In this document: positions 1-64,000 of the stretch, one piece after another
Position numbering within the stretch: the first letter of the stretch is position 1
How the letters are laid out: the number at the start of each line of letters is the position of its first letter
NCBI RefSeq assembly: GCF_030013595.1
Contig: NZ_CP122768.1
DNA from: Escherichia coli
GTDB taxonomy: Bacteria > Pseudomonadota > Gammaproteobacteria > Enterobacterales > Enterobacteriaceae
Direction: 5' to 3' (one strand)
Length of the DNA stretch: 64,000 nucleotides
Notes under the pieces: model-generated
Seen by the model: only the letters and a program-made list of their open reading frames with translations
Database searches by the model: none
What the model was told of the DNA's origin: nothing
Position numbers and translations under genes: made by a program

Positions 1-12
1 TAAGGAGAACAC

Positions 13-1470
13 ATGAAAACACCCTCACAGCCGCGCGCGATATACTATATCGTGGCGATCCAAATCTGGGAGTACTTCAGTTTTTACGGCATGCGTGCCT
101 TACTCATTCTCTATCTCACCCATCAGCTTGGTTTTGATGATAACCATGCCATCAGCCTGTTCAGCGCATATGCTTCTCTGGTTTACGTTACCCCTATTCT
201 CGGCGGCTGGCTTGCCGACCGCCTGCTCGGCAACCGCACTGCAGTGATTGCCGGCGCGCTGTTAATGACCCTTGGCCATGTGGTGCTGGGCATTGATACA
301 AATTCAACCTTTAGCCTGTATCTGGCGCTGGCAATCATTATTTGTGGCTACGGTTTATTCAAATCAAACATCAGCTGTTTGCTTGGCGAGCTCTACGACG
401 AGAACGATCATCGACGTGATGGCGGTTTTTCGCTGCTGTATGCTGCAGGCAATATCGGTTCTATCGCCGCCCCCATCGCCTGCGGCCTGGCTGCTCAGTG
501 GTATGGATGGCATGTTGGCTTTGCCCTTGCGGGTGGCGGCATGTTTATCGGTTTGTTGATTTTCTTAAGCGGTCATCGTCATTTCCAGTCCACGCGTAGT
601 ATGGATAAGAAAGCGCTCACTAGCGTCAAATTTGCCTTACCAGTATGGAGCTGGTTAGTGGTGATGCTCTGTTTAGCCCCAGTATTTTTTACCCTGCTGC
701 TGGAGAACGACTGGTCCGGATATTTGCTGGCGATCGTTTGCCTCATTGCAGCACAAATCATTGCCCGCATGATGATCAAATTCCCCGAACACCGCCGTGC
801 TCTTTGGCAAATTGTATTGTTGATGTTTGTCGGGACGTTGTTCTGGGTACTGGCACAACAGGGCGGCAGTACCATCAGCTTGTTTATCGATCGCTTTGTG
901 AATCGTCAGGCATTCAATATTGAAGTACCTACAGCACTATTCCAGTCGGTGAATGCCATTGCGGTGATGCTCGCTGGGGTTGTTCTGGCCTGGCTGGCGT
1001 CGCCAGAAAGCCGCGGCAATTCAGCATTGCGCGTCTGGCTGAAGTTTGCCTTTGGCTTACTGCTGATGGCTTGTGGCTTTATGTTGCTGGCATTTGATGC
1101 CCGACATGCAGCGGCTGGCGGTCAAGCGTCAATGGGCGTGATGGTATCCGGGCTGGCGCTAATGGGCTTTGCTGAACTCTTTATTGACCCGGTGGCGATT
1201 GCGCAAATCACGCGTCTGAAAATGTCTGGCGTATTAACCGGTATTTATATGCTGGCAACAGGCGCGGTCGCCAACTGGCTGGCAGGCGTCGTGGCACAGC
1301 AGACGACAGAGTCGCAAATTAGCGGTATGGCAATTGCCGCTTACCAGCGATTCTTTTCTCAGATGGGAGAGTGGACGTTGGCTTGTGTCGCGATCATCGT
1401 GGTATTGGCCTTTGCTACCCGTTTTCTGTTTAGCACGCCGACGAATATGATACAGGAGAGCAACGATTAA
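13..1470 (+). CDS. dtpC: Dipeptide/tripeptide:proton symporter, POT family
   Basis: ORF track 13..1470, 485 aa; polytopic membrane protein matching recalled DtpC/YjdL; AAGGAG RBS at 2..6; lysU immediately downstream as in E. coli. Confidence 0.92.
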
Positions 1471-1706
1471 CTGTCGTAAAAACAATTGGTTATGAATAAA
1501 TTAACTTTCAGTTTATCACACTAGCAAATCGAGATTAATAAGTCATTTAAACCATTTTTATGGTTATTTATTAGTGATATCAACTTGAGGTAAGCGTTAG
1601 TTTCGATAAGATAAACTGAGTTATTAATAGTCGAGGCAGATAATACAGTGTACCGATCTGTCTCTTTATCTACGCTAAATTGAAAGCTGGATTTAGAGGA
1701 ACCAAA

Positions 1707-3224
1707 ATGTCTGAACGAGAAACACGGGGAGCCAATGAGGCTATTGATTTTAACGATGAACTGAGAAATCGCCGCGAAAAACTGGCGGCACTACGTCAGC
1801 AAGGTGTGGCGTTTCCCAATGATTTTCGCCGCGACCATACCTCTGACCAGTTGCACGAAGAGTTTGATGCGAAGGATAACCAGGAACTGGAATCCTTAAA
1901 CATTGAAGTCTCGGTTGCTGGCCGAATGATGACCCGTCGTATCATGGGGAAAGCCTCCTTTGTAACGTTGCAGGATGTCGGTGGCCGTATTCAACTGTAC
2001 GTTGCAAGAGATAGCCTGCCAGAAGGTGTTTATAACGATCAGTTTAAAAAATGGGATCTGGGTGACATTATCGGTGCCCGCGGTACGCTGTTTAAGACGC
2101 AAACGGGTGAGCTTTCCATTCACTGTACTGAGCTGCGCCTGCTGACTAAAGCACTACGTCCTTTACCAGATAAATTCCATGGTCTGCAGGATCAGGAAGT
2201 CCGTTATCGTCAACGTTATCTGGACCTCATCGCTAACGATAAATCCCGTCAAACGTTTGTTGTCCGTTCAAAAATTCTGGCCGCTATCCGTCAGTTCATG
2301 GTCGCGCGCGGCTTTATGGAAGTAGAAACCCCGATGATGCAGGTAATTCCAGGTGGGGCATCTGCTCGCCCGTTTATTACCCATCATAACGCTCTGGATT
2401 TAGATATGTACCTGCGTATCGCGCCAGAGCTGTATCTGAAACGTCTGGTTGTAGGCGGTTTTGAACGGGTATTCGAAATCAACCGTAACTTCCGTAATGA
2501 AGGTATTTCTGTTCGCCATAATCCTGAGTTCACAATGATGGAACTCTACATGGCGTATGCGGATTACCACGATTTGATTGAACTGACAGAGTCACTGTTC
2601 CGCACCCTGGCACAAGAGGTTCTGGGTACCACTAAAGTCACTTATGGCGAGCATGTGTTTGATTTCGGCAAACCGTTTGAAAAACTCACCATGCGCGAAG
2701 CAATCAAAAAATATCGTCCAGAAACCGATATGGCCGACCTGGATAATTTTGATGCCGCTAAAGCATTAGCTGAATCTATTGGTATTACGGTAGAGAAAAG
2801 CTGGGGGCTGGGACGTATTGTCACGGAGATCTTTGATGAAGTGGCAGAAGCACATCTGATTCAGCCAACCTTTATTACGGAATATCCCGCAGAAGTGTCA
2901 CCGCTGGCGCGCCGTAATGATGTTAACCCGGAAATCACCGACCGATTTGAATTCTTCATCGGTGGTCGTGAAATCGGTAATGGTTTTAGCGAATTAAACG
3001 ACGCAGAAGATCAGGCTGAACGTTTCCAGGAACAGGTTAACGCTAAAGCTGCAGGTGACGACGAAGCCATGTTCTATGACGAAGATTACGTGACTGCGCT
3101 GGAATATGGTTTGCCACCAACCGCTGGTCTGGGTATTGGTATCGACCGAATGATTATGCTGTTTACAAACAGTCATACTATTCGCGACGTTATTCTCTTC
3201 CCGGCGATGCGCCCACAGAAATAA
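1707..3224 (+). CDS. lysU: Lysyl-tRNA synthetase, inducible isozyme
   Basis: ORF track 1680..3224 begins at an upstream TTG; the ATG at 1707 gives 505 aa starting [15 protein letters not shown], a class II aaRS. Called lysU rather than lysS from synteny with dtpC and ghoST. Confidence 0.93.
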
Positions 3225-3235
3225 TTTTCACTTTA

Positions 3236-3269
3236 ATGAACGAAGCAGTCAGGCGACTGCTTCGTTCAT
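3236..3269. terminator. 15-bp perfect inverted repeat hairpin between convergent lysU and ghoT
   Basis: atgaacgaagcagtc / loop aggc / gactgcttcgttcat read directly; no strong T-run, so function as a terminator is inferred from position. Confidence 0.4.
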
Positions 3270-3342
3270 CATTCCGCAAATCCAGTTTTGAGGAGAGACG
3301 CTTCGTTTCACGATAACCAGCGGGTCCACTCAACTACAGCTC

Positions 3343-3516
3343 CTAAAAGAGAGAAAAAAGTAATGCCACAGGCAGACTCATTGGCCAGGTTATTCCTACC
3401 AGGAATGCACTAAGTAAACGAATATGTGTTTTCTCATGTGAGATAAACCAGATAATGACAAAGGATATGTTCACACCAATCACATAAAAAATTAATATTT
3501 TAGAGAATAGTGCCAT
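3343..3516 (-). CDS. ghoT: Type V toxin GhoT, small membrane-lytic peptide (57 aa)
   Basis: Not in ORF track (under 60 aa). Hand translation of the minus strand from ATG at 3516 to TAG at 3343..3345 gives MALFSKILIFYVIGVNISFVIIWFISHEKTHIRLLSAFLVGITWPMSLPVALLFSLF; hydrophobic, directly downstream of ghoS. Confidence 0.88.
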   Translation of the reverse strand: MALFSKILIFYVIGVNISFVIIWFISHEKTHIRLLSAFLVGITWPMSLPVALLFSLF

Positions 3517-3543
3517 TTTTTATGTTCTTCTTATCCTTCCTGG

Positions 3544-3840
3544 CTACTTGTAAAACTGACGGAAATAGTCATCAACGGTCATAATGTTGAGGTCAAAGTC
3601 AATATCCGGTAAGTCTAAGCATTTAAGCCTGATTAAATCTTCGATTTCACTTGCGGCTAACGATGTCGTTATTGCGAAGGAGTTTTCATTCAATTGTCGT
3701 GGTATCCCATATTCATCAGCCACGATAGAGGAGAAATTCATATCATACATCAATGATCTTAACCTTAAGAACACTGAGGAATAAGATGATGGATAATCAA
3801 AAGAAACAACATAAGTATTGAACTTGTTTTTACCTTCCAT
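3544..3840 (-). CDS. ghoS: Type V antitoxin GhoS, endoribonuclease specific for ghoT mRNA
   Basis: ORF track 98 aa, ATG start at 3840 preceded by GGAG; sequence matches recalled GhoS/YjdK; ghoT lies 27 bp downstream on the same strand. Confidence 0.9.
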   Translation of the reverse strand: MEGKNKFNTYVVSFDYPSSYSSVFLRLRSLMYDMNFSSIVADEYGIPRQLNENSFAITTSLAASEIEDLIRLKCLDLPDIDFDLNIMTVDDYFRQFYK

Positions 3841-4066
3841 AATATGACTCCTATCAATATTGAACGCTCTGGGGACGCAAAACTTATTAACCCCGATTGA
3901 TGATTCTCATATAGGAGATATTCTTTTTTTTGCTCAGTAAAGGGGATGACTTGGGACAAAAAAACGCGCTCTCTGCCCATTCTTTGTGCATCCCCCTACC
4001 CTTCAGATGCTCACCTGCATCACACCGCGGAGAGCATGAAAAATATTGTGACTCTGTACTCTCCCA

Positions 4067-4339
4067 TCAACTGCGAATATCATCATACTCCCGCGTTTTA
4101 TCAAATTCGTGTTTCGCAAATGGGCATAGTGGGATAATTTTTCGTTTTTCCCGACGCATTTTTTCCACGACTTTCGCAACCAGCTGTTTACCAATCCCCT
4201 GCCCTTTCAGGCTTTCATCGACATCGGTATGTTCGATAATCGCTAAATTCTCTCCGGTCGGCACAAAGACAATTTCAGCGATTTGCTTGCCCTGTTCGTC
4301 ATTAATGTAAAATTTATTGTGGCCTTCGCGTATTTCCAT
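4067..4339 (-). CDS. yjdJ: Small GNAT-family acetyltransferase-like protein
   Basis: ORF track 90 aa, ATG at 4339; motif QGIGKQLV typical of the GNAT acetyl-CoA site; synteny with yjdI. Confidence 0.85.
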
Positions 4340-4350
4340 TTTACCCTCGC

Positions 4351-4581
4351 TTATTTATGACGGTATTTCAGCGCGCCGCTCGGGCACGTATCAATCACTT
4401 TAACCACAGTGGCAACGTCGACTTCATCCGGCATGATCCACGGCTTTCGTTTGAGATTAAATAACTTGCCGTTGCCACGTACGCAATTGCCAGAATGCTG
4501 ACATATCGCAGTATTGAAATAGACATCGATCTTTTCGCCGGTATAACAGCGATAACCCCCGTCCAGTAGCGCCCGATCCAT
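4351..4581 (-). CDS. yjdI: Small cysteine-rich protein of unknown function
   Basis: ORF track 76 aa, ATG at 4581; four Cys (CYTG, CQHSGNC, CPSG) suggest a metal or Fe-S site; 11 bp upstream of yjdJ, likely co-transcribed. Confidence 0.85.
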
Positions 4582-4761
4582 GACCTTCCCTCTCTCATCA
4601 GTATGATTATCGCTATAAGCATAGCCCCGGAATCTTCATACAGCACTGGCAGTTTCCGTTGCCAGAATCTCTTCCCCTATATAGCCAATCATTCTTACTC
4701 CCTTTGAATTACCCGCCTCATCAGAGATAATGCTTAAGAAATTTGTCACACAAGGAAGCTG

Positions 4762-6393
4762 ATGAGACATTCATTGCCCTACCGTATGTTACGCAAACGT
4801 CCGATGAAATTGAGTACCACTGTGATCTTAATGGTCAGCGCGGTACTGTTCTCGGTGCTATTGGTGGTGCATCTGATTTACTTCTCGCAAATCAGTGATA
4901 TGACGCGAGACGGGCTAGCCAACAAGGCGCTGGCAGTGGCGCGTACCCTCGCCGACTCGCCGGAAATCCGTCAGGGCTTGCAGAAAAAACCTCAGGAGAG
5001 CGGCATCCAGGCCATCGCGGAAGCCGTGCGCAAACGCAACGATCTGCTATTTATTGTCGTTACCGATATGCAAAGTCTTCGCTACTCGCATCCTGAAGCC
5101 CAGCGTATTGGTCAGCCATTTAAAGGTGATGACATCCTTAAAGCGCTGAATGGCGAAGAAAATGTCGCTATCAATCGCGGTTTTCTGGCGCAGGCTTTAC
5201 GCGTATTTACCCCCATCTACGATGAAAATCATAAACAAATTGGCGTGGTGGCGATCGGCCTTGAGTTAAGTCGCGTGACCCAACAGATCAATGACAGTCG
5301 CTGGAGCATTATCTGGTCGGTATTATTTGGCATGCTGGTCGGACTGATCGGCACCTGCATTCTGGTTAACGTACTGAAAAAAATCCTTTTTGGCCTGGAA
5401 CCCTACGAAATCTCCACGCTGTTTGAGCAGCGCCAGGCCATGTTGCAGTCTATCAAAGAAGGCGTCGTTGCCGTGGACGATCGCGGTGAAGTCACGCTGA
5501 TCAACGATGCCGCACAAGAATTGCTGAATTACCGTAAGTCGCAGGACGATGAGAAACTGTCGACGCTAAGCCACTCGTGGTCACAGGTGGTAGATGTCTC
5601 GGAAGTGTTACGCGACGGTACCCCGCGGCGCGACGAAGAGATTACGATTAAAGACCGGCTATTACTGATCAACACCGTTCCGGTGCGCAGTAATGGCGTT
5701 ATCATCGGTGCCATTTCAACCTTCAGGGACAAAACTGAAGTACGTAAACTGATGCAGCGACTCGATGGTCTGGTCAACTATGCTGACGCACTTCGTGAAC
5801 GATCCCACGAATTTATGAATAAATTGCACGTGATTCTCGGATTATTGCATCTGAAGAGTTATAAGCAGTTGGAAGATTACATTCTCAAAACAGCCAATAA
5901 CTATCAGGAAGAGATTGGCTCTCTGCTGGGTAAGATCAAATCTCCGGTTATCGCTGGTTTTTTAATCAGCAAGATTAACCGCGCGACCGATTTAGGCCAT
6001 ACGCTGATTTTAAACAGTGAAAGCCAGCTGCCAGACAGCGGCAGTGAAGACCAGGTCGCGACGCTGATTACCACGTTGGGAAATCTGATAGAAAACGCGC
6101 TGGAAGCATTAGGGCCGGAACCCGGAGGCGAAATTAGCGTAACATTGCACTACCGTCACGGCTGGCTGCACTGTGAAGTTAATGATGATGGACCGGGGAT
6201 CGCACCCGATAAAATCGATCACATTTTTGACAAAGGTGTCTCGACAAAAGGAAGCGAGCGAGGCGTCGGTTTAGCACTTGTCAAACAACAGGTAGAAAAT
6301 CTCGGCGGCAGCATCGCCGTGGAATCGGAACCCGGGATTTTCACACAATTTTTTGTCCAGATACCCTGGGACGGGGAGAGGTCGAACAGATGA
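4762..6393 (+). CDS. dcuS: C4-dicarboxylate sensor histidine kinase
   Basis: ORF track 543 aa, ATG start; two transmembrane segments, periplasmic sensing domain, PAS and HATPase motifs (DDGPGI); overlaps dcuR start. Confidence 0.93.
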   Translation: MRHSLPYRMLRKRPMKLSTTVILMVSAVLFSVLLVVHLIYFSQISDMTRDGLANKALAVARTLADSPEIRQGLQKKPQESGIQAIAEAVRKRNDLLFIVVTDMQSLRYSHPEAQRIGQPFKGDDILKALNGEENVAINRGFLAQALRVFTPIYDENHKQIGVVAIGLELSRVTQQINDSRWSIIWSVLFGMLVGLIGTCILVNVLKKILFGLEPYEISTLFEQRQAMLQSIKEGVVAVDDRGEVTLINDAAQELLNYRKSQDDEKLSTLSHSWSQVVDVSEVLRDGTPRRDEEITIKDRLLLINTVPVRSNGVIIGAISTFRDKTEVRKLMQRLDGLVNYADALRERSHEFMNKLHVILGLLHLKSYKQLEDYILKTANNYQEEIGSLLGKIKSPVIAGFLISKINRATDLGHTLILNSESQLPDSGSEDQVATLITTLGNLIENALEALGPEPGGEISVTLHYRHGWLHCEVNDDGPGIAPDKIDHIFDKGVSTKGSERGVGLALVKQQVENLGGSIAVESEPGIFTQFFVQIPWDGERSNR

Positions 6394-7109
6394 TCAATGT
6401 ATTAATTATCGATGACGACGCAATGGTCGCGGAGCTGAATCGCCGATACGTAGCACAAATCCCAAGCTTTCAATGCTGTGGAACAGCCTCGACGCTGGAG
6501 AAAGCCAAAGAGATTATCTTCAATAGCGATACGCCTATCGACCTGATATTGCTCGATATCTATATGCAAAAAGAGAACGGGCTCGATTTACTGCCTGTCC
6601 TGCATAACGCGCGTTGCAAAAGTGATGTGATTGTCATCTCCTCCGCAGCCGATGCGGCAACCATTAAAGATTCGCTGCATTACGGTGTCGTGGATTACCT
6701 GATCAAACCCTTCCAGGCTTCCCGCTTTGAAGAGGCGCTCACCGGCTGGCGGCAAAAGAAAATGGCGCTGGAAAAACATCAGTATTATGACCAGGCCGAG
6801 CTTGATCAGCTAATCCACGGCAGCAGCTCCAACGAGCAGGATCCTCGTCGCTTGCCAAAAGGCTTAACGCCGCAGACGTTACGCACGCTGTGCCAGTGGA
6901 TTGACGCGCATCAGGACTATGAGTTTTCAACCGACGAGCTGGCTAACGAGGTTAACATTTCGCGTGTTTCCTGCCGTAAATACCTCATCTGGCTGGTCAA
7001 CTGCCACATCTTGTTCACCAGTATCCATTATGGCGTCACGGGGCGTCCGGTTTACCGTTACCGTATTCAGGCAGAACACTACTCACTGCTGAAACAATAT
7101 TGCCAATAA
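6390..7109 (+). CDS. dcuR: C4-dicarboxylate response regulator
   Basis: ORF track 239 aa; receiver domain (LIIDDD, LLDIYM) plus C-terminal DNA-binding domain; ATGA overlap with dcuS stop. Confidence 0.93.
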   Translation: MINVLIIDDDAMVAELNRRYVAQIPSFQCCGTASTLEKAKEIIFNSDTPIDLILLDIYMQKENGLDLLPVLHNARCKSDVIVISSAADAATIKDSLHYGVVDYLIKPFQASRFEEALTGWRQKKMALEKHQYYDQAELDQLIHGSSSNEQDPRRLPKGLTPQTLRTLCQWIDAHQDYEFSTDELANEVNISRVSCRKYLIWLVNCHILFTSIHYGVTGRPVYRYRIQAEHYSLLKQYCQ

Positions 7110-7161
7110 CGGATCGCTGGTTATCTGTAAGTAATAATTATTACCGTAATGCAAAATATTC

Positions 7162-7202
7162 CTGGCACAAGTTACATTCTTCATCAGTAAAACTTGTGCC
7201 AG
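7162..7202. repeat. Perfect 12-bp inverted repeat (ctggcacaagtt N17 aacttgtgccag) just downstream of dcuR
   Basis: Read directly; the right arm overlaps a TTGTG-N4-ATCAA motif at 7194..7207 resembling a CRP/FNR-type site. Function not established. Confidence 0.5.
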
Positions 7203-7679
7203 ATCAAATATAATTATCCCTCCATCATCGTTAAAAATTAATATCTCTTCAGATGAACGGTGTTTTTAATTTCAAAACGCTAACAAAAGTTAATTAACTA
7301 TTATGTCACCCGCATTATGTGTATTTTTACCCACAAATGGGTAGATCAGATTAATCTATAAACCTAATGATATCTGCCCTGAGAACAAAAAATAGACCGA
7401 TAAATATCAATAAGATAACAGCAAACAAAACATTAACATCTGCGCAGTACAAACTATAAACCCATCGCCAGAGAGTCATTCTCTCTGAAAAAGCCGCTTA
7501 TCACAGTGCATAAATTTGCCGCTGCTTTAATCAGCCAATATTCACTGTGAGGTATTTGCTAAAGCCGGTAACGACCAAACGGATATTTAGTCAGGCTCTG
7601 AAAACAGTTCATACAAAACAGAACGTGACTGTGATCTATTCAGCAAAAATTTAAATAGGATTATCGCGAGGGTTCACAC

Positions 7680-9020
7680 ATGTTATTTACTATCCAACTT
7701 ATCATAATACTGATATGTCTGTTTTATGGTGCCAGAAAGGGTGGTATCGCGCTGGGTTTATTAGGCGGTATCGGTCTGGTCATTCTGGTCTTCGTCTTCC
7801 ACCTTCAGCCAGGTAAACCACCGGTTGATGTCATGCTGGTTATCATTGCGGTGGTGGCGGCATCGGCGACCTTGCAAGCTTCGGGCGGTCTTGATGTCAT
7901 GCTGCAAATTGCCGAGAAGCTGCTGCGCCGCAACCCGAAATATGTCTCAATTGTCGCGCCGTTTGTGACCTGTACGCTGACCATTCTTTGCGGTACGGGT
8001 CATGTGGTTTACACCATTCTGCCGATCATCTACGACGTCGCTATTAAGAACAACATCCGTCCGGAACGCCCGATGGCGGCAAGTTCTATCGGTGCACAGA
8101 TGGGGATTATCGCCAGTCCGGTGTCGGTTGCAGTCGTGTCTCTGGTTGCGATGCTGGGTAATGTCACCTTTGATGGTCGCCATCTTGAGTTCCTCGACCT
8201 GCTAGCAATCACCATTCCATCGACGTTAATCGGTATCCTGGCGATCGGTATCTTCAGCTGGTTCCGCGGTAAAGATCTGGATAAAGACGAAGAGTTCCAG
8301 AAATTCATCTCCGTACCGGAAAACCGTGAGTATGTTTACGGTGATACCGCGACGCTGCTGGATAAAAAACTGCCGAAAAGCAACTGGCTTGCAATGTGGA
8401 TCTTCCTCGGGGCAATCGCTGTAGTCGCCCTTCTTGGTGCTGATTCGGACCTGCGTCCATCCTTCGGCGGCAAACCGCTGTCGATGGTACTGGTTATTCA
8501 GATGTTTATGCTGCTGACCGGGGCGCTGATTATTATCCTGACCAAAACCAATCCCGCGTCTATCTCAAAAAACGAAGTCTTCCGTTCCGGTATGATCGCC
8601 ATCGTGGCGGTGTACGGTATCGCATGGATGGCAGAAACCATGTTCGGTGCGCATATGTCTGAAATTCAGGGCGTACTGGGTGAAATGGTGAAAGAGTATC
8701 CGTGGGCCTATGCCATTGTTCTGCTGCTGGTTTCCAAGTTTGTAAACTCTCAGGCTGCGGCGCTGGCGGCGATTGTTCCGGTCGCGCTGGCGATCGGCGT
8801 TGATCCGGCATACATCGTGGCTTCAGCACCGGCTTGCTACGGTTATTACATCCTGCCGACTTATCCGAGCGATCTGGCAGCGATTCAGTTTGACCGTTCC
8901 GGCACCACCCACATCGGTCGCTTCGTCATCAACCACAGCTTTATTCTGCCGGGGTTGATTGGTGTGAGCGTATCGTGCGTCTTCGGCTGGATCTTCGCCG
9001 CGATGTACGGGTTCTTATAA
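7680..9020 (+). CDS. dcuB: Anaerobic C4-dicarboxylate:succinate antiporter
   Basis: ORF track 446 aa, ATG start; highly hydrophobic DcuA/DcuB family; preceded by a 570-bp AT-rich control region; fumB downstream. Confidence 0.93.
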
Positions 9021-9097
9021 ATGCACTTTGCGTGCCGCCCGTGACTACGCGGCACGCCATTTTCGAATAACAAATACAGAGTTACAGGCTGGAAGCT

Positions 9098-10744
9098 ATG
9101 TCAAACAAACCCTTTATCTACCAGGCACCTTTCCCGATGGGGAAAGACAATACCGAATACTATCTACTCACTTCCGATTACGTTAGCGTTGCCGACTTCG
9201 ACGGCGAAACCATTCTGAAAGTGGAACCAGAAGCCCTGACCCTGCTGGCGCAGCAAGCCTTTCACGACGCTTCTTTCATGCTCCGTCCGGCACACCAGAA
9301 ACAGGTTGCGGCTATTCTTCACGATCCAGAAGCCAGCGAAAACGACAAGTACGTGGCGCTGCAATTCTTAAGAAACTCCGAAATCGCCGCCAAAGGCGTG
9401 CTGCCGACCTGCCAGGATACCGGCACCGCAATCATCGTCGGTAAAAAAGGTCAGCGCGTGTGGACCGGCGGCGGTGATGAAGAAGCACTGTCGAAAGGCG
9501 TGTACAACACCTATATCGAAGATAACCTGCGCTACTCGCAAAACGCGGCGCTGGACATGTACAAAGAGGTCAACACCGGCACTAACCTGCCTGCGCAAAT
9601 CGACCTGTACGCGGTAGATGGCGATGAGTACAAATTCCTCTGTGTCGCTAAAGGCGGCGGCTCTGCCAACAAAACCTATCTCTACCAGGAAACCAAAGCC
9701 CTGCTGACTCCCGGCAAACTGAAAAACTTCCTCGTTGAGAAAATGCGTACCCTCGGTACTGCAGCCTGCCCGCCGTACCATATCGCGTTTGTGATTGGCG
9801 GTACGTCTGCGGAAACCAACCTGAAAACCGTCAAGTTAGCAAGCGCTCACTATTATGATGAACTGCCGACGGAAGGGAACGAACATGGTCAGGCGTTCCG
9901 CGATGTCCAACTGGAACAGGAACTGCTGGAAGAGGCCCAGAAACTCGGTCTTGGCGCGCAGTTTGGCGGTAAATACTTCGCGCACGACATTCGCGTTATC
10001 CGTCTGCCACGTCACGGCGCATCCTTCCCGGTAGGCATGGGAGTCTCCTGCTCCGCTGACCGTAACATTAAAGCGAAAATCAACCGCGAAGGTATCTGGA
10101 TCGAAAAACTGGAACACAATCCAGGCCAGTACATTCCACAAGAACTGCGTCAGGCCGGTGAAGGCGAAGCGGTGAAAGTCGACCTTAACCGCCCGATGAA
10201 AGAGATCCTCGCCCAGCTTTCGCAATATCCGGTTTCCACTCGTTTGTCGCTCACCGGCACCATTATTGTGGGTCGAGATATTGCACACGCCAAGCTGAAA
10301 GAGCTGATTGACTCCGGTAAAGAACTTCCGCAGTACATCAAAGATCACCCGATCTACTACGCGGGTCCGGCGAAAACGCCTGCCGGTTATCCATCAGGTT
10401 CACTTGGCCCAACCACCGCAGGTCGTATGGACTCCTACGTGGATCTGCTGCAATCCCACGGCGGCAGCATGATCATGCTGGCGAAAGGTAACCGCAGTCA
10501 GCAGGTTACCGACGCGTGTCATAAACATGGCGGCTTCTACCTCGGTAGTATCGGCGGTCCGGCGGCGGTACTGGCGCAGCAGAGCATCAAGCATCTGGAA
10601 TGCGTCGCTTATCCGGAGCTGGGTATGGAAGCTATCTGGAAAATCGAAGTAGAAGATTTCCCGGCGTTTATCCTGGTCGATGACAAAGGCAACGACTTCT
10701 TCCAGCAAATCGTCAACAAACAGTGCGCGAACTGCACTAAGTAA
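9098..10744 (+). CDS. fumB: Class I fumarate hydratase, anaerobic isozyme
   Basis: ORF track 548 aa; [13 protein letters not shown] start; Fe-S hydro-lyase family; called fumB over fumA from dcuB synteny. Confidence 0.93.
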
Positions 10745-10760
10745 CCTCTTCGGCCCAGCG

Positions 10761-10780
10761 CCTGGCAGCATGCTGCCAGG
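10761..10780 (+). terminator. GC-rich palindrome after fumB (cctggcagca/tgctgccagg)
   Basis: Perfect 20-bp palindrome 17 bp after the fumB stop; short T tract a few bases downstream. Confidence 0.4.
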
Positions 10781-10866
10781 TGATCCCCCTGGGCCACCTC
10801 TTTTGCGATTGTAATTTCACGCTTGCTGGTGAATAGTCAGTATTTTCCCTGACTTGCGAACTCACC

Positions 10867-11496
10867 ATGACCCGCACACTCAAGCCGTTAATTCTTAACA
10901 CCGGCGCACTGGCGCTAACGTTAATCCTGATTTATACCGGCATTTCGGCCAATGACAAACTCACCTGGCTGATGGAAGTGACACCGGTGATTATTGTCGT
11001 GCCGCTACTGCTTGCCACCGCTAAACGTTATCCGTTAACGCCGCTGCTCTATACGCTCATTTTCTTTCACGCCATCATCCTGATGGTCGGCGGACAATAC
11101 ACCTACGCGAAAGTCCCCGTTGGTTTTGAGGTGCAGGAATGGCTGGGGTTGAGTCGTAATCCGTATGACAAACTGGGGCATTTTTTCCAAGGGCTGGTGC
11201 CTGCACTGGTGGCACGAGAGATCCTTGTGCGCGGGATGTACGTTCGCGGACATAAGATGGTGGCGTTTCTGGTCTGCTGCGTGGCGCTGGCGATAAGCGC
11301 GATGTATGAATTAATCGAGTGGTGGGCGGCGCTGGCAATGGGTCAGGGAGCGGATGATTTTCTCGGCACCCAGGGCGACCAGTGGGACACGCAATCCGAT
11401 ATGTTCTGCGCGCTGCTTGGCGCATTAACGACGGTGATATTCCTCGCTCGCTTTCATTGCCGCCAGCTACGGCGCTTTGGCTTGATAACCGGATAA
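10867..11496 (+). CDS. yjdF: Inner membrane protein of unknown function
   Basis: ORF track 209 aa, ATG start; multiple hydrophobic helices; position between fumB and melB matches E. coli. Confidence 0.88.
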   Translation: MTRTLKPLILNTGALALTLILIYTGISANDKLTWLMEVTPVIIVVPLLLATAKRYPLTPLLYTLIFFHAIILMVGGQYTYAKVPVGFEVQEWLGLSRNPYDKLGHFFQGLVPALVAREILVRGMYVRGHKMVAFLVCCVALAISAMYELIEWWAALAMGQGADDFLGTQGDQWDTQSDMFCALLGALTTVIFLARFHCRQLRRFGLITG

Positions 11497-11515
11497 CAAC
11501 GTGCGCTTTGTTGAC

Positions 11516-11611
11516 GCCGGATGCGGCGTGAATTCCTTATCCGGTCTACAAAATTTGCAAATCCAAAGCATTACATTAAGACATGGCCTGATAAACATAT
11601 CGCATCAGGCC
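11516..11611. repeat. REP elements (two palindromic units)
   Basis: gccggatgcggcgtgaattccttatccggtctaca (11516..11550) and ggcctgataaacatatcgcatcaggcc (11585..11611) resemble E. coli REP consensus units. Confidence 0.7.
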
Positions 11612-11634
11612 ATTTTCGTTAGCTATTGTCCACG

Positions 11635-12092
11635 TCAGGCTTTCACATCACTCACTGCACCGACCGGAATATCAGCATGAACAGGCTCGGGCGGTACTTT
11701 GCGATATTTATCCAGCAGATGGATCTGGATCCTGCGCAGCGTGCACCATTGAGGCGATAGAAACGGAAGTAGAGAATCAGCGTTACCATGAAAAACAGAG
11801 TCGGTAGAGCAATCATAATAAACTGCATACCTAATAGGGCTTGCGTAGACTGTTCAACATTCGGTACATAGCCAATCATCCCTAACACAACCGCAATGAA
11901 AAAAGCCGCAAAGGCTGAACCGCCCTTCACCACCATAGTCTGCACGGAGTAAGCGATGCTTTCACAGCGTACGTGCAGTTTATATTCACCGTAATCAACG
12001 GTATCTGCCACCATGATGACCTGTAATACCCAGAAAAGCGCCGTTCCCACATTCAGCAAGATACCCGCAATCACAATGAGGACGACGTTGTG
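11635..12092 (-). pseudogene. melB: melB 3' fragment (melibiose:Na+ symporter), separated from its 5' part by IS1 and carrying a 1-bp frameshift
   Basis: Minus-strand translation continues the melB N-terminal fragment across the IS1 target duplication (HNV then [13 protein letters not shown]...). At about 11741..11747 the frame shifts; the alternate frame gives [35 protein letters not shown] and stops at 11635..11637, matching the recalled MelB C-terminus. Confidence 0.8.
12084..12092. repeat. IS1 target site duplication, copy 1 (gacgttgtg)
   Basis: Identical 9-mer directly flanks both IS1 ends (12084..12092 and 12861..12869). Confidence 0.9.
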
Positions 12093-12107
12093 GGTAATGA
12101 CTCCAAC

Positions 12108-12611
12108 TTACTGATAGTGTTTTATGTTCAGATAATGCCCGATGACCTTGTCATGCAGCTCCACCGATTTTGAGAACGACAGTGACTTCCGTCCCAGCCT
12201 TGCCAGATGTTGTCTCAGATTCAGGTTATGCCGCTCAATGCGCTGAGTATAACGCTTGCTGATAACGTGCAGCTTTCCCTTCAGGCGTGATTCATACAGC
12301 GGCCAGCCATCCGTCATCCATACCACGACCTCAAAGGCCGACAGCAGGCTCAGAAGACGCTCCAGTGTGGCCAGAGTGCGTTCACCGAAGACGTGCGCCA
12401 CAACCGTCCTCCGCATCCTGTCATACGCGTAAAACAGCCAGCGCTGACGTGATTTAGCACCGACGTAGCCCCACTGTTCGTCCATTTCAGCGCAGACAAT
12501 CACATCACTGCCCGGTTGTATGCGCGAGGTTACCGACTGCGGCCTGAGTTTTTTAAGTGGCGGAAAATCGTGTTGAGGCCAACGCCAATAATGCGTGCAC
12601 TGGCGCGACAT
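12108..12611 (-). CDS. insB: IS1 transposase ORF InsB (expressed as InsAB' fusion by -1 frameshift)
   Basis: ORF track 167 aa ending ...[18 protein letters not shown], the recalled InsB C-terminus; the frameshift motif ttaaaaaactc lies on the minus strand at about 12546..12557. Confidence 0.9.
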
Positions 12612-12805
12612 CCGACGCCATTCATGGCCATATCAATGATTTTCTGGTGCGTACCGGGCTGAGAGGCGGCGTAAGTGAACTGTAGTTGCCATGTTTTACG
12701 GCAGTGAGAGCAGAGATAGCGCTGATGTCCGGCGGTGCTTTTGCCGTTACGCACCACCCCGTCAGTAGCTGAACAGGAGGGACAGCTGATAGAAACAGAA
12801 GCCAC
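12530..12805 (-). CDS. insA: IS1 InsA, transposition repressor / N-terminal part of transposase
   Basis: ORF track 91 aa [43 protein letters not shown]..., zinc-finger-like CxxC pairs; matches recalled InsA. Confidence 0.92.
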
Positions 12806-12860
12806 TGGAGCACCTCAAAAACACCATCATACACTAAATCAGTAAGTTGGCAGCATCACC

Positions 12861-12869
12861 GACGTTGTG
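12861..12869. repeat. IS1 target site duplication, copy 2 (gacgttgtg)
   Basis: See copy 1; these 9 bp encode H-N-V of melB on the minus strand. Confidence 0.9.
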
Positions 12870-13832
12870 ATAGCTCATTAATGCCATTAACAGGAGAACA
12901 CCACAGCTTAACACCGGAAGAATAGATGCTCCGGCCCATAAAATGCGTCGGGATAATGATTTAACTAAGCGTGGGAAGAATACTAACGTCACCAGATTAG
13001 CAGCTCCCGCATACGACAGATAATAGGGGAACAAATCCGCATCACCGATAACATATGAGAAATAATAGATAGCAAAGCCGGTAATAATATTGCTGGCTAC
13101 ATTATAAGCAAGAGCCATACCCAAGAGGCATGAAAGCTGATCGTTTTTATAAATTAGCGCAACGATGGCTTTAAGTGTCAGATGGCTTCCTTCAGCAGAC
13201 GGTTGATTGTCTGACGAAAAGACTTCATGCACATTGCGCAGAGTGATGATGGTTGAAACAATAAAAAAGGCGATCAGTACCAGAGTGAACATCTGAAAGC
13301 CAAATCCCCGATCGCCACCGCCGACATAATTAACAAATGGTAGCGTCACACCTGCCGTAACAAAGCCTGCCAGACTGGCAAAAAAACGCGGATAAGGAAC
13401 CAGTTGTTCGCGCTCACGTTTATCGAGCGTTATGGTTGGAACCAGCGACCAGAAGGGAATATCCATAATGGTGTAAGTCATGCCCCAGAGGATGTAGGTC
13501 ACGCAAACAAAGACAATCTGAGTAGTACCTTCAAACAGATGCGCACTAAAGAGGAGAAATAAGATTACAGAGTTTGCCAACGTACCGATCAGGATCCAGG
13601 GTTTGAACTTACCCCATCGCGATCGCGTAGCATTTACAATCCATCCCATAATCGGATCGTTAATAGCATCCCAGATCCTCGCCACCAGAAACAAAGTACC
13701 GACCAAACCCACAGACAGCCCGACGACATCGGTGTAGTAATACATGAGGTACATATACACAATGCCGATCGCAAAATCCTTCCCGAACGCTCCAAATCCA
13801 TAACTGAGTTTTGTAGTCATTGAAATGCTCAT
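12861..13832 (-). pseudogene. melB: melB 5' fragment (melibiose:Na+ symporter), truncated by IS1
   Basis: ORF track 12834..13856 (340 aa) runs from the melB start region ([16 protein letters not shown]..., ATG at 13832) to ...LMSYHNV, then reads 8 codons into the IS1 IRL before stopping. Confidence 0.88.
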
Positions 13833-13934
13833 AGGGTATCGGGTCGTTGTTACCAACGCCCGCCTTCTGTTATTGGTATCGTCAGAGGTGTGCGCCGGAA
13901 TAAATCCCCCGGCGCAGTAGCGTTTAGTCGCGTT

Positions 13935-15290
13935 TTAACGGTGCAACCAGCCTGGCAGCCAGTCGCCGTGGGCGGCAATCAGGTCGTCAACAAGAGCATA
14001 TATTTCGTCAATGCCCAGCACGGCGGCAGTATGCGGGTCCATCATCGCGGCGTGGTAAACACGGTCGCGGTTTTCCGTAAGAATGGCTTCGGTCAGCAGC
14101 GTCTGTACGTTGATGTTGGTTTGCATCAGAGCGGCCAGATGCGAAGGTAGCGTACCGACTTTGGTCGGCTGAATGCCATTAGCATCAACCAGACAGGCTA
14201 CTTCCACGCAACATCCTTGTGGCAGGTTATCAATCAAATCATCGTTACGGACGTTGCCGTAAATCACACTCGGCTCGCCAGTCCAGATAGCGTTCATGAT
14301 TGTGCTGGCATATTCCCGTGACGGTTTAATATCAATCCGGGAGGCGTTTTTATACTCCTCCAGCTCTTTATGCCAGTTCGCCAGCTGCTCGACGCAGCGT
14401 TTCGGGTACTCATCCAGCGGTACTTTATAACGCTCAATCAAATCCTCACGACCTGGCTTAATAAACCACGGTGTGTACTCAGCAAAATGTTCTGACGATT
14501 CCGTGACGAAGTAGCCCAGCTTTTTGAACATTTCGTAGCGCACAATATTCTGGCAGCGAGTATTGCCATGAATATTCGGCTTCGGTGCCTGCCCTGCTTC
14601 ATAAGCCGCCAGCAGTTCCGGGTAGAGATTCACGTAACTGCCGTCGGCGGTTTTGCGCTCCAGTTCCAGGTAAAACGCCATATGGTTGATACCTGCACAA
14701 CGGTAACGCAGCGTAGACGGGTCGATATTGAGGTCACGCGCCAGCTCTTCCGCCGTTCCCTGCACCGAATGGCACAGCCCTACCTGTTTGATATGCGGAT
14801 AGCGGGCATACATCGCCCAGGTATTCATCGCCATTGGGTTAACATAGTTGAGCATGGTGGCATCGGGGCAGACTTCCGTCATGTCCTCGCAAATTTGCCA
14901 CAGATGCGGAATGGTACGTAGCGCGCGCATAATACCGCCCGGCCCCAACGTATCGGCAATGGTTTGTTCCAGACCATGCCGCTTACAGACCTCGAAATCA
15001 GTCACCGTGCAAGGTTCATAACCGCCAATCTGAAATGCCACCACGACAAAATCAGCATCCTGTAAGGCTTCTTTCTGTTGGGTGTGGCAGGTGATTTTGC
15101 CGCTGGCCCCTGCTGAATCCATCAGCTTACGCACCACAATGTGCGACTCTTCCAGGCGGGTGGGATCAATGTCCATCAGGGCAATATGCGCCGTTTTCAG
15201 CGCCTCGCGATGGAACACATCACCAAGAATATTTTTAACGAAAATCGTCGAACCAGCGCCGATAAATGTAATTTTGGGTGCAGACATCAT
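13935..15290 (-). CDS. melA: Alpha-galactosidase (melibiase), NAD/Mn-dependent GH4 family
   Basis: ORF track 451 aa, ATG-ATG start at 15290; N-terminal Rossmann motif ITFIGAGS; divergent from melR. Confidence 0.93.
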   Translation of the reverse strand: MMSAPKITFIGAGSTIFVKNILGDVFHREALKTAHIALMDIDPTRLEESHIVVRKLMDSAGASGKITCHTQQKEALQDADFVVVAFQIGGYEPCTVTDFEVCKRHGLEQTIADTLGPGGIMRALRTIPHLWQICEDMTEVCPDATMLNYVNPMAMNTWAMYARYPHIKQVGLCHSVQGTAEELARDLNIDPSTLRYRCAGINHMAFYLELERKTADGSYVNLYPELLAAYEAGQAPKPNIHGNTRCQNIVRYEMFKKLGYFVTESSEHFAEYTPWFIKPGREDLIERYKVPLDEYPKRCVEQLANWHKELEEYKNASRIDIKPSREYASTIMNAIWTGEPSVIYGNVRNDDLIDNLPQGCCVEVACLVDANGIQPTKVGTLPSHLAALMQTNINVQTLLTEAILTENRDRVYHAAMMDPHTAAVLGIDEIYALVDDLIAAHGDWLPGWLHR

Positions 15291-15572
15291 GCAGATCTCC
15301 TAGCTTGCTTGAATAACTTCATCATGGCAGGCGAATCTGCAGAAAACCTCCGGCTTCCAGGTTGAGCATTCCCATAAACTCAGATCCTACGTGAAGCAGC
15401 AGTAAATCTGAGTTTATGGGAATAAATTACCTGAAAAGCAGAGTTTTCGGCCTCAGAATGCTCGGACGGTCCCCTCGCCTCTCTGGGAAGAGAGTGAAAA
15501 CCGTGCTCCCACTCGCAGTCATCCTCCCTCACTCCTGCCATAATTCTGATATTCCAGGAAAGAGAGCCATCC
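15291..15572. promoter_or_regulatory. Divergent melR / melAB control region
   Basis: Intergenic region between divergent melA (minus) and melR (plus); known in E. coli to hold MelR and CRP sites. Individual sites not resolved by eye. Confidence 0.5.
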
Positions 15573-16481
15573 ATGAATAAAGATACGTTTATGTGCAGTA
15601 GCGACGAAAAACAGACCCGCAGCCCGCTATCGCTGTATTCGGAATACCAGCGGATGGAGATTGAGTTTCGCGCACCGCATATCATGCCCACCAGCCACTG
15701 GCATGGTCAGGTCGAAGTGAATGTGCCTTTCGATGGCGATGTGGAATACCTGATCAACAATGAAAAAGTGAATATCAATCAGGGTCATATCACGCTGTTC
15801 TGGGCCTGTACACCGCACCAACTAACAGATACCGGAACCTGTCAGAGCATGGCGATTTTTAATCTGCCGATGCATCTGTTTCTCTCCTGGCCGCTGGATA
15901 AAGACCTGATTAACCACGTCACTCACGGTATGGTGATCAAATCACTGGCGACACAGCAACTTAGCCCGTTTGAAGTGCGCCGCTGGCAGCAGGAATTGAA
16001 CAGTCCGAACGAGCAAATTCGCCAGCTCGCCATTGATGAAATTGGCCTGATGCTCAAGCGATTTAGCCTCTCTGGCTGGGAACCGATTCTGGTCAATAAA
16101 ACCTCGCGCACACACAAAAACAGCGTCTCGCGCCATGCGCAATTTTATGTCAGCCAGATGCTGGGCTTTATTGCCGAAAACTATGATCAGGCGCTGACCA
16201 TCAACGATGTGGCTGAGCACGTCAAACTTAACGCCAACTATGCAATGGGGATATTCCAGCGGGTCATGCAATTGACGATGAAACAGTACATTACCGCGAT
16301 GCGCATCAACCACGTTCGCGCGTTACTGAGCGATACCGATAAAAGTATTCTCGATATTGCCCTGACGGCAGGCTTTCGTTCAAGTAGTCGTTTTTACAGC
16401 ACGTTCGGCAAATATGTCGGCATGTCGCCGCAACAATACCGCAAACTTAGCCAACAGCGCCGCCAGACGTTTCCCGGCTAA
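15573..16481 (+). CDS. melR: AraC-family melibiose operon activator
   Basis: ORF track 302 aa, ATG start; C-terminal AraC-type HTH region. Confidence 0.93.
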   Translation: MNKDTFMCSSDEKQTRSPLSLYSEYQRMEIEFRAPHIMPTSHWHGQVEVNVPFDGDVEYLINNEKVNINQGHITLFWACTPHQLTDTGTCQSMAIFNLPMHLFLSWPLDKDLINHVTHGMVIKSLATQQLSPFEVRRWQQELNSPNEQIRQLAIDEIGLMLKRFSLSGWEPILVNKTSRTHKNSVSRHAQFYVSQMLGFIAENYDQALTINDVAEHVKLNANYAMGIFQRVMQLTMKQYITAMRINHVRALLSDTDKSILDIALTAGFRSSSRFYSTFGKYVGMSPQQYRKLSQQRRQTFPG

Positions 16482-16679
16482 AGACGATATCAGTATCAGC
16501 CAAAAAAATAGTTTAGCCGTCGATAATAAGCAGTGAAAATAATTTAAAATAATCACATAACATATTGTTTATAAAAACAAATATTTCAAAAATGTTTGTT
16601 TTTCACGCGCTTTACAGCCCGAAAAGGCCGGAAGATACTTGCCCGCACCGAAGATTCCTTCATAACCGGGTAAGCAATG

Positions 16680-18947
16680 ATGAAAGTATTAATTGTTGAA
16701 AGCGAGTTTCTCCATCAAGACACCTGGGTCGGTAACGCCGTTGAGCGTCTGGCAGATGCTTTAAGCCAGCAAAATGTTACCGTGATTAAATCCACCTCCT
16801 TTGATGATGGTTTTGCCATTCTCTCTTCAAACGAAGCCATTGACTGCCTGATGTTCAGCTATCAAATGGAACATCCGGACGAACATCAAAACGTCAGACA
16901 ATTGATCGGTAAGCTTCATGAGCGCCAACAAAACGTGCCGGTCTTCCTGTTGGGCGATCGGGAAAAAGCCCTCGCCGCAATGGATCGCGACCTGCTGGAG
17001 CTTGTCGATGAATTCGCCTGGATTCTGGAAGATACCGCCGACTTTATCGCCGGACGCGCCGTTGCCGCGATGACCCGCTACCGCCAGCAACTGTTGCCGC
17101 CACTGTTCAGCGCGCTGATGAAATATAGCGACATCCATGAATATTCCTGGGCAGCACCAGGCCACCAGGGTGGCGTTGGTTTTACCAAAACACCCGCCGG
17201 ACGTTTCTACCATGACTACTATGGTGAAAACCTGTTCCGCACCGACATGGGCATCGAACGAACTTCCCTCGGTTCTTTGCTTGACCATACTGGCGCATTT
17301 GGCGAAAGCGAAAAATATGCTGCACGCGTATTTGGTGCCGATCGCTCCTGGTCGGTAGTCGTCGGTACTTCCGGCTCTAACCGCACCATCATGCAGGCTT
17401 GCATGACCGATAACGATGTCGTGGTCGTTGACCGTAACTGCCATAAATCCATCGAACAAGGCTTGATGCTGACAGGCGCGAAACCGGTCTACATGGTGCC
17501 AAGCCGCAACCGCTACGGCATTATCGGGCCAATCTATCCGCAGGAAATGCAACCTGAAACCTTGCAGAAGAAAATCAGTGAAAGCCCGCTGAATAAAGAC
17601 AAAGCCGGGCAAAAACCGTCTTACTGCGTGGTGACCAACTGCACCTATGACGGCGTGTGTTATAACGCTAAAGAAGCGCAGGATCTGCTGGAAAAAACCT
17701 CCGATCGTCTGCACTTTGACGAAGCCTGGTACGGCTATGCACGTTTCAACCCGATCTATGCCGATCACTATGCCATGCGCGGCGAACCTGGCGATCACAA
17801 CGGTCCTACCGTTTTCGCCACCCACTCCACCCACAAACTGCTGAATGCGCTGTCACAGGCCTCTTATATTCATGTACGTGAAGGTCGTGGGGCGATTAAC
17901 TTCTCCCGCTTCAACCAGGCCTACATGATGCATGCCACCACCTCCCCGCTGTATGCCATCTGCGCATCCAACGACGTGGCGGTGTCGATGATGGACGGCA
18001 ACAGCGGCCTGTCACTGACCCAGGAAGTGATCGACGAAGCGGTTGATTTCCGTCAGGCGATGGCGCGGCTGTATAAAGAGTTCACCGCTGACGGTAGCTG
18101 GTTCTTCAAACCGTGGAACAAAGAAGTCGTCACCGACCCACAAACCGGCAAAACCTATGACTTTGCTGACGCACCAACCAAACTGCTGACCACCGTTCAG
18201 GACTGCTGGGTCATGCATCCGGGCGAAAGCTGGCACGGCTTCAAAGATATTCCGGATAACTGGAGTATGCTCGACCCGATTAAAGTCAGCATCCTTGCTC
18301 CGGGAATGGGTGAAGATGGTGAACTGGAAGAAACCGGTGTTCCGGCGGCGCTGGTCACTGCCTGGCTTGGTCGCCACGGCATTGTGCCTACCCGCACCAC
18401 TGACTTCCAAATTATGTTCCTGTTCTCTATGGGCGTAACCCGTGGGAAATGGGGGACTCTGGTTAACACCCTTTGCTCCTTCAAACGCCACTATGACGCC
18501 AACACACCGCTGGCGCAGGTGATGCCGGAACTTGTTGAACAATATCCTGACACTTACGCGAACATGGGGATTCACGATCTGGGTGACACCATGTTTGCCT
18601 GGCTGAAAGAAAACAACCCTGGCGCACGGTTGAACGAAGCCTATTCCGGCCTGCCGGTGGCGGAAATCACCCCGCGTGAAGCGTACAACGCGATTGTCGA
18701 CAACAATGTCGAACTGGTATCCATTGAAAATCTGCCAGGACGCATCGCGGCAAACTCAGTTATCCCGTATCCGCCAGGAATCCCGATGCTGCTGTCTGGT
18801 GAAAACTTCGGCGATAAAAACAGTCCGCAAGTAAGTTATTTACGCTCGCTGCAATCCTGGGACCATCATTTCCCTGGATTTGAACACGAAACAGAAGGGA
18901 CAGAAATTATTGACGGTATTTACCACGTTATGTGTGTGAAAGCGTAA
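16680..18947 (+). CDS. adiA: Biodegradative (acid-inducible) arginine decarboxylase
   Basis: ORF track 16677..18947 has tandem ATG codons; the second ATG (MKVLIVESEF) gives 755 aa; PLP-dependent fold (STHKLL lysine motif). Confidence 0.92.
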   Translation: MKVLIVESEFLHQDTWVGNAVERLADALSQQNVTVIKSTSFDDGFAILSSNEAIDCLMFSYQMEHPDEHQNVRQLIGKLHERQQNVPVFLLGDREKALAAMDRDLLELVDEFAWILEDTADFIAGRAVAAMTRYRQQLLPPLFSALMKYSDIHEYSWAAPGHQGGVGFTKTPAGRFYHDYYGENLFRTDMGIERTSLGSLLDHTGAFGESEKYAARVFGADRSWSVVVGTSGSNRTIMQACMTDNDVVVVDRNCHKSIEQGLMLTGAKPVYMVPSRNRYGIIGPIYPQEMQPETLQKKISESPLNKDKAGQKPSYCVVTNCTYDGVCYNAKEAQDLLEKTSDRLHFDEAWYGYARFNPIYADHYAMRGEPGDHNGPTVFATHSTHKLLNALSQASYIHVREGRGAINFSRFNQAYMMHATTSPLYAICASNDVAVSMMDGNSGLSLTQEVIDEAVDFRQAMARLYKEFTADGSWFFKPWNKEVVTDPQTGKTYDFADAPTKLLTTVQDCWVMHPGESWHGFKDIPDNWSMLDPIKVSILAPGMGEDGELEETGVPAALVTAWLGRHGIVPTRTTDFQIMFLFSMGVTRGKWGTLVNTLCSFKRHYDANTPLAQVMPELVEQYPDTYANMGIHDLGDTMFAWLKENNPGARLNEAYSGLPVAEITPREAYNAIVDNNVELVSIENLPGRIAANSVIPYPPGIPMLLSGENFGDKNSPQVSYLRSLQSWDHHFPGFEHETEGTEIIDGIYHVMCVKA

Positions 18948-19064
18948 CCACTATTCCGCTGAAGGCGTAATTGTTAAATAACATTACGCCGCCTGGCTTG
19001 AGGCCTTTTAAGTATGGCAACGTTTTCATAAAAATTGCTGCAAACAAAAAATGTCATGCTTTTT

Positions 19065-19091
19065 GCGCGGTCCCACCCCGCGCTTTTTTTT
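19065..19091 (+). terminator. Rho-independent terminator downstream of adiA
   Basis: gcgcgg / loop tcccacc / ccgcgc followed by an 8-T run, read directly. Confidence 0.7.
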
Positions 19092-19282
19092 GCCTGTTAT
19101 TTATCCTTTTTTTAGCCTGTAAAAAAATATGTACATGAGAAATTACTATAAAAATTTGTAATATTAGTAAAACTCGTTATTTTTATGCATGTTTATATTC
19201 ATCATACAATTATATAACCATTTCCCGGTATCGCTTTGCTTTAGCGAGAACTGGTCTTTTATTCGCACTCAGGAGTACATGT

Positions 19283-20044
19283 ATGAGGATTTGCAGCGAC
19301 CAACCTTGTATTGTTTTATTGACTGAAAAAGATGTCTGGATAAGGGTGAATGGGAAAGAACCTATTAGCCTTAAAGCTAACCATATGGCGTTATTAAATT
19401 GTGAAAATAATATTATCGACGTCTCCTCTCTTAATAACACTTTGGTTGCTCATATTAGTCACGACATCATCAAAGATTACCTCCGGTTTCTGAATAAAGA
19501 TCTCTCGCAAATACCAGTATGGCAACGTAGCGCTACGCCCATCCTCACTCTGCCATGCCTGACGCCAGACGTCTTTCGCGTTGCCGCGCAACACAGCATG
19601 ATGCCCGCTGAAACTGAGTCAGAAAAGGAACGAACACGTGCATTATTATTCACTGTGCTATCCCGTTTTCTCGACAGTAAAAAATTCCTTTCACTAATGA
19701 TGTATATGTTACGTAATTGTGTAAGTGACAGCGTTTATCAAATTATTGAAAGCGATATCCACAAAGACTGGAATCTTAGTATGGTAGCCAGTTGTTTATG
19801 TCTTAGCCCGAGTCTGTTAAAGAAAAAGCTGAAAAGCGAAAACACCAGTTATAGCCAAATAATCACCACCTGCCGCATGCGTTATGCCGTAAATGAATTA
19901 ATGATGGACGGTAAAAATATCTCTCAGGTATCACAGTCCTGCGGCTACAACAGTACGTCGTACTTTATTTCTGTCTTTAAAGACTTCTACGGTATGACGC
20001 CTCTGCATTATGTTAGTCAGCACAGAGAACGCACTGTCGCCTGA
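19283..20044 (+). CDS. adiY: AraC-family regulator of the arginine-dependent acid resistance genes
   Basis: ORF track 253 aa, ATG with AGGAG 8 bp upstream; low-GC gene; AraC-type HTH at the C-terminus; between adiA and adiC. Confidence 0.92.
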   Translation: MRICSDQPCIVLLTEKDVWIRVNGKEPISLKANHMALLNCENNIIDVSSLNNTLVAHISHDIIKDYLRFLNKDLSQIPVWQRSATPILTLPCLTPDVFRVAAQHSMMPAETESEKERTRALLFTVLSRFLDSKKFLSLMMYMLRNCVSDSVYQIIESDIHKDWNLSMVASCLCLSPSLLKKKLKSENTSYSQIITTCRMRYAVNELMMDGKNISQVSQSCGYNSTSYFISVFKDFYGMTPLHYVSQHRERTVA

Positions 20045-20180
20045 TTTTTAACCTTAACGAAGAGCTATATTAATAACGGCATCAGCGATAACCTGGTCGA
20101 TAATAATTCAACTATCGAATGCAGGCGTATGATATGACGTAATTTATTGTCACGAAGCTCGCCTTCGCAGGAGTTTAATT

Positions 20181-21518
20181 ATGTCTTCGGATGCTGATGC
20201 TCACAAAGTGGGCTTAATCCCCGTCACCCTGATGGTGTCGGGGAATATTATGGGGTCAGGTGTTTTTCTGTTACCTGCAAACCTGGCCTCCACTGGCGGG
20301 ATTGCCATTTATGGATGGTTGGTGACGATTATCGGTGCGCTGGGGCTCTCGATGGTATACGCCAAAATGTCGTTCCTCGACCCAAGTCCTGGTGGTTCTT
20401 ACGCTTACGCCCGCCGCTGCTTTGGCCCGTTTCTCGGTTATCAAACCAACGTCCTCTATTGGCTGGCCTGCTGGATCGGCAATATCGCCATGGTGGTCAT
20501 TGGCGTAGGTTATTTAAGTTACTTCTTCCCGATTCTGAAAGATCCATTGGTATTAACCATCACCTGCGTCGTGGTGCTGTGGATCTTCGTCCTGCTGAAT
20601 ATTGTCGGTCCGAAAATGATCACCCGCGTGCAGGCCGTTGCCACCGTGCTGGCGCTGATCCCCATCGTCGGGATTGCCGTATTTGGCTGGTTCTGGTTCC
20701 GTGGTGAAACCTATATGGCGGCATGGAACGTCAGCGGCCTGGGCACCTTCGGCGCGATTCAAAGTACCCTTAACGTTACGCTGTGGTCGTTCATCGGTGT
20801 GGAAAGTGCCTCCGTTGCCGCAGGTGTGGTGAAAAACCCGAAACGCAACGTCCCTATCGCCACCATTGGTGGGGTATTGATTGCCGCCGTTTGCTATGTG
20901 CTCTCCACCACCGCGATTATGGGGATGATCCCTAATGCCGCACTGCGCGTTTCTGCCTCGCCATTCGGTGATGCCGCACGGATGGCGTTGGGTGACACCG
21001 CCGGGGCCATTGTTTCCTTCTGCGCAGCTGCGGGCTGCTTAGGTTCACTGGGCGGCTGGACATTGCTGGCGGGTCAAACGGCGAAAGCCGCTGCCGATGA
21101 CGGACTGTTCCCACCAATTTTTGCCCGTGTTAATAAAGCGGGTACACCAGTGGCGGGGCTGATTATCGTCGGTATTTTGATGACCATCTTCCAGCTCAGC
21201 AGCATTTCACCAAACGCGACCAAAGAGTTCGGTCTGGTTTCTTCCGTCTCGGTCATCTTTACACTGGTGCCATATCTTTACACCTGTGCGGCGTTACTGC
21301 TGCTCGGCCACGGTCACTTTGGTAAAGCACGCCCGGCATATCTGGCAGTTACTACCATTGCCTTCCTCTACTGCATCTGGGCCGTGGTGGGGTCCGGGGC
21401 GAAAGAGGTTATGTGGTCATTTGTCACCCTGATGGTCATCACCGCCATGTATGCGCTGAATTACAACCGGCTGCATAAAAACCCGTATCCCTTAGATGCA
21501 CCAATAAGCAAAGATTAA
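20181..21518 (+). CDS. adiC: Arginine:agmatine antiporter (APC family)
   Basis: ORF track 445 aa, ATG start; 12-TM APC transporter; synteny with adiA and adiY. Confidence 0.93.
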
Positions 21519-21544
21519 TTCCCCTTAATCCAGCAAACATAAAA

Positions 21545-21578
21545 GCCAACCTTAAGAACTTAAGGTTGGCTTAATTTT
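21545..21578 (+). terminator. Rho-independent terminator after adiC
   Basis: gccaaccttaag / cttaaggttggc 12-bp inverted repeat followed by ttaattttg. Confidence 0.7.
21559..21575 (+). promoter_or_regulatory. Putative PmrA (BasR) box upstream of eptA (CTTAAG-N5-CTTAAT)
   Basis: Direct repeat of hexamers with 5-bp spacer (cttaag gttgg cttaat) 47 bp upstream of the eptA ATG; fits the recalled PmrA-box consensus YTTAAK-N5-YTTAAK. Confidence 0.6.
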
Positions 21579-21621
21579 GCTTTGCGAGCATATGCGCACT
21601 TTGTTCGATGGAAACACCGTG

Positions 21622-23265
21622 ATGTTGAAGCGCCTACTAAAAAGACCCTCTTTGAATTTACTCGCCTGGCTATTGTTGGCCGCTTTTTATATCTCTATCT
21701 GCCTGAATATTGCCTTTTTTAAACAGGTGTTACAGGCGCTGCCGCTGGACTCGCTGCATAACGTACTGGTTTTCTTGTCGATGCCGGTCGTCGCTTTCAG
21801 CGTGATTAATATTGTCCTGACACTAAGCTCTTTCTTATGGCTTAATCGACCGCTGGCCTGCCTGTTTATTCTGGTCGGCGCGGCTGCACAATATTTCATA
21901 ATGACTTACGGCATCGTCATCGACCGCTCGATGATTGCCAATATTATTGATACCACTCCGGCAGAAAGTTATGCGTTGATGACGCCACAAATGTTATTAA
22001 CGCTGGGATTCAGCGGCGTGCTTGCTGCGCTGATTGCCTGCTGGATTAAAATCAAACCTGCCGCCTCGCGCCTGCGCAGTGTTCTTTTCCGTGGAGCCAA
22101 TATTCTGGTTTCTGTACTGCTGATTTTGCTGGTCGCCGCACTGTTTTATAAAGACTACGCCTCATTGTTCCGCAACAACAAAGAGCTGGTGAAGTCCTTA
22201 AGCCCCTCTAATAGCATTGTTGCCAGCTGGTCATGGTACTCCCATCAGCGACTGGCAAATCTGCCGCTGGTGCGAATTGGAGAAGACGCGCACCGCAACC
22301 CATTAATGCAGAACGAGACACGTAAAAATTTGACCATCCTGATTGTCGGCGAAACCTCGCGGGCGGAGAACTTCTCCCTCAACGGCTACCCGCGTGAAAC
22401 TAACCCGCGGTTGGCGAAAGATAACGTGGTCTATTTCCCTAATACCGCATCTTGCGGCACGGCAACGGCAGTTTCAGTACCGTGCATGTTCTCGGATATG
22501 CCGCGTGAGCACTACAAAGAAGAGCTGGCACAGCACCAGGAAGGCGTGCTGGATATCATTCAGCGAGCGGGCATCAACGTGCTGTGGAATGACAACGATG
22601 GCGGCTGTAAAGGTGCCTGCGACCGCGTGCCTCACCAGAACGTCACCGCGCTGAATCTGCCTGGTCAGTGCATCAACGGCGAATGCTATGACGAAGTGCT
22701 GTTTCACGGGCTGGAAGAGTACATCAATAACCTGCAGGGTGATGGCGTGATTGTCTTACACACCATCGGCAGCCACGGTCCGACCTATTACAACCGCTAT
22801 CCGCCGCAGTTCAGGAAATTTACCCCTACCTGCGACACTAACGAGATCCAGACCTGTACCAAAGAGCAACTGGTGAACACTTACGACAACACGTTGGTTT
22901 ACGTCGACTATATTGTTGATAAAGCGATTAATCTGCTGAAAGAACATCAGGATAAATTCACCACCAGCCTGGTTTATCTTTCTGACCACGGTGAGTCGTT
23001 AGGTGAAAATGGCATCTATCTGCACGGTCTGCCTTATGCCATCGCCCCGGATAGCCAAAAACAGGTACCAATGCTGCTGTGGCTGTCGGAGGATTATCAA
23101 AAACGGTATCAGGTTGACCAGAACTGCCTGCAAAAACAGGCGCAAACGCAACACTATTCACAAGATAATTTATTCTCCACGCTATTGGGATTAACTGGCG
23201 TTGAGACGAAGTATTACCAGGCTGCGGATGATATTCTGCAAACTTGCAGGAGAGTGAGTGAATGA
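21622..23265 (+). CDS. eptA: Lipid A phosphoethanolamine transferase
   Basis: ORF track 21577..23265 begins at an upstream TTG; the ATG at 21622 ([14 protein letters not shown]) gives 547 aa; N-terminal TM helices plus sulfatase-like periplasmic domain; overlaps basR start. Confidence 0.9.
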
Positions 23266-23930
23266 AAATTCTGATTGTTGAAGACGATACGCTGTTATTG
23301 CAGGGATTGATTCTGGCGGCGCAAACCGAAGGCTACGCGTGCGATGGCGTGACAACCGCGCGGATGGCGGAACAAAGCCTTGAGGCCGGTCATTACAGCC
23401 TGGTGGTACTGGATTTAGGGTTACCCGACGAAGATGGACTGCATTTTCTCGCCCGTATCCGGCAGAAAAAATACACCCTGCCGGTACTGATCCTCACCGC
23501 TCGCGATACGCTGACCGACAAAATCGCCGGGCTGGATGTCGGTGCCGATGACTATCTGGTGAAGCCTTTTGCGCTGGAAGAGTTACACGCCCGTATCCGC
23601 GCCCTGCTACGACGCCATAATAATCAGGGCGAAAGTGAGCTGATTGTTGGCAATCTGACGCTGAATATGGGTCGCCGTCAGGTATGGATGGGCGGTGAAG
23701 AGTTGATTCTGACGCCCAAAGAATATGCTCTGCTGTCACGGTTAATGCTCAAAGCAGGCAGTCCGGTGCATCGGGAAATTCTCTACAACGACATCTATAA
23801 CTGGGACAATGAACCCTCGACTAACACCCTGGAAGTGCATATCCACAATCTGCGCGACAAAGTGGGCAAAGCCCGTATCCGCACCGTGCGCGGATTTGGC
23901 TATATGCTGGTCGCGAATGAGGAAAACTAA
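23262..23930 (+). CDS. basR: Two-component response regulator BasR (PmrA), OmpR family
   Basis: ORF track 222 aa; receiver domain ([14 protein letters not shown]) plus winged-helix C-terminus; ATGA overlap with eptA. Confidence 0.93.
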
Positions 23931-23939
23931 TTGAATCTG

Positions 23940-25031
23940 ATGCGTTTTCTGCGCCGACCAATATCGCTGCGCCAACGGCTGATATTGACCATTGGGGCCA
24001 TTTTGTTGGTGTTTGAGCTGATCAGCGTCTTCTGGCTATGGCATGAAAGTACCGAGCAGATTCAGCTGTTTGAGCAGGCGCTACGCGACAATCGCAACAA
24101 CGATCGCCACATCATGCGTGAGATCCGCGAGGCGGTCGCCAGCCTGATCGTCCCCGGCGTCTTTATGGTCAGCCTGACGCTATTTATCTGCTATCAGGCG
24201 GTACGCCGCATCACCCGCCCGCTGGCGGAGCTGCAAAAAGAGCTGGAAGCGCGCACCGCCGACAACTTAACGCCCATTGCCATTCACAGCGCCACCCTCG
24301 AAATCGAAGCGGTGGTTTCGGCGTTAAACGATCTGGTCAGTCGCCTGACCAACACGCTGGATAACGAAAGGTTGTTTACCGCTGACGTCGCGCACGAACT
24401 GCGAACGCCACTGGCGGGGGGGCGTTTGCATCTGGAACTGCTGGCGAAAACGCATCACATTGATGTAGCACCGTTAGTGGCACGGCTTGATCAGATGATG
24501 GAGAGCGTCTCCCAGCTGCTGCAACTGGCGCGTGCCGGACAGTCATTTTCTTCCGGTAATTATCAACATGTAAAACTGCTGGAAGATGTCATTCTCCCCT
24601 CGTATGACGAACTCAGTACCATGCTCGACCAGCGACAGCAAACCCTGCTATTGCCAGAGAGCGCCGCCGACATCACCGTTCAGGGTGATGCAACCCTGCT
24701 GCGGATGTTATTGCGAAACCTGGTAGAAAACGCCCATCGTTACAGCCCGCAAGGCAGCAACATTATGATTAAGCTGCAAGAAGATGGCGGAGCGGTCATG
24801 GCTGTTGAAGATGAAGGACCGGGTATTGATGAGAGTAAATGCGGGGAGTTGAGTAAAGCATTTGTACGTATGGACAGCCGTTATGGCGGGATTGGTCTGG
24901 GGTTAAGTATTGTCAGCCGCATTACACAGTTGCATCACGGGCAGTTTTTCCTGCAAAACCAGCAAGAGACTTCCGGCACGCGGGCCTGGGTACGGCTGAA
25001 GAAAGATCAGTACGTGGCAAACCAGATATAA
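23940..25031 (+). CDS. basS: Sensor histidine kinase BasS (PmrB)
   Basis: ORF track 23931..25031 begins at TTG; the ATG at 23940 (MRFLRRPISL) gives 363 aa; two TM segments, H-box (ADVAHELRTP), HATPase motifs. Confidence 0.9.
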   Translation: MRFLRRPISLRQRLILTIGAILLVFELISVFWLWHESTEQIQLFEQALRDNRNNDRHIMREIREAVASLIVPGVFMVSLTLFICYQAVRRITRPLAELQKELEARTADNLTPIAIHSATLEIEAVVSALNDLVSRLTNTLDNERLFTADVAHELRTPLAGGRLHLELLAKTHHIDVAPLVARLDQMMESVSQLLQLARAGQSFSSGNYQHVKLLEDVILPSYDELSTMLDQRQQTLLLPESAADITVQGDATLLRMLLRNLVENAHRYSPQGSNIMIKLQEDGGAVMAVEDEGPGIDESKCGELSKAFVRMDSRYGGIGLGLSIVSRITQLHHGQFFLQNQQETSGTRAWVRLKKDQYVANQI

Positions 25032-25096
25032 AGAAAGCTGCTGACCACCAGCACGCTGAACACGGTAGTTAAACTTTCATAAACACGGTTTTTCAT
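25007..25096 (-). CDS. pmrR: Small membrane protein PmrR (29 aa), PmrA-regulated
   Basis: Not in ORF track. Hand translation of the minus strand from ATG at 25096 to TGA at 25007 gives MKNRVYESLTTVFSVLVVSSFLYIWFATY; its 3' end overlaps the basS 3' end by 25 bp in antisense. Confidence 0.8.
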   Translation of the reverse strand: MKNRVYESLTTVFSVLVVSSFLYIWFATY

Positions 25097-25140
25097 TGCA
25101 CTCTCCTCCGTTAACCTGGAGGAGAGTATGCGCGTCAGAG

Positions 25141-25157
25141 ATTAAGTGAACCTTAAG
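25141..25157 (-). promoter_or_regulatory. Putative PmrA (BasR) box upstream of pmrR
   Basis: Minus strand reads cttaag gttca cttaat, same half-site architecture as the eptA box, about 45-60 bp upstream of the pmrR ATG. Confidence 0.6.
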
Positions 25158-25166
25158 ACTTCAATT

Positions 25167-25195
25167 GGCCTGATAAGACAGCGTCACATCAGGCC
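25167..25195. repeat. REP-like palindromic unit between proP and pmrR
   Basis: ggcctgataagacagcgtcacatcaggcc read directly. Confidence 0.6.
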
Positions 25196-25207
25196 ATCCG
25201 TTTCAGC

Positions 25208-26710
25208 TTATTCATCAATTCGCGGATGTTGCTGCACCAGGCGGGTACGTTTCGCCTGCAAATCGGCAATCTCGTGGTCAATATCATCGATTTTCTGCTC
25301 GATATTATCGTAATGCTCGACGAGAATTTCCTTCGCTTCCTGTATATCTGACGCCGCCGGTGTCGCACCTTTCAACGGACGATTTGCCGTCTCTTTCATG
25401 GTTACGCCGGTGATTAAACCAACCACCGCCACTACCATCAGGTAATAGGCAGGCATCATCAGATTCTGCGAGCTTTCGACCAGCCAGGCCGCCAGTGTTG
25501 GCGTCAGACCGGCAACCAGCACCGAAATATTAAATGCCGCCGCCAGCGCGCTGTATCGGATATGCGTCGGGAACATCGCTGGCAAGGTAGAAGCCATAAC
25601 GCCCGTAAAGCAGTTAAGGATCACCGCCAGCATCAGTAACCCGGCAAAAATCAGGCCGATGACGTTACTGTTAATCAGAATAAACGCCGGGATCGCCAAC
25701 ACAAACAGTGCAACACTACCAAGAAGCACAAACGGACGACGGCCAAAACGGTCACTCAGCAAGCCCATCACCGGTTGAACAAACAGCATACCGATCATAA
25801 TAGCGATAATAATCAGCACCCCGTGGTCTTCGGAGTAATGCAGGTTATGCGACAAATAACTCGGCATATAGGTCAGCAACATGTAGTAAGTCACGTTGGT
25901 AGCAATTACCAGACCAATACATGTCAACAGGCTGCGCCAGTGTTTGGTGGCAATCTCTTTAAACGAGACTTTCGGGCCATCCTGCAAACCTTCGCGGTCG
26001 CCCTGTTCCAGTTTATCAACATGCTGCTGGAACGCCGGAGTCTCTTCCAGCGCATGGCGCAGGTAAAGCCCGATAATCCCTAACGGCAGAGCAATAAAGA
26101 ACGGAATACGCCAGCCCCAGTCGAGGAAGTTCGCTTCGCCGACAATGGTCGAAATTAACACCACCACGCCCGCACCCAGCACAAACCCGGCAATAGAACC
26201 GAAGTCCAGCCAGCTGCCCATAAATCCACGTTTACGGTCAGGGGAGTATTCCGCAACAAATATCGACGCCCCGGTATATTCACCGCCGACCGAGAAACCT
26301 TGTGCCATCTTACAGATCAACAGCAGAATCGGTGCCCAAATACCAATCGTGTCGTAGGACGGTATTAAGCCAATACAGAAGGTACTGATCGACATAATCA
26401 CAATAGTGATAGCGAGGATCTTCTGGCGACCATATTTATCGCCCAACATACCAAAGAAGAGTCCACCAAGCGGTCGAATCAGAAAGGGAACGGAGAAAGT
26501 GGCAAGTGCAGCAACCATCTGCACGCTGGGGTCAGCCCCCGGGAAAAAAACTTTACCTAATGCGTAAGCAACAAAACCATAAACACCAAAATCAAACCAT
26601 TCCATTGCATTACCCAGTGATGCTGCGGTAATGGCTTTACGCAGTTTACCGTCATCAATAATGGTGACATCACGAAGGGTAATTGGTTTTACTTTTTTCC
26701 TTTTCAGCAT
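25208..26710 (-). CDS. proP: Proline/glycine betaine:H+ symporter, osmosensing MFS transporter
   Basis: ORF track 25208..26743; the ATG at 26710 (MLKRKKVKPITLRD) gives 500 aa; MFS signature and C-terminal coiled-coil tail (DIDHEIADLQAKRTRLVQQH). Confidence 0.92.
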   Translation of the reverse strand: MLKRKKVKPITLRDVTIIDDGKLRKAITAASLGNAMEWFDFGVYGFVAYALGKVFFPGADPSVQMVAALATFSVPFLIRPLGGLFFGMLGDKYGRQKILAITIVIMSISTFCIGLIPSYDTIGIWAPILLLICKMAQGFSVGGEYTGASIFVAEYSPDRKRGFMGSWLDFGSIAGFVLGAGVVVLISTIVGEANFLDWGWRIPFFIALPLGIIGLYLRHALEETPAFQQHVDKLEQGDREGLQDGPKVSFKEIATKHWRSLLTCIGLVIATNVTYYMLLTYMPSYLSHNLHYSEDHGVLIIIAIMIGMLFVQPVMGLLSDRFGRRPFVLLGSVALFVLAIPAFILINSNVIGLIFAGLLMLAVILNCFTGVMASTLPAMFPTHIRYSALAAAFNISVLVAGLTPTLAAWLVESSQNLMMPAYYLMVVAVVGLITGVTMKETANRPLKGATPAASDIQEAKEILVEHYDNIEQKIDDIDHEIADLQAKRTRLVQQHPRIDE

Positions 26711-26973
26711 AGCTTTCCTCGCAGAGTTGGCCCATTTCCGCAAACGCCAGAAAAATCAGCGCGACGGCCGCAAAAGGGGAGCGGGAATTGCAGGATGCAA
26801 TCTCTGTAACAAGCGTAGCGGGTTTGCTTACACCCTCCGGTTAAGGAATGTACAATCAAACCAGTTGACGCCTGAATTGGGCAGTTAATGACCTTTTTAC
26901 CCTACCAGTGTTTAAATTTGTGATCAACTTCACACATGTATTTCGTTTAGGACTCATTGGTGTAACTGATTAT

Positions 26974-27852
26974 TTACACCAGATTTACAGAGAAGATTTC
27001 CTCGACCATTGCCCCCGCCAGACGCTGCGCTGAACAGAGTCGTGGCATCCCCAGTGCGACAGTTCGCCAGCGTTGGGTCACTGACCAGCAAACGGGTTGT
27101 TTATCTGCCGTGGTCCACTTTCCCAGCCAACTTAAAAAATCAGCATGATCCCCGCCCGTCGGAATGGTCGAAGAGGCAAACCACTGATGGTAATAGTGAC
27201 GCGTGGTCGGTGCCGCATTGATACTCTCTGCCAGATGTTGTGTCGCTTTCTCGCGCAAATCACCCAGCAACAACGCCACCGCTTGCGGGCTTCCCAGACG
27301 GCAGGCATCGCCAAATGCCCCCCAGCGCAACTCCTCCAGAACGATAAAACAGCGCCCAGGCAACGACCAGGCGTTATACGCCCCAGCACGCCAGCGGGTA
27401 AAAATTTGCTCGCTCTGTTCACCCGCCTGCACCAGTAGGCCTCGTTGCGTTAACGCCTTTTCCTTCCAGCGACAACGGGCTGAAAACCACTCATACAAGG
27501 CGGCAATTTGCTGGGGGAGCTCAGGGAAAGCAGAGTGCTGGCGGTGATCCATTTTTTGCAGCAGCGCCAGATGCTGCGCGATCTGCGTCAGCGCCAGATG
27601 ACCGGGATCCAGCATCGACGCCAGTTTTTCCACCAATGTCAGACGCAGGCTAAGCGGCGCATTTAACATCCCGCCGTTCGTCCATGCCTGAAGCTGCACA
27701 CGCGCAAGAAGTTCCTGCATCAGTCGTTCACGAAACTGCTGCTGATGGGCTTGTGGATGGCGGGCATCATCGCCCTGCGCCAGATCCACTAAAAAGCGCG
27801 GATGAACCGACTCCAGCACGCGACCGGGGCCGTCCAGTAACGTCTTGGTCAA
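26974..27852 (-). CDS. yjcZ: Uncharacterised protein, co-oriented and start-overlapping with crfC
   Basis: ORF track 292 aa; start is a TTG overlapping the crfC stop (TTGA), suggesting translational coupling. Confidence 0.8.
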   Translation of the reverse strand: MTKTLLDGPGRVLESVHPRFLVDLAQGDDARHPQAHQQQFRERLMQELLARVQLQAWTNGGMLNAPLSLRLTLVEKLASMLDPGHLALTQIAQHLALLQKMDHRQHSAFPELPQQIAALYEWFSARCRWKEKALTQRGLLVQAGEQSEQIFTRWRAGAYNAWSLPGRCFIVLEELRWGAFGDACRLGSPQAVALLLGDLREKATQHLAESINAAPTTRHYYHQWFASSTIPTGGDHADFLSWLGKWTTADKQPVCWSVTQRWRTVALGMPRLCSAQRLAGAMVEEIFSVNLV

Positions 27853-30077
27853 TATCGTTCTGCCGTGAAAAGTGTTTGAATATCATCGCGTAACAGCTGA
27901 GCGTCGGTGTAAATCCAGCTGTGAGTCATCACAGCCTGCTGCAATTGCTGCTGCATCAGCCTGACCACCGATTCATTTTGTTGACGCAGAGCCAGGCTTT
28001 CGCGTAAACGCGTCTGTAATTCCGTCAAACATGAAGCGAACTCAGCGAAAAAAGTATTCATGCCTGCCGTAACAGATTCATCGACCTGCTCTGCCAGAAC
28101 TTTAGCCATTTGTTGGCAATAAAGATCGACTTCTGCGCTTAATGCTCGTTGCAACACACTGTAATCAACCGTCTCTGTCGGGGATTTCTCATTTCCCCGT
28201 CCCCAGTCGGGCTGATTCAACCAGCGCGAAAAAGTCTCACGCACAACGCCTAAACGCGTGCTCTGCTCGTCCGTTGCTTCCTGGCGCGAAATGACTTCAC
28301 TGAACAGCTGGCGAGTGTTGAAGTGGGGAACTACGCCGTGAAAAACAGGAAAATGAAACCCAGGACGAAACCCTGACTCGCTCAATTCCATTTTGATTTG
28401 TTGCTCAATGGGGCGAATAACATCGGTTAACACCCGGCAAAGGGTGGATTCCAGCTCGGCAAAACGCAGCGTAAAGTCGCGACTGATGGTGTTCTGCGCC
28501 GTCTGTAACAGTGTCTCACAGCGGGTACGAATCTCGCTTAACGGCTCCGAATCATCCTGAAACAAGGCGGCAAACTGCGCATTCAGCGCATCTTGCTGTT
28601 GACGCAGAAAGTGGTTGGCGGAGGTCAGGGCCAGCTCGATTTCATGTTTAATCTCGCCGCTCACCTGCGCCTGATTGAGTTGCAATAGCTGCAAACTTTC
28701 TTCGACCTGATGGATATTTTGCCGCAATTGTTCACAAGCGACGTTTAACCCGTGCGCACGAAAATCCAGGTATTCCCGCGCCTGCTGCGCGTAATTCAAC
28801 AGTTTATGCGCGGCAGATCGCAGAGCATACAACGAGGCGTTAGCGTAAGCGGCATGAAGCAACGCCTGAATTGGCTGGGCGAACAGCGAATCTTCCCACA
28901 ACTGATCGGCAGCATGACGAATATGTTCGAGGTCCGCCAGATCGGCATGACGCCAGCGCCTGCCGAGCGCGGCATGGGCAAAATCTTCCACCCAGCGTTG
29001 TTGCTCTGGCGGTGGTAACTTACCGTTGTTGGCTAACTCATGGCGCGCCCGATTCGCCAGGTAGCCCCACATCGACGACACCGGAAATATCTGCTGTGGC
29101 GTAATACAGCCTTTCATCAGCGTCCCGGAAATCAGTGCCCGCACCTGGTCGGCGTCGTCACTGTTACGATCCTGTTGATCGAACTTATTGACCAGCACAT
29201 ACAGCGGCACCGATTGCCCCACCGCCAAAATCGCCTCACGGACCTCTTCATCGGAGATCGATTTCAGTTGCGTATAATCCAGCACCGCCAGTACCGCCGA
29301 GGCGCGAGCCAGCTGCTGGTTAAGCATTTTTTGCAGATGCGGTTGCCCGGCTTCATTTGGCCCGGGGGTATCCAGTAACGTCAACTGACCGGGATAACTC
29401 TCCAGCCCCGCCAGATGGACAAACTCCACTTCAATCACGGGAATATGCTCAATGGCGGCGTAAGCAGAAAAAGGAAAATCGACGTCCAGCGCCTTCGCCA
29501 GTCGCACCAAATCATTCAAACTTTTCAGACAATGAAAAATAGGCTGGGCACCCAGATAATATTTTTCGAAAGCGACGCCATTTTCGATCCGCTGCATAAG
29601 CGCACGCATATCTTTATCTATTTCCAGCACATCGGTCAGATGCTTAATATCGCAATCACGCAGGCGCTGTTGTAATTTTTGAATTAAACAATCGATTGGC
29701 GCGACATGTGAAAAATGCAGTACCGGTTCCTTTTGCCCGGGCGTATGGCGAATAAGCGTCGGCAGCGCAGTCATTGGGCGATTACGATTAGGCAGAACCT
29801 CCGTACCAACAATGGCATTAATGGTGGTTGATTTCCCTGCTTTCATGGTACCGACAATCGCCAGCACCATTTCCAGTCGGGAAATTTTACGCAACTCATT
29901 ATTCAGCATCGCGTGACGTTCGGCGATATTAGGCTGACTCCAGGGTAAAGCCAGTTGTGGCGCATCGTCTCCGGGGACAGAGAGAGGCATTTTTTCCAGT
30001 AACTGCAACTGTTGGCGAGAAAGCTGTAACAGGCGTTCAGCCTCCTGACTTAACTCATACAGGGTCTGTGTGTACAT
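27849..30077 (-). CDS. crfC: Bacterial dynamin-like GTPase (clamp-binding sister replication fork colocalisation protein)
   Basis: ORF track 742 aa, ATG at 30077 (MYTQTLYELSQ); P-loop GTMKAGKST; long predicted coiled-coil regions; recalled as YjdA/CrfC. Confidence 0.88.
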   Translation of the reverse strand: MYTQTLYELSQEAERLLQLSRQQLQLLEKMPLSVPGDDAPQLALPWSQPNIAERHAMLNNELRKISRLEMVLAIVGTMKAGKSTTINAIVGTEVLPNRNRPMTALPTLIRHTPGQKEPVLHFSHVAPIDCLIQKLQQRLRDCDIKHLTDVLEIDKDMRALMQRIENGVAFEKYYLGAQPIFHCLKSLNDLVRLAKALDVDFPFSAYAAIEHIPVIEVEFVHLAGLESYPGQLTLLDTPGPNEAGQPHLQKMLNQQLARASAVLAVLDYTQLKSISDEEVREAILAVGQSVPLYVLVNKFDQQDRNSDDADQVRALISGTLMKGCITPQQIFPVSSMWGYLANRARHELANNGKLPPPEQQRWVEDFAHAALGRRWRHADLADLEHIRHAADQLWEDSLFAQPIQALLHAAYANASLYALRSAAHKLLNYAQQAREYLDFRAHGLNVACEQLRQNIHQVEESLQLLQLNQAQVSGEIKHEIELALTSANHFLRQQQDALNAQFAALFQDDSEPLSEIRTRCETLLQTAQNTISRDFTLRFAELESTLCRVLTDVIRPIEQQIKMELSESGFRPGFHFPVFHGVVPHFNTRQLFSEVISRQEATDEQSTRLGVVRETFSRWLNQPDWGRGNEKSPTETVDYSVLQRALSAEVDLYCQQMAKVLAEQVDESVTAGMNTFFAEFASCLTELQTRLRESLALRQQNESVVRLMQQQLQQAVMTHSWIYTDAQLLRDDIQTLFTAERY

Positions 30078-30478
30078 AGAAAATTCTTCCTTAAAGCAAA
30101 TTTTGTTACTTTTATTTAGCCAGATTGTTTTTGAGTTCTGTTTTCGGCTTTTATAATTACTGCAAGAAATAATTTTATATTTAGAGTGTTGTTTTTTATT
30201 AGAATAAATAACGTCTTCCGATACGTTTAAAACGTCAGAAAGATAAAAATATCATTTGAATTAAAAAAAGAACAAGTAGAGCATTAACCTTATCTTAAAT
30301 AATAAATGGAGGCAAAAAGATTATTTTCTTTTTGCGTTTCCTTTCAAATGAAAACGATCGTCGTCTAAAATCAGCAGTACCCCCGACAAACTCAGGGATT
30401 TTGTGTATAATTGCGGCCTTTTTCGGCAATCTGCCGTTTTTTGGCGCTTTTGCCCTGCTGACTTTTGAGGAAATCCAC

Positions 30479-30814
30479 ATGTCATTACCACACTGCCCAA
30501 AATGCAACTCCGAATACACCTACGAAGATAACGGCATGTACATCTGCCCGGAATGTGCCTACGAATGGAACGACGCAGAACCTGCACAGGAAAGCGACGA
30601 GCTGATCGTTAAAGATGCTAACGGCAATCTGCTGGCTGACGGCGACAGCGTTACCATCATTAAAGATCTGAAGGTGAAAGGTAGCTCTTCGATGCTGAAA
30701 ATTGGCACCAAAGTGAAAAACATCCGCCTGGTTGAAGGCGACCATAACATCGATTGCAAAATCGACGGTTTTGGTCCGATGAAACTGAAATCTGAGTTTG
30801 TGAAAAAGAACTGA
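30479..30814 (+). CDS. yjdM: Zinc-ribbon protein PhnA/YjdM (alkylphosphonate utilisation-associated)
   Basis: ORF track 30332..30814 starts at an upstream alternative codon; the ATG at 30479 ([26 protein letters not shown]) gives 111 aa with a CxxC...CxxC zinc ribbon. Confidence 0.9.
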
Positions 30815-30832
30815 TTGTATTGTGATCGGTAA

Positions 30833-30908
30833 GCCGGATAAGGCGCTCGCGCCGCATCCGGCAACGATGCCGACAGCCTGATGCGACGCTGACCGCGTCT
30901 TATCAGGC
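30833..30908. repeat. REP elements (two units) between yjdM and yjdN
   Basis: gccggataaggcgctcgcgccgcatccggc and gcctgatgcgacgctgaccgcgtcttatcaggc read directly. Confidence 0.7.
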
Positions 30909-30973
30909 TTCCCTCTCATCTGTATAAATTTCGAACTACACTTAACTGGCTTCTCTTAACTGAGGTCACCATC

Positions 30974-31417
30974 ATGCCGTTAAGTCCCTACCTCTCTTTT
31001 GCCGGTAACTGTGCCGACGCAATTGCTTATTATCAACGTACGTTGGGCGCTGAACTGCTCTATAAAATCAGCTTCGGCGAAATGCCAAAATCAGCGCAGG
31101 ACAGCGCCGAGAACTGCCCTTCCGGAATGCAATTTCCCGATACCGCCATCGCCCACGCCAATGTGCGCATTGCCGGAAGCGATATCATGATGAGCGATGC
31201 TATACCGTCAGGAAAAGCCAGCTACTCCGGCTTTACGCTGGTGCTCGATTCGCAACAGGTCGAAGAAGGAAAACGCTGGTTTGACAACCTTGCCGCTAAC
31301 GGAAAAATCGAAATGGCCTGGCAGGAAACTTTCTGGGCGCATGGCTTCGGCAAAGTCACCGATAAATTTGGCGTACCGTGGATGATTAATGTCGTCAAAC
31401 AACAACCAACGCACTAA
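30974..31417 (+). CDS. yjdN: VOC/glyoxalase-fold protein PhnB/YjdN
   Basis: ORF track 147 aa, ATG start; position between yjdM and phnC. Confidence 0.88.
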   Translation: MPLSPYLSFAGNCADAIAYYQRTLGAELLYKISFGEMPKSAQDSAENCPSGMQFPDTAIAHANVRIAGSDIMMSDAIPSGKASYSGFTLVLDSQQVEEGKRWFDNLAANGKIEMAWQETFWAHGFGKVTDKFGVPWMINVVKQQPTH

Positions 31418-31443
31418 CCCGCCGGGAGGGCCGCCCTCCCGCA

Positions 31444-31505
31444 CTGTCATCGAAATCTCGTTAACTCTTCATCCGTTAGTCACTTTTAGTTAACAAAATC
31501 GTCAC
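31444..31505 (+). promoter_or_regulatory. Putative Pho box array of the phnC promoter
   Basis: 11-bp-phased 7-mers resembling CTGTCAT (ctgtcat cgaa atctcgt ...; tagtcac tttt agttaac aaaa tcgtcac) 45-105 bp upstream of the phnC ATG. Exact boxes not verified. Confidence 0.5.
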
Positions 31506-31549
31506 AATAATCCGCCACGATGGAGCCACTTTTTTAGGGAGGCTGCATC

Positions 31550-32338
31550 ATGCAAACGATTATCCGTGTCGAGAAGCTCGCCAAAACCTTCAATCAGCAT
31601 CAGGCGCTGCACGCGGTTGATCTGAACATTCATCACGGTGAAATGGTGGCTCTGCTTGGGCCGTCGGGTTCCGGCAAATCCACCCTTTTACGTCACTTAA
31701 GCGGTTTGATTACCGGCGATAAATCTGCCGGTAGCCATATCGAGCTGCTGGGTCGCACAGTCCAGCGCGAAGGCCGCCTGGCCCGCGATATCCGCAAAAG
31801 CCGCGCCAACACCGGCTACATCTTCCAACAATTCAACCTGGTGAATCGCCTGAGCGTACTGGAGAACGTGCTGATTGGCGCGCTCGGCAGCACGCCATTC
31901 TGGCGCACCTGTTTTAGCTACTTCACCCGCGAGCAGAAACAGCGCGCGTTACAGGCGCTGACCCGCGTTGGCATGGTGCACTTTGCCCATCAGCGCGTTT
32001 CCACCCTCTCCGGCGGACAGCAGCAGCGTGTGGCGATTGCCCGTGCGCTGATGCAGCAGGCGAAGGTGATTCTGGCCGATGAACCCATCGCCTCGCTGGA
32101 CCCGGAATCGGCGCGCATCGTGATGGACACCCTGCGCGACATTAACCAGAACGACGGCATTACCGTGGTCGTCACGCTGCATCAGGTGGATTACGCCCTG
32201 CGCTACTGCGAACGCATCGTCGCCCTGCGCCAGGGGCACGTCTTCTACGACGGCAGCAGCCAACAGTTTGATAACGAACGTTTTGACCATCTCTACCGCA
32301 GCATCAACCGCGTCGAAGAAAACGCGAAAGCTGCCTGA
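31550..32338 (+). CDS. phnC: Phosphonate ABC transporter, ATP-binding subunit
   Basis: ORF track 262 aa; Walker [13 protein letters not shown] signature LSGGQQQR; GGGAGG RBS. Confidence 0.93.
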
Positions 32339-32362
32339 CATCCCCATCATTGAGGAAAACGA

Positions 32363-33379
32363 ATGAACGCTAAGATAATTGCCTCGCTGGCCTTCACCAG
32401 CATGTTCAGCCTCAGCACCCTGTTAAGCCCGGCGCACGCCGAAGAGCAGGAAAAGGCGCTGAATTTCGGCATTATTTCAACGGAATCACAGCAAAACCTG
32501 AAACCGCAATGGACGCCGTTCTTACAGGATATGGAGAAGAAGCTGGGCGTGAAGGTCAACGCCTTCTTTGCCCCGGACTACGCGGGCATTATCCAGGGAA
32601 TGCGCTTCAACAAAGTGGATATCGCCTGGTACGGCAATCTGTCAGCGATGGAAGCGGTGGATCGCGCCAATGGCCAGGTCTTCGCCCAGACGGTCGCGGC
32701 GGATGGATCGCCGGGTTACTGGAGCGTGTTGATCGTCAACAAAGATAGTCCGATCAACAACCTGAACGATCTGCTGGCGAAGCGGAAAGATCTCACCTTC
32801 GGCAATGGCGATCCTAACTCTACCTCCGGCTTCCTCGTCCCTGGTTACTACGTCTTCGCCAAAAACAATATCTCCGCCAGCGACTTCAAGCGCACCGTCA
32901 ACGCCGGGCATGAAACCAACGCGCTGGCCGTCGCCAACAAGCAGGTGGATGTGGCGACCAACAACACCGAAAACCTCGACAAGCTGAAAACCTCCGCGCC
33001 AGAGAAGCTGAAAGAACTGAAGGTGATCTGGAAGTCGCCGCTGATCCCAGGCGATCCGATCGTCTGGCGCAAGAATCTTTCCGAAACCACCAAAGACAAG
33101 ATCTACGACTTCTTTATGAATTACGGCAAAACGCCGGAAGAGAAAGCGGTGCTGGAACGCCTAGGCTGGGCCCCGTTCCGCGCCTCCAGCGACCTGCAAC
33201 TGGTGCCGATTCGCCAGCTCGCACTGTTTAAAGAGATGCAGGGCGTGAAAAGCAATAAAGGGCTGAATGAGCAGGACAAGCTGGCAAAAACCACCGAGAT
33301 TCAGGCGCAGCTGGATGACCTGGACCGCCTGAACAACGCGTTAAGCGCGATGAGTTCGGTGAGTAAAGCGGTGCAGTAA
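32363..33379 (+). CDS. phnD: Phosphonate ABC transporter, periplasmic binding protein
   Basis: ORF track 338 aa with signal peptide (MNAKIIASLAFTSMFSLSTLLSPAHA). Confidence 0.93.
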   Translation: MNAKIIASLAFTSMFSLSTLLSPAHAEEQEKALNFGIISTESQQNLKPQWTPFLQDMEKKLGVKVNAFFAPDYAGIIQGMRFNKVDIAWYGNLSAMEAVDRANGQVFAQTVAADGSPGYWSVLIVNKDSPINNLNDLLAKRKDLTFGNGDPNSTSGFLVPGYYVFAKNNISASDFKRTVNAGHETNALAVANKQVDVATNNTENLDKLKTSAPEKLKELKVIWKSPLIPGDPIVWRKNLSETTKDKIYDFFMNYGKTPEEKAVLERLGWAPFRASSDLQLVPIRQLALFKEMQGVKSNKGLNEQDKLAKTTEIQAQLDDLDRLNNALSAMSSVSKAVQ

Positions 33380-33439
33380 TGTGCTCGATCGGTCCCCTCT
33401 CCCACAGGGAGAGGGAGAAAACATTAAACGGAGCAATAT

Positions 33440-34219
33440 ATGCAAACCATCACCATCGCCCCACCCAAGCGCAGCTGGTTCTCGCTTCTGAGCTGGGCCA
33501 TTGTTCTCGCCGTGCTGGTCGTCTCGTGGCAGGGCGCGGAAATGGCCCCGCTCACGCTGATTAAAGACGGCGGCAACATGGCAACCTTCGCCGCCGACTT
33601 CTTCCCGCCCGATTTCAGCCAGTGGCAGGATTACCTCACCGAAATGGCCGTCACGCTGCAAATCGCCGTCTGGGGCACCGCGCTGGCGGTGGTTCTCTCC
33701 ATCCCCTTCGGTCTGATGAGCGCCGAAAACCTAGTGCCGTGGTGGGTTTACCAGCCCGTACGCCGCCTGATGGACGCCTGCCGCGCCATTAACGAAATGG
33801 TCTTCGCCATGCTGTTCGTGGTCGCCGTCGGCCTTGGCCCGTTCGCTGGCGTGCTGGCGCTGTTTATCCACACCACCGGCGTGCTCTCCAAACTGCTTTC
33901 CGAAGCGGTAGAAGCAATTGAACCCGGCCCGGTGGAAGGTATTCGCGCCACCGGTGCCAACAAGCTCGAAGAGATCCTCTACGGCGTGCTGCCGCAGGTG
34001 ATGCCGCTGCTGATCTCCTACTCCCTCTATCGCTTCGAATCCAACGTCCGTTCGGCCACCGTTGTTGGCATGGTCGGCGCTGGCGGGATCGGCGTCACCC
34101 TGTGGGAAGCGATTCGCGGTTTCCAGTTCCAGCAAACCTGCGCCCTGATGGTGCTGATTATCGTCACGGTCAGCCTGCTGGATTTCCTCTCTCAACGGTT
34201 GCGTAAGCACTTTATCTGA
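33440..34219 (+). CDS. phnE: Phosphonate ABC transporter permease, apparently intact
   Basis: ORF track 259 aa uninterrupted; ABC permease EAA-like region; two tandem near-identical octamers gctggcgt/gctggcgc at 33845..33860 with the reading frame open. Confidence 0.9.
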
Positions 34220-34239
34220 TAAGCGAGGCATTGATATCT

Positions 34240-34965
34240 ATGCACTTGTCTACACATCCGACCAGCTACCCAACACGCTATCAGGAGATAGCCGCAAAAC
34301 TTGAGCAGGAGCTTCGTCAACACTACCGCTGCGGCGACTATCTTCCCGCCGAGCAGCAACTGGCGGCGCGCTTTGAGGTGAACCGCCACACCCTGCGCCG
34401 CGCCATCGACCAACTGGTGGAAAAAGGCTGGGTACAGCGCCGTCAGGGCGTCGGCGTGCTGGTGCTGATGCGCCCGTTCGATTACCCGCTCAACGCCCAG
34501 GCGCGTTTTAGCCAGAACCTGCTGGATCAGGGCAGCCATCCCACCAGCGAAAAACTGCTGTCTGTGCTGCGCCCGGCCTCCGGTCACGTCGCTGACGCGC
34601 TGGGGATAACCGAGGGCGAGAACGTTATCCACCTGCGCACCCTGCGCCGGGTCAACGGCGTCGCGCTCTGTTTAATCGACCACTACTTTGCGGACCTCAC
34701 CCTCTGGCCGACGCTGCAACGCTTCGACAGCGGCTCGCTGCACGATTTTCTGCGCGAGCAAACGGGGATTGCGCTGCGCCGCAGCCAGACGCGGATCAGC
34801 GCCCGCCGCGCCCAGGCCAAAGAGTGCCAGCATCTTGAAATCCCGAATATGTCGCCGCTGCTGTGCGTGCGCACCCTTAACCACCGTGACGGTGAAAGCA
34901 GCCCGGCGGAGTACTCCGTCAGCCTGACGCGCGCCGACATGATTGAATTCACTATGGAGCACTGA
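34240..34965 (+). CDS. phnF: GntR-family repressor of the phn operon
   Basis: ORF track 34231..34965 begins at TTG; the ATG at 34240 (MHLSTHPTSYPTRYQ) gives 241 aa; N-terminal winged HTH, C-terminal UTRA-like domain. Confidence 0.9.
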   Translation: MHLSTHPTSYPTRYQEIAAKLEQELRQHYRCGDYLPAEQQLAARFEVNRHTLRRAIDQLVEKGWVQRRQGVGVLVLMRPFDYPLNAQARFSQNLLDQGSHPTSEKLLSVLRPASGHVADALGITEGENVIHLRTLRRVNGVALCLIDHYFADLTLWPTLQRFDSGSLHDFLREQTGIALRRSQTRISARRAQAKECQHLEIPNMSPLLCVRTLNHRDGESSPAEYSVSLTRADMIEFTMEH

Positions 34966-35418
34966 ATGCACGCAGATACCGCGACCCGCCAGCACTGGAT
35001 GTCCATACTGGCACACAGCCAACCGGCTGAACTGGCAGCCCGCCTGAAGGCGCTGAACATCACCGCCGACTATGAGGTGATCCGCGCCGCTGAAACCGGC
35101 CTGGTGCAGATTCAGGCGCGGATGGGTGGCACCGGCGAACGCTTTTTTGCTGGCGACGCCACGCTCACCCGCGCCGCCGTACGCCTGACTGACGGCACGC
35201 TCGGCTACAGCTGGGTGCTGGGGCGCGACAAACAGCACGCCGAACGCTGCGCGCTGATCGACGCGCTGATGCAGCAAACCCGCCATTTTCAAAACTTATC
35301 AGAAACTCTTATTGCCCCGCTGAACGCTGACCGTATGGCACGCATTGCCGCACGCCAGGCCGAAGTAAACGCCAGCCGGGTCGACTTCTTTACGATGGTT
35401 CGCGGAGATAACGCATGA
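34966..35418 (+). CDS. phnG: C-P lyase core complex subunit PhnG
   Basis: ORF track 150 aa; TGAATG coupling with phnF. Confidence 0.92.
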
Positions 35419-35999
35419 CCCTGGAAACCGCTTTTATGCTTCCCGTGCAGGATGCCCAGCACAGTTTTCGTCGCCTGTTAAAGGCCATGAGCGAGCCGGG
35501 CGTGATTGTCGCCCTGCATCAGCTCAAGCGCGGCTGGCAGCCGCTGAATATCGCCACCACCAGCGTGCTGCTGACGCTGGCCGATAACGACACGCCGGTG
35601 TGGCTTTCTGCGCCATTAAGTAACGATATCGTCAGCCAGAGCCTGCGTTTTCATACCAACGCGCCGCTGGTCAATCAGCCGGAACAGGCGACCTTCGCGG
35701 TAACGGATGAGGCGATTTCCAGCGAACAGCTCAACGCTCTTTCCAGCGGCACCGCTGTTGCGCCGGAAGCGGGCGCGACGCTGATTTTACAGGTCGTCAG
35801 CCTGAGCGGCGGGCGCATGCTGCGCCTTACTGGCGCGGGTATTGCCGAAGAACGAATGATCGCTCCGCAGCTGCCGGAGTGCATTCTGCACGAACTCACC
35901 GAGCGCCCGCACCCGTTCCCGCTCGGCATCGACCTGATCCTGACCTGCGGCGAGCGCCTGCTGGCTATCCCGCGAACCACTCATGTGGAGGTGTGCTGA
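35415..35999 (+). CDS. phnH: C-P lyase core complex subunit PhnH
   Basis: ORF track 194 aa; ATGA overlap with phnG. Confidence 0.92.
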
Positions 36000-37063
36000 T
36001 GTACGTTGCCGTGAAAGGGGGCGAGAAGGCGATCGACGCCGCCCACGCCCTGCAAGAGAGCCAACGCCGGGGCGATACCGATTTGCCCGAACTGAGCGTC
36101 GCCCAGATTGAACAACAGCTTAACCTCGCGGTAGATCGCGTGATGACTGAAGGCGGCATTGCCGACCGCGAACTGGCGGCGCTGGCGCTGAAACAGGCCA
36201 GCGGCGATAACGTCGAAGCAATTTTCCTGCTGCGCGCCTACCGTACCACGCTGGCTAAGCTTGCGGTAAGCGAGCCGCTCGACACCACGGAGATGCGTCT
36301 CGAACGGCGTATTTCAGCGGTTTATAAAGATATTCCCGGCGGCCAGCTGCTTGGCCCAACCTACGACTACACCCATCGCCTGCTCGATTTCACCCTGCTG
36401 GCAAACGGCGAAGCGCCGACGCTGACCACCGCCGACAGCGCACAACAGCCGTCGCCGCACGTTTTCAGCCTGCTGGCGCGTCAGGGGCTGGCGAAGTTTG
36501 AGGAGGATAGCGGCGCACAGCCGGATGACATCACCCGCACGCCGCCGGTTTACCCCTGCTCACGCTCCTCCCGCCTGCAACAATTAATGCGCGGGGACGA
36601 AGGCTATTTGCTGGCGCTGGCCTACTCCACCCAGCGTGGTTACGGACGCAATCACCCGTTCGCGGGCGAGATCCGCAGCGGATATATCGACGTGTCGATT
36701 GTGCCGGAAGAGCTGGGATTTGCGGTGAACGTCGGCGAACTGCTGATGACCGAATGTGAAATGGTCAACGGTTTTATCGACCCGCCGGATGAGCCGCCGC
36801 ACTTCACGCGCGGCTACGGGCTGGTGTTCGGCATGAGCGAGCGCAAAGCGATGGCGATGGCGCTGGTTGACCGTGCGTTGCAGGCTCCGGAGTACGGCGA
36901 GCACGCGACAGGCCCGGCGCAGGATGAAGAGTTCGTGCTGGCGCATGCCGACAACGTCGAAGCCGCAGGCTTTGTCTCGCACCTTAAACTCCCGCACTAC
37001 GTCGATTTCCAGGCCGAACTGGAGCTACTCAAACGTCTGCAACAGGAGCTGAACCATGGCTAA
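35999..37063 (+). CDS. phnI: C-P lyase subunit PhnI (ribosyl-triphosphate phosphonate-forming nucleosidase)
   Basis: ORF track 35879..37063 extends upstream out of context; the ATG at 35999 ([19 protein letters not shown]) overlaps the phnH stop (TGATG) and gives 354 aa. Confidence 0.9.
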   Translation: MYVAVKGGEKAIDAAHALQESQRRGDTDLPELSVAQIEQQLNLAVDRVMTEGGIADRELAALALKQASGDNVEAIFLLRAYRTTLAKLAVSEPLDTTEMRLERRISAVYKDIPGGQLLGPTYDYTHRLLDFTLLANGEAPTLTTADSAQQPSPHVFSLLARQGLAKFEEDSGAQPDDITRTPPVYPCSRSSRLQQLMRGDEGYLLALAYSTQRGYGRNHPFAGEIRSGYIDVSIVPEELGFAVNVGELLMTECEMVNGFIDPPDEPPHFTRGYGLVFGMSERKAMAMALVDRALQAPEYGEHATGPAQDEEFVLAHADNVEAAGFVSHLKLPHYVDFQAELELLKRLQQELNHG

Positions 37064-37901
37064 TCTGAGCGGCTACAACTTTGCCTACCTCGACGAGCAG
37101 ACCAAACGCATGATCCGCCGCGCCATCTTAAAAGCGGTGGCGATCCCCGGTTATCAGGTGCCGTTTGGCGGGCGCGAGATGCCGATGCCGTACGGCTGGG
37201 GAACTGGTGGTATCCAGCTTACCGCCAGCGTGATTGGCGAAAGCGACGTGTTGAAGGTGATTGACCAGGGTGCGGATGACACCACCAACGCCGTGTCGAT
37301 TCGCAACTTCTTTAAGCGCGTGACCGGGGTAAACACCACTGAACGTACGGACGATGCGACGCTTATCCAGACGCGTCACCGCATCCCCGAAACGCCGCTG
37401 ACCGAAGATCAGATCATTATCTTCCAGGTGCCAATCCCGGAACCGCTGCGCTTTATCGAGCCACGCGAAACGGAGACCCGCACTATGCACGCGCTGGAGG
37501 AGTACGGCGTGATGCAGGTGAAACTGTATGAAGATATCGCCCGCTTCGGTCATATCGCCACCACCTATGCTTATCCGGTGAAGGTGAACGGGCGCTACGT
37601 GATGGACCCGTCGCCGATCCCGAAATTCGATAACCCGAAAATGGACATGATGCCCGCCCTGCAGCTGTTCGGCGCAGGGCGCGAGAAGCGCATCTATGCG
37701 GTGCCGCCGTTTACCCGCGTGGAAAGCCTCGATTTCGACGATCACCCGTTCACCGTTCAGCAGTGGAATGAGCCATGCGCCATCTGCGGATCGACCCACA
37801 GCTATCTTGATGAAGTGGTGCTGGATGACGCCGGAAACCGCATGTTTGTCTGCTCCGATACCGATTATTGCCGCCAACAGAGCGAGGCGAAAAGCCAATG
37901 A
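37056..37901 (+). CDS. phnJ: C-P lyase catalytic subunit PhnJ (Fe-S / radical SAM-dependent)
   Basis: ORF track 281 aa; C-terminal Cys cluster CAICGSTHSYLDE...CSDTDYC. Confidence 0.93.
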   Translation: MANLSGYNFAYLDEQTKRMIRRAILKAVAIPGYQVPFGGREMPMPYGWGTGGIQLTASVIGESDVLKVIDQGADDTTNAVSIRNFFKRVTGVNTTERTDDATLIQTRHRIPETPLTEDQIIIFQVPIPEPLRFIEPRETETRTMHALEEYGVMQVKLYEDIARFGHIATTYAYPVKVNGRYVMDPSPIPKFDNPKMDMMPALQLFGAGREKRIYAVPPFTRVESLDFDDHPFTVQQWNEPCAICGSTHSYLDEVVLDDAGNRMFVCSDTDYCRQQSEAKSQ

Positions 37902-38656
37902 ATCAACCGTTACTTTCGGTCAACAACCTGACCCACCTTTACGCGCCGGGCAAAGGCTTTAGCGATGTCTCTTTTGATTTATGGCCGGGGGAAGTGCTAG
38001 GCATCGTCGGGGAATCCGGCTCCGGGAAGACCACGCTGCTGAAATCAATCTCCGCGCGCCTGACGCCGCAGCAGGGGGAAATTCACTATGAAAACCGTTC
38101 CCTCTATGGCATGAGCGAGGCCGACCGCCGTCGCCTGCTGCGCACCGAATGGGGCGTGGTGCATCAGCATCCGCTCGACGGCCTGCGCCGCCAGGTGTCG
38201 GCAGGCGGCAATATCGGCGAGCGGCTGATGGCGACCGGGGCGCGTCATTACGGCGACATCCGCGCCACCGCGCAGAAGTGGCTGGAAGAGGTGGAGATTC
38301 CCGCCAACCGGATCGACGACCTGCCGACCACCTTTTCCGGCGGCATGCAGCAACGTTTGCAGATTGCCCGCAACCTGGTGACGCATCCGAAGCTGGTGTT
38401 TATGGACGAGCCAACCGGCGGGCTGGATGTATCGGTACAGGCGCGCCTGCTCGATCTGCTGCGCGGTCTGGTGGTGGAGCTGAATCTGGCGGTGGTGATT
38501 GTCACCCACGATCTGGGCGTCGCCCGCCTGCTGGCGGACCGTTTGCTGGTGATGAAACAGGGGCAAGTGGTGGAGAGTGGGTTAACCGACCGCGTGCTCG
38601 ACGACCCTCACCATCCATATACCCAGCTGCTGGTGTCATCGGTTTTGCAGAATTGA
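37898..38656 (+). CDS. phnK: C-P lyase-associated ABC-type ATPase PhnK
   Basis: ORF track 37868..38656; the ATG at 37898 ([11 protein letters not shown]) gives 252 aa; Walker [10 protein letters not shown]. Confidence 0.92.
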
Positions 38657-38662
38657 GCCAGT

Positions 38663-38745
38663 GCCGGATACGGCGTAAACGCCTTATCCGGCCGACAAAT
38701 GCGCTCCCCGTAGGTCGGATAAGACGCGTCAGCGTCGCATCCGAC
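38663..38745. repeat. REP elements (two units) inside the phn operon between phnK and phnL
   Basis: gccggatacggcgtaaacgccttatccggcc and taggtcggataagacgcgtcagcgtcgcatccgac read directly. Confidence 0.7.
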
Positions 38746-38766
38746 ACCCGAACCACGAGGCGAAAA

Positions 38767-39447
38767 ATGATTAACGTACAAAACGTCAGTAAAACCTTCA
38801 TCCTGCACCAGCAAAACGGCGTGCGCCTGCACGTCTTACAACGTGCCTCGCTCACCGTCAACGCAGGCGAATGCGTGGTGCTCCACGGCCACTCCGGCAG
38901 CGGCAAATCAACTCTGCTGCGCTCGCTGTACGCCAACTATCTGCCCGATGAAGGGCAAATCCAGATCAAACATGGTGACGAGTGGGTAGACCTGGTCACT
39001 GCACCAGCGCGCAAAGTGGTGGAGATCCGCAAAACCACCATCGGCTGGGTGAGCCAGTTTCTGCGCGTCATCCCGCGTATTTCGGCACTGGAAGTGGTGA
39101 TGCAGCCTCTGCTCGATACCGGCGTACCGCGTGAAGCCTGCGCCGCTAAAGCCGCCCGATTACTGACGCGCCTGAACGTGCCTGAACGCCTGTGGCACCT
39201 GGCACCATCGACCTTCTCCGGTGGCGAACAGCAGCGTGTCAACATCGCCCGTGGCTTTATCGTCGACTACCCCATTCTGCTGCTCGACGAACCTACCGCC
39301 TCGCTGGACGCTAAAAACAGCGCCGCCGTAGTGGAACTGATCCGCGAAGCCAAAGCCCGCGGCGCGGCCATCGTCGGTATCTTCCATGACGAAACCGTGC
39401 GCGAGCAAGTCGCCGACCGCCTGCACCCAATGGGAGTCTCTTCATGA
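38767..39447 (+). CDS. phnL: C-P lyase-associated ABC-type ATPase PhnL
   Basis: The same frame is open from 38149 (ORF track), but the ATG at 38767 ([11 protein letters not shown]) follows the REP-containing intergenic region and gives 226 aa with Walker [10 protein letters not shown]. Confidence 0.9.
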
Positions 39448-40580
39448 TTATCAATAACGTCAAACTGGTGCTGGAAAACGAGGTGGTACACGGTTCTCTG
39501 GAGATGCAGGACGGCGAAATCCGCGCCTTTGCCGAAAGCCAGAGTCACCTGTCAGAAGCAATGGACGGCGAAGGCGGCTGGCTGCTACCGGGGCTGATTG
39601 AGCTGCATACCGATAATCTGGATAAATTCTTCACCCCGCGTCCAAAAGTGGACTGGCCCGCCCACTCGGCAATGAGTAGCCACGACGCGCTGATGGTGGC
39701 GAGCGGCATCACCACCGTGCTGGACGCGGTGGCGATTGGCGACGTGCGCGACGGCGGCGATCGGCTGGAGAATCTGGAGAAGATGATCAACGCCATCGAA
39801 GAGACGCAGAAACGCGGCGTCAACCGCGCCGAGCACCGTCTGCATCTGCGCTGCGAACTGCCGCATCACACCACGCTGCCGCTGTTTGAAAAACTGGTGC
39901 AGCGCGAACCGGTGACGCTGGTGTCGCTGATGGATCACTCGCCGGGCCAGCGCCAGTTCGCCAATCGCGAGAAGTATCGCGAATATTATCAGGGCAAATA
40001 CTCGCTCACCGATGTGCAGATGCAGCAGTACGAAGAGGAACAGCTGGCGCTTGCCGCACGCTGGTCACAGCCTAATCGCGAAACTATCGCCGCAATGTGC
40101 CGCGCGCGACACATTGCGCTCGCCAGCCACGATGACGCCACGCACGCGCACGTTGCCGAATCTCACCAGCTTGGCAGCGTGATCGCCGAATTTCCCACCA
40201 CGTTCGAAGCGGCAGAAGCCTCGCGCAAGCATGGCATGAACGTGCTGATGGGCGCGCCGAATATCGTGCGCGGCGGTTCGCACTCCGGCAACGTGGCGGC
40301 CAGTGAACTGGCGCAGCTTGGCCTGCTGGATATCCTCTCTTCCGACTACTACCCCGCCAGCCTGCTCGATGCGGCATTTCGCGTCGCCGATGACGAGAGC
40401 AACCGCTTTACGCTGCCGCAGGCGGTGAAGCTGGTGACTAAAAATCCGGCGCAGGCGCTTAATCTTCAGGATCGCGGAGTGATTGGCGAGGGCAAACGCG
40501 CCGACCTGGTGCTGGCGCATCGCAAGGGCAACCACATTCATATCGACCACGTCTGGCGTCAGGGTAAAAGGGTGTTCTGA
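39444..40580 (+). CDS. phnM: PhnM, amidohydrolase-family ribosyl-triphosphate phosphonate diphosphohydrolase
   Basis: ORF track 378 aa; ATGA overlap with phnL. Confidence 0.92.
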
Positions 40581-41137
40581 TGACGGGAAAACTGATTTGG
40601 TTAATGGGTCCGTCCGGCTCCGGGAAAGACAGCCTGCTGGCGGAACTCCGCCAGCGGGAACAAACCCAGCTACTGGTAGCGCATCGCTACATCACGCGTG
40701 ATGCCAGCGCCGGAAGTGAAAATCATATCGCCTTAAGCGAGCGGGAGTTTTTTACCCGCGCGGGGCAAAATCTGTTGGCCTTGAGCTGGCATGCTAATGG
40801 TTTGTATTACGGTGTCGGCATTGAGATCGACCTCTGGCTGCACGCCGGATTCGACGTCGTGGTTAACGGCTCACGCGCCCACCTGCCGCAGGCGCGGGCG
40901 CGCTATCAATCGGCGCTGCTGCCCATTTGCTTACAGGTTTCGCCGGAGATCCTGCGCCAGCGCCTGGAAAACCGTGGCCGTGAAAACGCCAGTGAAATTA
41001 ACGCCCGGCTGGCGCGCGCCGCCCGCTATACTCCTCAGGATTGCCATACGCTCAATAATGACGGCAGCCTGCGCCAGTCGGTCGACACGCTGCTGACGCT
41101 GATTCATCAGAAGGAGAAACACCATGCCTGCTTGTGA
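40580..41137 (+). CDS. phnN: Ribose 1,5-bisphosphate phosphokinase PhnN
   Basis: ORF track 185 aa; P-loop GPSGSGKDS; 1-nt overlap with phnM stop. Confidence 0.92.
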
Positions 41138-41558
41138 GCTTCGCCCGGCCACGCAGTACGATACCGACGCAGTTTACGCGCTGATTTGTGAGCTAAAACA
41201 GGCGGAGTTTGACCACCATGCGTTTCGCGTGGGGTTTAACGCCAATCTGCGCGATCCGAACATGCGCTACCATCTGGCGCTGCTGGATGGCGAAGTTGTC
41301 GGCATGATCGGCCTGCATTTGCAGTTTCATCTGCATCATGTCAACTGGATCGGCGAAATTCAGGAACTGGTGGTGATGCCGCAGGCGCGCGGTCTGAACG
41401 TCGGCAGCAAATTACTGGCATGGGCAGAAGAAGAAGCCCGCCAGGCCGGGGCCGAAATGACCGAGCTTTCCACCAACGTGAAGCGCCACGACGCGCACCG
41501 TTTTTACCTGCGTGAAGGCTACGAGCAGAGCCACTTCCGCTTCACCAAGGCGCTGTAA
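41124..41558 (+). CDS. phnO: Aminoalkylphosphonate N-acetyltransferase PhnO (GNAT)
   Basis: ORF track 144 aa; overlaps the phnN 3' end. Confidence 0.92.
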
Positions 41559-41559
41559 C

Positions 41560-42318
41560 ATGAGCCTGACCCTCACACTTACTGGCACTGGCGGCGCACA
41601 GGGCGTTCCCGCATGGGGCTGTGAGTGCGTGGCCTGCGTCAGAGCGCGGCGCTCACCGCAGTATCGCCGCCAGCCATGCAGCGGCGTCGTGAAGTTTAAC
41701 GACGCGATCACCCTGATCGACGCCGGGCTGCACGATCTCGCCGATCGCTGGTCGCCCGGATCGTTCCAGCAGTTTTTGCTGACGCACTACCATATGGATC
41801 ACGTGCAGGGGCTGTTTCCGCTGCGCTGGGGCGTGGGCGATTCGATCCCGATCTACGGCCCGCCGGATGAACAGGGCTGCGACGATCTGTTTAAACATCC
41901 GGGCCAGCTTGATTTCAGCCACACGATGGAACCGTTTGTGGTGTTTGATTTACAGGGGTTACAGGTCACGCCCCTGCCGCTCAACCACTCAAAACTGACC
42001 TTCGGTTATCTGCTGGAAACGGCACATAGCCGGGTGGCGTGGCTGTCTGACACCGCAGGCCTACCGGAAAAAACGCTGAAATTTTTACGCAATAATCAAC
42101 CGCAGGTGATGGTGATTGATTGCAGCCACCCACCGCGCGAGGATGCACCGCGTAATCACTGTGATTTAAATACCGTGCTTGCGCTGAATGAAGTTATCCG
42201 CTCGCCGCGCGTGGTTCTGACCCATATCAGCCATCAGTTTGATGCGTGGCTGATGGAGAACTTACTGCCGTCAGGGTTTGAGGCGGGGTTTGATGGGATG
42301 GAGATTGGGGTGGCGTGA
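41560..42318 (+). CDS. phnP: PhnP, metallo-beta-lactamase-fold cyclic phosphodiesterase
   Basis: ORF track 41512..42318; the ATG at 41560 ([20 protein letters not shown]) gives 252 aa; HxHxDH motif (THYHMDH). Confidence 0.92.
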
Positions 42319-42345
42319 GGGAAAATACCCGCGCCGGCCCCTATA

Positions 42346-42675
42346 TCAACGCCCATACTCATCTTCCATTCTCCGCTCTTCATCCTCCAGTTGCCGACGC
42401 TCCTGATCAAGCTGGCGCTGGCGATCGTCCAGCTGCCTGCGGCGATCTTCAAACTGACGGCGGCGGTCGTCATATTGTCTGCGCCGATCGTCGCTCACTT
42501 CACGCTGCCAGCCGTCGTCGTGCGAATCTTCATAGTCTCGCCCACGGTCAGGGTTATAAGCATCGTTAATCGCCTGCTGAATATTGCCAATGGTGTCGTC
42601 GATAATATCGGCCTGGGCCGGAACGGTAGACAGCGTGAGCAGGGTGAATAAAAGAAATAGCGGAAAGCGTTTCAT
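42346..42675 (-). CDS. yjdP: Small secreted protein with tandem charged DDRRRQ-type repeats
   Basis: ORF track 109 aa, ATG start; signal peptide MKRFPLFLLFTLLTLSTVPAQA, then about six 8-residue acidic/basic repeats (DDRRRQYD, DRRRQFED, ...). Confidence 0.85.
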   Translation of the reverse strand: MKRFPLFLLFTLLTLSTVPAQADIIDDTIGNIQQAINDAYNPDRGRDYEDSHDDGWQREVSDDRRRQYDDRRRQFEDRRRQLDDRQRQLDQERRQLEDEERRMEDEYGR

Positions 42676-42743
42676 TAGCCAACCTCAAAAAGAAACTCTA
42701 TCCACATTAGTCATTACTCATCCATGCAAGTAGTGGACGAATC

Positions 42744-43061
42744 TCAATTTCTCCGCTGCTCTATTGCCGTAATCGCCTCCACGCGTTGTTGATGACGACC
42801 GCCTTCGTACTGCGCGCCCAGCCACGCATCCACAATCATTTTTGCCAGTTCGAGGCCAACCACTCGTGAACCAAAAGCCAGTGCAACTTCACTGGCGTAA
42901 TGCGGATAATCAGTGCGCTCTGACGGCCTGGTTTCTTTATCAATCCCCTCACTCATTGACCATGAATAAAAGGCTGGCACAGCAACGCGGAATCCTGCGG
43001 TGCCAGCGACATGACCGCCCATTGCTCCGGTACGTTTTTTAATAAAAAACACCGGTTGCAT
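42744..43061 (-). pseudogene. rpiB: rpiB-like remnant (ribose-5-phosphate isomerase B family), shortened and rearranged
   Basis: ORF track 105 aa; segments SERTDYPHYAS-VALA and FGSRVVGLELAKMIVDAWLGAQYEGGRHQQRVEAITAIEQRRN match recalled E. coli RpiB (149 aa) but are joined with about 50 residues missing, and the N-terminal 38 residues do not align. Only about 250 bp separate it from the yjcS start. Confidence 0.5.
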
Positions 43062-43313
43062 TGATTAATTGTGCTCAGTATTTGCCGAAGTACAATATAT
43101 ATAATAAATATATAAAACACCTCATATTATTTACAGAAATAATGAATTCGCGTAATTTTCCCTCTTCAGCACAAATGCCTAATAAAATGGCGCGTTCAGC
43201 TCACACTTCTACTTATTAAAGTCGCAATTTCCCAATTATGATAACGCCAGCTTCAAATGACGTATTTTGCATGGGTTACATATTTACGACATAAATGATA
43301 AATGGAGATTTAT

Positions 43314-45299
43314 ATGAATAACTCTCGGTTATTCCGTTTGAGCAGGATTGTTATTGCGTTAACTGCCGCCAGCAGCATGATGGTAAATACCGCTAATGCG
43401 AAAGAGGAAGCGAAAGCCGCCACTCAATATACCCAACAGGTTAATCAGAATTACGCCAAATCATTACCGTTTAGCGATCGTCAGGATTTTGACGATGCCC
43501 AGCGTGGATTTATCGCCCCGCTGCTGGATGAAGGTATTCTGCGTGATGCTAACGGCAAAGTTTACTACCGCGCAGACGATTACAAATTTGATATTAATGC
43601 CGCTGCGCCGGAAACCGTAAACCCCAGCCTGTGGCGTCAGTCGCAAATCAACGGTATTTCTGGCCTGTTCAAAGTCACCGATAAAATGTATCAGGTGCGC
43701 GGCCAGGATATCTCTAACATTACGTTCGTTGAGGGCGAGAAAGGCATTATTGTTATCGACCCGCTGGTGACGCCGCCTGCCGCAAAAGCCGCACTTGATC
43801 TTTACTTCCAGCATCGTCCGCAAAAACCGATTGTTGCTGTTATTTACACCCACAGCCACGCCGACCATTATGGCGGTGTGAAAGGCATTATCTCTGAAGC
43901 GGATGTTAAATCCGGCAAAGTGCAGGTGATCGCTCCGGCAGGCTTTATGGACGAAGCCATCAGCGAAAACGTGCTGGCGGGTAACATCATGAGCCGCCGT
44001 GCGCTCTACTCTTACGGTCTGTTACTGCCGCACAACGCGCAAGGCAACGTGGGCAACGGCCTGGGCGTGACGCTGGCAACCGGCGACCCGAGCATTATTG
44101 CACCGACTAAAACTATCGTCAGAACTGGCGAGAAGATGATTATCGACGGCCTGGAATTTGACTTCCTGATGACTCCGGGTAGCGAAGCGCCAGCCGAAAT
44201 GCACTTCTATATTCCGGCCCTGAAAGCCCTGTGTACCGCCGAGAACGCCACGCATACCCTGCACAACTTCTACACTCTGCGCGGCGCGAAAACCCGCGAT
44301 ACCAGCAAGTGGACCGAGTACCTGAACGAAACGCTGGATATGTGGGGTAACGACGCGGAAGTACTGTTTATGCCGCACACCTGGCCGGTCTGGGGCAATA
44401 AGCATATCAATGATTATATTGGTAAATATCGCGATACCATCAAGTACATTCACGACCAGACCCTGCACCTGGCGAACCAGGGCTACACCATGAATGAAAT
44501 CGGCGACATGATTAAGCTGCCGCCTGCGCTTGCCAATAACTGGGCCAGCCGCGGCTATTACGGTTCTGTCAGCCACAACGCCCGCGCGGTGTATAACTTC
44601 TATCTTGGCTATTACGACGGTAACCCGGCTAACCTGCATCCGTATGGTCAGGTGGAGATGGGTAAACGTTACGTGCAGGCGCTGGGCGGTTCTGCCCGTG
44701 TCATCAACCTGGCGCAAGAAGCGAACAAGCAAGGTGATTACCGCTGGTCGGCAGAACTGCTGAAACAGGTGATTGCCGCCAACCCTGGTGACCAGGTCGC
44801 GAAGAATCTGCAAGCGAATAACTTTGAACAGCTGGGCTATCAGGCCGAGTCCGCCACCTGGCGCGGTTTCTACCTGACCGGCGCGAAAGAGCTGCGCGAA
44901 GGGGTACATAAGTTCAGCCACAGCTCCACCGGTTCCCCGGACACCCTTCGCGGGATGTCGGTCGAAATGCTATTCGACTTTATGGCCGTTCGCCTCGATA
45001 GCGCGAAAGCCGCAGGTAAGAATATCAGCCTGAACTTCAATATGAGCAACGGCGATAACCTCAACCTGACGCTGAACGATAGCGTGCTTAACTACCGTAA
45101 AACGCTGCAACCTGAAGCCAACGCCTCTTTCTACATCAGCCGTGAAGATCTTCACGCCGTGCTGACCGGACAAGCCAAAATGGCGGATCTGGTAAAAGCG
45201 AAGAAAGCCAAAATTATTGGCAATGGCGCGAAACTGGAAGAAATTATTGCCTGTCTGGATAATTTCGATTTGTGGGTGAATATCGTAACCCCAAATTAA
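43314..45299 (+). CDS. yjcS: Secreted metallo-beta-lactamase-fold alkyl/aryl sulfatase-like protein
   Basis: ORF track 43302..45299; the ATG at 43314 (MNNSRLFRL) has GGAG 6 bp upstream; signal peptide; HxHxDH motif ([10 protein letters not shown]); about 661 aa. Confidence 0.9.
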
Positions 45300-45308
45300 T
45301 GCCACTCA

Positions 45309-45345
45309 CTTTTGGGGGCGCTTAAGCCCCCAAAAGTATTTATTT
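45309..45345 (+). terminator. Rho-independent terminator after yjcS
   Basis: cttttgggggc / loop gcttaa / gcccccaaaag 11-bp perfect stem followed by tatttatttt. Confidence 0.75.
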
Positions 45346-45507
45346 TAAAAATACATACAACAAATTAATACATAAAATATATAAGTTATGAATGCGGTGG
45401 CTGAATAAAGCTATTTTTATTCATCGAGAAAATAGCCATACTGACGCCTTCAATGGATATTGATATTCACTACAGATATTGTTCGCAGCAGACAGGATGT
45501 ATTTAAT

Positions 45508-45783
45508 ATGCCAACAGTTCTCTCTCGCATGGCGATGCAACTCAAAAAAACAGCCTGGATAATTCCCGTCTTCATGGTTTCGGGATGCTCATTATCTCCG
45601 GCAATCCCGGTGATCGGCGCTTATTATCCCAGCTGGTTTTTCTGCGCCATTGCCAGCCTTATTTTGACGCTCATCACGAGGCGAATTATTCAGCGGGCAC
45701 ATATCAATCTGGCATTTGTCGGAATTATTTATACCGCCCTTTTTGCTCTCTACGCCATGCTGTTCTGGCTGGCATTTTTCTAA
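45508..45783 (+). CDS. ytcA: Small predicted lipoprotein upstream of mdtNOP
   Basis: ORF track 45460..45783; the ATG at 45508 (MPTVLSRMAMQLKKTAWIIPVFMVSGCSL...) gives 91 aa with a lipobox-like VSGC. Confidence 0.8.
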   Translation: MPTVLSRMAMQLKKTAWIIPVFMVSGCSLSPAIPVIGAYYPSWFFCAIASLILTLITRRIIQRAHINLAFVGIIYTALFALYAMLFWLAFF

Positions 45784-45801
45784 TCTATTTGAGACGCGCT
45801 C

Positions 45802-46833
45802 ATGGAAAGTACGCCGAAAAAAGCTCCTCGCAGTAAATTCCCTGCTCTGTTAGTGGTTGCGTTGGCGCTGGTTGCCCTTGTTTTCGTTATCTGGCGCGTA
45901 GACAGTGCGCCATCAACTAATGACGCTTACGCGTCAGCAGATACCATTGATGTGGTGCCGGAAGTCAGCGGTCGCATTGTAGAACTGGCGGTCACCGACA
46001 ACCAGGCGGTGAAACAGGGCGATTTGCTGTTCCGCATCGACCCGCGCCCGTACGAAGCCAATCTGGCGAAAGCCGAAGCCTCCCTCGCGGCGCTGGATAA
46101 GCAAATTATGCTCACCCAGCGTAGCGTTGACGCACAACAGTTTGGTGCCGACTCGGTTAATGCCACGGTAGAAAAAGCCCGTGCCGCTGCAAAACAGGCC
46201 AGCGATACATTACGCCGCACCGAGCCATTACTGAAAGAAGGTTTTGTCTCAGCGGAAGACGTTGACCGTGCAAGAACGGCGCAGCGCGCCGCAGAAGCCG
46301 ATCTTAACGCCGTTTTATTACAGGCGCAGTCAGCCGCCAGCGCCGTCAGCGGCGTGGATGCATTAGTTGCCCAGCGTGCGGCAGTGGAAGCGGATATTGC
46401 GTTGACCAAACTGCATCTGGAAATGGCGACCGTTCGCGCGCCGTTTGATGGCCGGGTCATTTCCCTCAAAACCTCCGTCGGGCAATTTGCTTCTGCCATG
46501 CGCCCTATTTTTACCCTAATCGACACTCGTCACTGGTACGTGATCGCCAACTTCCGCGAAACCGATCTGAAAAATATTCGCTCAGGTACACCCGCAACGA
46601 TTCGCCTGATGAGCGACAGCGGCAAAACCTTCGAGGGTAAAGTGGATTCGATTGGCTACGGCGTGCTACCGGATGACGGCGGCCTGGTGCTGGGCGGCCT
46701 GCCGAAAGTGTCTCGTTCTATTAACTGGGTCCGCGTTGCCCAGCGTTTTCCGGTCAAAATCATGGTCGATAAACCTGACCCGGAAATGTTCCGCATCGGC
46801 GCTTCGGCAGTCGCTAATCTTGAGCCGCAATAA
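45802..46833 (+). CDS. mdtN: Multidrug efflux membrane fusion protein (HlyD/EmrA-like)
   Basis: ORF track 343 aa; single N-terminal TM then coiled-coil periplasmic domain; 1-nt overlap with mdtO. Confidence 0.9.
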   Translation: MESTPKKAPRSKFPALLVVALALVALVFVIWRVDSAPSTNDAYASADTIDVVPEVSGRIVELAVTDNQAVKQGDLLFRIDPRPYEANLAKAEASLAALDKQIMLTQRSVDAQQFGADSVNATVEKARAAAKQASDTLRRTEPLLKEGFVSAEDVDRARTAQRAAEADLNAVLLQAQSAASAVSGVDALVAQRAAVEADIALTKLHLEMATVRAPFDGRVISLKTSVGQFASAMRPIFTLIDTRHWYVIANFRETDLKNIRSGTPATIRLMSDSGKTFEGKVDSIGYGVLPDDGGLVLGGLPKVSRSINWVRVAQRFPVKIMVDKPDPEMFRIGASAVANLEPQ

Positions 46834-48884
46834 TGAGCGCGCTCAACTCCCTGCCATTACCGGTGGTCAGGCTGCTGGCGTTCTTTCATGAAGAGTTAAG
46901 CGAGCGGCGACCAGGCCGCGTGCCGCAGACCGTGCAACTCTGGGTAGGCTGCCTGCTGGTGATTCTGATCTCGATGACTTTTGAGATCCCTTTTGTGGCG
47001 TTATCACTGGCAGTGCTGTTTTACGGTATTCAGTCGAACGCGTTTTACACCAAATTTGTCGCGATCTTGTTTGTGGTCGCCACGATGCTGGAGATCGGCA
47101 GCCTGTTTTTGATCTACAAATGGTCATACGGCGAACCGTTGATCCGATTGATCATCGCCGGGCCGATCCTGATGGGCTGCATGTTTTTGATGCGCACCCA
47201 TCGGCTGGGACTGGTCTTTTTCGCTGTCGCCATTGTCGCCATTTACGGGCAAACCTTCCCCGCCATGCTCGACTATCCGGAAGTGGTCGTGCGCTTAACC
47301 CTGTGGTGTATCGTTGTCGGCCTCTACCCGACGTTATTGATGACGTTAATCGGCGTGCTGTGGTTTCCCAGCCGCGCTATCACGCAGATGCATCAGGCGC
47401 TTAATGATCGGCTTGATGATGCCATTAGCCACCTGACGAACAGCCTCACACCGCTACCCGAAACGTGGATTGAAAGAGAGGCGCTGGCGCTGCAAAAACT
47501 CAATGTCTTTTGCCTCGCGGACGATGCCAACTGGCGAACTCAGAGCGCATGGTGGCAAAGCTGCGTGGCAACGGTAACCTACATTTACTCGACGCTGAAT
47601 CGCTACGCTCCCACCTCTTTTGCTGATTCTCAGGCAATTATTGAATTTCGGCAAAAATTAGCCTCAGAAATCAACAAACTGCAGCATGCCATTGCCGAAG
47701 GTCAGTGCTGGCAAAGCGACTGGCGGATCAGTGAAAGTGAAGCGATGGCGGCACGGGAATGTAACCTGGAGAATATCTGCCAGACGTTATTGCAACTGGG
47801 TCAGATGGACCCGAATACGCCGCCAACGCCCGCCACCAAACCGCCATCAATGGTCGCCGACGCTTTTACCAATCCAGACTATATGCGCTACGCGGTAAAA
47901 ACGCTGCTCGCCTGTTTGATCTGTTACACCTTCTACAGCGGCGTGGACTGGGAAGGCATTCACACCTGTATGCTGACCTGCGTGATCGTCGCTAACCCAA
48001 ATGTTGGTTCGTCGTATCAGAAAATGGCGCTGCGTTTTGGCGGTGCCTTCTGCGGTGCAATTCTGGCGCTGTTATTCACGTTACTGGTCATGCCCTGGCT
48101 GGACAATATTGTCGAATTGCTATTTGTGCTGGCACCGATTTTCCTGTTGGGCGCATGGATTGCCACCAGCTCTGAACGCTCTTCTTATATCGGCACACAG
48201 ATGGTGGTCACCTTCGCGCTCGCCACGCTCGAAAACGTTTTTGGCCCGGTGTACGACCTGGTGGAAATTCGCGATCGCGCCCTGGGTATCATCATTGGTA
48301 CCGTGGTGTCCGCGGTGATTTACACCTTTGTCTGGCCTGAAAGTGAAGCGCGCACACTGCCCCAAAAACTGGCTGGCGCGCTGGGTATGTTGAGTAAAGT
48401 AATGCGGATCCCACGCCAGCAGGAAGTCACAGCTCTGCGCACTTATTTGCAAATTCGTATAGGTCTGCATGCGGCGTTTAATGCCTGTGAAGAGATGTGC
48501 CAACGCGTGGCGTTGGAGCGTCAACTGGACAGCGAAGAACGCGCTTTACTGATTGAACGTTCGCAAACGGTTATTCGTCAGGGCCGCGATATTCTTCACG
48601 CCTGGGATGCAACCTGGAACTCGGCGCAGGCGCTGGATAACGCACTACAGCCGGACAGAGCAGGTCAGTTTGCCGACGCACTGGAGAAATACGCCGCCGG
48701 TCTGGCAACCGCACTCAGCCGTTCTCCTCAAATAACGCTTGAAGAAACACCCGCCTCGCAGGCCATCCTGCCCACCTTATTAAAACAGGAGCAACACGTC
48801 TGCCAGCTTTTCGCCCGCTTGCCAGACTGGACAGCCCCGGCATTAACGCCCGCCACGGAACAGGTACAAGGAGCCACGCAATGA
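46833..48884 (+). CDS. mdtO: Multidrug efflux inner-membrane component (FUSC/aromatic acid exporter-like)
   Basis: ORF track 683 aa; two hydrophobic blocks separated by a soluble region; ATGA overlap with mdtP. Confidence 0.9.
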   Translation: MSALNSLPLPVVRLLAFFHEELSERRPGRVPQTVQLWVGCLLVILISMTFEIPFVALSLAVLFYGIQSNAFYTKFVAILFVVATMLEIGSLFLIYKWSYGEPLIRLIIAGPILMGCMFLMRTHRLGLVFFAVAIVAIYGQTFPAMLDYPEVVVRLTLWCIVVGLYPTLLMTLIGVLWFPSRAITQMHQALNDRLDDAISHLTNSLTPLPETWIEREALALQKLNVFCLADDANWRTQSAWWQSCVATVTYIYSTLNRYAPTSFADSQAIIEFRQKLASEINKLQHAIAEGQCWQSDWRISESEAMAARECNLENICQTLLQLGQMDPNTPPTPATKPPSMVADAFTNPDYMRYAVKTLLACLICYTFYSGVDWEGIHTCMLTCVIVANPNVGSSYQKMALRFGGAFCGAILALLFTLLVMPWLDNIVELLFVLAPIFLLGAWIATSSERSSYIGTQMVVTFALATLENVFGPVYDLVEIRDRALGIIIGTVVSAVIYTFVWPESEARTLPQKLAGALGMLSKVMRIPRQQEVTALRTYLQIRIGLHAAFNACEEMCQRVALERQLDSEERALLIERSQTVIRQGRDILHAWDATWNSAQALDNALQPDRAGQFADALEKYAAGLATALSRSPQITLEETPASQAILPTLLKQEQHVCQLFARLPDWTAPALTPATEQVQGATQ

Positions 48885-50347
48885 TCAATCGTCAACTTTC
48901 ACGCCTGCTGTTGTGCAGCATTCTCGGCAGCACGACGCTGATTTCCGGCTGTGCCCTGGTACGTAAGGATTCTGCGCCTCATCAACAGCTCAAACCGGAA
49001 CAAATCAAACTGGCCGATGATATTCATCTTGCCAGCTCCGGTTGGCCGCAGGCGCAGTGGTGGAAACAACTCAATGACCCGCAGTTGGATGCACTGGTCC
49101 AACAGACGCTAAGTGGTTCACACACCCTCGCCGAAGCGAAACTGCGGGAAGAAAAAGCGCAGTCGCAGGCCGATTTGTTAGATACCGGTTCACAGTTGCA
49201 GGTGGCAGCGTTAGGGATGCTTAACCGCCAACGCGTCTCGGCGAACGGCTTTTTAAGCCCTTATGCGATGGATGCGCCCGCACTGGGGATGGACGGGCCG
49301 TACTATACGGAAGCCACAGTCGGTTTGTTTGCCGGACTGGATCTTGATTTGTGGGGTGTGCATCGCTCAGCGGTTGCCGCCGCCATTGGCGCGCATAATG
49401 CCGCGCTGGCAGAAACCGCAGCAGTAGAGCTATCGCTGACCACGGGCGTAGCGCAGCTTTATTACAGTATGCAGGCCAGCTATCAGATGCTCGATCTGTT
49501 AGAACAAACTCGCGATGTGATTGATTACGCGGTAAAAGCGCACCAGAGTAAAGTGGCGCACGGTCTGGAAGCGCAAGTGCCTTTCCACGGCGCGCGGGCA
49601 CAGATTCTGGCGGTCGATAAACAAATTGCTGCCGTTAAAGGGCAAATCACCGAAACGCGAGAATCTCTGCGCGCATTGATTGGCGCGGGAGCCAGCGATA
49701 TGCCGGAGATCAAACCGGTGGCATTACCGCAAGTCCAGACCGGTATTCCGGCGACACTCTCTTATGAGTTGCTCGCCAGACGCCCGGATCTGCAAGCGAT
49801 GCGCTGGTATGTTCAGGCGTCATTAGATCAGGTGGATTCCGCGCGGGCGCTGTTCTATCCGAGCTTTGATATCAAAGCGTTTTTCGGCCTGGATTCTATC
49901 CACCTGGATACCTTATTCAAAAAAACCAGTCGCCAGTTTAACTTTATCCCGGGTCTGAAATTGCCGCTGTTTGACGGTGGACGGTTGAATGCCAATCTCG
50001 AAGGCACTCGCGCCGCCAGCAACATGATGATTGAACGTTACAACCAGTCAGTGCTGAATGCGGTGCGCGACGTTGCCGTCAACGGCACGCGTCTGCAAAC
50101 GCTCAACGACGAGCGAGAGATGCAGGCTGAACGCGTGGAAGCAACGCGCTTCACCCAGCGCGCTGCCGAGGCCGCCTATCAACGCGGCTTAACCAGCCGC
50201 TTACAGGCCACTGAAGCCCGGTTGCCAGTACTTGCCGAAGAGATGTCATTACTGATGCTGGACAGCCGCCGGGTGATCCAAAGCATTCAGTTGATGAAAT
50301 CGCTGGGCGGCGGGTATCAGGCGGCTCCCGTCGTCGAGAAAAAATAA
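48881..50347 (+). CDS. mdtP: Outer membrane efflux channel (OMF/TolC-like lipoprotein)
   Basis: ORF track 488 aa; signal peptide plus lipobox (LISGCAL). Confidence 0.9.
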   Translation: MINRQLSRLLLCSILGSTTLISGCALVRKDSAPHQQLKPEQIKLADDIHLASSGWPQAQWWKQLNDPQLDALVQQTLSGSHTLAEAKLREEKAQSQADLLDTGSQLQVAALGMLNRQRVSANGFLSPYAMDAPALGMDGPYYTEATVGLFAGLDLDLWGVHRSAVAAAIGAHNAALAETAAVELSLTTGVAQLYYSMQASYQMLDLLEQTRDVIDYAVKAHQSKVAHGLEAQVPFHGARAQILAVDKQIAAVKGQITETRESLRALIGAGASDMPEIKPVALPQVQTGIPATLSYELLARRPDLQAMRWYVQASLDQVDSARALFYPSFDIKAFFGLDSIHLDTLFKKTSRQFNFIPGLKLPLFDGGRLNANLEGTRAASNMMIERYNQSVLNAVRDVAVNGTRLQTLNDEREMQAERVEATRFTQRAAEAAYQRGLTSRLQATEARLPVLAEEMSLLMLDSRRVIQSIQLMKSLGGGYQAAPVVEKK

Positions 50348-50355
50348 AATGTCTG

Positions 50356-50377
50356 CCGCGTGATGGCTGTCACGCGG
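50356..50377 (+). terminator. Hairpin after mdtP (ccgcgtga / tcacgcgg)
   Basis: 8-bp stem, 6-nt loop, followed by a T-rich stretch; also lies within the expected fdhF upstream activating region. Confidence 0.5.
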
Positions 50378-50476
50378 TATTTCGTTTCGTCACGTCAAAA
50401 CTGACGACAGCCTGTTTTTCGTCAGAGTTTTGAATAAATAGTGCCCGTAATATCAGGGAATGACCCCAAATAAAAT

Positions 50477-50493
50477 GTGGCATAAAAGATGCA
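50477..50493 (+). promoter_or_regulatory. Sigma-54 (-24/-12) promoter of fdhF
   Basis: tGGcataaaagatGCa: GG and GC elements with correct spacing, about 50 bp upstream of the fdhF ATG; fdhF is a known RpoN/FhlA-dependent gene. Confidence 0.75.
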
Positions 50494-50544
50494 TACTGTA
50501 GTCGAGAGCGCGTATGCGTGATTTGATTAACTGGAGCGAGACCG

Positions 50545-52692
50545 ATGAAAAAAGTCGTCACGGTTTGCCCCTATTGCGCATCAGGTTGCAAAATCAACCT
50601 GGTCGTCGATAACGGCAAAATCGTCCGGGCGGAGGCAGCGCAGGGGAAAACCAACCAGGGTACCCTGTGTCTGAAGGGTTATTATGGCTGGGACTTCATT
50701 AACGATACCCAGATCCTGACCCCGCGCCTGAAAACCCCCATGATCCGTCGCCAGCGTGGCGGCAAACTCGAACCTGTTTCCTGGGATGAGGCACTGAATT
50801 ACGTTGCCGAGCGCCTGAGCGCCATCAAAGAGAAGTACGGTCCGGATGCCATCCAGACGACCGGCTCCTCGCGTGGTACGGGTAACGAAACCAACTATGT
50901 AATGCAAAAATTTGCGCGCGCCGTTATTGGTACCAATAACGTTGACTGCTGCGCTCGTGTCTGACACGGCCCATCGGTTGCAGGTCTGCACCAATCGGTC
51001 GGTAATGGCGCAATGAGCAATGCTATTAACGAAATTGATAATACCGATTTAGTGTTCGTTTTCGGGTACAACCCGGCGGATTCCCACCCAATCGTGGCGA
51101 ATCACGTAATTAACGCTAAACGTAACGGGGCGAAAATTATCGTCTGCGATCCGCGCAAAATTGAAACCGCGCGCATTGCGGACATGCACATTGCACTGAA
51201 AAACGGCTCAAACATCGCGCTGTTGAATGCGATGGGTCATGTCATTATTGAAGAAAACCTGTACGACAAAGCGTTCGTCGCTTCCCGTACAGAAGGCTTT
51301 GAAGAGTATCGTAAAATCGTTGAAGGCTACACGCCGGAGTCGGTTGAAGATATCACCGGCGTCAGCGCCAGTGAGATTCGTCAGGCGGCACGGATGTATG
51401 CCCAGGCGAAAAGCGCCGCCATCCTGTGGGGCATGGGTGTAACCCAGTTCTACCAGGGTGTGGAAACCGTGCGTTCTCTGACCAGCCTCGCGATGCTGAC
51501 TGGTAACCTCGGTAAGCCGCATGCGGGTGTAAACCCGGTTCGTGGTCAGAACAACGTGCAGGGTGCCTGCGATATGGGCGCGCTGCCGGATACGTATCCG
51601 GGCTATCAGTACGTGAAAGATCCGGCTAACCGCGAGAAATTCGCCAAAGCCTGGGGCGTGGAAAGCCTGCCAGCGCATACCGGCTATCGCATCAGCGAGC
51701 TGCCGCACCGCGCAGCGCATGGCGAAGTGCGTGCCGCGTACATTATGGGCGAAGATCCGCTGCAAACTGACGCGGAGCTGTCGGCAGTACGTAAAGCCTT
51801 CGAAGATCTGGAACTGGTCATCGTTCAGGACATCTTTATGACCAAAACCGCGTCGGCGGCGGATGTTATTTTACCGTCAACGTCGTGGGGCGAGCATGAA
51901 GGCGTGTTTACTGCGGCTGACCGTGGCTTCCAGCGTTTCTTCAAAGCGGTTGAACCGAAGTGGGATCTGAAAACGGACTGGCAAATCATCAGTGAAATCG
52001 CCACCCGTATGGGTTATCCGATGCACTACAACAACACCCAGGAGATCTGGGATGAGTTGCGTCATCTGTGCCCGGATTTCTACGGTGCGACTTACGAGAA
52101 AATGGGCGAACTGGGCTTCATTCAGTGGCCTTGCCGCGATACTTCAGATGCCGATCAGGGGACTTCTTATCTGTTTAAAGAGAAGTTTGATACCCCGAAC
52201 GGTCTGGCGCAGTTCTTCACCTGCGACTGGGTAGCGCCAATCGACAAACTCACCGACGAGTATCCGATGGTACTGTCAACGGTGCGTGAAGTTGGTCACT
52301 ACTCTTGCCGTTCGATGACCGGTAACTGTGCGGCACTGGCAGCGCTGGCTGATGAACCTGGCTACGCACAAATCAATACCGAAGACGCCAAACGTCTGGG
52401 TATTGAAGATGAGGCATTGGTTTGGGTGCACTCGCGTAAAGGCAAAATTATCACCCGTGCGCAGGTCAGCGATCGTCCGAACAAAGGGGCGATTTATATG
52501 ACCTACCAGTGGTGGATTGGTGCCTGTAACGAGCTGGTTACCGAAAACTTAAGCCCGATTACGAAAACGCCGGAATACAAATACTGCGCCGTGCGCGTCG
52601 AGCCGATCGCCGATCAGCGCGCCGCCGAGCAGTACGTGATTGACGAGTACAACAAGTTGAAAACTCGCCTGCGCGAAGCGGCACTGGCGTAA
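50545..52692 (+). CDS. fdhF: Formate dehydrogenase H, selenocysteine-containing molybdoenzyme (in-frame UGA at 50962..50964 read as Sec)
   Basis: ORF track splits this into 50545..50964 and 51013..52692 in the same frame; the only interruption is TGA at 50962..50964 (...NNVDCCARV-U-HGPSVAGLHQSVGNG...); N-terminal Fe-S Cys motif CPYCASGC; total 715 codons. Confidence 0.93.
50962..51005 (+). other. Selenocysteine UGA codon plus downstream SECIS stem-loop
   Basis: tga cacggcccatcggttgcaggtctgcaccaatcggtcggtaatggc: a hairpin-forming segment immediately 3' of the in-frame UGA, matching the recalled fdhF SECIS. Confidence 0.85.
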
Positions 52693-52706
52693 TACAGTCC
52701 TTTCTA

Positions 52707-52733
52707 CAGCCTCCTTCCGGAGGCTGTTTTTTT
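52707..52733 (+). terminator. Rho-independent terminator of fdhF
   Basis: cagcctcc / ttcc / ggaggctg followed by ttttttt. Confidence 0.85.
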
Positions 52734-52785
52734 ATCCATTCGAACTCTTTATACTGGTTACTCCCTACCCAATCGTATTATCAAA

Positions 52786-53475
52786 ATGAAAAAAATTATC
52801 GCATTGATGTTGTTTTTGACATTCTTTGCCCACGCGAACGACTCCGAGCCTGGCAGCCAGTATTTAAAGGCAGCAGAAGCCGGGGACCGACGCGCACAAT
52901 ATTTTCTTGCCGACAGCTGGTTTAGCTCCGGCGATTTGAGCAAAGCCGAATATTGGGCACAGAAAGCCGCCGACAGCGGTGATGCTGATGCCTGCGCGCT
53001 GTTGGCGCAGATCAAAATCACCAATCCGGTCAGTCTGGACTATCCACAAGCAAAAGTTCTTGCAGAGAAAGCGGCGCAAGCGGGCAGTAAAGAAGGTGAA
53101 GTAACGCTGGCGCATATTCTGGTAAATACTCAAGCGGGTAAACCGGATTATCCAAAGGCAATTTCGCTGTTAGAAAACGCCTCGGAAGATCTGGAGAACG
53201 ACTCTGCCGTCGATGCCCAAATGCTGCTTGGTTTGATTTACGCCAACGGCGTGGGCATTAAGGCCGACGATGACAAGGCAACCTGGTATTTCAAACGCAG
53301 CTCTGCGATTTCACGAACCGGTTATTCCGAGTACTGGGCGGGAATGATGTTCTTAAACGGTGAAGAAGGTTTTATCGAGAAGAACAAACAAAAGGCGCTG
53401 CACTGGCTGAACCTGAGCTGTATGGAAGGGTTTGATACCGGGTGTGAAGAGTTTGAAAAATTAACTAACGGTTAA
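52786..53475 (+). CDS. yjcO: Periplasmic Sel1/TPR-like repeat protein
   Basis: ORF track 229 aa; signal peptide; repeated 36-residue Sel1-like units (AQYxLAxxWFSSGD, AxxLLGLIYANGVG, ...). Confidence 0.88.
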   Translation: MKKIIALMLFLTFFAHANDSEPGSQYLKAAEAGDRRAQYFLADSWFSSGDLSKAEYWAQKAADSGDADACALLAQIKITNPVSLDYPQAKVLAEKAAQAGSKEGEVTLAHILVNTQAGKPDYPKAISLLENASEDLENDSAVDAQMLLGLIYANGVGIKADDDKATWYFKRSSAISRTGYSEYWAGMMFLNGEEGFIEKNKQKALHWLNLSCMEGFDTGCEEFEKLTNG

Positions 53476-53478
53476 GGT

Positions 53479-53513
53479 AGGCCTGATAAGACGCGTTAAG
53501 CGTCGCATCAGGC
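53479..53513. repeat. REP element between convergent yjcO and gltP
   Basis: aggcctgataagacgcgttaagcgtcgcatcaggc read directly. Confidence 0.7.
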
Positions 53514-53521
53514 ATCCACAC

Positions 53522-53547
53522 ATTGCCGGGTGGATATCCCCGGCAAT
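53522..53547. terminator. Hairpin between convergent yjcO and gltP (attgccggg / cccggcaat)
   Basis: 9-bp stem with 8-nt loop immediately 3' of the gltP stop; possible bidirectional terminator. Confidence 0.5.
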
Positions 53548-53553
53548 CTTCAA

Positions 53554-54867
53554 TTATTGATCCGCAGTTTTATCAAATTTGCCCAGCACTTCGCGCTCAT
53601 AAGCCAGCGCTTTCTTACGGTCAAATTTGTGTTCCCACTTGGCAATCACCAGCACCGCCAGCGCATTACCCACCACGTTCAGCGCAGTACGCGCCATGTC
53701 GAGGATACGGTCAACACCGGCAATAAACGCCAGACCTTCCAGCGGGATCCCTACGCTGCCCAGCGTTGCCAGCAGCACCACAAACGACACGCCCGGCACG
53801 CCAGCAATCCCTTTCGAGGTCACCATCAGCGTCAGCACCAGAATGATTTCCTGCCAGATGGACAGGTCAATGCCATACAACTGCGCGATGAAGATAGCGG
53901 CAATACTTTGATACAGCGTCGAACCATCAAGGTTAAAAGAGTAACCGGTCGGCACCACGAAACTGGTGATCGACGCCGGTGCACCGTAGGCTTCCATCTT
54001 CTCAATAATTCGCGGCAACACGCTTTCAGAGCTGGCAGTGGAGTACGCCAGAATCAGCTCATCTTTCAGAATACGAATCAGGATCCAGACGCTTAACCCG
54101 CACAGGCGCGCCACAATTCCCAGCACTACCAGCGCGAAGAACAGAATGGCGAAATGCACCAGCAGCACCAGTTTCGCCAGTGGCCACAGAGAAGAGAAAC
54201 CAAAGTTAGCCACCGTCACCGCAATCAGCGCAAACACACCCACCGGCGCATAACGCATCACCATGTGAGTCACTTTAAACATGGTTTCAGAGATGGAGCG
54301 GAACACGGTCACCAGCGGTTCACGATGCGTCGCGGGCAGGGAGGAAAGCCCCAGACCAAACAGCACCGAGAAGAAGATGATCGGCAGCATTTCGCCTTTC
54401 GCCATCGACGCCACAATGTTCGTCGGCACCAGCGACAAAATCGTGCCCATAATGCCGTGAGAACTGCTTTGTACCGCTTCCGTAGTGCTCTGATATTTCG
54501 AGATATCGACGGTCGCCAGCTGCGACATATCCACCCCGGCACCGGGCTGGAAGACGTTCGCCAGAGTGATCCCCAAAATGATGGCGACGGTGGTGATCAC
54601 CTCGAAGTAAATAATGGTTTTCGCACCAATACGCCCGAGCTGTTTGGCATCACCAACACCCGCGATACCCACCACCAGCGTGGAGATCACAATCGGCACA
54701 ACAATCATTTTGATCAGATGGATGAAGATATCACCCGCCGGAGAGAGCAAATTGACGACCAGCCAGTCGCGGCTGTCGCTATGGTAGTGCAGGTAGCTTC
54801 CCAGGAGAATGCCCAGCACCATAGCAAACAGAATCTGCCAGGCCAGGCTGAATTTTATATTTTTCAT
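53554..54867 (-). CDS. gltP: Glutamate/aspartate:proton symporter (DAACS family)
   Basis: ORF track 437 aa, ATG start; typical dicarboxylate/amino acid:cation symporter hydrophobic profile. Confidence 0.93.
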   Translation of the reverse strand: MKNIKFSLAWQILFAMVLGILLGSYLHYHSDSRDWLVVNLLSPAGDIFIHLIKMIVVPIVISTLVVGIAGVGDAKQLGRIGAKTIIYFEVITTVAIILGITLANVFQPGAGVDMSQLATVDISKYQSTTEAVQSSSHGIMGTILSLVPTNIVASMAKGEMLPIIFFSVLFGLGLSSLPATHREPLVTVFRSISETMFKVTHMVMRYAPVGVFALIAVTVANFGFSSLWPLAKLVLLVHFAILFFALVVLGIVARLCGLSVWILIRILKDELILAYSTASSESVLPRIIEKMEAYGAPASITSFVVPTGYSFNLDGSTLYQSIAAIFIAQLYGIDLSIWQEIILVLTLMVTSKGIAGVPGVSFVVLLATLGSVGIPLEGLAFIAGVDRILDMARTALNVVGNALAVLVIAKWEHKFDRKKALAYEREVLGKFDKTADQ

Positions 54868-55208
54868 CAGAATAACTTCCTCAATGGAGCGCCGTTCCCC
54901 GTTCAGAAACGCGAGAACGTGACATACTGCCAGGGCATGAATTGTGTTGCGTTGGTTTGTAGATTTTTTTAACGCTTATGATCAGTATCATTTGCGCGGT
55001 ATGTTGCGCAACCCTTTAACAACAGAGCTTTTCGCTGCATTAATGCATAATAACGCGAGTTTATGGCAGGATTAATGAATAACCATTTGTTATAGAAAGA
55101 TTTTTATTTGTTTAATCTGCAATAATACTGATTAGTGATTATTTTGGGCATATGTTCATTCGATTATTTTTTATGCAACTCAATAACATAATCTCCATCA
55201 CCAGATGA

Positions 55209-55805
55209 TTAATCTGATCTCCGCTGCAACAATTTCGCCATATTAATCGACTCGACCAGCTGTGTCCTGTTGATCCGGGGTGAGTTGAGATCCATCACTT
55301 TTTGCCATAGTTCGATGGCTTGCGCGTAATTCGCCTGCATAAACGCATCGGAAGCCAGCAGCATCAGAGCGGTGATTTCGTTAGAGTCCAGCGCGAGGGC
55401 TTTGTCGATCATTGCGCGAGTCTGGGCGGTCATATGCTGGCTGGCCTGGTAATAAAGCACCGTCGCCAGCGCCGCATACAGTTCAGCGTTCTCACCACGT
55501 AGTTGCAACGCCTGACGGTACGCCAGCAGCGAATTGCTGTAATCGTTTTGCCACAGATAATACTCGCCCAGTAACGCCCATTGTTCGCTGTTTTGTGGAT
55601 TAGTGCGGATTTTATCCTGCAATGCCTGAAGCTGCGCTTTCGGGGTTTGCTGGCTGGCAAACTGATGTAGCGGATCGCGCTGACGCTGATACTCCGCACG
55701 TACCGCCTGCCATTTTGGACTTAACAGATAACTGCCGACACAGAGAAATACCATCAAAATCGTGAGTGTTGTCAGCATTTTCACCGGTATTTGAGGCTGT
55801 TTCAT
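55209..55805 (-). CDS. nrfG: Formate-dependent nitrite reductase complex, TPR-containing heme lyase accessory protein
   Basis: ORF track 55209..55871; the ATG at 55805 ([11 protein letters not shown]) overlaps the nrfF stop and gives 198 aa; TPR repeats. Confidence 0.9.
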
Positions 55806-56185
55806 CGCTTCGCCCTCACTCGCCAGAGGATCAGTATCATCAGCAGTAACAACACCACTGGCAGCGCCCACAACACCAGCGTCTGACCCGTTAACGGTGG
55901 GTTATAGCGAACAAAATCTCCGTAGCGTTCGGTCATCCAGCCAATGATTTCGACTTCACTTTTCCCCTCTTCCACCATGCTGTAAACCTGATGGCGCATA
56001 CTGACTGCCACCGGCGCATTGGATTCCAGTAAGTTCTGATTTTGGCACTGCGGACAACGTAACTGGCTGGCAATATTTAACGCCTGTTGCTGTTGTTGCG
56101 GATTGGCGAATTGCCAGGTGTCTACAACCTGAGCGCGCGCAAAACAGGTAAATAACAGCAGTAGCGTGAGAAGTCCTTTATTCAT
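55802..56185 (-). CDS. nrfF: NrfF, CcmH-like heme lyase subunit (CxxC thiol-disulfide motif)
   Basis: ORF track 127 aa; signal peptide plus LRCPQC motif; overlaps nrfE 3' end. Confidence 0.9.
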
Positions 56186-57836
56186 CGCGCTTCCTCCCCC
56201 GCCATCCGCTTAACAATGCGCCCGCAATCATCAACAATCCTCCCCCCCAGATCCAGCGCACACCGCTTTGTACATACAAACGAAAAGCGTAACGATCCGG
56301 CCCAGTTTTCTCCCCCATGACCGCATACCAGTCATGGATGCCGTTCCAGCGAATTGACGGTTCCATCATTTGCTGACGGCGTGCTTCATAAAAACGCCGC
56401 TCCGGCGTCAGTTCACCAATGCGTTGCTGATGGTCAAACAGTGCCACTATCGCTTTTTCGCTGGTGTAATTGCCTCTGGCTTGCAGATCGAGACGCTCAA
56501 AACGGAAGGTGTATCCTGCCAGCGTCACCTGCTGACCCGGCTGTAAATTCAGGCTGATCTCCTGACGGCTGACGCTGGAGACCACGATCCCCGCGGCAAA
56601 TAACAGCACGCCCGCATGCGCCAGCAGCGCCGGAAGCTGCACGCGTTTGCCAGAGACAAACGTCGCCAGCACAATCACCACCAGCATCAACAGACCAAAC
56701 GGTAACGTCGCGCGGTTAAAATACGGCGCGCCAACGGAGAGGCGTCCCCAGCCCAGCAGGCCGTAAATCATCGGATAAAGCGTTCCCACCAGCACGATCA
56801 GGAGCACTGCGCAAAACAGCAACAGCGTAGCGAGGATTAACATTTCCCGCGATAACCCCGAAAAATGCACCGCCGGGCCACCGTCCCGCGCTCGCCAGCC
56901 ATACAGAGCCAGAGACGCAAGGCTAATCAGTGCAAACAGGCTGAACAACGGCACGGCGCGGACGTTATCCAGCGCGAACGCATGAACCGAAACCAGAATG
57001 CCAGAACGGACAATTAAGGTACCCAGCAGCGACAGCATCAGAGTAACTATCGCCAGTAACAGCGACCAGTGGCGGAAAATCCCCCGCTGGCGTGTCAGGG
57101 ACAAACTGTGCAGCAGCGCAGTGGCAGAAAGCCAGGGTAATAAAGAGGCGTTTTCCACCGGATCCCAGAACCACCAGCCGCCCCAGCCCAGTTCGCAATA
57201 GGCCCACCAGGAACCGAGGATGATCCCCGCCGTTAATGCCCCCCAGCCTGGTAGTGCCCAGCGCCAGCAAATTCGGGCGCAGGCACCATCAAACTCGCTG
57301 CGCAGTAAACTCGCCAGCGCCACGCTCGCCGCCACCATCAAACCGCCATACCCGAGATAAAGCAGCGGCGGATGGAAGATAAGACCGGGATGTTGCAGCA
57401 TCGGATTGAGATCGCGGCCTTCGATTGCTGGTGGAAATATCCGCACGAAGGGATCGGACCACAGCACTACAAACAGTAGCAGTGCGGCGAGCATGAGAGA
57501 TAAAACGGCTAGCGTCAGCGGAAATAGCGGATCGGTTTGCTGCCGATAATGCCAGGCAAACAGCGCGCTCCAGGCGGAAAGCAACAGCACCCAAAGCAGC
57601 AGCGAACCTTCATGACCGCCCCACACCGCCGCCAGTTTGAGTTCCCACGACAGCAGGCTGTAGCTATGTTGGGCGACATAAATGACCGAGAAATCGCTGA
57701 TGAGAAAACAATACGTCAGTACGCCAAAGGCGAGCAGCAGGAGCGCGAACTGCGCCAGAATGCCGATGCAAGTGAGTCGCATCATGGCAGGCCAGCGCAA
57801 CCGCACTCCCGCGAAGGCCGTCAACGGGGTCAACAC
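56178..57836 (-). CDS. nrfE: NrfE, CcmF-like heme lyase for the NrfA CWSCK heme site
   Basis: ORF track 56178..57860 (560 aa from TTG); a GTG at 57836 gives 552 aa, the length I recall for NrfE. Start is uncertain by a few codons. Polytopic, with the CcmF-type WGGxWFWD motif. Confidence 0.85.
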   Translation of the reverse strand: MLTPLTAFAGVRLRWPAMMRLTCIGILAQFALLLLAFGVLTYCFLISDFSVIYVAQHSYSLLSWELKLAAVWGGHEGSLLLWVLLLSAWSALFAWHYRQQTDPLFPLTLAVLSLMLAALLLFVVLWSDPFVRIFPPAIEGRDLNPMLQHPGLIFHPPLLYLGYGGLMVAASVALASLLRSEFDGACARICWRWALPGWGALTAGIILGSWWAYCELGWGGWWFWDPVENASLLPWLSATALLHSLSLTRQRGIFRHWSLLLAIVTLMLSLLGTLIVRSGILVSVHAFALDNVRAVPLFSLFALISLASLALYGWRARDGGPAVHFSGLSREMLILATLLLFCAVLLIVLVGTLYPMIYGLLGWGRLSVGAPYFNRATLPFGLLMLVVIVLATFVSGKRVQLPALLAHAGVLLFAAGIVVSSVSRQEISLNLQPGQQVTLAGYTFRFERLDLQARGNYTSEKAIVALFDHQQRIGELTPERRFYEARRQQMMEPSIRWNGIHDWYAVMGEKTGPDRYAFRLYVQSGVRWIWGGGLLMIAGALLSGWRGRKRDE

Positions 57837-57915
57837 GTTGACCCCGAGACTTAACAACAACGCCAGAAAACCGACTTCAGGAAGGAATACGTCCAGAAAC
57901 CACCTCTGTTCTGGC

Positions 57916-58872
57916 TTACGCCACCGTTAACTGCCCGGCGTAGAGAATGAAAAAACGCAGCATCAACACGCCGACCAGGCTGGCCCCACACGCCGCCAGC
58001 ACAGCAGGAATGCCGGAACTGCGATTGACCCACGGTTTGAGCAACATTGGCACAATCAGCCCCAGCCCGGCGACACCAAGCCAGAACCACCACGTCCAGA
58101 AACCGCCGCCCAATGCCGCCACCAGCGCACGCACTTTACCGTCATCGCCCAGGGCCAGTCCGACAAAAAACGCCACCAGCAGGAAGATTTCGCCCCATAC
58201 CACAGGGATCTCCATACGGTGTACAAAGTGCGCTTCCATGGAATGCGGGTTACTGCGTTGGCGTATCGCCATGGCGATCAGCGCCACCGCCGCACCGGAC
58301 GAGATGCCGGAGAAGAGGAACAACACCGGCAGGATCGGGTTATTGAGGAACGGATACGATTTCAGCGCCGATAGCAGAAAGCCGGTATAAGCCCCCAGCA
58401 GCACCGCCAGCACCAGCATCAATGTTTCCAGTCCGCGATGAACGGGCGTCAGCAGGCTCAGAACCTTTTGCACGATCCCCAGCTTCGGCAACCAGCGTTG
58501 TTGCAGGGCAAGCAAATCATGTTCAAAGATTTTCGCCAGCCACAGTACCAGCACCACCATGTAAAGCTGAAACAGCATCACCCCCATCGACATCACCGAG
58601 GTAAAACTGTAGTGGAACATCAGCTTCCAGAAGGTCCACGGTCTTGTCAGGTGGAAGACGAGGATCAACAGACCGAGGATCACCGCGCCCGGCCCGACAA
58701 TCAGCGTGGTGCGCAGCAACGTGCTGTCTGCACCGCCCGCCTGCGGGTAGACGCGACGTAACATCACGGCCAGCGTCACCAGACCAGCAGAAATACCAAT
58801 CAAAAACAGGTAGATGGCAATCGGCCAGTCCCACACCAGCGATTCAAAATGAAATGCGGAAGTCTGCGTCAT
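57916..58872 (-). CDS. nrfD: NrfD, integral membrane quinol-oxidising subunit
   Basis: ORF track 318 aa, ATG at 58872 overlapping the nrfC stop; 8 hydrophobic helices. Confidence 0.9.
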   Translation of the reverse strand: MTQTSAFHFESLVWDWPIAIYLFLIGISAGLVTLAVMLRRVYPQAGGADSTLLRTTLIVGPGAVILGLLILVFHLTRPWTFWKLMFHYSFTSVMSMGVMLFQLYMVVLVLWLAKIFEHDLLALQQRWLPKLGIVQKVLSLLTPVHRGLETLMLVLAVLLGAYTGFLLSALKSYPFLNNPILPVLFLFSGISSGAAVALIAMAIRQRSNPHSMEAHFVHRMEIPVVWGEIFLLVAFFVGLALGDDGKVRALVAALGGGFWTWWFWLGVAGLGLIVPMLLKPWVNRSSGIPAVLAACGASLVGVLMLRFFILYAGQLTVA

Positions 58873-59540
58873 TGGCTCACCTCCCCGTATTTAAACGGTA
58901 CGCGGTACAGCTTCGGTTTGGTTCCCAGCGCCAGCTTGTAGCGGTAAGTGGGCTTCTGGCGCAGCAGTTGCGAAATCTCACTGTTGGGATCGTCCAGATT
59001 GCCAAACGTCAGCGCCTTCGTCGGGCAAGCCTCAACGCACGCGGGCAGCTTACCGGCCTGCAAATTGGTCTTACGGCAGAAATCGCATTTGTCCGCTGTC
59101 TTCGTGACCGGATGGATAAAGCGCACGCGGTACGGACAGGCGGCGATGCAGTACTGACAACCGACGCAGAGATCCGGATTAACATCGACAATCCCGCTGG
59201 CAGCGTCGCGAAAAGACGCACCGGTCGGGCAGACGTCAACGCACGGCGCATGATCGCAGTGCTGGCAAGACTTACGGAAAAAGCGATATTTCACATCAGG
59301 AAATTCGCCCTGCGGCTCGCTACGAATAATCGTCAGGCGCGAGACGCCTTCCGGCACCTTGTTCACTTCCCGACAAGCATCCATACAGGCGGTACAGCCG
59401 ATGCATAACGACTCGTCATGCACCATGCCGTAACGCACCCCATTGATATTCAACGTTTTCGCCACCACGCGTCCTGCGGTGCCGCTGACGGCTGCCAGCA
59501 CGCCGACGCCGGTGAGAAACTGGCGACGAGACCAGGTCAT
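58869..59540 (-). CDS. nrfC: NrfC, 4Fe-4S ferredoxin-type subunit with Tat signal
   Basis: ORF track 223 aa; twin-arginine motif SRRQFL; four CxxCxxCxxxCP clusters. Confidence 0.92.
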
Positions 59541-60103
59541 GGCTGCTCCTTAAGCAACGGAACAGACGCTGGGTTAAAGTTCGGATTGGTACGCTGATCG
59601 CTGTGGCAATCGACGCAAATCTTAATCCGTCCTTTGTCACTTAACGTCTGCATCGTATCTTGCTGTGGATGCAGGGAATGGCAGCTGGCGCACGCCACTT
59701 TGGTTACGTGGACATCGTGTGGCCAGAACGCTTTTTGCAACTGTTCCGGCAGATGGCAGGACATACAGACGCTGTTCTGCTCTCCAACCTTGTACATCGG
59801 CTCGTTAAAGCGCATCACATCTTTCACCCCTTCGCGGTGTTGCGGTGATGGCTGGCCGTGACAGTTGGTGCAGGTGACCGGCAGTTTGTTATTCGGGTTG
59901 ATAACGGAAGCATGTTTGCCATGCATACCTTCGGTATCTGGTTTATGGCAGTCCAGACAGGCGGCATCCGGGTTACGCTGCTGGGTAACTTCGTAGCGAT
60001 CACCAGATGCCTGCGCCGCAGGGGTAGCGGTAATTCCGTTCAGGCTCCACAACAGGCCCGACGCCAGCACCCCGGCAGTTAATAACGAACGTAATACGCT
60101 CAT
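59537..60103 (-). CDS. nrfB: NrfB, pentaheme c-type cytochrome
   Basis: ORF track 59537..60109; the ATG at 60103 (MSVLRSLL) gives 188 aa; five CxxCH motifs. Confidence 0.92.
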
Positions 60104-60147
60104 ATTCACTCCATTGTGTTTTCCGCCCCTTGCGAGGCGGAACGGGG

Positions 60148-61626
<1,479 letters not shown>

Positions 61627-61711
61627 TTATTGTTTTTCACGACAGTAACCGCACCTACACTGTCATGACATTGCTCGCCCCTATGTGTAACAAATAACCA
61701 CACTGTGAATG

Positions 61712-61725
61712 TTGTCTTTAATCAA
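61712..61725 (-). promoter_or_regulatory. Putative FNR site of the nrfA promoter (TTGAT-N4-GACAA on the nrfA strand)
   Basis: Minus strand reads ttgattaaagacaa, an FNR-type inverted repeat with one imperfect half-site, about 130 bp upstream of the nrfA ATG. Confidence 0.6.
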
Positions 61726-61743
61726 TTGTAAGTGCATGTAAAA

Positions 61744-61759
61744 TACCACTTTAGAGTTA
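61744..61759 (-). promoter_or_regulatory. Putative NarL/NarP 7-2-7 heptamer pair upstream of the nrfA FNR site
   Basis: taccact tt agagtta: inverted TACYYMT-like heptamers with a 2-bp spacer, centred about 33 bp upstream of the FNR site centre. Confidence 0.55.
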
Positions 61760-61976
61760 GTCAGTATCTTCCTCTTTTTCAACAGCATGCATAACTGCAT
61801 GTTCCTCAAAGAATTAATCAACTTTTGTTGCTGACCTTCAAAAATTACCCTGCCGTTTATTTGCACAATTCTACTTTTGCGTGATCTGTCGCCCAAATAC
61901 TAAACAAAACTGCCAATACCCCTACATTTAACGCTTATGCCACATATTATTAACATCCTACAAGGAGAACAAAAGC

Positions 61977-63935
<1,959 letters not shown>

Positions 63936-63944
63936 CCCACAATT

Positions 63945-63980
63945 GCCGGATGCGGCGTATAACGCCTTATCCGGTCTACA
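63945..63980. repeat. REP element downstream of acs
   Basis: gccggatgcggcgtataacgccttatccggtctaca read directly. Confidence 0.7.
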
Positions 63981-64000
63981 CGCCCCTTTCTTTATAGTGG

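What the first reader, a model, noticed from the sequence alone, without database searches (positions are those of the whole stretch)
3343..3840. ghoST type V toxin-antitoxin pair; the toxin gene is invisible to the 60-codon ORF track
ghoS (98 aa) is followed 27 bp downstream by a 57-codon ORF encoding a very hydrophobic peptide identical in character to GhoT. In type V systems the antitoxin is an RNase that cleaves toxin mRNA instead of binding the toxin protein. It lies convergent with lysU and shares the 3236..3269 hairpin region.
Basis: partly seen in the sequence, partly recalled or inferred. Interest (0 to 1): 0.4.

Follow-up and report, generated by a model that had tools for sequence, protein, structure and literature searches.

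The report
Known E. coli ghoST toxin-antitoxin pair

Summary
Observation and interpretation both hold. On the minus strand, a 98-codon ORF (3544..3840) is followed after a 27-bp spacer by a 57-codon, very hydrophobic ORF (3343..3516). The pair is convergent with lysU. A perfect 15+4+15 palindrome lies exactly at 3236..3269 between them.

The 98-aa protein is 100% identical to E. coli K-12 YjdK/GhoS (PDB 2LLZ) and matches Pfam GhoS (E 6e-41). The 57-aa protein is 100% identical to K-12 GhoT (b4559) and matches Pfam Toxin_GhoT_OrtT (E 9e-26).

The DNA is found in 5341 of 5426 complete E. coli genomes, where RefSeq annotates it as the type V toxin GhoT and endoribonuclease antitoxin GhoS. Across six strains, all 4 variable sites in ghoT are synonymous, as are 7 of 8 in ghoS. 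ghoS carries three 5'-GCU sites and ghoT none, matching the published selective cleavage by MqsR.

The mechanism (GhoS cleaves ghoT mRNA; GhoT damages the inner membrane) comes from the literature on these same proteins. It was not tested here. The hairpin has no U-tract on either strand, so its role as a shared terminator is only inferred.

Novelty: already known. Interest: low.

The parts
3544..3840 (-). ghoS (yjdK), the 98-aa antitoxin and endoribonuclease. First gene of the pair. Contains three 5'-GCU sites, at nt 121, 213 and 221 of the CDS.
   Evidence: ORF. Pfam PF11080 GhoS, E 6.1e-41. 100% identity to PDB 2LLZ YjdK. RefSeq annotation. GCU count.
3848..3852 (-). Shine-Dalgarno AGGAG of ghoS, 7 nt upstream of the ATG.
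   Evidence: Read directly from the sequence TAGGAGTCATATTATG.
3517..3543 (-). 27-bp ghoS-ghoT spacer, purine-rich. It carries AGGAAGGA at 3534..3541 and the SD-like AAGAAG at 3527..3532, which ends 10 nt before the ghoT ATG. It holds no terminator-like site and no GCU.
   Evidence: One variable site (3539) among six strains.
3343..3516 (-). ghoT (yjdO, b4559), the 57-aa hydrophobic membrane toxin with two predicted transmembrane stretches. Phe38 is present. The CDS holds no 5'-GCU site.
   Evidence: ORF. Pfam PF10753 Toxin_GhoT_OrtT, E 8.9e-26. Identical to K-12 GhoT. Hydropathy and GCU count. Four of 4 variable sites are synonymous.
3236..3269 (.). Perfect 15-bp inverted repeat with a 4-nt loop, in the 118-bp gap between the ghoT stop and the lysU stop. 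In ghoT-sense RNA it extends to 17 pairs (3234..3271). No U-tract follows it on either strand. It is a probable 3'-end hairpin for one or both convergent transcripts (inferred).
   Evidence: The terminator scan found 0 sites. It is not a dispersed repeat: median 1 place per genome and 1 match in the window.
3841..4066 (-). 226-bp yjdJ-ghoS intergenic region, which should hold the ghoST promoter (not mapped here). It is the most variable segment of the locus.
   Evidence: 22 of 228 alignment columns vary among six strains. The only minus-strand promoter-like match lies at 4104..4076, inside yjdJ, and the hit count is at chance level. The fold is not unusual, z = -0.68.
1707..3224 (+). lysU (lysine-tRNA ligase, heat-inducible paralogue), the convergent neighbour of ghoT.
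   Evidence: 504 of 505 residues identical to K-12 LysU b4129. PGAP labels it 'lysS' in the near-identical strain, but its position between dtpC and ghoT is that of lysU.

Best explanation
The locus is the chromosomal ghoST operon of Escherichia coli, the founding type V toxin-antitoxin system.

**Transcription and translation.** ghoS and ghoT lie on the same strand, 27 bp apart, with no terminator-like site between them. That fits one bicistronic mRNA, antitoxin first. Co-transcription is a literature claim and was not tested here. ghoS has a strong SD at good spacing. ghoT has only a weak, distant one.

**Mechanism, from the literature on proteins identical to these.** GhoS is a stable, sequence-specific endoribonuclease. 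It neither binds GhoT nor represses the operon. Instead it cleaves the ghoT part of the message, so little toxin is made. When the type II toxin MqsR is active it cuts at 5'-GCU sites. These occur three times in ghoS and not at all in ghoT. The antitoxin message is therefore lost, the ghoT message is enriched, and GhoT is made. GhoT is a two-helix inner-membrane peptide. It damages the membrane, collapses the proton-motive force and ATP, and causes growth arrest, persistence, or 'ghost' cells on overproduction.

**What was shown here.** Gene order, spacing, protein identity, hydropathy, GCU asymmetry, conservation and purifying selection.

**What is inferred or taken from papers.** Co-transcription, RNase activity, toxicity, MqsR control, and any terminator role of the 3236..3269 hairpin.
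For: - ORFs and 27-bp spacer.
- Pfam GhoS E 6.1e-41 and Toxin_GhoT_OrtT E 8.9e-26.
- GhoS 98 of 98 residues identical to PDB 2LLZ.
- GhoT identical to K-12 b4559.
- Versus K-12, only 5 substitutions in the two CDSs, all synonymous.
- DNA present in 5341 of 5426 complete E. coli genomes and annotated as type V GhoS/GhoT, in the same dtpC-lysU-ghoT-ghoS-yjdJ-yjdI-dcuS context as K-12.
- Six-strain alignment: ghoT 4 of 4 and ghoS 7 of 8 variable sites synonymous. The one replacement is N85S. The GhoT protein accession WP_001173343.1 is the same in strains down to 97.3% DNA identity.
- No terminator-like site in the spacer.
- Three GCU in ghoS and none in ghoT, matching the statement that ghoT is one of 14 E. 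coli mRNAs lacking GCU and escapes MqsR (PMC4905990).
- Mechanism statements: PMC4344625, PMC4010927, PMC5086665, PMC3874152, PMC3827094.
Against: - No result here contradicts the identification.
- The RNase activity, toxicity and co-transcription were not and cannot be tested with these tools. The primary papers (Wang et al. 2012, 2013) are not in the held library, so the mechanism is cited through secondary sources.
- A delta-ghoS Keio mutant is viable and was used as a host strain (PMC4010927 strain table). Native ghoT expression is therefore not lethal without the antitoxin, which is atypical for a toxin-antitoxin pair.
- The stress-response role of MqsRA, the proposed upstream trigger, has been questioned (noted in PMC11205521). 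Whether this genome carries mqsRA is unknown from the window.
- NCBIfam HMMs gave no hit.
- No promoter could be placed above chance level.
Confidence: 0.97

Rival explanations
1. The 57-codon ORF is a chance open frame in AT-rich DNA, and only ghoS is a real gene.
For: The region is AT-rich: ghoT is 34.5% GC and ghoS 35.7%, with a local dip to 0.35. One search lists many spurious ORFs of 50-98 aa nearby. The ghoT SD is weak and distant.
Against: The ORF matches Pfam Toxin_GhoT_OrtT at E 8.9e-26 over the full model and is identical to the annotated K-12 GhoT. All 4 variable sites among six strains are synonymous. Papers report that the protein is toxic and that F38R abolishes toxicity (PMC4344625).
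Confidence: 0.01
2. The pair is real, but GhoS neutralises GhoT in vivo by some means other than cleaving ghoT mRNA. Possibilities include protein-protein or membrane-level antagonism (type II- or type IV-like), or a broader RNase role with ghoT as an incidental substrate.
For: All mechanistic evidence reachable here is cited through reviews and follow-up papers, most of them from the discovering group. The delta-ghoS mutant is viable. Two point mutations turn GhoS into a toxin that acts without GhoT (PMC4010927), which shows that the fold can act on other cellular targets.
Against: The literature states that GhoS is not labile, does not control transcription of the pair, and acts by cleaving the ghoT transcript (PMC4344625; PMC3874152). 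GhoS does not rescue the 63%-identical toxin OrtT. That fits RNA-sequence specificity better than generic protein antagonism.
Confidence: 0.05
3. The locus works as a type I-like module. An antisense small RNA, started from within or downstream of ghoT or produced by lysU read-through past the U-tract-less hairpin, would control the small hydrophobic toxin.
For: GhoT resembles type I toxins in size and hydrophobicity (PMC3827094). Plus-strand promoter-like hexamers lie at 3470-3499 and 3556-3585. The lysU-ghoT hairpin lacks a U-tract, so read-through is conceivable. The stem variant at 3268 keeps pairing (G.U) only in the lysU-sense RNA.
Against: The promoter-like hits are at chance level: 4 found against 3.4 +/- 1.8 expected. 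Rfam has no sRNA hit in 3200-4100. No antisense RNA is annotated in K-12. A dedicated protein antitoxin is already present and conserved.
Confidence: 0.03

Closest known systems
GhoT/GhoS (ghoST, formerly yjdO/yjdK) type V toxin-antitoxin system of E. coli K-12 (Wang et al. 2012, Nat Chem Biol 8:855; GhoS NMR structure PDB 2LLZ)
   Same: Both proteins are 100% identical. The 27-bp spacer is identical. The neighbours are the same: lysU convergent, yjdJ upstream. The GCU asymmetry is the same.
   Different: Five synonymous substitutions lie in the two coding regions. Nine further differences lie in the flanking non-coding DNA and the adjoining lysU 3' end. Nothing functional is apparent.
OrtT (YdcX), the orphan GhoT-like toxin of E. 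coli
   Same: Same Pfam family, PF10753 Toxin_GhoT_OrtT. Same size and two transmembrane segments. It is reported to be 63% identical to GhoT, with a conserved Phe38 (PMC4344625).
   Different: OrtT has no partner antitoxin and is not neutralised by GhoS. The ORF here is GhoT itself and sits next to ghoS.
Type I toxin-antitoxin membrane peptides (Hok, TisB, Ldr, Ibs)
   Same: Small hydrophobic inner-membrane toxins that dissipate the proton-motive force. They are short enough to be missed by ORF-length cut-offs (PMC3827094).
   Different: Their antitoxin is an antisense RNA. Here it is a protein RNase encoded upstream on the same strand. No sRNA was found.

Membership tests
GhoS antitoxin family (Pfam PF11080; founding member E. 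coli YjdK/GhoS) | Sequence membership: match to the family profile above the gathering score, and similarity to the founding member. | tested here: met
   138.8 bits against a cut-off of 21, E 6.1e-41, over model positions 6-93 of 94. 98 of 98 residues identical to PDB 2LLZ_A.
GhoS antitoxin family (Pfam PF11080; founding member E. coli YjdK/GhoS) | Sequence-specific endoribonuclease activity on ghoT mRNA. | not testable with these tools
   Reported for the identical K-12 protein (PMC4344625; PMC3874152).
GhoT/OrtT toxin family (Pfam PF10753) | Sequence membership and identity to GhoT. | tested here: met
   90.4 bits against a cut-off of 22.1, E 8.9e-26, over model positions 1-55 of 55. Identical to K-12 b4559.
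GhoT/OrtT toxin family (Pfam PF10753) | Peptide of about 57 aa with two transmembrane segments and the functionally required Phe38. | tested here: met
   GRAVY +1.50, with two hydrophobic stretches separated by SHEKTHIR. Residue 38 is F. The F38R effect is cited from PMC4344625.
GhoT/OrtT toxin family (Pfam PF10753) | Membrane damage and growth inhibition when produced. | not testable with these tools
   Literature only.
Type V toxin-antitoxin system | Antitoxin and toxin genes adjacent on one strand as a bicistronic unit, antitoxin first. | tested here: met
   ghoS 3840..3544, then ghoT 3516..3343, with a 27-bp spacer. No terminator-like site lies between them. Actual co-transcription was not tested.
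Type V toxin-antitoxin system | A protein antitoxin acts on the toxin mRNA, not on the toxin protein or its target. | not testable with these tools
   Taken from the literature on the identical proteins.
Type V toxin-antitoxin system | Differential MqsR sensitivity: 5'-GCU sites in ghoS and none in ghoT. | tested here: met
   Three GCU in ghoS (nt 121, 213, 221), and none in ghoT or the spacer. This agrees with PMC4905990.
Type I toxin-antitoxin system (considered) | An antisense or overlapping small-RNA antitoxin. | tested here: not met
   No Rfam family hit in the locus. Antisense promoter-like sites are at chance frequency. This is absence of evidence, not proof of absence.
Mobile (plasmid or phage) addiction module (considered) | Carried on plasmids or phages. 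| tested here: not met
   GhoS matches 9 of 72,556 plasmid records. All are Escherichia and predicted non-mobilizable, and 7 of the 9 are longer than 600 kb. There is no match in 50,697 phage records. In complete E. coli genomes, 5373 places are chromosomal and 3 are on plasmids.

The most novel reading that the evidence does not exclude
The 15-bp perfect palindrome at 3236..3269 has no U-tract on either strand and sits between convergent lysU and ghoT. It may not be an efficient terminator. Read-through from heat- or stress-induced lysU would then produce RNA antisense to ghoT, or ghoST read-through would produce RNA antisense to lysU. That would add an undescribed antisense layer to control of the toxin. 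The only hint is that the common stem variant at 3268 preserves pairing (G.U) in the lysU-sense RNA but not in the ghoT-sense RNA.
Probability: 0.05. Interest if true: 0.3.

Novelty: already known. Interest (0 to 1): 0.06.

Why it matters
It matters little beyond correct annotation. ghoST has been the textbook type V toxin-antitoxin system since 2012. It is part of the E. coli core chromosome, present in about 98% of complete genomes, and this copy encodes proteins identical to those of K-12.

The useful lesson is methodological. A 60-codon ORF cut-off hides real genes such as ghoT (57 aa), and in the same window pmrR (29 aa). Hydrophobic mini-ORFs next to small conserved genes therefore deserve a look.

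Tried and rejected
- **NCBIfam** HMMs gave no hit for either protein, although PGAP names both. Pfam, PDB and RefSeq annotation settled the identity instead.
- **Terminator scan** of 3100-4400 found 0 sites. The hairpin therefore cannot be called a canonical intrinsic terminator.
- **Promoter scan** was at chance level (4 found against 3.4 expected), and the only minus-strand hit lies inside yjdJ. No promoter is assigned.
- **Folding the 230-nt upstream region** gave nothing unusual, z = -0.68.
- **Primary papers** PMC3514572, PMC3620836 and DOI 10.1038/nchembio.1062 are not held. As a result I could not cite GhoS cleavage-site specificity, the Cas2-like fold claim, or the RT-PCR co-transcription result at first hand.
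- **One literature search** on 'GhoT' alone was swamped by unrelated words such as Ghotki.
- **Phage search** returned nothing. The plasmid hits are mostly very large, non-mobilizable records, so the idea that the AT-rich pair is a mobile module has no support.
- **Not run, on purpose:** metagenome or GTDB-wide scans, structure prediction and large protein searches. The proteins are identical to an experimentally characterised pair with a solved structure, so the outcome could not change the verdict.

Full report
**What is there.** On the minus strand, the ORF listing gives a 98-aa ORF at 3544..3840 and a 57-aa ORF at 3343..3516. The gap between them is 3517..3543, which is 27 bp: CCAGGAAGGATAAGAAGAACATAAAAA. 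ghoS is preceded by AGGAG 7 nt before its ATG. ghoT has only a purine-rich tract: AGGAAGGA far upstream, and AAGAAG ending 10 nt before its ATG. The 57-aa product is MALFSKILIFYVIGVNISFVIIWFISHEKTHIRLLSAFLVGITWPMSLPVALLFSLF. It has GRAVY +1.50 and two hydrophobic stretches separated by SHEKTHIR.

**Context.** The window is E. coli chromosome: dtpC (13..1470, +), lysU (1707..3224, +), ghoT, ghoS, yjdJ (4067..4339, -), yjdI (4351..4581, -), dcuS and dcuR (+). This is the same order as in K-12 MG1655. The lysU product shares 504 of 505 residues with K-12 LysU. lysU and ghoT are convergent, with 118 bp between their stop codons.

**The hairpin.** It occurs once in the window, against none expected.
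- It dominates the predicted fold of both strands (z = -4.1, z = -6.9).
- In the ghoT-sense RNA it extends to 17 pairs (3234..3271).
- Neither strand has a U-tract after the stem, and the terminator scan found nothing. 'Shared terminator' is therefore an inference.
- It is not a dispersed repeat element, because the query containing it hits a median of one place per genome.
- Among six strains the stem site 3268 varies, A>G on the plus strand. That keeps a G.U pair in the lysU-sense RNA but gives C.A in the ghoT-sense RNA. This is a faint hint that the hairpin matters more for lysU.

**Identity.**
- Pfam: the 57-aa protein matches PF10753 Toxin_GhoT_OrtT (E 8.9e-26, full model). The 98-aa protein matches PF11080 GhoS (E 6.1e-41).
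- The 98-aa protein is identical over all 98 residues to PDB 2LLZ, 'Uncharacterized protein yjdK' of E. coli.
- The 57-aa protein is identical to K-12 GhoT, b4559.
- Against K-12 DNA the two coding regions differ at five positions, all synonymous, and the spacer is identical.
- NCBIfam HMMs gave nothing.

**Distribution and selection.**
- The 842-bp segment 3225..4066 is found in 5341 of 5426 complete E. coli genomes. It is nearly always chromosomal and single-copy, and is annotated 'type V toxin-antitoxin system endoribonuclease antitoxin GhoS' and 'toxin GhoT'.
- In an alignment of the window with K-12, O157:H7, ST131 and two environmental strains, ghoT has 4 variable sites, all synonymous. 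ghoS has 8, of which 7 are synonymous and 1 gives N85S. The yjdJ-ghoS intergenic region is much more variable, at 22 of 228 columns.
- Both ORFs are therefore under purifying selection.
- GhoS is essentially absent from plasmids: 9 of 72,556 records, all E. coli, all non-mobilizable, mostly longer than 600 kb. It is absent from phage records.
- One strain (E41) has lost both genes next to an IS1.
- The pair is AT-rich, about 35% GC. I found no evidence that it is mobile today.

**Mechanism.** This comes from papers on proteins identical to these.
- GhoS is an endoribonuclease that is not labile under stress and does not regulate transcription of the pair. It prevents GhoT synthesis by cleaving ghoT mRNA.
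- GhoT is a two-helix membrane peptide whose production damages the membrane, lowers ATP and produces ghost cells. F38R abolishes its toxicity (PMC4344625; PMC3874152; PMC3827094; PMC5086665).
- MqsR cuts at 5'-GCU, degrades the ghoS message and leaves ghoT, one of 14 E. coli mRNAs without GCU (PMC4905990; PMC4010927).
- I checked the sequence basis of this last point directly. ghoS has three GCT (nt 121, 213, 221), while ghoT and the spacer have none.
- Caveats: the primary papers are not in the held library. A delta-ghoS mutant is viable. [quoted passage not shown] The window does not show whether this genome has mqsRA.

**Verdict.** This is the known ghoST type V toxin-antitoxin locus, unchanged at the protein level from K-12. 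Novelty: already known. Interest: low.

**Elsewhere in the window.** Compared with the nearly identical strain HCP5S3_I2 (99.94% identity), the window carries an IS1 inserted in melB. adiA is intact here but frameshifted in that strain. Rfam finds the fdhF SECIS, STnc630 over pmrR, and naRNA4. pmrR (29 aa, 25007..25096, -) is another real gene below the 60-codon cut-off.

Noticed in passing
window 12093..12860 (melB region 11635..13856): A 768-bp IS1 element interrupts melB (melibiose permease). It is absent from the otherwise 99.94%-identical strain NZ_CM149870.1. It is flanked by the direct repeat CGACGTTGTG (12083-12092 and 12860-12869) and has terminal inverted repeats. ORF 12108..12611 (-) matches Pfam IS1 transposase at E 1.1e-74. 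The 340-aa ORF at 12834..13856 (-) is only the N-terminal MFS_2 part of MelB. This strain is probably melibiose-transport negative.
   Followed up: yes
window 16677..18947 (+): adiA (arginine decarboxylase) is an intact 756-aa ORF in the window. The closest database strain, HCP5S3_I2, has it annotated as a frameshifted pseudogene.
   Followed up: partly
window 25007..25096 (-), Rfam hit 25000..25165 (-): pmrR is a 29-aa membrane peptide (MKNRVYESLTTVFSVLVVSSFLYIWFATY) that overlaps the 3' end of basS/pmrB on the opposite strand. Rfam calls the region STnc630 (181 bits). It is another genuine gene invisible to a 60-codon ORF track.
   Followed up: partly
window 50957..51011 (+): Rfam finds a SECIS_2 element (87 bits) inside fdhF. 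The long ORF listed from 51013 is the part of fdhF after the in-frame UGA selenocysteine codon, so a plain ORF track splits this gene.
   Followed up: no
window 30832..30909 (+): Rfam naRNA4 (nucleoid-associated ncRNA 4, REP-derived) hit at 85.5 bits, in the yjdM-yjdN intergenic region.
   Followed up: no
window 33440..34219 (+): phnE is an intact 259-aa ORF and is annotated as intact in the near-identical strain. From memory, K-12 carries a cryptic, frameshifted phnE, so this strain's phn operon may be functional for phosphonate uptake. The K-12 comparison was not checked here.
   Followed up: no
L005 (E. coli E41, NZ_CP069707.1) 5001..5900: In this strain the segment carrying ghoS and ghoT is missing. 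An IS1A element sits immediately after the first 102 bp of the yjdJ-ghoS intergenic region and is followed by unrelated genes (a formylglycine-generating enzyme family protein and an ABC transporter). The pair can evidently be lost as a unit without obvious harm.
   Followed up: partly
window 1707..3224 (+): PGAP labels this gene 'lysS' in the RefSeq genomes. By position (dtpC-lysU-ghoT) and 504 of 505 identity to K-12 b4129, it is lysU, the inducible paralogue. The ORF listing start at TTG 1680 lies 27 nt upstream of the annotated ATG.
   Followed up: yes

Follow-up and report, generated by a model that had tools for sequence, protein, structure and literature searches.

To our knowledge, the only well-studied unit that joins an Fe-S centre to an acetyl-CoA-binding GNAT is Elp3, in which a radical-SAM Fe-S domain is fused to a GNAT-type acetyl-CoA domain and the two work as one. 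The yjdI-yjdJ pair of Escherichia coli, a predicted Fe-S protein followed by a minimal GNAT, differs from Elp3, whose unrelated radical-SAM domain carries a CxxxCxxC motif and SAM, whose GNAT is of full size and whose substrate is tRNA, and the likeness is no evidence for radical chemistry by YjdIJ.

Closer relatives have been described for each half separately. The C-terminal Fer4_19 domain of the Syntrophomonas wolfei class E flavodiiron protein belongs to the same family as YjdI and has the same CxHx3C...CP motif; the AlphaFold models of the two superpose with an rmsd of 1.5 Å and their UV-visible spectra are similar (10.1101/2024.04.03.587993). In S. wolfei the domain is the fused electron-transfer centre of an O2 reductase and binds a [3Fe-4S]1+/0 cluster at +70 mV, and mutation of its His left the UV-visible spectrum unchanged (preprint 10.1101/2024.04.03.587993), whereas YjdI is a free-standing protein of 76 residues beside a GNAT and its cluster is predicted. 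For the spectroscopy of YjdI itself, the same preprint cites a PhD thesis by Bak. Single-cluster ferredoxins (D. africanus Fd I, 1FXR; T. maritima, 1VJW; P. furiosus, 1SIZ; M. tuberculosis Fdx, 8AMP; D. gigas Fd II, 1F2G) share the Cys...Cys...CysPro layout with YjdI, at only 12-24% identity; by profile, YjdI matches D. gigas Fd II weakly (E 0.097). YjdI adds an N-terminal helix and strand, has Ser or Ala at the fourth-ligand site with a conserved His one residue earlier, and is partnered by a GNAT instead of a P450 or an oxidoreductase. In type 7 CDGSH proteins the Fer4_19/DUF1271 module is likewise joined to a second small domain, CDGSH (PMC3174974, PMC5859297). This partner is another Fe-S domain ([2Fe-2S]) and not an acyl-CoA enzyme, and the Fer4_19 module found there is more distant from YjdI.

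The described PF14542 relatives of YjdJ are Arabidopsis At1g77540 (1XMT, 2EVN), an S. aureus protein (1R57 and 2H5M, the latter presumably an acetyl-CoA complex) and human NATD1, all of ~90-100 residues, with a conserved Cys and without the acceptor arm. YjdJ has the same fold and matches 1R57 with an E-value of 1.6e-19 and At1g77540, using a profile, with one of 3e-3. Acetyl transfer in vitro by At1g77540 is cited in PMC11075575. The literature found reports no Fe-S partner for At1g77540, the 1R57/2H5M protein or NATD1; the YjdJ subgroup is coupled or fused to Fer4_19.

The locus analysed here lies in a stretch of 64,000 nucleotides of the E. coli chromosome (contig NZ_CP122768.1), referred to below as the window, and RefSeq annotates it as yjdI / yjdJ / ghoS / ghoT / dcuS (Table 1). 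The 76- and 90-residue neighbours 11 bp apart that an earlier note had read from the sequence agree exactly with the open reading frames, and their Pfam matches mark them as genuine genes, not chance ORFs: YjdI scores 103.8 bits against Fer4_19 (PF06902; cut-off 24, E 4.8e-30), its residues 13-76 covering profile positions 1-64 of 64, and YjdJ scores 87 bits against Acetyltransf_CG (PF14542, COG2388; cut-off 30, E 9.7e-25). PF06902 was formerly known as DUF1271. The short spacer and the ribosome-binding site within it suggest that the two genes form an operon and that their translation is tight or coupled. Spacer length is 10-12 nt in 79 of 87 loci, and in Firmicutes short overlaps or gaps of 1-4 nt take its place. 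Within E. coli the two genes form a core pair (5307/5426 genomes), and the records found in a plasmid search were for the most part chromosomal ones under a wrong label, with no sign of a mobile cassette for yjdI-yjdJ. An Rfam search of positions 3000-5000 gave no match and an NCBIfam search sub-threshold matches only. Both genes are already catalogued, and there is nothing new at the sequence level.

Table 1. Features of the yjdI-yjdJ locus, in window coordinates
Feature	Position	Strand	Remarks
ghoT	3343-3516	minus	same strand, beyond ghoS
ghoS	3544-3840	minus	directly downstream of yjdJ
yjdJ CDS	4067-4339	minus	90 aa, ATG start; ORF list and Pfam
YjdJ C72 codon	4124-4126	minus	invariant Cys
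yjdI-yjdJ intercistronic spacer	4340-4350	minus	11 nt, GCGAGGGTAAA; carries yjdJ ribosome-binding site, Shine-Dalgarno-like GAGGG
yjdI CDS	4351-4581	minus	76 aa, ATG start; ORF list and Pfam
YjdI P67 codon	4381-4383	minus
YjdI C66 codon	4384-4386	minus
YjdI C33 codon	4483-4485	minus
YjdI H29 codon	4495-4497	minus
YjdI C27 codon	4501-4503	minus
YjdI C12 codon	4546-4548	minus	non-conserved; outside Pfam domain
Shine-Dalgarno-like GGGAAGG of yjdI	4584-4590	minus	3-9 nt upstream of ATG; read from sequence
Putative sigma-S-type extended -10	4615-4625	minus	GCTATGCTTAT; 10/11 positions of KCTAYRCTTAA

In YjdI, the earlier note had seen four spaced cysteines and a possible Fe-S or zinc site. Cysteines do stand at residues 12, 27, 33 and 66, but the conserved set consists of C27, C33 and C66 together with H29; C12 is specific to Escherichia, is replaced by K, T, A or E in relatives and is never conserved among 126 paired or fused sequences. 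The motif C-x-H-x3-C ... C-P (C27-Q-H29-S-G-N-C33 ... C66-P67) is near-invariant in 120 relatives, and across the 126 sequences C27, C33, C66 and P67 are each retained in 125 and H29 in 118. The canonical four-Cys set CxxCxxC...CP is absent from YjdI, the equivalent of its middle Cys (residue 30) being Ser in E. coli and Ala or Ser in 121 of the 126. Since this is the fourth-Cys position of [4Fe-4S] ferredoxins, YjdI most likely holds a [3Fe-4S] cluster, or else a labile or convertible [4Fe-4S] one. Both the four-Cys idea and the RefSeq name '4Fe-4S mono-cluster protein' thus conflict with a conserved ligand set of three cysteines. Structure prediction, which had been proposed as a check, gave a ferredoxin-like fold (AF2, pLDDT 89.9): the top eight Foldseek matches in the PDB are all small ferredoxins (probability 0.91-1.0, TM 0.53-0.67, with weak E-values of 0.03-0.25), and the single-cluster ferredoxins 1fxr, 1vjw, 4ov1, 1siz and 8amp are matched with probabilities of 0.93-1.0 and TM-scores of 0.53-0.67. 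Family, model and the [3Fe-4S] cluster of the homologous domain all favour Fe-S over zinc, and YjdI is best described as a single-cluster ferredoxin-like protein whose predicted cluster would be held by C27, C33 and C66, with H29 beside it.

The second protein had been called GNAT-like and far shorter than typical acetyltransferases, which is borne out: YjdJ is a shortened GNAT in which the acetyl-CoA-binding core is preserved. A crystal structure of E. coli YjdJ (PDB 5I0C) differs by one residue from the protein encoded in the window. The full GNAT fold is not attained, as the N-terminal beta1-alpha1-alpha2 arm and the C-terminal beta6-beta7 strands are missing, and the match to PF00583 spans profile positions 31-91 of 116 only. 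Such truncation is the defining trait of the minimal GNAT subfamily PF14542/COG2388; in ordinary GNATs, the arm and the C-terminal strands build the acceptor site. What remains, according to the secondary structure of a fusion model, is a beta-beta-beta-alpha-beta-alpha core. The lack of a complete acetyl-CoA-binding fold, which would have told against the earlier description, was not encountered, for the beta4-alpha3-beta5-alpha4 core and the K-G-x-G-x-G loop are both present. This CoA pyrophosphate loop (Q/R-x-x-G-x-G/A, after beta4) reads K45-G-Q-G-I-G50 in E. coli, where Lys replaces Q/R, and R-G-K-G-I-A in fusion P0249. Across the 126 paired or fused sequences H37 is conserved in 121, T38 in 122, G46 in 123 and C72 in 124, and the GNAT half of a natural fusion superposes on 5i0c with a TM-score of 0.97 and an rmsd of 0.8 Å. 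When YjdJ was overexpressed alone in E. coli, no new acetyl-lysine bands appeared, nor was YjdJ among the four GNATs that inhibited growth on overexpression (PMC6199490). The two proteins are only in part uncharacterised, as they had been called, given structure 5I0C and the thesis spectroscopy cited for YjdI.

The two genes are closely coupled. A genome scan was seeded with a tight alignment of 10 YjdI sequences, a diverse one of 35 being too variable; species-locus counts refer to the best 80 of its 446 matches, all Enterobacteriaceae, and more distant contexts were sampled protein by protein. In all 80 of these best-matching Enterobacteriaceae species loci, from ~20 genera, yjdJ lies immediately downstream of yjdI. 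The pair recurs in Enterococcus, with a 4-bp overlap, and in Listeria fleischmannii and two further taxa. Moreover, the two domains occur as single proteins in Firmicutes and Bacteroidota, among them Proteiniclasticum, Sporosarcina, Psychrobacillus, Paenibacillus, Ruminococcus, Lachnospiraceae and Sungkyunkwania: 123 of 125 retrieved fusions are ordered Fer4_19 then GNAT, with linkers of 1-23 residues, and the top 150 YjdI relatives include seven fused representatives of 50%-identity clusters. The fused genes stand alone in unrelated neighbourhoods, and no recurrent third gene was seen beside the sampled ones. HxlR-type regulators lie near two sampled copies, too few to interpret. An N-terminal helix of YjdI with a GY(R/K)xY motif was considered as a marker of GNAT pairing and dropped, being missing in 76 of 124 fused proteins. 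That the genes are 'paired', as the earlier note had put it, is amply confirmed by adjacency across phyla and by fusion; the real link is between yjdI and yjdJ themselves, and we hold with high confidence that they form one functional unit of an Fe-S protein and a minimal GNAT, unrelated to ghoST.

Expression of the pair appears to be tied to stress. The putative promoter GCTATGCTTAT has the marks of the sigma-S regulon, namely an extended -10 element (consensus KCTAYRCTTAA, quoted in PMC5650638) whose C stands at -13 and a -35 that is weak or lacking. A promoter consensus scan of the locus found no convincing sigma-70 promoter. The C of the CTATGCT core (4624-4618) in GCTATGCTTAT precedes the yjdI start codon by 43 nt. 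Of 79 Enterobacteriaceae loci, 66 carry CTATG[CA]T at -60 to -30, within unconserved flanks; the shuffled expectation is 0.3. In strain O157, yjdI and yjdJ rise on entry to stationary phase (PMC2241611). The Listeria orthologues of the pair are lmo0133-lmo0134, which form a sigma-B-dependent operon (PMC2813243). The best explanation is that yjdIJ expression is part of a general stress or stationary-phase response, probably through the putative sigma-S-type promoter in enterobacteria and through sigma-B in Listeria.

On balance, and with moderate confidence in the statement as a whole, we favour the view that yjdI-yjdJ encodes a two-part general-stress acetyl-CoA enzyme in which an Fe-S partner gates or targets a minimal GNAT, independently of ghoST. 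The self-contained two-gene operon would encode the two halves of the unit, which may act as a complex; YjdJ would accept the acyl group of acetyl-CoA, perhaps binding it as a thioester on Cys72, and YjdI would gate or target its onward transfer, depending on how oxidation, iron limitation or damage by NO has left the cluster. This specific mechanism is put forward more tentatively than the functional unit as such. As no third gene is conserved with the unit, the acceptor is probably to be sought among ubiquitous cellular molecules and not within one particular pathway. Several observations speak against the proposal: YjdJ alone yielded no acetyl-lysine bands (PMC6199490), a YjdI 60% identical in Trichococcus has no YjdJ nearby, and Fer4_19 proteins further removed from YjdI are either solitary or joined to CDGSH domains. 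The PF14542 family also has members in Staphylococcus and Arabidopsis, which may work without a Fer4_19 partner. A natural fusion modelled by AF2 from a paired alignment of 28 sequences has well-predicted domains (pLDDT 90.6) at a pTM of only 0.55, and shows neither a defined interface between them nor usable docking.

Several other readings have to be weighed. YjdI could be an ordinary electron-transfer ferredoxin and YjdJ a CoA- or acyl-CoA-binding redox enzyme, not an acetyltransferase, with thiol chemistry centred on Cys72, such as the reduction of a Cys-S-S-CoA mixed disulfide or of protein CoAlation, or reductive acyl chemistry. The ferredoxin-like fold, the electron-transfer role of Fer4_19 in the S. 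wolfei flavodiiron protein, the invariant GNAT Cys72 and the missing lysine acetylation on YjdJ overexpression would all suit such a system. Nevertheless, the only measured Fer4_19 potential is high and would make for a poor disulfide reductant, His37-Thr38 and the CoA loop are kept as in catalytic GNATs, and acetyl transfer in vitro is cited for the family member At1g77540 (PMC11075575). The HxlR, flavin reductase and glyoxalase/MBL genes near some copies could be counted in favour of redox chemistry, but they are inconsistently present, and we consider this reading unlikely.

Somewhat less probable again is that YjdI itself is the substrate, YjdJ acetylating its N-terminus or a lysine and so controlling the binding or stability of the cluster. 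Operon and fusion coupling, the conserved basic residues of YjdI (R/K11, R45, K/R46) and a minimal GNAT without an obvious small-molecule pocket would fit, as would a Pfam note on the minimal-GNAT family, which we take to suggest a macromolecular acceptor. Against this, an enzyme permanently and covalently joined to its substrate, as it would be here in more than 120 protein clusters, implies one-shot chemistry, which is unusual, AF2 leaves the fused domains undocked, and no acetylated band of ~8 kDa was reported in a study in which YjdI was not co-overexpressed (PMC6199490).

That yjdI-yjdJ is a GNAT-type toxin-antitoxin or defence module, which would explain its place beside a bona fide toxin-antitoxin pair, is already largely refuted and can be given very little weight. 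In TacAT, AtaRT and KacAT, too, a small upstream gene precedes a GNAT in a tight operon with a short spacer, the toxin there being a full-length GNAT of ~160-175 residues and the antitoxin a DNA-binding protein. YjdJ, by contrast, is about half that size, at 90 residues, lacks the acceptor arm and was non-toxic, not being among the growth-inhibiting GNATs (PMC6199490), and where such modules have a DNA-binding antitoxin, the upstream protein here, YjdI, is of the Fe-S ferredoxin-like kind. An antitoxin fused stably to its toxin would defeat its own purpose, yet 123 natural fusions of the pair exist; PADLOC gives no match, and the pair is core both in E. coli (5307/5426 genomes) and across Enterobacteriaceae.

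The least credible reading ties yjdIJ functionally to the ghoST type V toxin-antitoxin system, a link that the earlier note had thought conceivable. The adjacency it described is real: ghoS and ghoT follow directly downstream on the same strand, the gap between yjdJ and ghoS is 226 bp, a promoter/terminator consensus scan found no terminator-like site in it and the RNA fold of this spacer is not significant (z -1.4), and both yjdIJ and ghoST are near-universal within E. coli. When co-occurrence was checked, however, the pair proved widespread in unrelated contexts: among the best 80 of 446 matches, ghoST accompanies yjdIJ in only four species loci, all Escherichia, and is missing from one E. 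coli lineage and from 75 non-Escherichia Enterobacteriaceae species. It likewise does not accompany the pair in Enterococcus, Listeria and the two further taxa and is absent from the sampled Firmicute loci, and in Klebsiella the context is entirely different, yjdIJ sitting between mdtN/ytcA-like and fimK/fimH-like genes (names assigned from sequence). At the level of co-occurrence the tie is refuted, and a tempting but false association of yjdIJ with ghoST is thereby removed.

Returning to the favoured reading, the Fe-S partner of YjdJ looks obligatory, given an adjacency conserved across phyla and more than 120 natural fusions. In the published screen that came out negative for acetylation, YjdJ was expressed alone and under aeration, conditions under which an activity that needs the partner and is sensitive to oxygen would have been missed. 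A more far-reaching and decidedly speculative version of this proposal is that YjdI-YjdJ and the single-chain fusions are a previously unrecognised sensor-enzyme, in which the oxidation or integrity of a dedicated three-Cys Fe-S module switches the activity or the target of a minimal acetyl-CoA transferase. If true, this would link acetylation in the general stress response directly to redox, iron or NO stress. For the orphan COG2388/NATD1 family, which extends from YjdJ to plants and human NATD1 and has no known physiological substrate, it would also be the first lead towards a function.

The 1.5-kb stretch around yjdIJ is 100% identical to NZ_CM149870 and has matches in 5414 of 5426 complete E. 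coli genomes; its RefSeq annotation reads ghoT, ghoS, yjdJ, yjdI and dcuS, and the window is E. coli chromosome. An earlier note had described 76- and 90-residue reading frames 11 nt apart beside ghoST, and coordinates, spacer and neighbours are all as described there, with the Pfam matches marking yjdI and yjdJ as genuine genes.

Features of the yjdIJ region, in window positions
Feature	Position	Strand	Remarks
yjdI	4351-4581	minus	ORF, 76 aa; Pfam Fer4_19, E 4.8e-30
yjdJ	4067-4339	minus	ORF, 90 aa; Pfam Acetyltransf_CG, E 9.7e-25
yjdI-yjdJ spacer GCGAGGGTAAA		minus	11 nt from yjdI stop to yjdJ ATG; contains ribosome-binding site
yjdI ribosome-binding site		minus	GGGAAGG; read from sequence
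Putative sigma-S extended -10 GCTATGCTTAT	4625-4615	minus	43 nt upstream of yjdI ATG; 10/11 match to KCTAYRCTTAA
ghoS	3544-3840	minus	226 bp downstream of yjdJ
ghoT	3343-3516	minus	same strand as ghoS, yjdJ and yjdI
lysU	1680-3224	plus	flanks region
dcuS-dcuR	4762-7109	plus	flanks region

With 6045 matching places for the yjdIJ query spread over 5395 records, some genomes carry extra fragments. In E. coli strain EC2001, the query matches only 64 bp from the 5′ end of yjdI (query 452-515; match H14, NZ_CP133811.1 4416087-4416150), under a 'hypothetical protein' annotation. In Escherichia sp. MOD1-EC7003 (L001 6229-6511), yjdJ is seemingly 5′-damaged: the protein match lacks roughly the first 9 residues, and no start codon stands where it would be expected.

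Conserved as a unit, YjdI and YjdJ are often fused. With one genome per species scanned (GTDB), 446 species have a YjdI relative, and among the best 80 of these 446 loci (Escherichia, Klebsiella, Raoultella, Citrobacter, Enterobacter, Kluyvera, Kosakonia, Leclercia, Lelliottia, Trabulsiella, Yokenella, Pluralibacter and others) yjdJ directly follows yjdI in all 80. The spacer measures 10-12 nt in 79 of 87 loci, and the Enterococcus genes overlap by 4 bp; outside Proteobacteria, the pair also occurs in Listeria fleischmannii and two further taxa besides Enterococcus. Gene fusions are the strongest evidence for the link: among the 150 best YjdI cluster representatives, seven are single polypeptides with an N-terminal Fer4_19 and a C-terminal Acetyltransf_CG domain, and a profile search added well over a hundred further fusions, from sources including Proteiniclasticum, Sporosarcina, Psychrobacillus, Paenibacillus, Ruminococcus, Lachnospiraceae and the Bacteroidota genus Sungkyunkwania. 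Fer4_19 precedes GNAT, as in the gene order, in 123 of 125 fusions, with linkers of 1-23 residues. In the loci sampled, each fused gene stands by itself and the neighbourhoods are unrelated, so the unit has no third component that is conserved. Exceptions to the coupling exist: Trichococcus has YjdI alone, and the Fer4_19 proteins of more remote relatives are either solitary or CDGSH-fused. The latter are the type 7 CDGSH proteins (PMC3174974, PMC5859297), in which a distant Fer4_19 is joined to one or two CDGSH [2Fe-2S] domains (P0283, P0285, P0300); the same Fe-S module has thus been recruited to at least three partners, namely GNAT, CDGSH and flavodiiron proteins.

The L. fleischmannii YjdI (P0093; L093 4001-4549) shares 75% identity with that of E. 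coli, an unusually high value for different phyla, suggesting that the cassette was transferred horizontally. In L. fleischmannii, yjdIJ is flanked by a metallo-beta-lactamase-fold gene and by ltrA, and a glyoxalase gene is close by. In several Enterobacter and Lelliottia species, a two-component pair resembling DcuS/DcuR (27-32% identity) is found upstream of yjdI, placed and oriented as dcuSR is in E. coli (L028, L043, L045, L046, L048, L051, L052, L057, L061, ~3500-5870). HxlR-family regulator genes lie directly upstream of the fused gene in a Ruminococcus contig (L097 3577-4513) and two genes from the Enterococcus pair (L081 5725-6093), too few cases to interpret.

Regarding the metal site, an exhaustive HMMER search returned 1140 YjdI relatives at E<=1e-3, and 119 representatives of 50%-identity clusters were aligned with E. 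coli YjdI. The E. coli protein has Cys at positions 12, 27, 33 and 66; C27, H29, C33, C66 and P67 are essentially invariant, and in this alignment position 12 is Cys in E. coli YjdI only, with K, T and A commonest elsewhere. Among close enterobacterial orthologues this position is C in 43, V in 21, A in 21 and L in 10, and it falls outside the Fer4_19 domain (residues 13-76). The middle Cys of a CxxCxxC ferredoxin corresponds to residue 30, a Ser in E. coli YjdI; 121 of 126 relatives carry Ala or Ser there, which leaves three Cys as the conserved ligands. The Fer4_19 motif has been given as C-x-H-x3-C...C-P, and the domain of the Syntrophomonas wolfei class E flavodiiron protein holds a [3Fe-4S]1+/0 cluster of +70 mV by EPR and resonance Raman, its UV-visible spectrum reportedly being unchanged by mutation of the motif His (10.1101/2024.04.03.587993). 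Spectroscopy of E. coli YjdI itself comes from a PhD thesis, as cited in the same preprint. An Enterococcus sp. orthologue (L081 3001-3273) has Arg for the near-invariant His29 (CIRSGNC) and six fused proteins have Lys, in agreement with that unchanged spectrum. The AF2 model of YjdI (pLDDT 89.9, pTM 0.78) has only small single-cluster ferredoxins as top PDB matches (1FXR, 1VJW, 1IQZ, 4OV1, 1SIZ, 2Z8Q, 8AMP; probability 0.93-1.0, TM 0.53-0.67, E-values weak). Of the four-Cys Fe-S or zinc site first proposed, the Fe-S part is supported by the Fer4_19 match, the ferredoxin-like model and the cluster of the S. wolfei domain: YjdI is predicted to be an Fe-S protein, and zinc is unlikely. As judged from the alignment, neither 'four-Cys' nor the RefSeq '4Fe-4S' label is backed by conservation.

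YjdJ was rightly described as much shorter than a typical GNAT, in a family that was already known. Its crystal structure (5I0C) differs from the window sequence at one residue, an S. aureus homologue has been solved (1R57/2H5M), and the profile reaches Arabidopsis At1g77540 (1XMT/2EVN; E 3e-3), which PMC11075575 cites as a COG2388 minimal acetyltransferase that is active on histones H3 and H4 in vitro, and as the orthologue of human NATD1. In the predicted model, the beta-beta-beta-alpha-beta-alpha fold corresponds to the beta2-beta4, alpha3, beta5, alpha4 acetyl-CoA-binding core, and the pyrophosphate loop is present (K45-G-Q-G-I-G50); an incomplete acetyl-CoA-binding fold, which would have refuted the earlier note, is thus not what is seen. 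The PF00583 match is confined to central positions 31-91 of 116; YjdJ therefore lacks the N-terminal acceptor arm and the final strands, and keeps an intact CoA-binding half without the acceptor half. H37, T38, G46 and C72 are kept in 121-124 of 126 paired or fused relatives.

The putative sigma-S element upstream of yjdI follows a published consensus (PMC5650638), and 66 of 79 Enterobacteriaceae loci have CTATG[C/A]T between -60 and -30, versus 0.3 expected by shuffling; the surrounding bases, -35 region included, are not conserved, and the upstream gene differs between loci. Together with stationary-phase induction of yjdIJ in O157 (PMC2241611) and the sigma-B dependence of the L. monocytogenes lmo0133-lmo0134 operon for YjdI- and YjdJ-like proteins (PMC2813243), this element points to membership in the general stress response in both phyla.

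The unit thus joins a three-Cys ferredoxin-like module to an acetyl-CoA-binding GNAT core with conserved His37, Thr38 and Cys72. The two proteins may act as a complex in which YjdJ would take up an acyl group, perhaps at its Cys72, with the Fe-S module gating or directing the transfer by cluster state. This specific gating or targeting mechanism is tentative and may well prove wrong: in the AF2 model of a natural fusion the domains are not docked (pTM 0.55), and YjdJ family members in S. aureus and Arabidopsis may also count against it. Less probably, the same pair of domains might instead perform electron-transfer or thiol-redox chemistry, or YjdI might be the substrate. A further reading, a GNAT toxin-antitoxin module, is very unlikely; in a published screen, YjdJ overexpressed alone gave no toxicity and no new acetyl-lysine bands (PMC6199490).

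The last alternative, that yjdIJ is an accessory of the adjoining ghoST, is refuted, as far as co-occurrence goes, by the presence of ghoS and ghoT in only four of the best 80 loci, all Escherichia. ghoST is absent within the 6-kb flanks of all 75 non-Escherichia loci and of E. coli strain E69, so that the co-occurrence check proposed in the earlier note leaves yjdIJ without ghoST in 76 of 80 loci. One of these is Klebsiella pneumoniae, where the neighbours are presumably mdtN/ytcA-like and fimK/fimH-like genes, as recognised from sequence. Strain E69 (L003) keeps dcuSR-yjdIJ, but the 5.7 kb downstream contain no ghoST and no lysU. With ghoST confined to four Escherichia loci and both pairs merely core within E. 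coli (yjdIJ in 5307 and ghoST in 5272 of 5426 genomes), ghoST (window 3343-4066; loci L001-L005) appears to have been inserted between yjdJ and lysU specifically in Escherichia. That yjdI-yjdJ is a functional unit independent of ghoST is very likely.

Since the two genes, their families and the structure of YjdJ are all in databases, yjdIJ is already known as an object; the useful outcomes are the refutation of the ghoST idea, a corrected metal site and strong evidence from fusion.

Follow-up and report, generated by a model that had tools for sequence, protein, structure and literature searches.

The 64,000-nt stretch of Escherichia coli DNA analysed here (the window) carries the gene order dcuS-dcuR-dcuB-fumB on its + strand. 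By NCBIfam naming of the open reading frames, DcuS is encoded at 4762–6393, DcuR at 6390–7109, DcuB at 7680–9020 and the class I fumarase FumB at 9098–10744, all on the + strand. Between the dcuR stop at 7109 and the dcuB ATG at 7680 lies a spacer of 570 bp (7110–7679). Its length and AT-richness, pointed out in an earlier sequence-only reading of this DNA, are confirmed, the GC content being 0.35 vs 0.50 in dcuR and 0.52 in dcuB. This 570-bp spacer is found in 5,414 of 5,426 complete genomes, and it aligns with E. coli K-12 MG1655 without indels. K-12 coordinates (NC_000913.3) are obtained as 4356424 minus the window position, and positions given in U00096.2 are converted to version 3 by adding 1,977. 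Four copies of the spacer are plasmid-borne. In NZ_CP107128, the match comprises the first 300 nt of the spacer only and adjoins a phage gpFI gene, which suggests a prophage or a rearrangement inside the spacer.

The eye-catching feature of the spacer is a perfect 12-bp inverted repeat, CTGGCACAAGTT-N17-AACTTGTGCCAG, which occupies exactly 7162–7202 as the sequence-only reading had it; the repeat finder returns arms that are 100% complementary. It does not open the spacer, as had been stated there, but starts 53 nt into it. The left arm (7162–7173), the predicted 17-nt loop (7174–7190) and the right arm (7191–7202) are all annotated on the + strand, and 29 bp separate the centres of the arms. 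In the predicted RNA fold, which has a free energy of −18.6 kcal/mol (z = −5.9; 0/200 shuffles fold as well), the stem could be extended by pairing UAC (7173–7175) with GUA (7187–7189). Perfect 12-mer inverted-repeat seeds with loops of 3–30 nt are expected at a mean of 0.3 per 64 kb in random first-order Markov sequences, and any such seed appears in 15% of the simulations; the repeat exceeds chance because simulated 64-kb sequences rarely contain one. Four further short-looped perfect inverted repeats, each 12 bp or longer, occur elsewhere in the window (3236–3269, 15369–15422, 21543–21572 and 45308–45337) and are probably terminators. Membership in a REP/BIME-like repeat family was rejected, as a 91-nt query covering the segment has a median of one place per genome across 5,400 genomes.

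The right arm covers the left half and spacer of an FNR site, TTGTGCCAGATCAA, located at 7194–7207 (no strand assigned) from a published ChIP peak and K-12 coordinate mapping. Myers et al. (2013; PMC3688515) reported an FNR ChIP-seq/ChIP-chip peak upstream of dcuB with a predicted site, TTGATCTGGCACAA, at position 4,347,240 of U00096.2. When mapped through the K-12 alignment, this reported site is the exact reverse complement of window positions 7194–7207, so that the dcuB-fumB FNR operator is identical to the right-arm site in both sequence and genomic position. The match of TTGTG-CCAG-ATCAA to the TTGAT-N4-ATCAA consensus covers 8/10 positions and is the joint-best in the spacer. The dcuB-fumB operon is listed as directly FNR-activated, with one FNR site, at −132.5 from the dcuB start, and the supplementary expression table gives values of 0.028 (~0.03) for dcuB and ~0.05 for fumB (Myers et al., 2013; PMC3688515). 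A consensus match, in vivo occupancy by FNR and FNR-dependent expression of the adjacent operon (the latter two from Myers et al., 2013) are found together at this site, at a distance far from the usual activating positions of −41.5, −61.5 and the like. The right arm belongs to an FNR activator site of dcuB that had been documented before, and the earlier suggestion of a regulator site stands for this arm. The motif at 7194–7207 had been described as CRP/FNR-class: its FNR part holds, and a CRP site in the right arm was rejected, being absent among the matches of at least 7/10. Work by Golby and colleagues from 1998 is reportedly a further source for the dcuB-fumB FNR operator. The operator literature (Myers, Golby) makes no mention that the left half and spacer of the site form an arm of a perfect 12-bp repeat. 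A sigma-54 reading of TGGCAC in the arms was also discarded by eye, the two nucleotides found 10 nt past the GG being AT on the + strand and AC on the − strand, not GC, as was an IHF consensus in the loop.

Transcription of dcuB starts near 7333, as derived from the FNR site at −132.5 (Myers et al., 2013), with a −10 hexamer TATTTT at 7322–7327 on the + strand. DcuB and DcuSR matter for gut colonisation by E. coli, and the spacer is a recurrent target of adaptive mutation there (PMC5094792). One gut-adaptive change upstream of dcuB, A to T at U00096.2 position 4347121 (PMC5094792), maps to T7326A and converts TATTTT into TATTAT, an improved −10 hexamer. IS2 insertions upstream of dcuB raise its anaerobic expression (PMC5094792); the published adaptive insertions map to 7321 and 7342 for IS2 and to 7557 for IS5, and none of the mapped mutations falls in the repeat. 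The start near 7333 is supported because the adaptive −10 mutation at 7326 and the IS2 positions agree with it. The dcuB leader accounts for the final 347 nt of the spacer (about 7333–7679), and the name “dcuB leader” given earlier to all of 7110–7679 is apt for this part and not for the first 223 nt.

Upstream of the −10 hexamer, a near-invariant, AT-rich block C (TGTTTTTAATTTCAAAACGCTAACAAAAGTTAATTAACTATTA; 7262–7310, −71 to −23, no strand assigned), with 2 of its 49 sites variable, is probably the DcuR activator site. This is suggested by its position and conservation, taken together with the reported work of Abo-Amer and of Janausch from 2004. The inverted heptamers TACCCAC-AA-ATGGGTA (7328–7343, no strand assigned) overlap the start site and resemble a NarL 7-2-7 arrangement, with 11/14 matches to TACCCCT-NN-AGGGGTA, and may function in NarL binding. 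Nitrate repression of dcuB by NarL is said to have been described by Golby in 1998. A candidate CRP-like site, TGTGATCTATTCAGCA, with 7/10 matches, is located at 7630–7645 (no strand assigned) in a conserved block next to dcuB. Together, these assignments provide a coordinate-level map of the spacer, with the FNR site at −132.5, the probable DcuR block, the −10 hexamer and start, the NarL-like element and the 347-nt leader. A consensus promoter scan additionally returned a weak promoter-like site on the minus strand (TTAACG-16-TATATT, 7234–7207), with a predicted antisense start at ~7200, which falls within the FNR site, and a −10 hexamer that shares positions with the conserved ATCAAATATA.

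Species-representative genomes were scanned for DcuR, and among the 80 loci recovered the dcuR-dcuB arrangement is seen in Escherichia, Citrobacter, Salmonella, Trabulsiella and Intestinirhabdus. When 26 spacers from the first four of these genera are aligned, Intestinirhabdus being left out, six conserved blocks emerge: A (7119–7160), B (the FNR site), C (7262–7310), D (the −10 hexamer, start and NarL-like heptamers), E (7461–7487) and F, which adjoins dcuB. The FNR site is common to all four genera, and its AGATCAA is invariant among the 26 sequences. The left arm of the repeat is present in Escherichia only and absent from Citrobacter, Salmonella and Trabulsiella. Conservation across relatives, which had been put forward as a check on the repeat, is split, with the operator kept in four genera and the left arm confined to one. 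Apart from that of C. amalonaticus S646, the non-Escherichia spacers contain an extra 60–180 bp past ~7378 (L007–L026 and L080); this segment, missing in Escherichia, includes a conserved hairpin, GTAGCAATGGAGACCATGCTAC.

In most lineages outside Escherichia, a single strong hairpin separates the dcuR stop from the FNR site. Its top is formed by block A (GTTAT..GTAAYAATTATTAC..AATAATGAAAAAT; 7119–7160, + strand), and its base is lineage-specific. The C. freundii group has GGGATT/AATCCC at the base and is the only one with a T-run 3′ of the hairpin; C. amalonaticus has CTTAACCTT/AAGGTTAAG, the R56 group CAGGCCTGG/CCAGGCTG and Salmonella AGCGTT/AACGCT. Five representatives, none of them from Trabulsiella, fold with −14 to −24 kcal/mol (z = −2.6 to −5.3). 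The E. coli stretch 7110–7161, which holds block A, has no fold of its own (−3.3 kcal/mol, z = +1.1), and the E. coli repeat sits immediately 3′ of it. The sequence conservation of block A exceeds what structure alone explains. Its GTTATCTGTAAGTAATAATTATTACCGTAATGCAAAAT, conserved in sequence across the four genera, contains a perfect 14-bp palindrome, GTAATAATTATTAC. A Fur box in block A is unlikely, as dcuB-fumB is unaffected by Fur in Salmonella.

Complements of the FNR half-site also occur outside Escherichia. C. amalonaticus S646 contains GCACAAATT, 76 nt and AATTTGTGC, with 9 bp complementary to the FNR half-site (p < 0.003), and S. diarizonae contains a complementary segment with p of about 0.02–0.06. 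These complements are of independent origin and lie at distances of 76–83 nt from the half-site.

Within Escherichia, the arms of the repeat vary little. Among eight Escherichia sequences (several E. coli lineages, E. albertii, E. whittamii and two further species), 0/12 sites vary in the left arm and 1/12 in the right arm, set beside 4/5 in the 5 nt preceding the left arm, 7/17 in the loop and 0.7–0.9 per site in neighbouring unconstrained stretches. The left arm is also essentially fixed across about 5,400 E. coli genomes. The sole change in the right arm, C7193T in E. albertii, produces a G-U pair, and a left-arm change in O157:H7, C7166T, produces a U-G pair with G7198 on the + strand. In minus-strand RNA, both changes would give A-C mismatches, and both also break the DNA symmetry. 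The statistics are weak, as the chance that both transitions are wobble-compatible is about 1 in 4, counting transitions only. In E. coli EP91B (NZ_CP149810), an IS1 element (748–1445 of the locus) lies in the repeat loop with a target duplication, ACATCCTT; it parts the arms by about 0.8 kb and amounts to a natural hairpin knock-out.

A composite reading, to which we give a little better than an even chance, is that the right arm is the FNR operator and the whole repeat an Escherichia-specific 3′ stem-loop of the dcuSR mRNA, with the left arm as its proposed 5′ strand. FNR on its operator, together with DcuR at about −71 to −23, would activate the dcuB-fumB promoter starting near 7333. The operator is the old component, common to Escherichia, Citrobacter, Salmonella and Trabulsiella, and the left arm is an addition specific to Escherichia. 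In the dcuSR transcript, the left arm would pair with the operator sequence as a 12-bp stem-loop 53 nt past the dcuR stop, taking the place of the ancestral hairpin built on block A. On the most economical view, a stem-loop closing the dcuSR mRNA has been retained in most of the lineages, and in Escherichia it would have been rebuilt around the operator as the 3′ strand. The stem-loop could then act as a weak terminator lacking a U-tract or, more likely, as an exonuclease barrier, with Rho-dependent termination in the C-rich, G-poor stretch downstream and 3′ exonucleases halting at the stem. In either role, the outcome would be a more stable dcuSR message and less read-through into the dcuB control region. 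The repeat, its occupancy by FNR, the conservation pattern and the exchange of hairpins from lineage to lineage are shown; from these comparisons we infer formation of the RNA in vivo, transcript ends at the stem-loop and an involvement of Rho. The earlier description of a dcuR terminator lacking a T-run is, on comparative evidence, the best-supported reading of the whole repeat.

Among the closest known counterparts are the 3′ stem-loops without U-tracts of Rho-terminated mRNAs, which in general are trimmed by exonucleases back to the stem (Dar and Sorek, 2018; PMC6061677). As in that class, a stable 3′ UTR stem-loop without a U-run is followed by C-rich, G-poor untranslated sequence, although the likeness lies in composition and position only. 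Over the 130 nt past the stem (7203–7332), C exceeds G at a C/G ratio of 2.08, and the GC skew is negative over 7000–7500; this C-rich, G-poor composition fits Rho-dependent termination followed by trimming to the stem. The Term-seq supplements of Adams (2021) and TERMITe (2025), which derive from aerobic cultures and whose listings may be incomplete, contain neither a dcuR 3′ end nor a dcuB entry.

That the repeat is instead a canonical Rho-independent terminator of dcuSR appears quite unlikely. It shares with intrinsic terminators a stable, GC-containing stem-loop on the coding strand, just 53 nt past the stop codon, and at the orthologous position in the C. freundii group a T-run follows the hairpin. 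The Escherichia hairpin nevertheless differs from them in the feature that defines the class: the sequence 3′ of the stem, AUCAAAUAUAAUUAU (ATCAAATATAATTAT directly after the stem), is no U-tract, and the 17-nt loop is large for a terminator. The repeat is not a canonical intrinsic terminator because of these two properties, and a consensus terminator scan of the region returned 0 sites. A structured RNA in a dcuB leader had also been proposed, and this idea, for example of a riboswitch or an attenuator, is now barely tenable. The repeat folds well, and in principle a dcuB transcript could include it by read-through from dcuSR; at −171 to −131, however, it lies upstream of the dcuB transcript and is excluded by position, the start near 7333 being downstream of it in agreement with the −10 mutation at 7326. 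Genera that retain the remainder of the dcuB control region moreover lack the left arm, and a search of 6800–7900 against Rfam gave chance-level hits only.

Two further explanations concern the left arm, and each has a small probability. The arm could act at the DNA level, as an inverted duplicate of the TTGTGCCAG half-site or as the site of another regulator, recruiting FNR or a partner. Its invariance in Escherichia accords with this, since an unknown DNA-binding protein could explain conservation within one genus; the arm duplicates the non-consensus left half of the FNR site, and extra architecture is conceivable given the unusual distance of −132.5. Yet the left arm read on the minus strand, TTGTG-CCAG-GAATA, lacks an ATCAA half and scores below 7/10 in the FNR scan, and the table of Myers et al. 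(2013; PMC3688515) lists one FNR site only for the operon. The substitutions seen keep RNA pairing, not DNA symmetry. The arms are 29 bp apart in E. coli and the complements 76–83 nt away in S646 and Salmonella; an RNA stem fits these variable distances and a dimeric protein site does not. Alternatively, the left arm may have no function, having arisen by chance or by local inverted duplication in the Escherichia ancestor and not yet decayed, which we consider improbable as well. Its limitation to one genus would be explained in this way. Against this stand its 0/12 variable sites in eight lineages, compared with 4/5 in the adjacent nucleotides and 0.7–0.9 per site in neutral-looking stretches, its near fixation in E. 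coli, and the simulations, which lead one to expect a perfect 12-bp repeat of this kind in no more than about 15% of random sequences of 64 kb.

If the composite of operator and dcuSR stem-loop is correct, the same 12 nt are used twice, as FNR operator in the DNA and as 3′ stem in the dcuSR RNA. A bolder version, which we offer speculatively and think unlikely to hold in full, is that operator complements arose separately in at least three lineages (Escherichia, C. amalonaticus S646 and S. diarizonae), under selection placing the dcuSR end exactly at the operator. Such dual use could couple the two units, for example by keeping read-through transcription from disturbing FNR and DcuR binding or, alternatively, by allowing FNR occupancy to modulate dcuSR 3′-end formation. 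The repeat is, at any rate, neither a new regulator site nor a riboswitch; it is the known FNR operator, taken up by Escherichia as a strand of the proposed dcuSR hairpin. The region is an ordinary regulatory region and represents no novel class of element. Its FNR site had been described before, the hairpin is an ordinary addition to a known kind, and their overlap is a modest curiosity. The overlap has a bearing on promoter dissection, as mutations in the FNR site also destroy the hairpin, and hairpin mutations in the right arm also hit the FNR site.

A second hairpin in the spacer lies within the dcuB 5′ UTR. Block E (7461–7487, about +129 to +155, + strand) consists of an invariant CCCATCGCC followed by a 7-bp hairpin, CAGAGAG-N5-CTCTCTG, in which 7469–7475 are paired with 7481–7487. 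The hairpin has no Rfam match in the search of 6800–7900. By pair counts in the alignment, 91% of cells are paired and 4/7 pairs have changed on both sides; 0/500 shuffles reach the observed value, and slid controls are 34–66% paired. The compensatory changes are distributed across Escherichia, Citrobacter, Salmonella and Trabulsiella, and 10 G-U cells point to RNA of the + strand. Of the two hairpins, that of block E has a stronger claim than the repeat at 7162–7202 to being a structured element of the dcuB leader.

Follow-up and report, generated by a model that had tools for sequence, protein, structure and literature searches.

Introduction

The PmrA box of pmrCAB was reportedly first described by Wosten & Groisman in 1999. 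It consists of two hexamers separated by 5 nt that overlap the -35 element of pbgP, ugd and pmrCAB (PMC10570014), and both this definition and the membership of pmrCAB are also found in PMC1525208. In E. coli K-12, an eptA-lacZ fusion was induced by constitutive basS/basR alleles, indicating BasSR-dependent expression (PMC8151780). The pmrCAB promoters of Salmonella and Klebsiella precede an orthologous autoregulated operon and, like the E. coli promoter, carry two YTTAAK hexamers with a 5-nt gap where a -35 element would otherwise lie. In the Salmonella loci the box reads CTTAAGGTTCACTTAAT or CTTAAGGTTTGCTTAAT and lies at the same distance from the ATG as in E. coli. The box itself shows no essential difference between these loci; however, in E. 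coli the box also provides the 3' side of a long hairpin with perfect pairing, which in Salmonella is reduced to 5+3 pairs with a stability of ~0 kcal/mol.

Elements that end one transcript close to the promoter of the next gene are well known. They include Rho-independent terminators of compact intergenic regions, which may abut or overlap the promoter that follows. Bidirectional terminators are terminator-like on both strands. Transcription factors bound to DNA can act as roadblocks to an elongating polymerase, and promoter occlusion arises when the terminal footprint of an upstream transcription unit covers a promoter. Here we describe how a BasR-dependent promoter and a putative terminator share bases in the spacer between adiC and eptA.

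Results

The spacer was analysed within a 64-kb stretch of E. coli DNA, hereafter the window, and its features are collected in Table 1. adiC is the upstream neighbour of eptA, in the same orientation, and the two genes are separated by an intergenic spacer of 103 bp. A region of 601 bp around the hairpin is 100% identical to the corresponding region of strain CFSAN018748, where it lies between annotated adiC and eptA genes. The eptA start codon begins at 21622, not 21623. The first-pass annotation had located a PmrA-box-like direct repeat 47 bp upstream of this ATG, in agreement with our count: 46 nt lie between the box and the ATG, the A of which is the 47th base past the box. Of 5411 E. coli genomes, 5323 carry the 103-bp spacer at 99% identity or more, whereas the 601-bp stretch, which includes coding flanks, reaches this level in only 494 of 5412.

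Table 1. Features of the adiC-eptA region and of the second exact PmrA box (positions in the window).
Feature	Position	Strand	Basis
adiC CDS, arginine/agmatine antiporter (stop ends at 21518)	20181..21518	+	ORF list and RefSeq annotation of identical or near-identical E. coli genomes
Perfect inverted repeat and RNA hairpin, centre AA; putative adiC intrinsic terminator	21543..21572	+	Fold, scan and conservation in Escherichia
Outer left arm GCCAAC, pairs with GTTGGC (box spacer and first base of half-site 2)	21545..21550	+	Lineage-specific
hex3, CTTAAG 2 nt upstream of the box, inner left arm	21551..21556	+	TTAA core invariant at eptA
PmrA/BasR box CTTAAG-GTTGG-CTTAAT (CTTAAGGTTGGCTTAAT)	21559..21575	+	Exact consensus, position conserved in orthologues
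T-rich tract TTAATTTTGCTTT, putative release site of the adiC transcript	21571..21583	+	Terminator scan
Predicted -10 hexamer GAGCAT of the eptA promoter	21586..21591	+	Fixed 10-nt spacing from the box
Predicted eptA transcription start, ~7 nt past the -10; 5' UTR of ~24 nt	21597..21599	+	Position of the -10 only
eptA (21622-23265), basR (23262-23930), basS/pmrB (23931-25031)	21622..25031	+	One operon behind the eptA promoter
Second exact PmrA box, before pmrR	25141..25157	-	Consensus scan of 64 kb

The direct repeat consists of two YTTAAK hexamers 5 nt apart. Exact matches to CTTAAK-N5-CTTAAK occur twice in the 64 kb compared to 0.02 expected, and both stand before PmrA-regulated genes, eptA and pmrR. 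When up to two mismatches were allowed over the same 64 kb, 14 matches were found compared to 9.95 expected, hence no excess over chance. Comparison of eptA promoters from ~50 Enterobacteriaceae genomes revealed that the arrangement made of hex3, 2 nt, the box, 10 nt and the -10 hexamer is gap-free across the family, with 1.87 to 1.98 bits of information in the box columns. The box lies ~63 nt from the ATG in essentially all Enterobacteriaceae eptA loci, and ~77-78 nt from it in Klebsiella and Raoultella. A -10 hexamer (nAnnAT in Enterobacteriaceae, nAnnCT in the Pantoea loci) follows exactly 10 nt past the box, and the same spacing was observed at pmrR (CAnACT/GAnACT) and at E. coli arnB (TAAAAT).

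With the -10 at this position, the eptA transcript is predicted to start near 21598. The box is the known element of the eptA/pmrC promoter and stands in for the -35 of eptA-basRS, at ~-39 to -23 from the predicted start. The exact consensus, together with a position and a geometry that do not change among the Enterobacteriaceae orthologues, marks the repeat as a genuine PmrA/BasR box of eptA-basRS. Our literature search returned no paper printing the sequence of the E. coli eptA box.

The box overlaps a perfect inverted repeat that begins 24 nt past the adiC stop codon. Its arms, 21543-21556 (AAGCCAACCTTAAG) and 21559-21572 (CTTAAGGTTGGCTT), are 14 nt long, 100% complementary and 2 nt apart; the 12-nt arms reported earlier, gccaaccttaag and cttaaggttggc (21545-21556 and 21559-21570), lie inside them. 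The predicted RNA fold has a free energy of -18.8 kcal/mol (z = -4.6), and none of 200 shuffled sequences was equally stable. A terminator consensus scan classified the hairpin as terminator-like: it has 13 pairs, 5 of them G-C, around a 4-nt loop and is followed by the tail AATTTTGCTT. From the adiC stop codon to eptA, the scan found no second site of this kind. Read on the opposite strand, the hairpin again resembles a terminator, but as there is no convergent gene this resemblance has no evident use. Together, these features make it plausible, though unproven, that the hairpin is the Rho-independent terminator of adiC.

The T-rich tract that follows the stem takes in the last bases of half-site 2 and those separating the box from the -10. 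The U-tract UUAAUUUU is interrupted, and the tail UUAAUUUUGCUUU passes a simple scan. A d'Aubenton-Carafa-type score was +8.8 with a 12-bp stem and -12.5 when the two outer A-U pairs were counted. The interrupted U-tract and these scores suggest that the efficiency of termination may be modest. Neither adiC nor eptA is listed in the Term-seq tables of PMC7815308, and our literature search found no mapped adiC 3' end or eptA start site and no paper discussing an adiC terminator.

We found no competing antiterminator, as both the minimum-energy and the centroid folds of the whole spacer consist of the hairpin plus flanking pairs. A search of the spacer against Rfam at a permissive threshold returned no family at its gathering score (best E-value 0.08). 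All matches were sub-threshold chance ones; one of them, a 21-bit match to STnc630, is explained by the pmrR family model including a PmrA box. An attenuator or otherwise regulated terminator was thus set aside, given that the folds offered no alternative structure and Rfam no match.

The right arm of the hairpin contains half-site 1 and the spacer of the box. The sharing of bases proposed in the first-pass annotation therefore stands: half-site 1 and the box spacer belong both to the box and to the 3' arm of the sole terminator-like hairpin after adiC. Our favored reading, which we consider rather probable, is that the spacer holds two ordinary elements sharing bases, namely a BasR-dependent eptA promoter and an adiC Rho-independent terminator. 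Alternatively, the overlap could be a chance or mutational by-product, namely a quasi-palindrome left by local duplication, inversion or template switching at CTTAAG, in which the box alone has a function. CTTAAG is self-complementary, and in the clade formed by Escherichia, Citrobacter, Salmonella and two close relatives (hereafter the adiC-linked clade) the central dinucleotide is only AA or TT, giving the loops GAAC and GTTC, which are reverse complements, as would be expected from repeated palindrome-mediated inversion. However, a 14-nt perfect inverted repeat within 103 bp is far beyond chance in the shuffling test, the left arm does not vary among Escherichia species although the spacer next to it does, and the spacer is nearly invariant in the 5411 E. 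coli genomes, which makes a mere by-product hardly credible.

We observed that, among six Escherichia lineages, no column varies in 21545-21570 compared to 12 of 26 in 21519-21544. In the adiC-linked clade, 87% of the stem cells pair, 10 of the cells being U-G. Changes in the left arm are mostly C-to-T and keep G-U pairs, and a single compensatory change, C-G to A-U, was found. A test for compensatory changes in the stem was not significant, with one pair altered on both sides and shuffles reaching the observed values in 79 to 262 of 500 trials, since the box leaves the right arm no freedom to change. For the same reason, conservation of the left arm could also reflect a function at the DNA level.

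Furthermore, the stability of the box hairpin was inversely related to that of a separate GC-rich hairpin after adiC (Spearman -0.76, 27 genomes). The same relation held over nine clade means (Spearman -0.83, p = 0.005), although such clade contrasts are confounded by phylogeny. Across these clades, the box hairpin is strong solely in the absence of a separate hairpin downstream of adiC. This inverse relation, along with the conservation of the left arm within the genus, supports a terminator role of the box hairpin in Escherichia. The separate upstream hairpins of other genera lack T-tracts, and it is not obvious that they replace it as terminators. Salmonella and C. braakii keep the T-rich spacer despite a decayed hairpin, suggesting that it may reflect a promoter constraint and not a terminator tail.

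The left arm is composed of two segments with different histories of conservation. The TTAA core of hex3 is invariant in 46 of 46 distinct Enterobacteriaceae eptA promoters, including those of genomes without an adjoining adiC. Klebsiella, Kluyvera and Raoultella keep hex3 next to a ybhK-like upstream gene, with no outer stem and an A-rich tail. The outer arm carries 1.44 bits of information in the Escherichia/Citrobacter/Salmonella clade compared to 0.55 in the Klebsiella/Kluyvera/Raoultella clade, and the fraction of T among the bases separating the box from the -10 reaches 0.65 in the adiC-linked clade compared to 0.18 in the other. The palindrome thus comprises two evolutionary layers, an inner hex3 that goes with the eptA promoter in all the Enterobacteriaceae genomes compared, independently of adiC, and an outer arm with a T-rich tail that is clade-specific.

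Other roles for hex3 were considered. No motif is conserved at its position in the pmrR promoters of the same genomes, in any genus, and E. coli arnB presents only ATTAGT there; the pmrR control thus shows that PmrA promoters do not in general carry hex3. Inspection revealed no -10 at a suitable spacing for an alternative sigma-70 promoter using hex3 as its -35. A second, mirrored PmrA box on the minus strand would read CTTAAGGTTGGCTTTTA in E. coli, with three mismatches, and was absent at two mismatches or fewer. Of the genomes compared, C. amalonaticus and C. gillenii alone have a full mirrored box, which results from their longer stem.

The palindrome could also be a feature of the promoter only. 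The eptA promoter would then need hex3 as a third, possibly inverted, PmrA/QseB half-site or as a dock for the alpha C-terminal domain of RNA polymerase that offsets the poor -10. Transcription of adiC would continue past this point or be stopped by Rho, and the hairpin, devoid of any selected RNA function, would arise automatically since CTTAAG is its own reverse complement. hex3 lies at ~-47 to -42 relative to the predicted eptA start, a region of proximal UP-element contacts, which, along with the invariance of its core in all 46 promoters, including those of Klebsiella, Kluyvera and Raoultella, and the non-significant compensatory changes of the stem, is consistent with a promoter role. 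An upstream AT-rich segment was likewise used in the scaffold of the PmrA activation complex (PMC10570014), which also speaks for a promoter role. However, the outer arm GCCAAC is left unexplained: within Escherichia it does not change, compared to 12 variable positions in the adjoining 26 nt, and it decays where another hairpin follows adiC. Moreover, the pmrR promoters function as a counterexample to any general need for hex3, and the tolerated C-to-T changes in the left arm break the symmetry of the DNA yet keep the pairing of the RNA. On balance, we regard a palindrome serving the promoter alone as unlikely.

Discussion

In the reading that we favor, a BasR~P dimer would bind CTTAAG and CTTAAT in lieu of a -35 element and recruit sigma-70 RNA polymerase to the weak -10 GAGCAT, with transcription starting near 21598. 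In the RNA of adiC, the copy of half-site 1 and the spacer (CUUAAGGUUGGC) would pair with the upstream GCCAACCUUAAG to form a hairpin of 12-14 bp, followed by UUAAUUUUGCUUU, and this RNA would be released at ~21578-21583. As this release point is upstream of the eptA start, adiC transcripts alone would contain the hairpin. A small palindrome would be turned into a terminator by the addition of the outer arm and the T-rich tail, and selection would keep both where no other hairpin follows adiC, as in Escherichia and C. amalonaticus. The sequence of the 3' arm is fixed by protein recognition; therefore, only the 5' arm can adapt.

The adiC and BasSR systems both respond to low pH. The first-pass annotation had proposed that this arrangement could couple acid-resistance read-through to lipid A modification, and a regulated coupling, in which adiC transcription influences eptA-basRS or the reverse through the shared DNA, can take two forms. 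Leaky read-through upon acid and anaerobic induction would provide BasR-independent eptA-basRS mRNA, or else BasR~P would block polymerase coming from adiC while terminating polymerase would occlude the eptA promoter, tuning the two responses against each other. Some interference is physically unavoidable, as polymerase must cross half-site 1 and the spacer before the hairpin forms, and would enter half-site 2 as well if the two outer pairs form. In addition, release would fall at ~-20 to -15 of the eptA promoter. The terminator seems to be of no more than moderate strength, and acidic pH is an inducer of BasSR (PMC8151780).

However, we found no experimental or comparative sign of selection for such a coupling. 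Our literature search returned no report of adiC-eptA cotranscription and no paper linking the transcription of the two genes. The promoter and hex3, and with them the inner palindrome, are equally conserved where the neighbour is not adiC but ybhK or fumB. Furthermore, Salmonella and several Citrobacter lineages have kept the synteny of adiC and eptA although their hairpin is decayed, which argues against a conserved coupling device. The proposed coupling thus found no support, and we consider a regulated link between the two transcription units quite unlikely.

A more specific version starts from hex3. This hexamer might be an extra contact for BasR/PmrA or its paralogue QseB, possibly inverted, that tunes the autoregulated eptA-basRS operon and that in Escherichia has been recruited into the adiC terminator, such that BasR occupancy and termination or read-through would affect each other. 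We see this as a long shot; if true, arginine-dependent acid resistance and lipid A modification would be genuinely linked in cis. The invariant hex3 of the eptA promoter deserves a footprint in any case.

The sharing of bases also has practical consequences in the reading that we favor. An eptA promoter fragment or deletion cut at the box would also remove the adiC terminator, and mutations of the box would affect two transcription units.

Comparison with known systems places the locus among familiar arrangements. The pmrR promoter resembles that of eptA by its near-identical box (CTTAAGGTTCACTTAAT), by its -10 after exactly 10 nt, and by a co-directional upstream gene, proP, with a hairpin just upstream of the box. 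Unlike at eptA, the proP hairpin is separate from the box, from which 9 nt divide it, and no conserved hex3-like motif is present. The adiC hairpin is like those of compact Rho-independent terminators, in which a stem-loop and a T-tract come soon past the stop codon and directly upstream of the -10 of the next gene. It differs from the usual compact terminators in that its 3' arm is an activator-binding site. The locus also shares the geometry of transcription-factor roadblocks and of promoter occlusion, and blocking by BasR or occlusion of eptA would be a geometric possibility only. The dual use of this DNA is real and compact, but it is ordinary intergenic compaction.

The adiC-eptA spacer holds a PmrA/BasR box and an overlapping hairpin

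A 601-bp stretch around the adiC-eptA spacer was 100% identical to CFSAN018748 and had matches in 5412 of 5426 complete E. coli genomes; judged from its sequence, the source of the window is E. coli. The gene map was obtained by transferring the K-12 RefSeq annotation to the window. The 103-bp spacer houses both a PmrA/BasR box and an inverted repeat, hereafter the box-hairpin. Rfam models of the bacterial selenocysteine insertion element (SECIS_2) and of the REP-derived nucleoid-associated RNA naRNA4 also scored above gathering in the window; both hits are ordinary for E. coli and unrelated to the spacer.

Features of the adiC-eptA-pmrR region and of the window (genes from mapped K-12 annotation)
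Feature	Position	Strand	Remark
adiA	end at 18947		mapped annotation
adiY	19283-20044		mapped annotation
adiC	20181-21518		mapped annotation
adiC-eptA spacer	21519-21621
Box-hairpin arms	21543-21556 / 21559-21572		14 nt each
Outer left arm	21545-21550		GCCAAC
Third hexamer (hex3)	21551-21556		xTTAAx, inner left arm
Palindrome centre	21557-21558		AA
PmrA/BasR box of eptA	21559-21575		CTTAAG-GTTGG-CTTAAT
eptA -10 (inferred)	21586-21591	+	GAGCAT; nAnnAT hexamer of conserved layout
eptA	21622-23265		mapped annotation
basR	23262-23930		mapped annotation
basS/pmrB	23931-25031		mapped annotation
pmrR	25096-25007	minus	mapped annotation
STnc630 (Rfam)	25000-25165	minus	181 bits
pmrR -10	25130-25125	minus	CATACT; 10 nt after box, spacing as at eptA
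PmrA box of pmrR	25141-25157	minus	CTTAAGGTTCACTTAAT
proP downstream inverted repeat	25195-25167	minus	GGCCTGAT...ATCAGGCC
proP	from 25208	minus	mapped annotation
naRNA4 (Rfam)	30832-30909	+
SECIS_2 (Rfam)	50957-51011	+

The direct repeat that the first-pass annotation placed upstream of eptA is present, 46 nt before the ATG at 21622. CTTAAK-N5-CTTAAK has two exact matches in the window against 0.02 expected, and a search allowing two mismatches gave no excess over chance in the window. Sixty loci encoding EptA relatives were fetched from species-representative genomes and aligned with the box as anchor. All Enterobacteriaceae loci shared a gap-free layout of xTTAAx, 2 nt, CTTAAG, GTTnn, CTTAAx, 10 nt and nAnnAT. 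With nAnnAT taken as the -10, eptA would start near 21598, with the box spanning roughly -39 to -23 and a 5' UTR of about 24 nt; neither a mapped eptA start site nor a footprint was found in the literature searched. The same spacing between box and -10 occurs in pmrR promoters of the same genomes, with a -10 of CAnACT or GAnACT, and at E. coli arnB (CTTAAGGTTAAGTTAAT, 10 nt, TAAAAT). Having every sequence-level defining feature that was tested, the box is assigned to the PmrA/BasR box family.

In E. coli strain 1506 (NZ_CP059288.1), where the match stops at the equivalent of 21580, an IS1 element immediately follows the box and T-tract; this locus lacks the -10 and the 5' end of eptA, and its eptA carries a partial-pseudogene annotation. 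An Enterobacteriaceae-type eptA locus was found on a 'Chryseobacterium sp.' contig, and assemblies of Comamonadaceae and Methylobacterium contain contigs, 230-250 bp long, that were 99-100% identical to E. coli eptA; these assemblies appear mislabelled or contaminated.

The inverted repeat after adiC is real and longer than first drawn. Its arms are perfectly complementary, and its RNA fold of -18.8 kcal/mol (z = -4.6) was matched by none of 200 shuffles. It is the only terminator-like site that a consensus scan found between the adiC stop and eptA. Its tail, UUAAUUUUGCUUU, is interrupted, and a classical terminator score was positive or negative depending on the chosen stem end; the anatomy is that of a putative intrinsic terminator with an imperfect U-tract. 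Folds of the spacer led us to reject an attenuator, and an Rfam search a described RNA family.

The box-hairpin is a likely adiC terminator in E. coli

Across six Escherichia lineages, none of the 26 columns in 21545-21570 varied, compared with 12 of the 26 columns that separate the stem from the adiC stop. Restricting this comparison to the 12-nt left arm, where the box imposes no constraint, gave a one-sided hypergeometric probability of about 0.004. In E. coli, 5323 of 5411 genomes carry the spacer at 99% identity or more, a uniformity well above that of the 601-bp stretch including coding flanks (21300-21900), for which just 494 of 5412 genomes reach this level. Three spacer matches fall on records annotated as plasmids.

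Over 27 adiC-linked genomes, box-hairpin stability spanned -20 to about 0 kcal/mol. The most stable forms occur in Escherichia and C. amalonaticus, where 35-42 nt of unstructured RNA separate the adiC stop from the box. The least stable occur in Salmonella and the C. braakii group, in which adiC is followed by a separate GC-rich hairpin (-22 to -29 kcal/mol). The stabilities of the two hairpins were inversely related (Spearman -0.76 across genomes; -0.83 across the means of nine clades, p = 0.005), as expected if the outer arm is kept only where the box-hairpin is the sole structure 3' of adiC. This pattern suggests a tidy evolutionary trade-off between the box-hairpin and alternative hairpins. 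Tests for compensatory change were uninformative because protein recognition freezes the right arm: the single compensatory pair, a C-G to A-U change seen in three Citrobacter genomes, and the ten U-G cells both fell within the shuffle range. The T-rich spacer is retained even where the box-hairpin has decayed and may therefore reflect a promoter constraint; separate hairpins after adiC in other genera have no T-tract. The Term-seq tables searched contained no entry for adiC 3' ends. Of the proposal that one DNA segment serves as terminator and BasR site, the box is known and the hairpin overlaps it; the termination part is likely, and termination in E. coli would probably be incomplete.

Hex3 is conserved beyond the hairpin

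Upstream of eptA, adiC is the co-directional neighbour in 26 fetched loci (Escherichia, most Citrobacter, Salmonella). Its place is taken, again in co-directional orientation, by a ybhK-like (YvcK-family) gene in Klebsiella, by an equally sized ORF in both Kluyvera and Raoultella, by fumB in C. koseri, and in Intestinirhabdus by a conserved hypothetical gene (NCBIfam PRK09867). We compared two gap-free alignments of 46 columns each: A1, the Escherichia/Citrobacter/Salmonella clade together with its adiC-less loci from C. koseri and Intestinirhabdus, and A2, comprising Klebsiella, Kluyvera and Raoultella. The TTAA core of hex3 is invariant in both (2.0 bits each), and the six columns further upstream hold 0.23 and 0.29 bits, respectively. 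The outer left arm carries 1.44 bits in A1 vs 0.55 in A2, stem cells pair at 87% vs 65%, and T accounts for a fraction of 0.65 vs 0.18 in the 9 nt that follow the box. These values point to two layers in the hairpin, hex3 being conserved in both clades and the outer arm and T-rich tail in A1 only.

The palindrome centre (A1 columns 19-20) is AA in 17 and TT in 12 of 29 A1-clade sequences, with no intermediates, and the loops GAAC and GTTC are reverse complements of each other; the two centres look like repeated hairpin-loop inversion via palindrome-mediated template switching.

In four Kluyvera loci, the upstream co-directional ORF (160-310 codons; in three of the four, of the size and position of the Klebsiella ybhK-like gene) enters the PmrA box about 60 nt before the eptA ATG, and its stop codon falls within the first half-site. 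Since these loci have no terminator-like hairpin between this ORF and eptA, read-through into eptA seems likely.

Among 46 distinct eptA promoters, drawn from genera whose neutral intergenic sites are saturated, the hex3 core never varies, irrespective of the upstream gene or of a usable hairpin. Its being kept whatever the neighbour or hairpin led us to reject a by-product of adiC termination. A general requirement of PmrA promoters was likewise rejected, since the equivalent position shows no conservation in pmrR promoters of the same genomes and reads ATTAGT at E. coli arnB. These comparisons mark hex3 as an eptA-specific element. It lies at about -47 to -42 relative to the inferred start and fits YTTAAK on one or other strand in most lineages. 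As candidate roles, hex3 may offer PmrA or QseB an additional contact, or may contact the alpha subunit and thereby offset the weak -10. Most of the interest lies in the invariant hex3 and in the hairpin trade-off.

Nothing indicates a selected link between acid resistance and lipid A modification

Polymerase coming from adiC must transcribe the first half-site and the spacer before the box-hairpin can form, and adiC RNA would be released around eptA promoter positions -20 to -15; in principle, this geometry guarantees some adiC-eptA interaction. Nothing indicates that the proposed coupling by read-through is a selected regulatory link. Promoter architecture is unchanged with other upstream neighbours, and Salmonella and several Citrobacter lineages keep the synteny but carry a decayed hairpin, both of which argue against coupling. 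Our literature search returned no paper connecting adiC and eptA transcription and no description of a terminator arm overlapping an activator site, an arrangement that is compact, unsurprising and would require no new mechanism.

Comparison with other PmrA-regulated promoters

The second exact box match lies in the promoter of pmrR, also PmrA-regulated, and this box and its 10-nt spacing are conserved across the fetched genera. pmrR overlaps the basS 3' end in antisense. The Rfam match to STnc630 ('enterobacterial sRNA') covers the pmrR coding region and the PmrA box, which suggests that the model spans a small protein gene together with some of its promoter sequence. This composition explains the weak 21-bit match of the model on the eptA promoter (21551-21720). 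The GC-rich inverted repeat downstream of proP ends 9 nt before the pmrR box. Like adiC-eptA, proP-pmrR has the upstream gene's hairpin followed by a PmrA box, but there the two are separate, not fused.

The pmra-box has been described as two hexamers 5 nt apart overlapping the -35 of pbgP, ugd and pmrCAB (PMC10570014), yjdB/pmrC has a conserved CTTAA-N5-CTTAA motif (PMC1525208), and constitutive basS/basR alleles induce an eptA-lacZ fusion in E. coli K-12 (PMC8151780). The eptA promoter layout of the window agrees with both the published box and the yjdB/pmrC motif; together with the conserved layout and the eptA-lacZ induction, this identifies the eptA box as an already known element.

Follow-up and report, generated by a model that had tools for sequence, protein, structure and literature searches.

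The 3' end of the sensor kinase gene basS (pmrB) of Escherichia coli is met by a very short reading frame on the opposite strand, preceded by an inverted repeat and a putative promoter. The question addressed here is what this frame encodes, how it is switched on, and what the repeat contributes. The window analysed was a stretch of 64,000 nucleotides of E. coli DNA. A preliminary description of it, made from the letters of the sequence, had proposed that a minus-strand ORF of 29 codons encodes the membrane peptide PmrR. This ORF is present in the ORF list at 25007..25096 (-), and its translation, MKNRVYESLTTVFSVLVVSSFLYIWFATY, agrees with the letters of the sequence. As 143 ORFs of at least 20 aa overlap the surrounding 10 kb, a lone 29-codon ORF is not above chance; the significance of pmrR rests on its family match (E = 5e-21) and its conservation. 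The peptide matched the NCBIfam equivalog model for PmrR, NF033224, with 74.2 bits (cut-off 30), residues 1-29 aligning over their full length with model positions 1-29. Residues T10-A27 form the hydrophobic stretch, and the C-terminal motif conserved among PmrR peptides is W-x-x-T/S-Y/F.

Comparison with annotated E. coli pmrR, a check suggested by the preliminary description, gave the same gene in the RefSeq genomes and in K-12. Of 5426 complete E. coli genomes in RefSeq, 5408 carry the annotation pmrR ("LpxT activity modulator PmrR"); the K-12 counterpart is b4703 (4332116..4332205). Few SNPs distinguish the window from K-12, all of them outside the box, the hairpin and the ORF. The gene is convergent to basS at the 3' end of the kinase gene and adjoins proP. 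It is the same gene as PmrR of Salmonella enterica and E. coli K-12, and nothing of substance differs. The region is thus very probably the E. coli pmrR gene together with its BasR (PmrA)-activated promoter. As pmrR is already annotated and studied, this identification is correct but ordinary. The features of the locus are listed in the table.

Table. Features at the basS-pmrR locus (window coordinates)
Feature	Position	Strand	Description and basis
PmrA box of the eptA-basRS operon promoter	21559..21575	+	CTTAAGGTTGGCTTAAT; pattern search; conserved
basS (pmrB), sensor kinase gene	23940..25031	+	ORF list; RefSeq annotation; 1092 nt in K-12
pmrR mRNA 3' UTR, antisense to basS	24907..25006	-	PMC10687069, Supplementary Data 4
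Rfam RF02052 'STnc630' match	25000..25165	-	181.4 bits (gathering score 55); model positions 1-166 of 166
pmrR CDS	25007..25096	-	29 aa, ATG start, one hydrophobic helix; ORF list, NF033224 match, RefSeq/K-12 annotation
Mapped RNA 3' end, pmrR strand	25094..25096	-	K-12 4332116-4332118; Term-seq, TRS; 4-6 nt past the stem
Hairpin	25100..25127	-	5' arm 25127..25118, loop 25117..25110, 3' arm 25109..25100
Predicted PmrA-dependent transcription start	25117..25118	-	7-8 nt after the -10-like hexamer; K-12 4332094/5; promoter geometry
-10-like hexamer CATACT, inferred promoter element	25125..25130	-	10 nt downstream of the box
PmrA (BasR) box of the pmrR promoter	25141..25157	-	CTTAAG-GTTCA-CTTAAT; pattern search; conservation; published deletion
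REP-like inverted repeat	25166..25196	.	Separates the PmrA box from the proP stop codon (25208..25210); 14-nt arms, 86% complementary

The pathway in which PmrR acts has been published. Active BasS/BasR (in response to Fe3+, mild acid, or low Mg2+ via PmrD) acts through CTTAAG-N5-CTTAAT to switch on a promoter without a -35 element. The resulting 29-residue membrane peptide inhibits the lipid A 1-phosphotransferase LpxT, and EptA then adds phosphoethanolamine at lipid A position 1 in place of a second phosphate. The founding Salmonella work on this feedback is represented here by the papers citing it (PMC8004244, PMC8129183, PMC11429745). The feedback on lipid A modification anticipated in the preliminary description agrees with this function and with the lpxT-dependent phenotypes in PMC8129183, and the predicted membrane location agrees with published fractionation of PmrR with membranes (PMC11429745). 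In the same study translation-initiation profiling placed PmrR among the small proteins induced at low Mg2+, while its overproduction slowed growth, its expression appearing tightly balanced. Like MgrB, which inhibits PhoQ, and MgtS, which stabilises MgtA, both of them small membrane peptides that regulate envelope two-component circuits, PmrR is a short single-helix peptide that is induced by the same stress network and binds a membrane protein (PMC11429745). Unlike these, it targets an enzyme, LpxT, rather than a sensor, and its gene lies convergent against the kinase gene of its own regulator.

The box upstream of pmrR (25157..25141, minus strand) reads CTTAAGGTTCACTTAAT and lies about 60 nt upstream of the ATG. 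Its likeness to the box of eptA, suggested earlier, was borne out: CTTAAK-N5-CTTAAK has only two matches in the 64 kb, those of pmrR and eptA, compared with a mean of 0.06 in shuffled sequences, only 2 of 100 of which attained two matches. The box also fits YTTAAK-N5-YTTAAK and is conserved, which would class the promoter as PmrA/BasR-dependent; TTAA-N7-TTAA is invariant in the 54 aligned sequences (54/54). These comprise 53 Enterobacteriaceae species and the window. Salmonella entered the comparison only through the Rfam consensus, since the BasS genome scan returned none. In E. coli, deletion of the pmrR PmrA box alone in a PmrA-constitutive strain gave polymyxin sensitivity and deoxycholate resistance, both lpxT-dependent (PMC8129183).

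A hexamer of the form nAnACT follows exactly 10 nt past the box in 48 of the 54 sequences. The eptA promoters match this geometry, with box, 10 nt and nAnnAT in 15 of 16 loci. No sigma-70 consensus promoter was found at pmrR, as is expected of an activator-dependent promoter. From the spacing, transcription is predicted to start at the top of the 5' arm of the hairpin; the supplements of Cappable-seq and SMRT-Cappable-seq contained no entry for a pmrR start near K-12 4332xxx. Citrobacter amalonaticus lacks the REP-like repeat further upstream; only 2 nt separate its proP stop codon from the box.

Of the parts of this locus, the hairpin between box and ORF is the only one to which the current analysis adds something, and it has no published function. 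It had been described as a 26-bp palindrome at 25101..25126. An inverted repeat is indeed present, but it is not a perfect 26-bp palindrome: two perfectly complementary 10-bp arms (25100-25109 and 25118-25127) flank an 8-nt spacer. The 3' arm includes the Shine-Dalgarno sequence GGAGG (25109..25105), which precedes the ATG by 8 nt. The RNA of the pmrR strand folds at -19.4 kcal/mol (z = -5.3). Among the 54 sequences, 87.6% of the stem cells are paired (41-50% with slid partners), 58 cells carry double changes (4-14 in slid controls), compensatory change is seen at 6 of the 10 stem pairs, and RNAalifold recovered the stem from the alignment. An operator for a dimeric protein in the DNA was considered and rejected, because only complementarity, and not the sequence of the arms, is conserved between genera. 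No U-tract follows the hairpin, which is therefore not a canonical terminator.

The arrangement is shared by related genera. A syntenic ORF of 28-33 aa, convergent at the 3' end of pmrB/basS, was found in 55 of 80 related loci, and box, -10-like hexamer, hairpin and ORF co-occur in these 55, while the PmrA box downstream of pmrB was absent from all 25 loci that lack the ORF (25/25). On this comparative evidence the four elements form one module. Despite nucleotide divergence, the genera share the length of the ORF, its start codon and the C-terminal motif. In Klebsiella, the peptide has 30 aa (MQKINFREYLAVATALVIIVAFFHQWVLTF); the peptide of Klebsiella-type genomes is not recognised by the current NCBIfam model.

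The whole module also matches an Rfam family, RF02052 (STnc630), an Enterobacterial sRNA candidate from Salmonella Hfq co-immunoprecipitation sequencing, with the same 166 nt and the same hairpin in its consensus structure. A locus producing a non-coding RNA, with the ORF incidental, would account for this full-length match of 181 bits, but such a reading is extremely improbable. The published coordinates of the candidates STnc470-STnc640 are whole intergenic regions and not transcript ends (PMC2515195). The model, whose first position is 8 nt upstream of the PmrA box, covers the proP-pmrB intergenic region, that is the promoter, the hairpin and the entire pmrR; a family bounded in this way, which includes a PmrA box and a protein-coding ORF, describes an mRNA locus and not an sRNA. 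No discrete non-coding STnc630 transcript with the ends of the model was found, and the mapped 3' ends (4332116-8 and 4332305) differ from the model end. A full-text literature search for 'STnc630' gave no result. Besides the conservation of ORF length, start codon and C-terminal motif, the reading is already contradicted by the finding that complementation of a pmrR deletion requires the start codon (PMC11429745).

Published RNA 3' ends lie directly behind the hairpin, the stem of which ends at K-12 4332112. Term-seq placed a 3' end at 4332116(+), labelled 'internal pmrR' (PMC7815308), and a TRS peak lies at 4332117/8, the upstream gene being said to terminate inside the pmrR CDS (PMC10687069). 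A terminator-like site within the CDS (25053..25039) was tried as this reported end and rejected (z = -0.3 against shuffles), the mapped 3' ends being at the start codon. As these ends are attributed to the upstream gene, they indicate that read-through RNA carrying both arms exists. The upstream gene is co-directional with pmrR in both genomic contexts (proP in Escherichia, uvrB in Klebsiella-type genomes), and in some species its stop codon abuts the box or falls within it.

In the transposase genes of IS10 and IS50, the downstream arm of an inverted repeat covers the ribosome-binding site and transcription from the gene's own promoter begins within the repeat, so that only transcripts from outside fold and are silenced. 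This fold-back inhibition of read-through transcripts was reportedly described by Davis, Simons and Kleckner in 1985 and by Schulz and Reznikoff in 1991. At pmrR the 3' arm likewise covers the ribosome-binding site, the Shine-Dalgarno sequence lying within it in all 54 sequences. The pmrR start inside the repeat, in contrast, is a prediction from the box, the 10-nt spacing and nAnACT, by analogy with eptA. Moreover, pmrR is a chromosomal gene for a regulatory peptide and not a transposase gene, and its hairpin also marks an RNA 3' end.

We tentatively favour a reading in which the hairpin may be a conserved insulator, built into the promoter, that shields pmrR from proP or uvrB read-through by an IS10-type fold-back in a chromosomal stress-peptide gene. 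The 5' arm would occupy the stretch from the -10 element to the predicted +1 and the 3' arm the ribosome-binding site, so that transcripts started by BasR would lack the 5' arm, escape the hairpin and be translatable. Read-through RNA from proP or uvrB would carry both arms, fold and bury the ribosome-binding site; it would remain untranslated and, by termination or trimming, would end at the pmrR start codon. The predicted probability that the Shine-Dalgarno arm is unpaired was 0.37 in RNA from the predicted +1 compared with 0.11 in read-through RNA, and accessibility was higher from the predicted +1 in 45 of the 54 sequences. Against this insulator, even the predicted short transcript has its Shine-Dalgarno sequence unpaired with a probability of only 0.26-0.37, and the 3' end, behind a stem that lacks a U-tract, may be a product of trimming. 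Low Mg2+ also failed to induce a single-copy transcriptional reporter of the pmrR upstream region significantly (PMC11429745). The need for insulation is weaker in Klebsiella-type loci, which already have another, terminator-like hairpin upstream of the box.

If transcription in fact starts further upstream, the hairpin would lie in the 5' UTR of every pmrR transcript and would throttle or condition PmrR translation, for example by keeping a growth-inhibiting peptide low or by acting as a temperature- or factor-dependent switch. The stem buries the Shine-Dalgarno sequence in all species, which fits this reading, as do the slow growth on PmrR overproduction and the apparently tight balance of its expression (PMC11429745). 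We consider it somewhat unlikely, however. Between box and nAnACT the alignment is unconserved and contains no alternative -10 element, and the spacing from box to -10, the same as at the eptA promoters, puts +1 where the 5' arm ends. In addition, a stem of 10-14 bp over the Shine-Dalgarno sequence (up to -22 kcal/mol) would leave a PmrA-induced gene almost untranslatable, yet PmrR is among the induced small proteins in translation-initiation profiling (PMC11429745).

Alternatively, the repeat might control the level of basS mRNA by forming a stem-loop at the 3' end of the eptA-basRS transcript on the opposite strand. The RNA of that strand folds at -18.9 kcal/mol (z = -5.5), almost as well as that of the pmrR strand (means of -13.4 and -14.5 kcal/mol, respectively), which also counts against the insulator reading. 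In a colistin-resistance study, pmrB(BL21) with 86 bp of downstream sequence did not confer colistin resistance, and pmrB mRNA was about 315-fold less abundant than when 126 bp were included (PMC8004244), and the +86 end point (window 25117) halves the repeat. This role is nevertheless quite unlikely. The half-life of pmrB mRNA was no different (1.0 vs 0.83 min; PMC8004244), and the end points fit the pmrR promoter too, since +103 (25134) adds the -10 element and +126 (25157) completes the PmrA box. The plus strand has no U-tract after the stem, many genera carry a canonical pmrB-strand hairpin with a T-run beyond the box, and the mapped 3' ends sit on the pmrR strand. Wobble pairs at the nine inner positions favour the pmrR strand (34 vs 10), although this asymmetry nearly vanishes when the terminal pair is included (34 vs 28), and the counts give only moderate support to a strand assignment.

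The overlap of pmrR with the end of basS raises a further possibility. As claimed in the preliminary description, the overlap is 25 bp (25007..25031, including both stop codons), the basS frame stopping at 25031. It is identical in K-12 (pmrR 4332116..4332205, basS 4332181..4333272), and both the overlap and the PmrA-box promoter have already been described for E. coli (PMC8129183). The pmrR transcript continues for about 100 nt beyond its stop codon, antisense into the end of basS, and is stopped by Rho: the primary terminus is at K-12 4332305 (window 24907), giving a 3' UTR of 101 nt (PMC10687069), and a strong Rho termination region lies antisense to basS at 4332468 (score 8.6, p = 2.7e-37). 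With the pmrR 3' end 100 nt inside basS, the convergent transcripts overlap, and a study of E. coli RNA-seq catalogues the pair with the convergent excludons that it detected (PMC12288877). The interplay of the two transcripts supposed earlier is plausible. Interference by polymerase collision or RNase III cleavage of the duplex, feeding back on the kinase, would be consistent with this listing, the antisense 3' UTR and the Rho region. As the main role of the locus it is unlikely: an effect of pmrR transcription on basS expression is hypothetical, and induction of arnT was the same after deletion of the pmrR PmrA box (PMC8129183). The overlap is also not conserved between genera (-8 to +57 bp), and since pmrR and basS share one activator, mutual exclusion is not the obvious logic.

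The pathway picture is left unchanged by these results. They show that ORF, PmrA box and anti-Shine-Dalgarno hairpin are one conserved module in many Enterobacteriaceae, including Klebsiella-type genomes, and that the deletion end points of PMC8004244 coincide with parts of the pmrR promoter. If the insulator reading is true, the effect of the 'pmrB 3'-downstream region' on colistin resistance would become a requirement for the pmrR promoter, and the mechanism would be shared by 54 distinct Enterobacteriaceae sequences across two genomic contexts. The gene matters for resistance to polymyxin/colistin and bile salts, because PmrR decides between phosphorylation of lipid A position 1 by LpxT and its modification with phosphoethanolamine, and the hairpin may serve, in a testable way, to keep PmrR synthesis strictly dependent on BasR.

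The 29-codon ORF that had been described as antisense to the 3' end of basS (pmrB) is real, the two genes having 25 bp (25007..25031) in common, and its product, MKNRVYESLTTVFSVLVVSSFLYIWFATY, was identified as PmrR. The peptide matched the NCBIfam equivalog model NF033224 ("LpxT activity modulator PmrR") over its full length (74.2 bits, cut-off 30). Its counterpart in K-12 MG1655 is b4703 (4332116..4332205), and the surrounding 401 bp were found at >=95% identity in 5408 of 5426 complete E. coli genomes, in which pmrR carries a RefSeq annotation. BasR (PmrA) activates pmrR via its box, and PmrR in the membrane blocks LpxT, favouring EptA-dependent modification of lipid A (PMC8129183). That study depicts pmrR and pmrB of E. 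coli as overlapping genes and marks the PmrA box; in it, deletion of the box alone from a PmrA-constitutive strain caused polymyxin sensitivity and deoxycholate resistance, both lpxT-dependent. Induction at low Mg2+ was detected for PmrR, along with other small proteins, by translation-initiation profiling; the peptide is membrane-associated, and complementation of a pmrR deletion requires the start codon (PMC11429745). PMC8004244, too, mentions this ORF of 90 bp and gives the overlap as 25 bp. The feature was thus correctly interpreted in the preliminary description, and had been annotated and studied experimentally before; a conserved hairpin lies between the PmrA box and the pmrR start codon.

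Coordinates (window) of the features at the basS-pmrR locus and of published constructs
Feature	Coordinates	Strand	Basis or remark
eptA	21622..23265	+	ORF listing and K-12 annotation
basR	23262..23930	+	ORF listing and K-12 annotation
basS	reading frame ends at 25031	+	ORF listing and K-12 annotation
pmrR (29 codons, ATG start)	25007..25096	-	ORF listing
proP	25208..26710	-	ORF listing and K-12 annotation
PmrA box of pmrR	25157..25141	-	CTTAAK-N5-CTTAAK pattern match
PmrA box of eptA	21559..21575	+	CTTAAK-N5-CTTAAK pattern match
Third CTTAAG half-site, eptA	21551..21556	+	2 nt upstream of the eptA box
Inverted repeat (hairpin)	25100-25109 / 25118-25127		perfect 10 bp, 8-nt spacer
Shine-Dalgarno sequence, GGAGG	25109..25105		8 nt upstream of the pmrR ATG
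Short hairpin and T-rich run	25039..25053		within pmrR, just past the basS stop
REP-like inverted repeat	25166..25196		between proP and the PmrA box
Construct +86 (PMC8004244)	ends at 25117		lacks 5' arm and promoter; no colistin resistance
Construct +103 (PMC8004244)	ends at 25134		hairpin and -10, no box; colistin MIC 4 ug/mL
Construct +126 (PMC8004244)	ends at 25157		PmrA box exactly complete; colistin MIC 16 ug/mL

The Rfam family RF02052 ("STnc630") matched 25000..25165 (-) with 181 bits. According to the family's source paper, the coordinates of STnc470-STnc640 are those of whole intergenic regions, so that this "sRNA" family corresponds to the proP-pmrB spacer, i.e. pmrR with its promoter. 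As it spans both the box and the ORF, RF02052 looks like a mislabelled mRNA locus and not an sRNA.

The PmrA box upstream of pmrR (CTTAAGGTTCACTTAAT) shares the architecture of the eptA box, as had been proposed: these were the only two matches to CTTAAK-N5-CTTAAK in 64 kb, compared with a mean of 0.06 in shuffled sequence. The third half-site next to the eptA box (ccttaagaaCTTAAGgttggCTTAAT) was present in the window and in at least one more Escherichia locus (L004, from the BasS scan). A hexamer, nAnACT, lies 10 nt past the pmrR box and keeps both critical -10 positions (A2, T6). At eptA-type boxes the hexamer 10 nt downstream was nAnnAT in 15 of 16 loci, supporting nAnACT as the -10 element of an activator-dependent promoter; a search for a sigma-70 consensus promoter at pmrR found none. 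Judged by this spacing, transcription of pmrR would start 7-8 nt past nAnACT, at 25118/25117, on the final nucleotide of the hairpin's 5' arm or the initial nucleotide of its loop. The predicted start position is occupied by A in most species. That the hairpin lies within the 5' UTR of pmrR itself is, next to this predicted start, unlikely.

In two Escherichia loci (L001:4077-4205 and L004:4077-4205), an additional in-frame ATG arises through a SNP in the spacer that separates the box from the -10; use of this ATG would lengthen the ORF to 42 aa (MCILSSRLTEESA-MK...). Being located 5' of the predicted +1, it is unlikely ever to be translated. The REP-like repeat was seen in Escherichia; Citrobacter amalonaticus lacks it and has 2 nt between the proP stop codon and the box. 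That the Rfam consensus begins 8 nt before the box suggests that the repeat is missing from Salmonella too.

The BasS scan, with one genome per species, returned 80 loci. An antisense ORF of 28-33 aa was found at the pmrB end in 55 of these; in the 25 loci lacking the ORF, no box was present downstream of pmrB. Conserved in the PmrR-type peptides were a hydrophobic core, F at -9 and W at -5 from the C-terminus, and a C-terminal T/S followed by Y/F. The order of box, spacer, nAnACT, hairpin and ATG was alike in all 54 distinct upstream sequences (53 Enterobacteriaceae species and the window). The TTAA-N7-TTAA of the box was invariant (54/54), and the box-to-hexamer spacer, not conserved in sequence, was 10 nt long in 48/54.

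Two genomic contexts were seen for this module, each with a co-directional upstream gene: proP in Escherichia and Citrobacter amalonaticus, and uvrB in Klebsiella, Raoultella, Kosakonia, Kluyvera, Phytobacter and Pseudocitrobacter (e.g. loci L028, L014 and L013, uvrB at about 4250-6400, minus strand). The first PmrA half-site of the Kosakonia loci (L038, L061) contains the TAA stop codon of uvrB, so uvrB transcription must enter the pmrR promoter. Syntenic 30-aa peptides with box, -10 and hairpin were observed in these six genera (L009-L061), for example MQKINFREYLAVATALVIIVAFFHQWVLTF in Klebsiella pneumoniae (L020:4050-4142). The NCBIfam PmrR model gave no match to the Klebsiella-type peptides or scored below its cut-off; with the same layout, the peptides in the uvrB context are probably unannotated PmrR orthologues.

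The "26-bp palindrome" of the preliminary description exists as an inverted repeat, but its shape is that of two 10-bp arms and an 8-nt spacer. The RNA fold has -19.4 kcal/mol (z = -5.3). In the alignment of the 54 sequences, 87.6% of the stem cells were paired, compared with 41-50% when partners were slid by 1-3 columns, and 58 cells carried changes on both sides (4-14 in the slid controls). Compensatory changes affected six of the ten stem pairs (e.g. CTCC/GGAG, CTCA/TGAG, CTGA/TCAG, CCCA/TGGG), and RNAalifold recovered the identical stem. The complementarity of the arms is conserved but their sequence is not, which favours a nucleic-acid structure over a protein-binding site. Every aligned sequence has its Shine-Dalgarno sequence within the 3' arm. 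The hairpin is part of the RF02052 consensus structure, uncommented, and no function was assigned to it in the pmrR literature examined.

The repeat might also be read on the other strand, as a 3' stem-loop of basS mRNA. Wobble pairs among the nine inner pairs numbered 34 on the pmrR strand and 10 on the opposite strand, but 34 and 28 when the terminal pair was added, making the sequence-based strand assignment moderate; a basS stem-loop appears improbable. The short hairpin within pmrR (TGCTGGTGGTCAGCA, then a T-rich run) did not surpass shuffled sequence on the pmrR strand (z = -0.3) but did so on the basS strand (z = -3.0), and may serve basS mRNA as a 3' structure.

Published 3' ends on the pmrR strand include one by Term-seq at K-12 4332116, labelled "internal pmrR" (PMC7815308), and a TRS peak at 4332117/8 (PMC10687069); in the latter study, SEnd-seq shows the upstream gene terminating within the pmrR CDS. 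Since the stem end maps to 4332112, proP-derived RNA ends at the start codon of pmrR, 4-6 nt past the hairpin. For pmrR itself the primary 3' end was mapped to 4332305 (window 24907), so that its RNA extends 100 nt antisense to basS (PMC10687069). Published bicyclomycin Term-seq data place a strong Rho termination region further downstream on the pmrR strand, at 4332468 (window about 24744; score 8.6, p = 2.7e-37), and its position antisense to basS indicates that Rho restricts the distance over which pmrR or proP read-through transcription extends into the kinase gene. The pmrR-basS pair has been listed among convergent excludons (PMC12288877). The coding overlap ranged from -8 to +57 bp among the loci, so the convergent position is conserved and the 25-bp overlap is not; that an excludon is the main role of the arrangement seems quite unlikely.

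The 176-bp "3'-downstream region of pmrB" of PMC8004244 corresponds to 25032..25207. The half-life of pmrB mRNA showed no difference between constructs +86 and +126, and the graded resistance therefore tracks the stepwise return of the pmrR promoter. The rise in colistin MIC would reflect restoration of this promoter, leaving part of the mRNA data of that study unexplained.

For the hairpin, we give close to an even chance to a role in separating BasR-initiated from read-through RNA. BasR-initiated RNA, beginning at the loop-side end of the 5' arm, would form no stem and leave the ribosome-binding site free. Read-through RNA from proP or uvrB would contain both arms and fold, burying this site; left untranslated, it would either be released at the hairpin itself or run on to Rho-dependent termination downstream, with subsequent trimming back to the hairpin. 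Folding predictions point the same way, the unpaired probability of the Shine-Dalgarno arm being 0.37 from the predicted start and 0.11 in read-through RNA, with a difference in this direction in 45/54 sequences. The transposase genes of IS10 and IS50 are guarded against outside transcription by fold-back inhibition, and the role proposed for the pmrR hairpin would follow the same logic.
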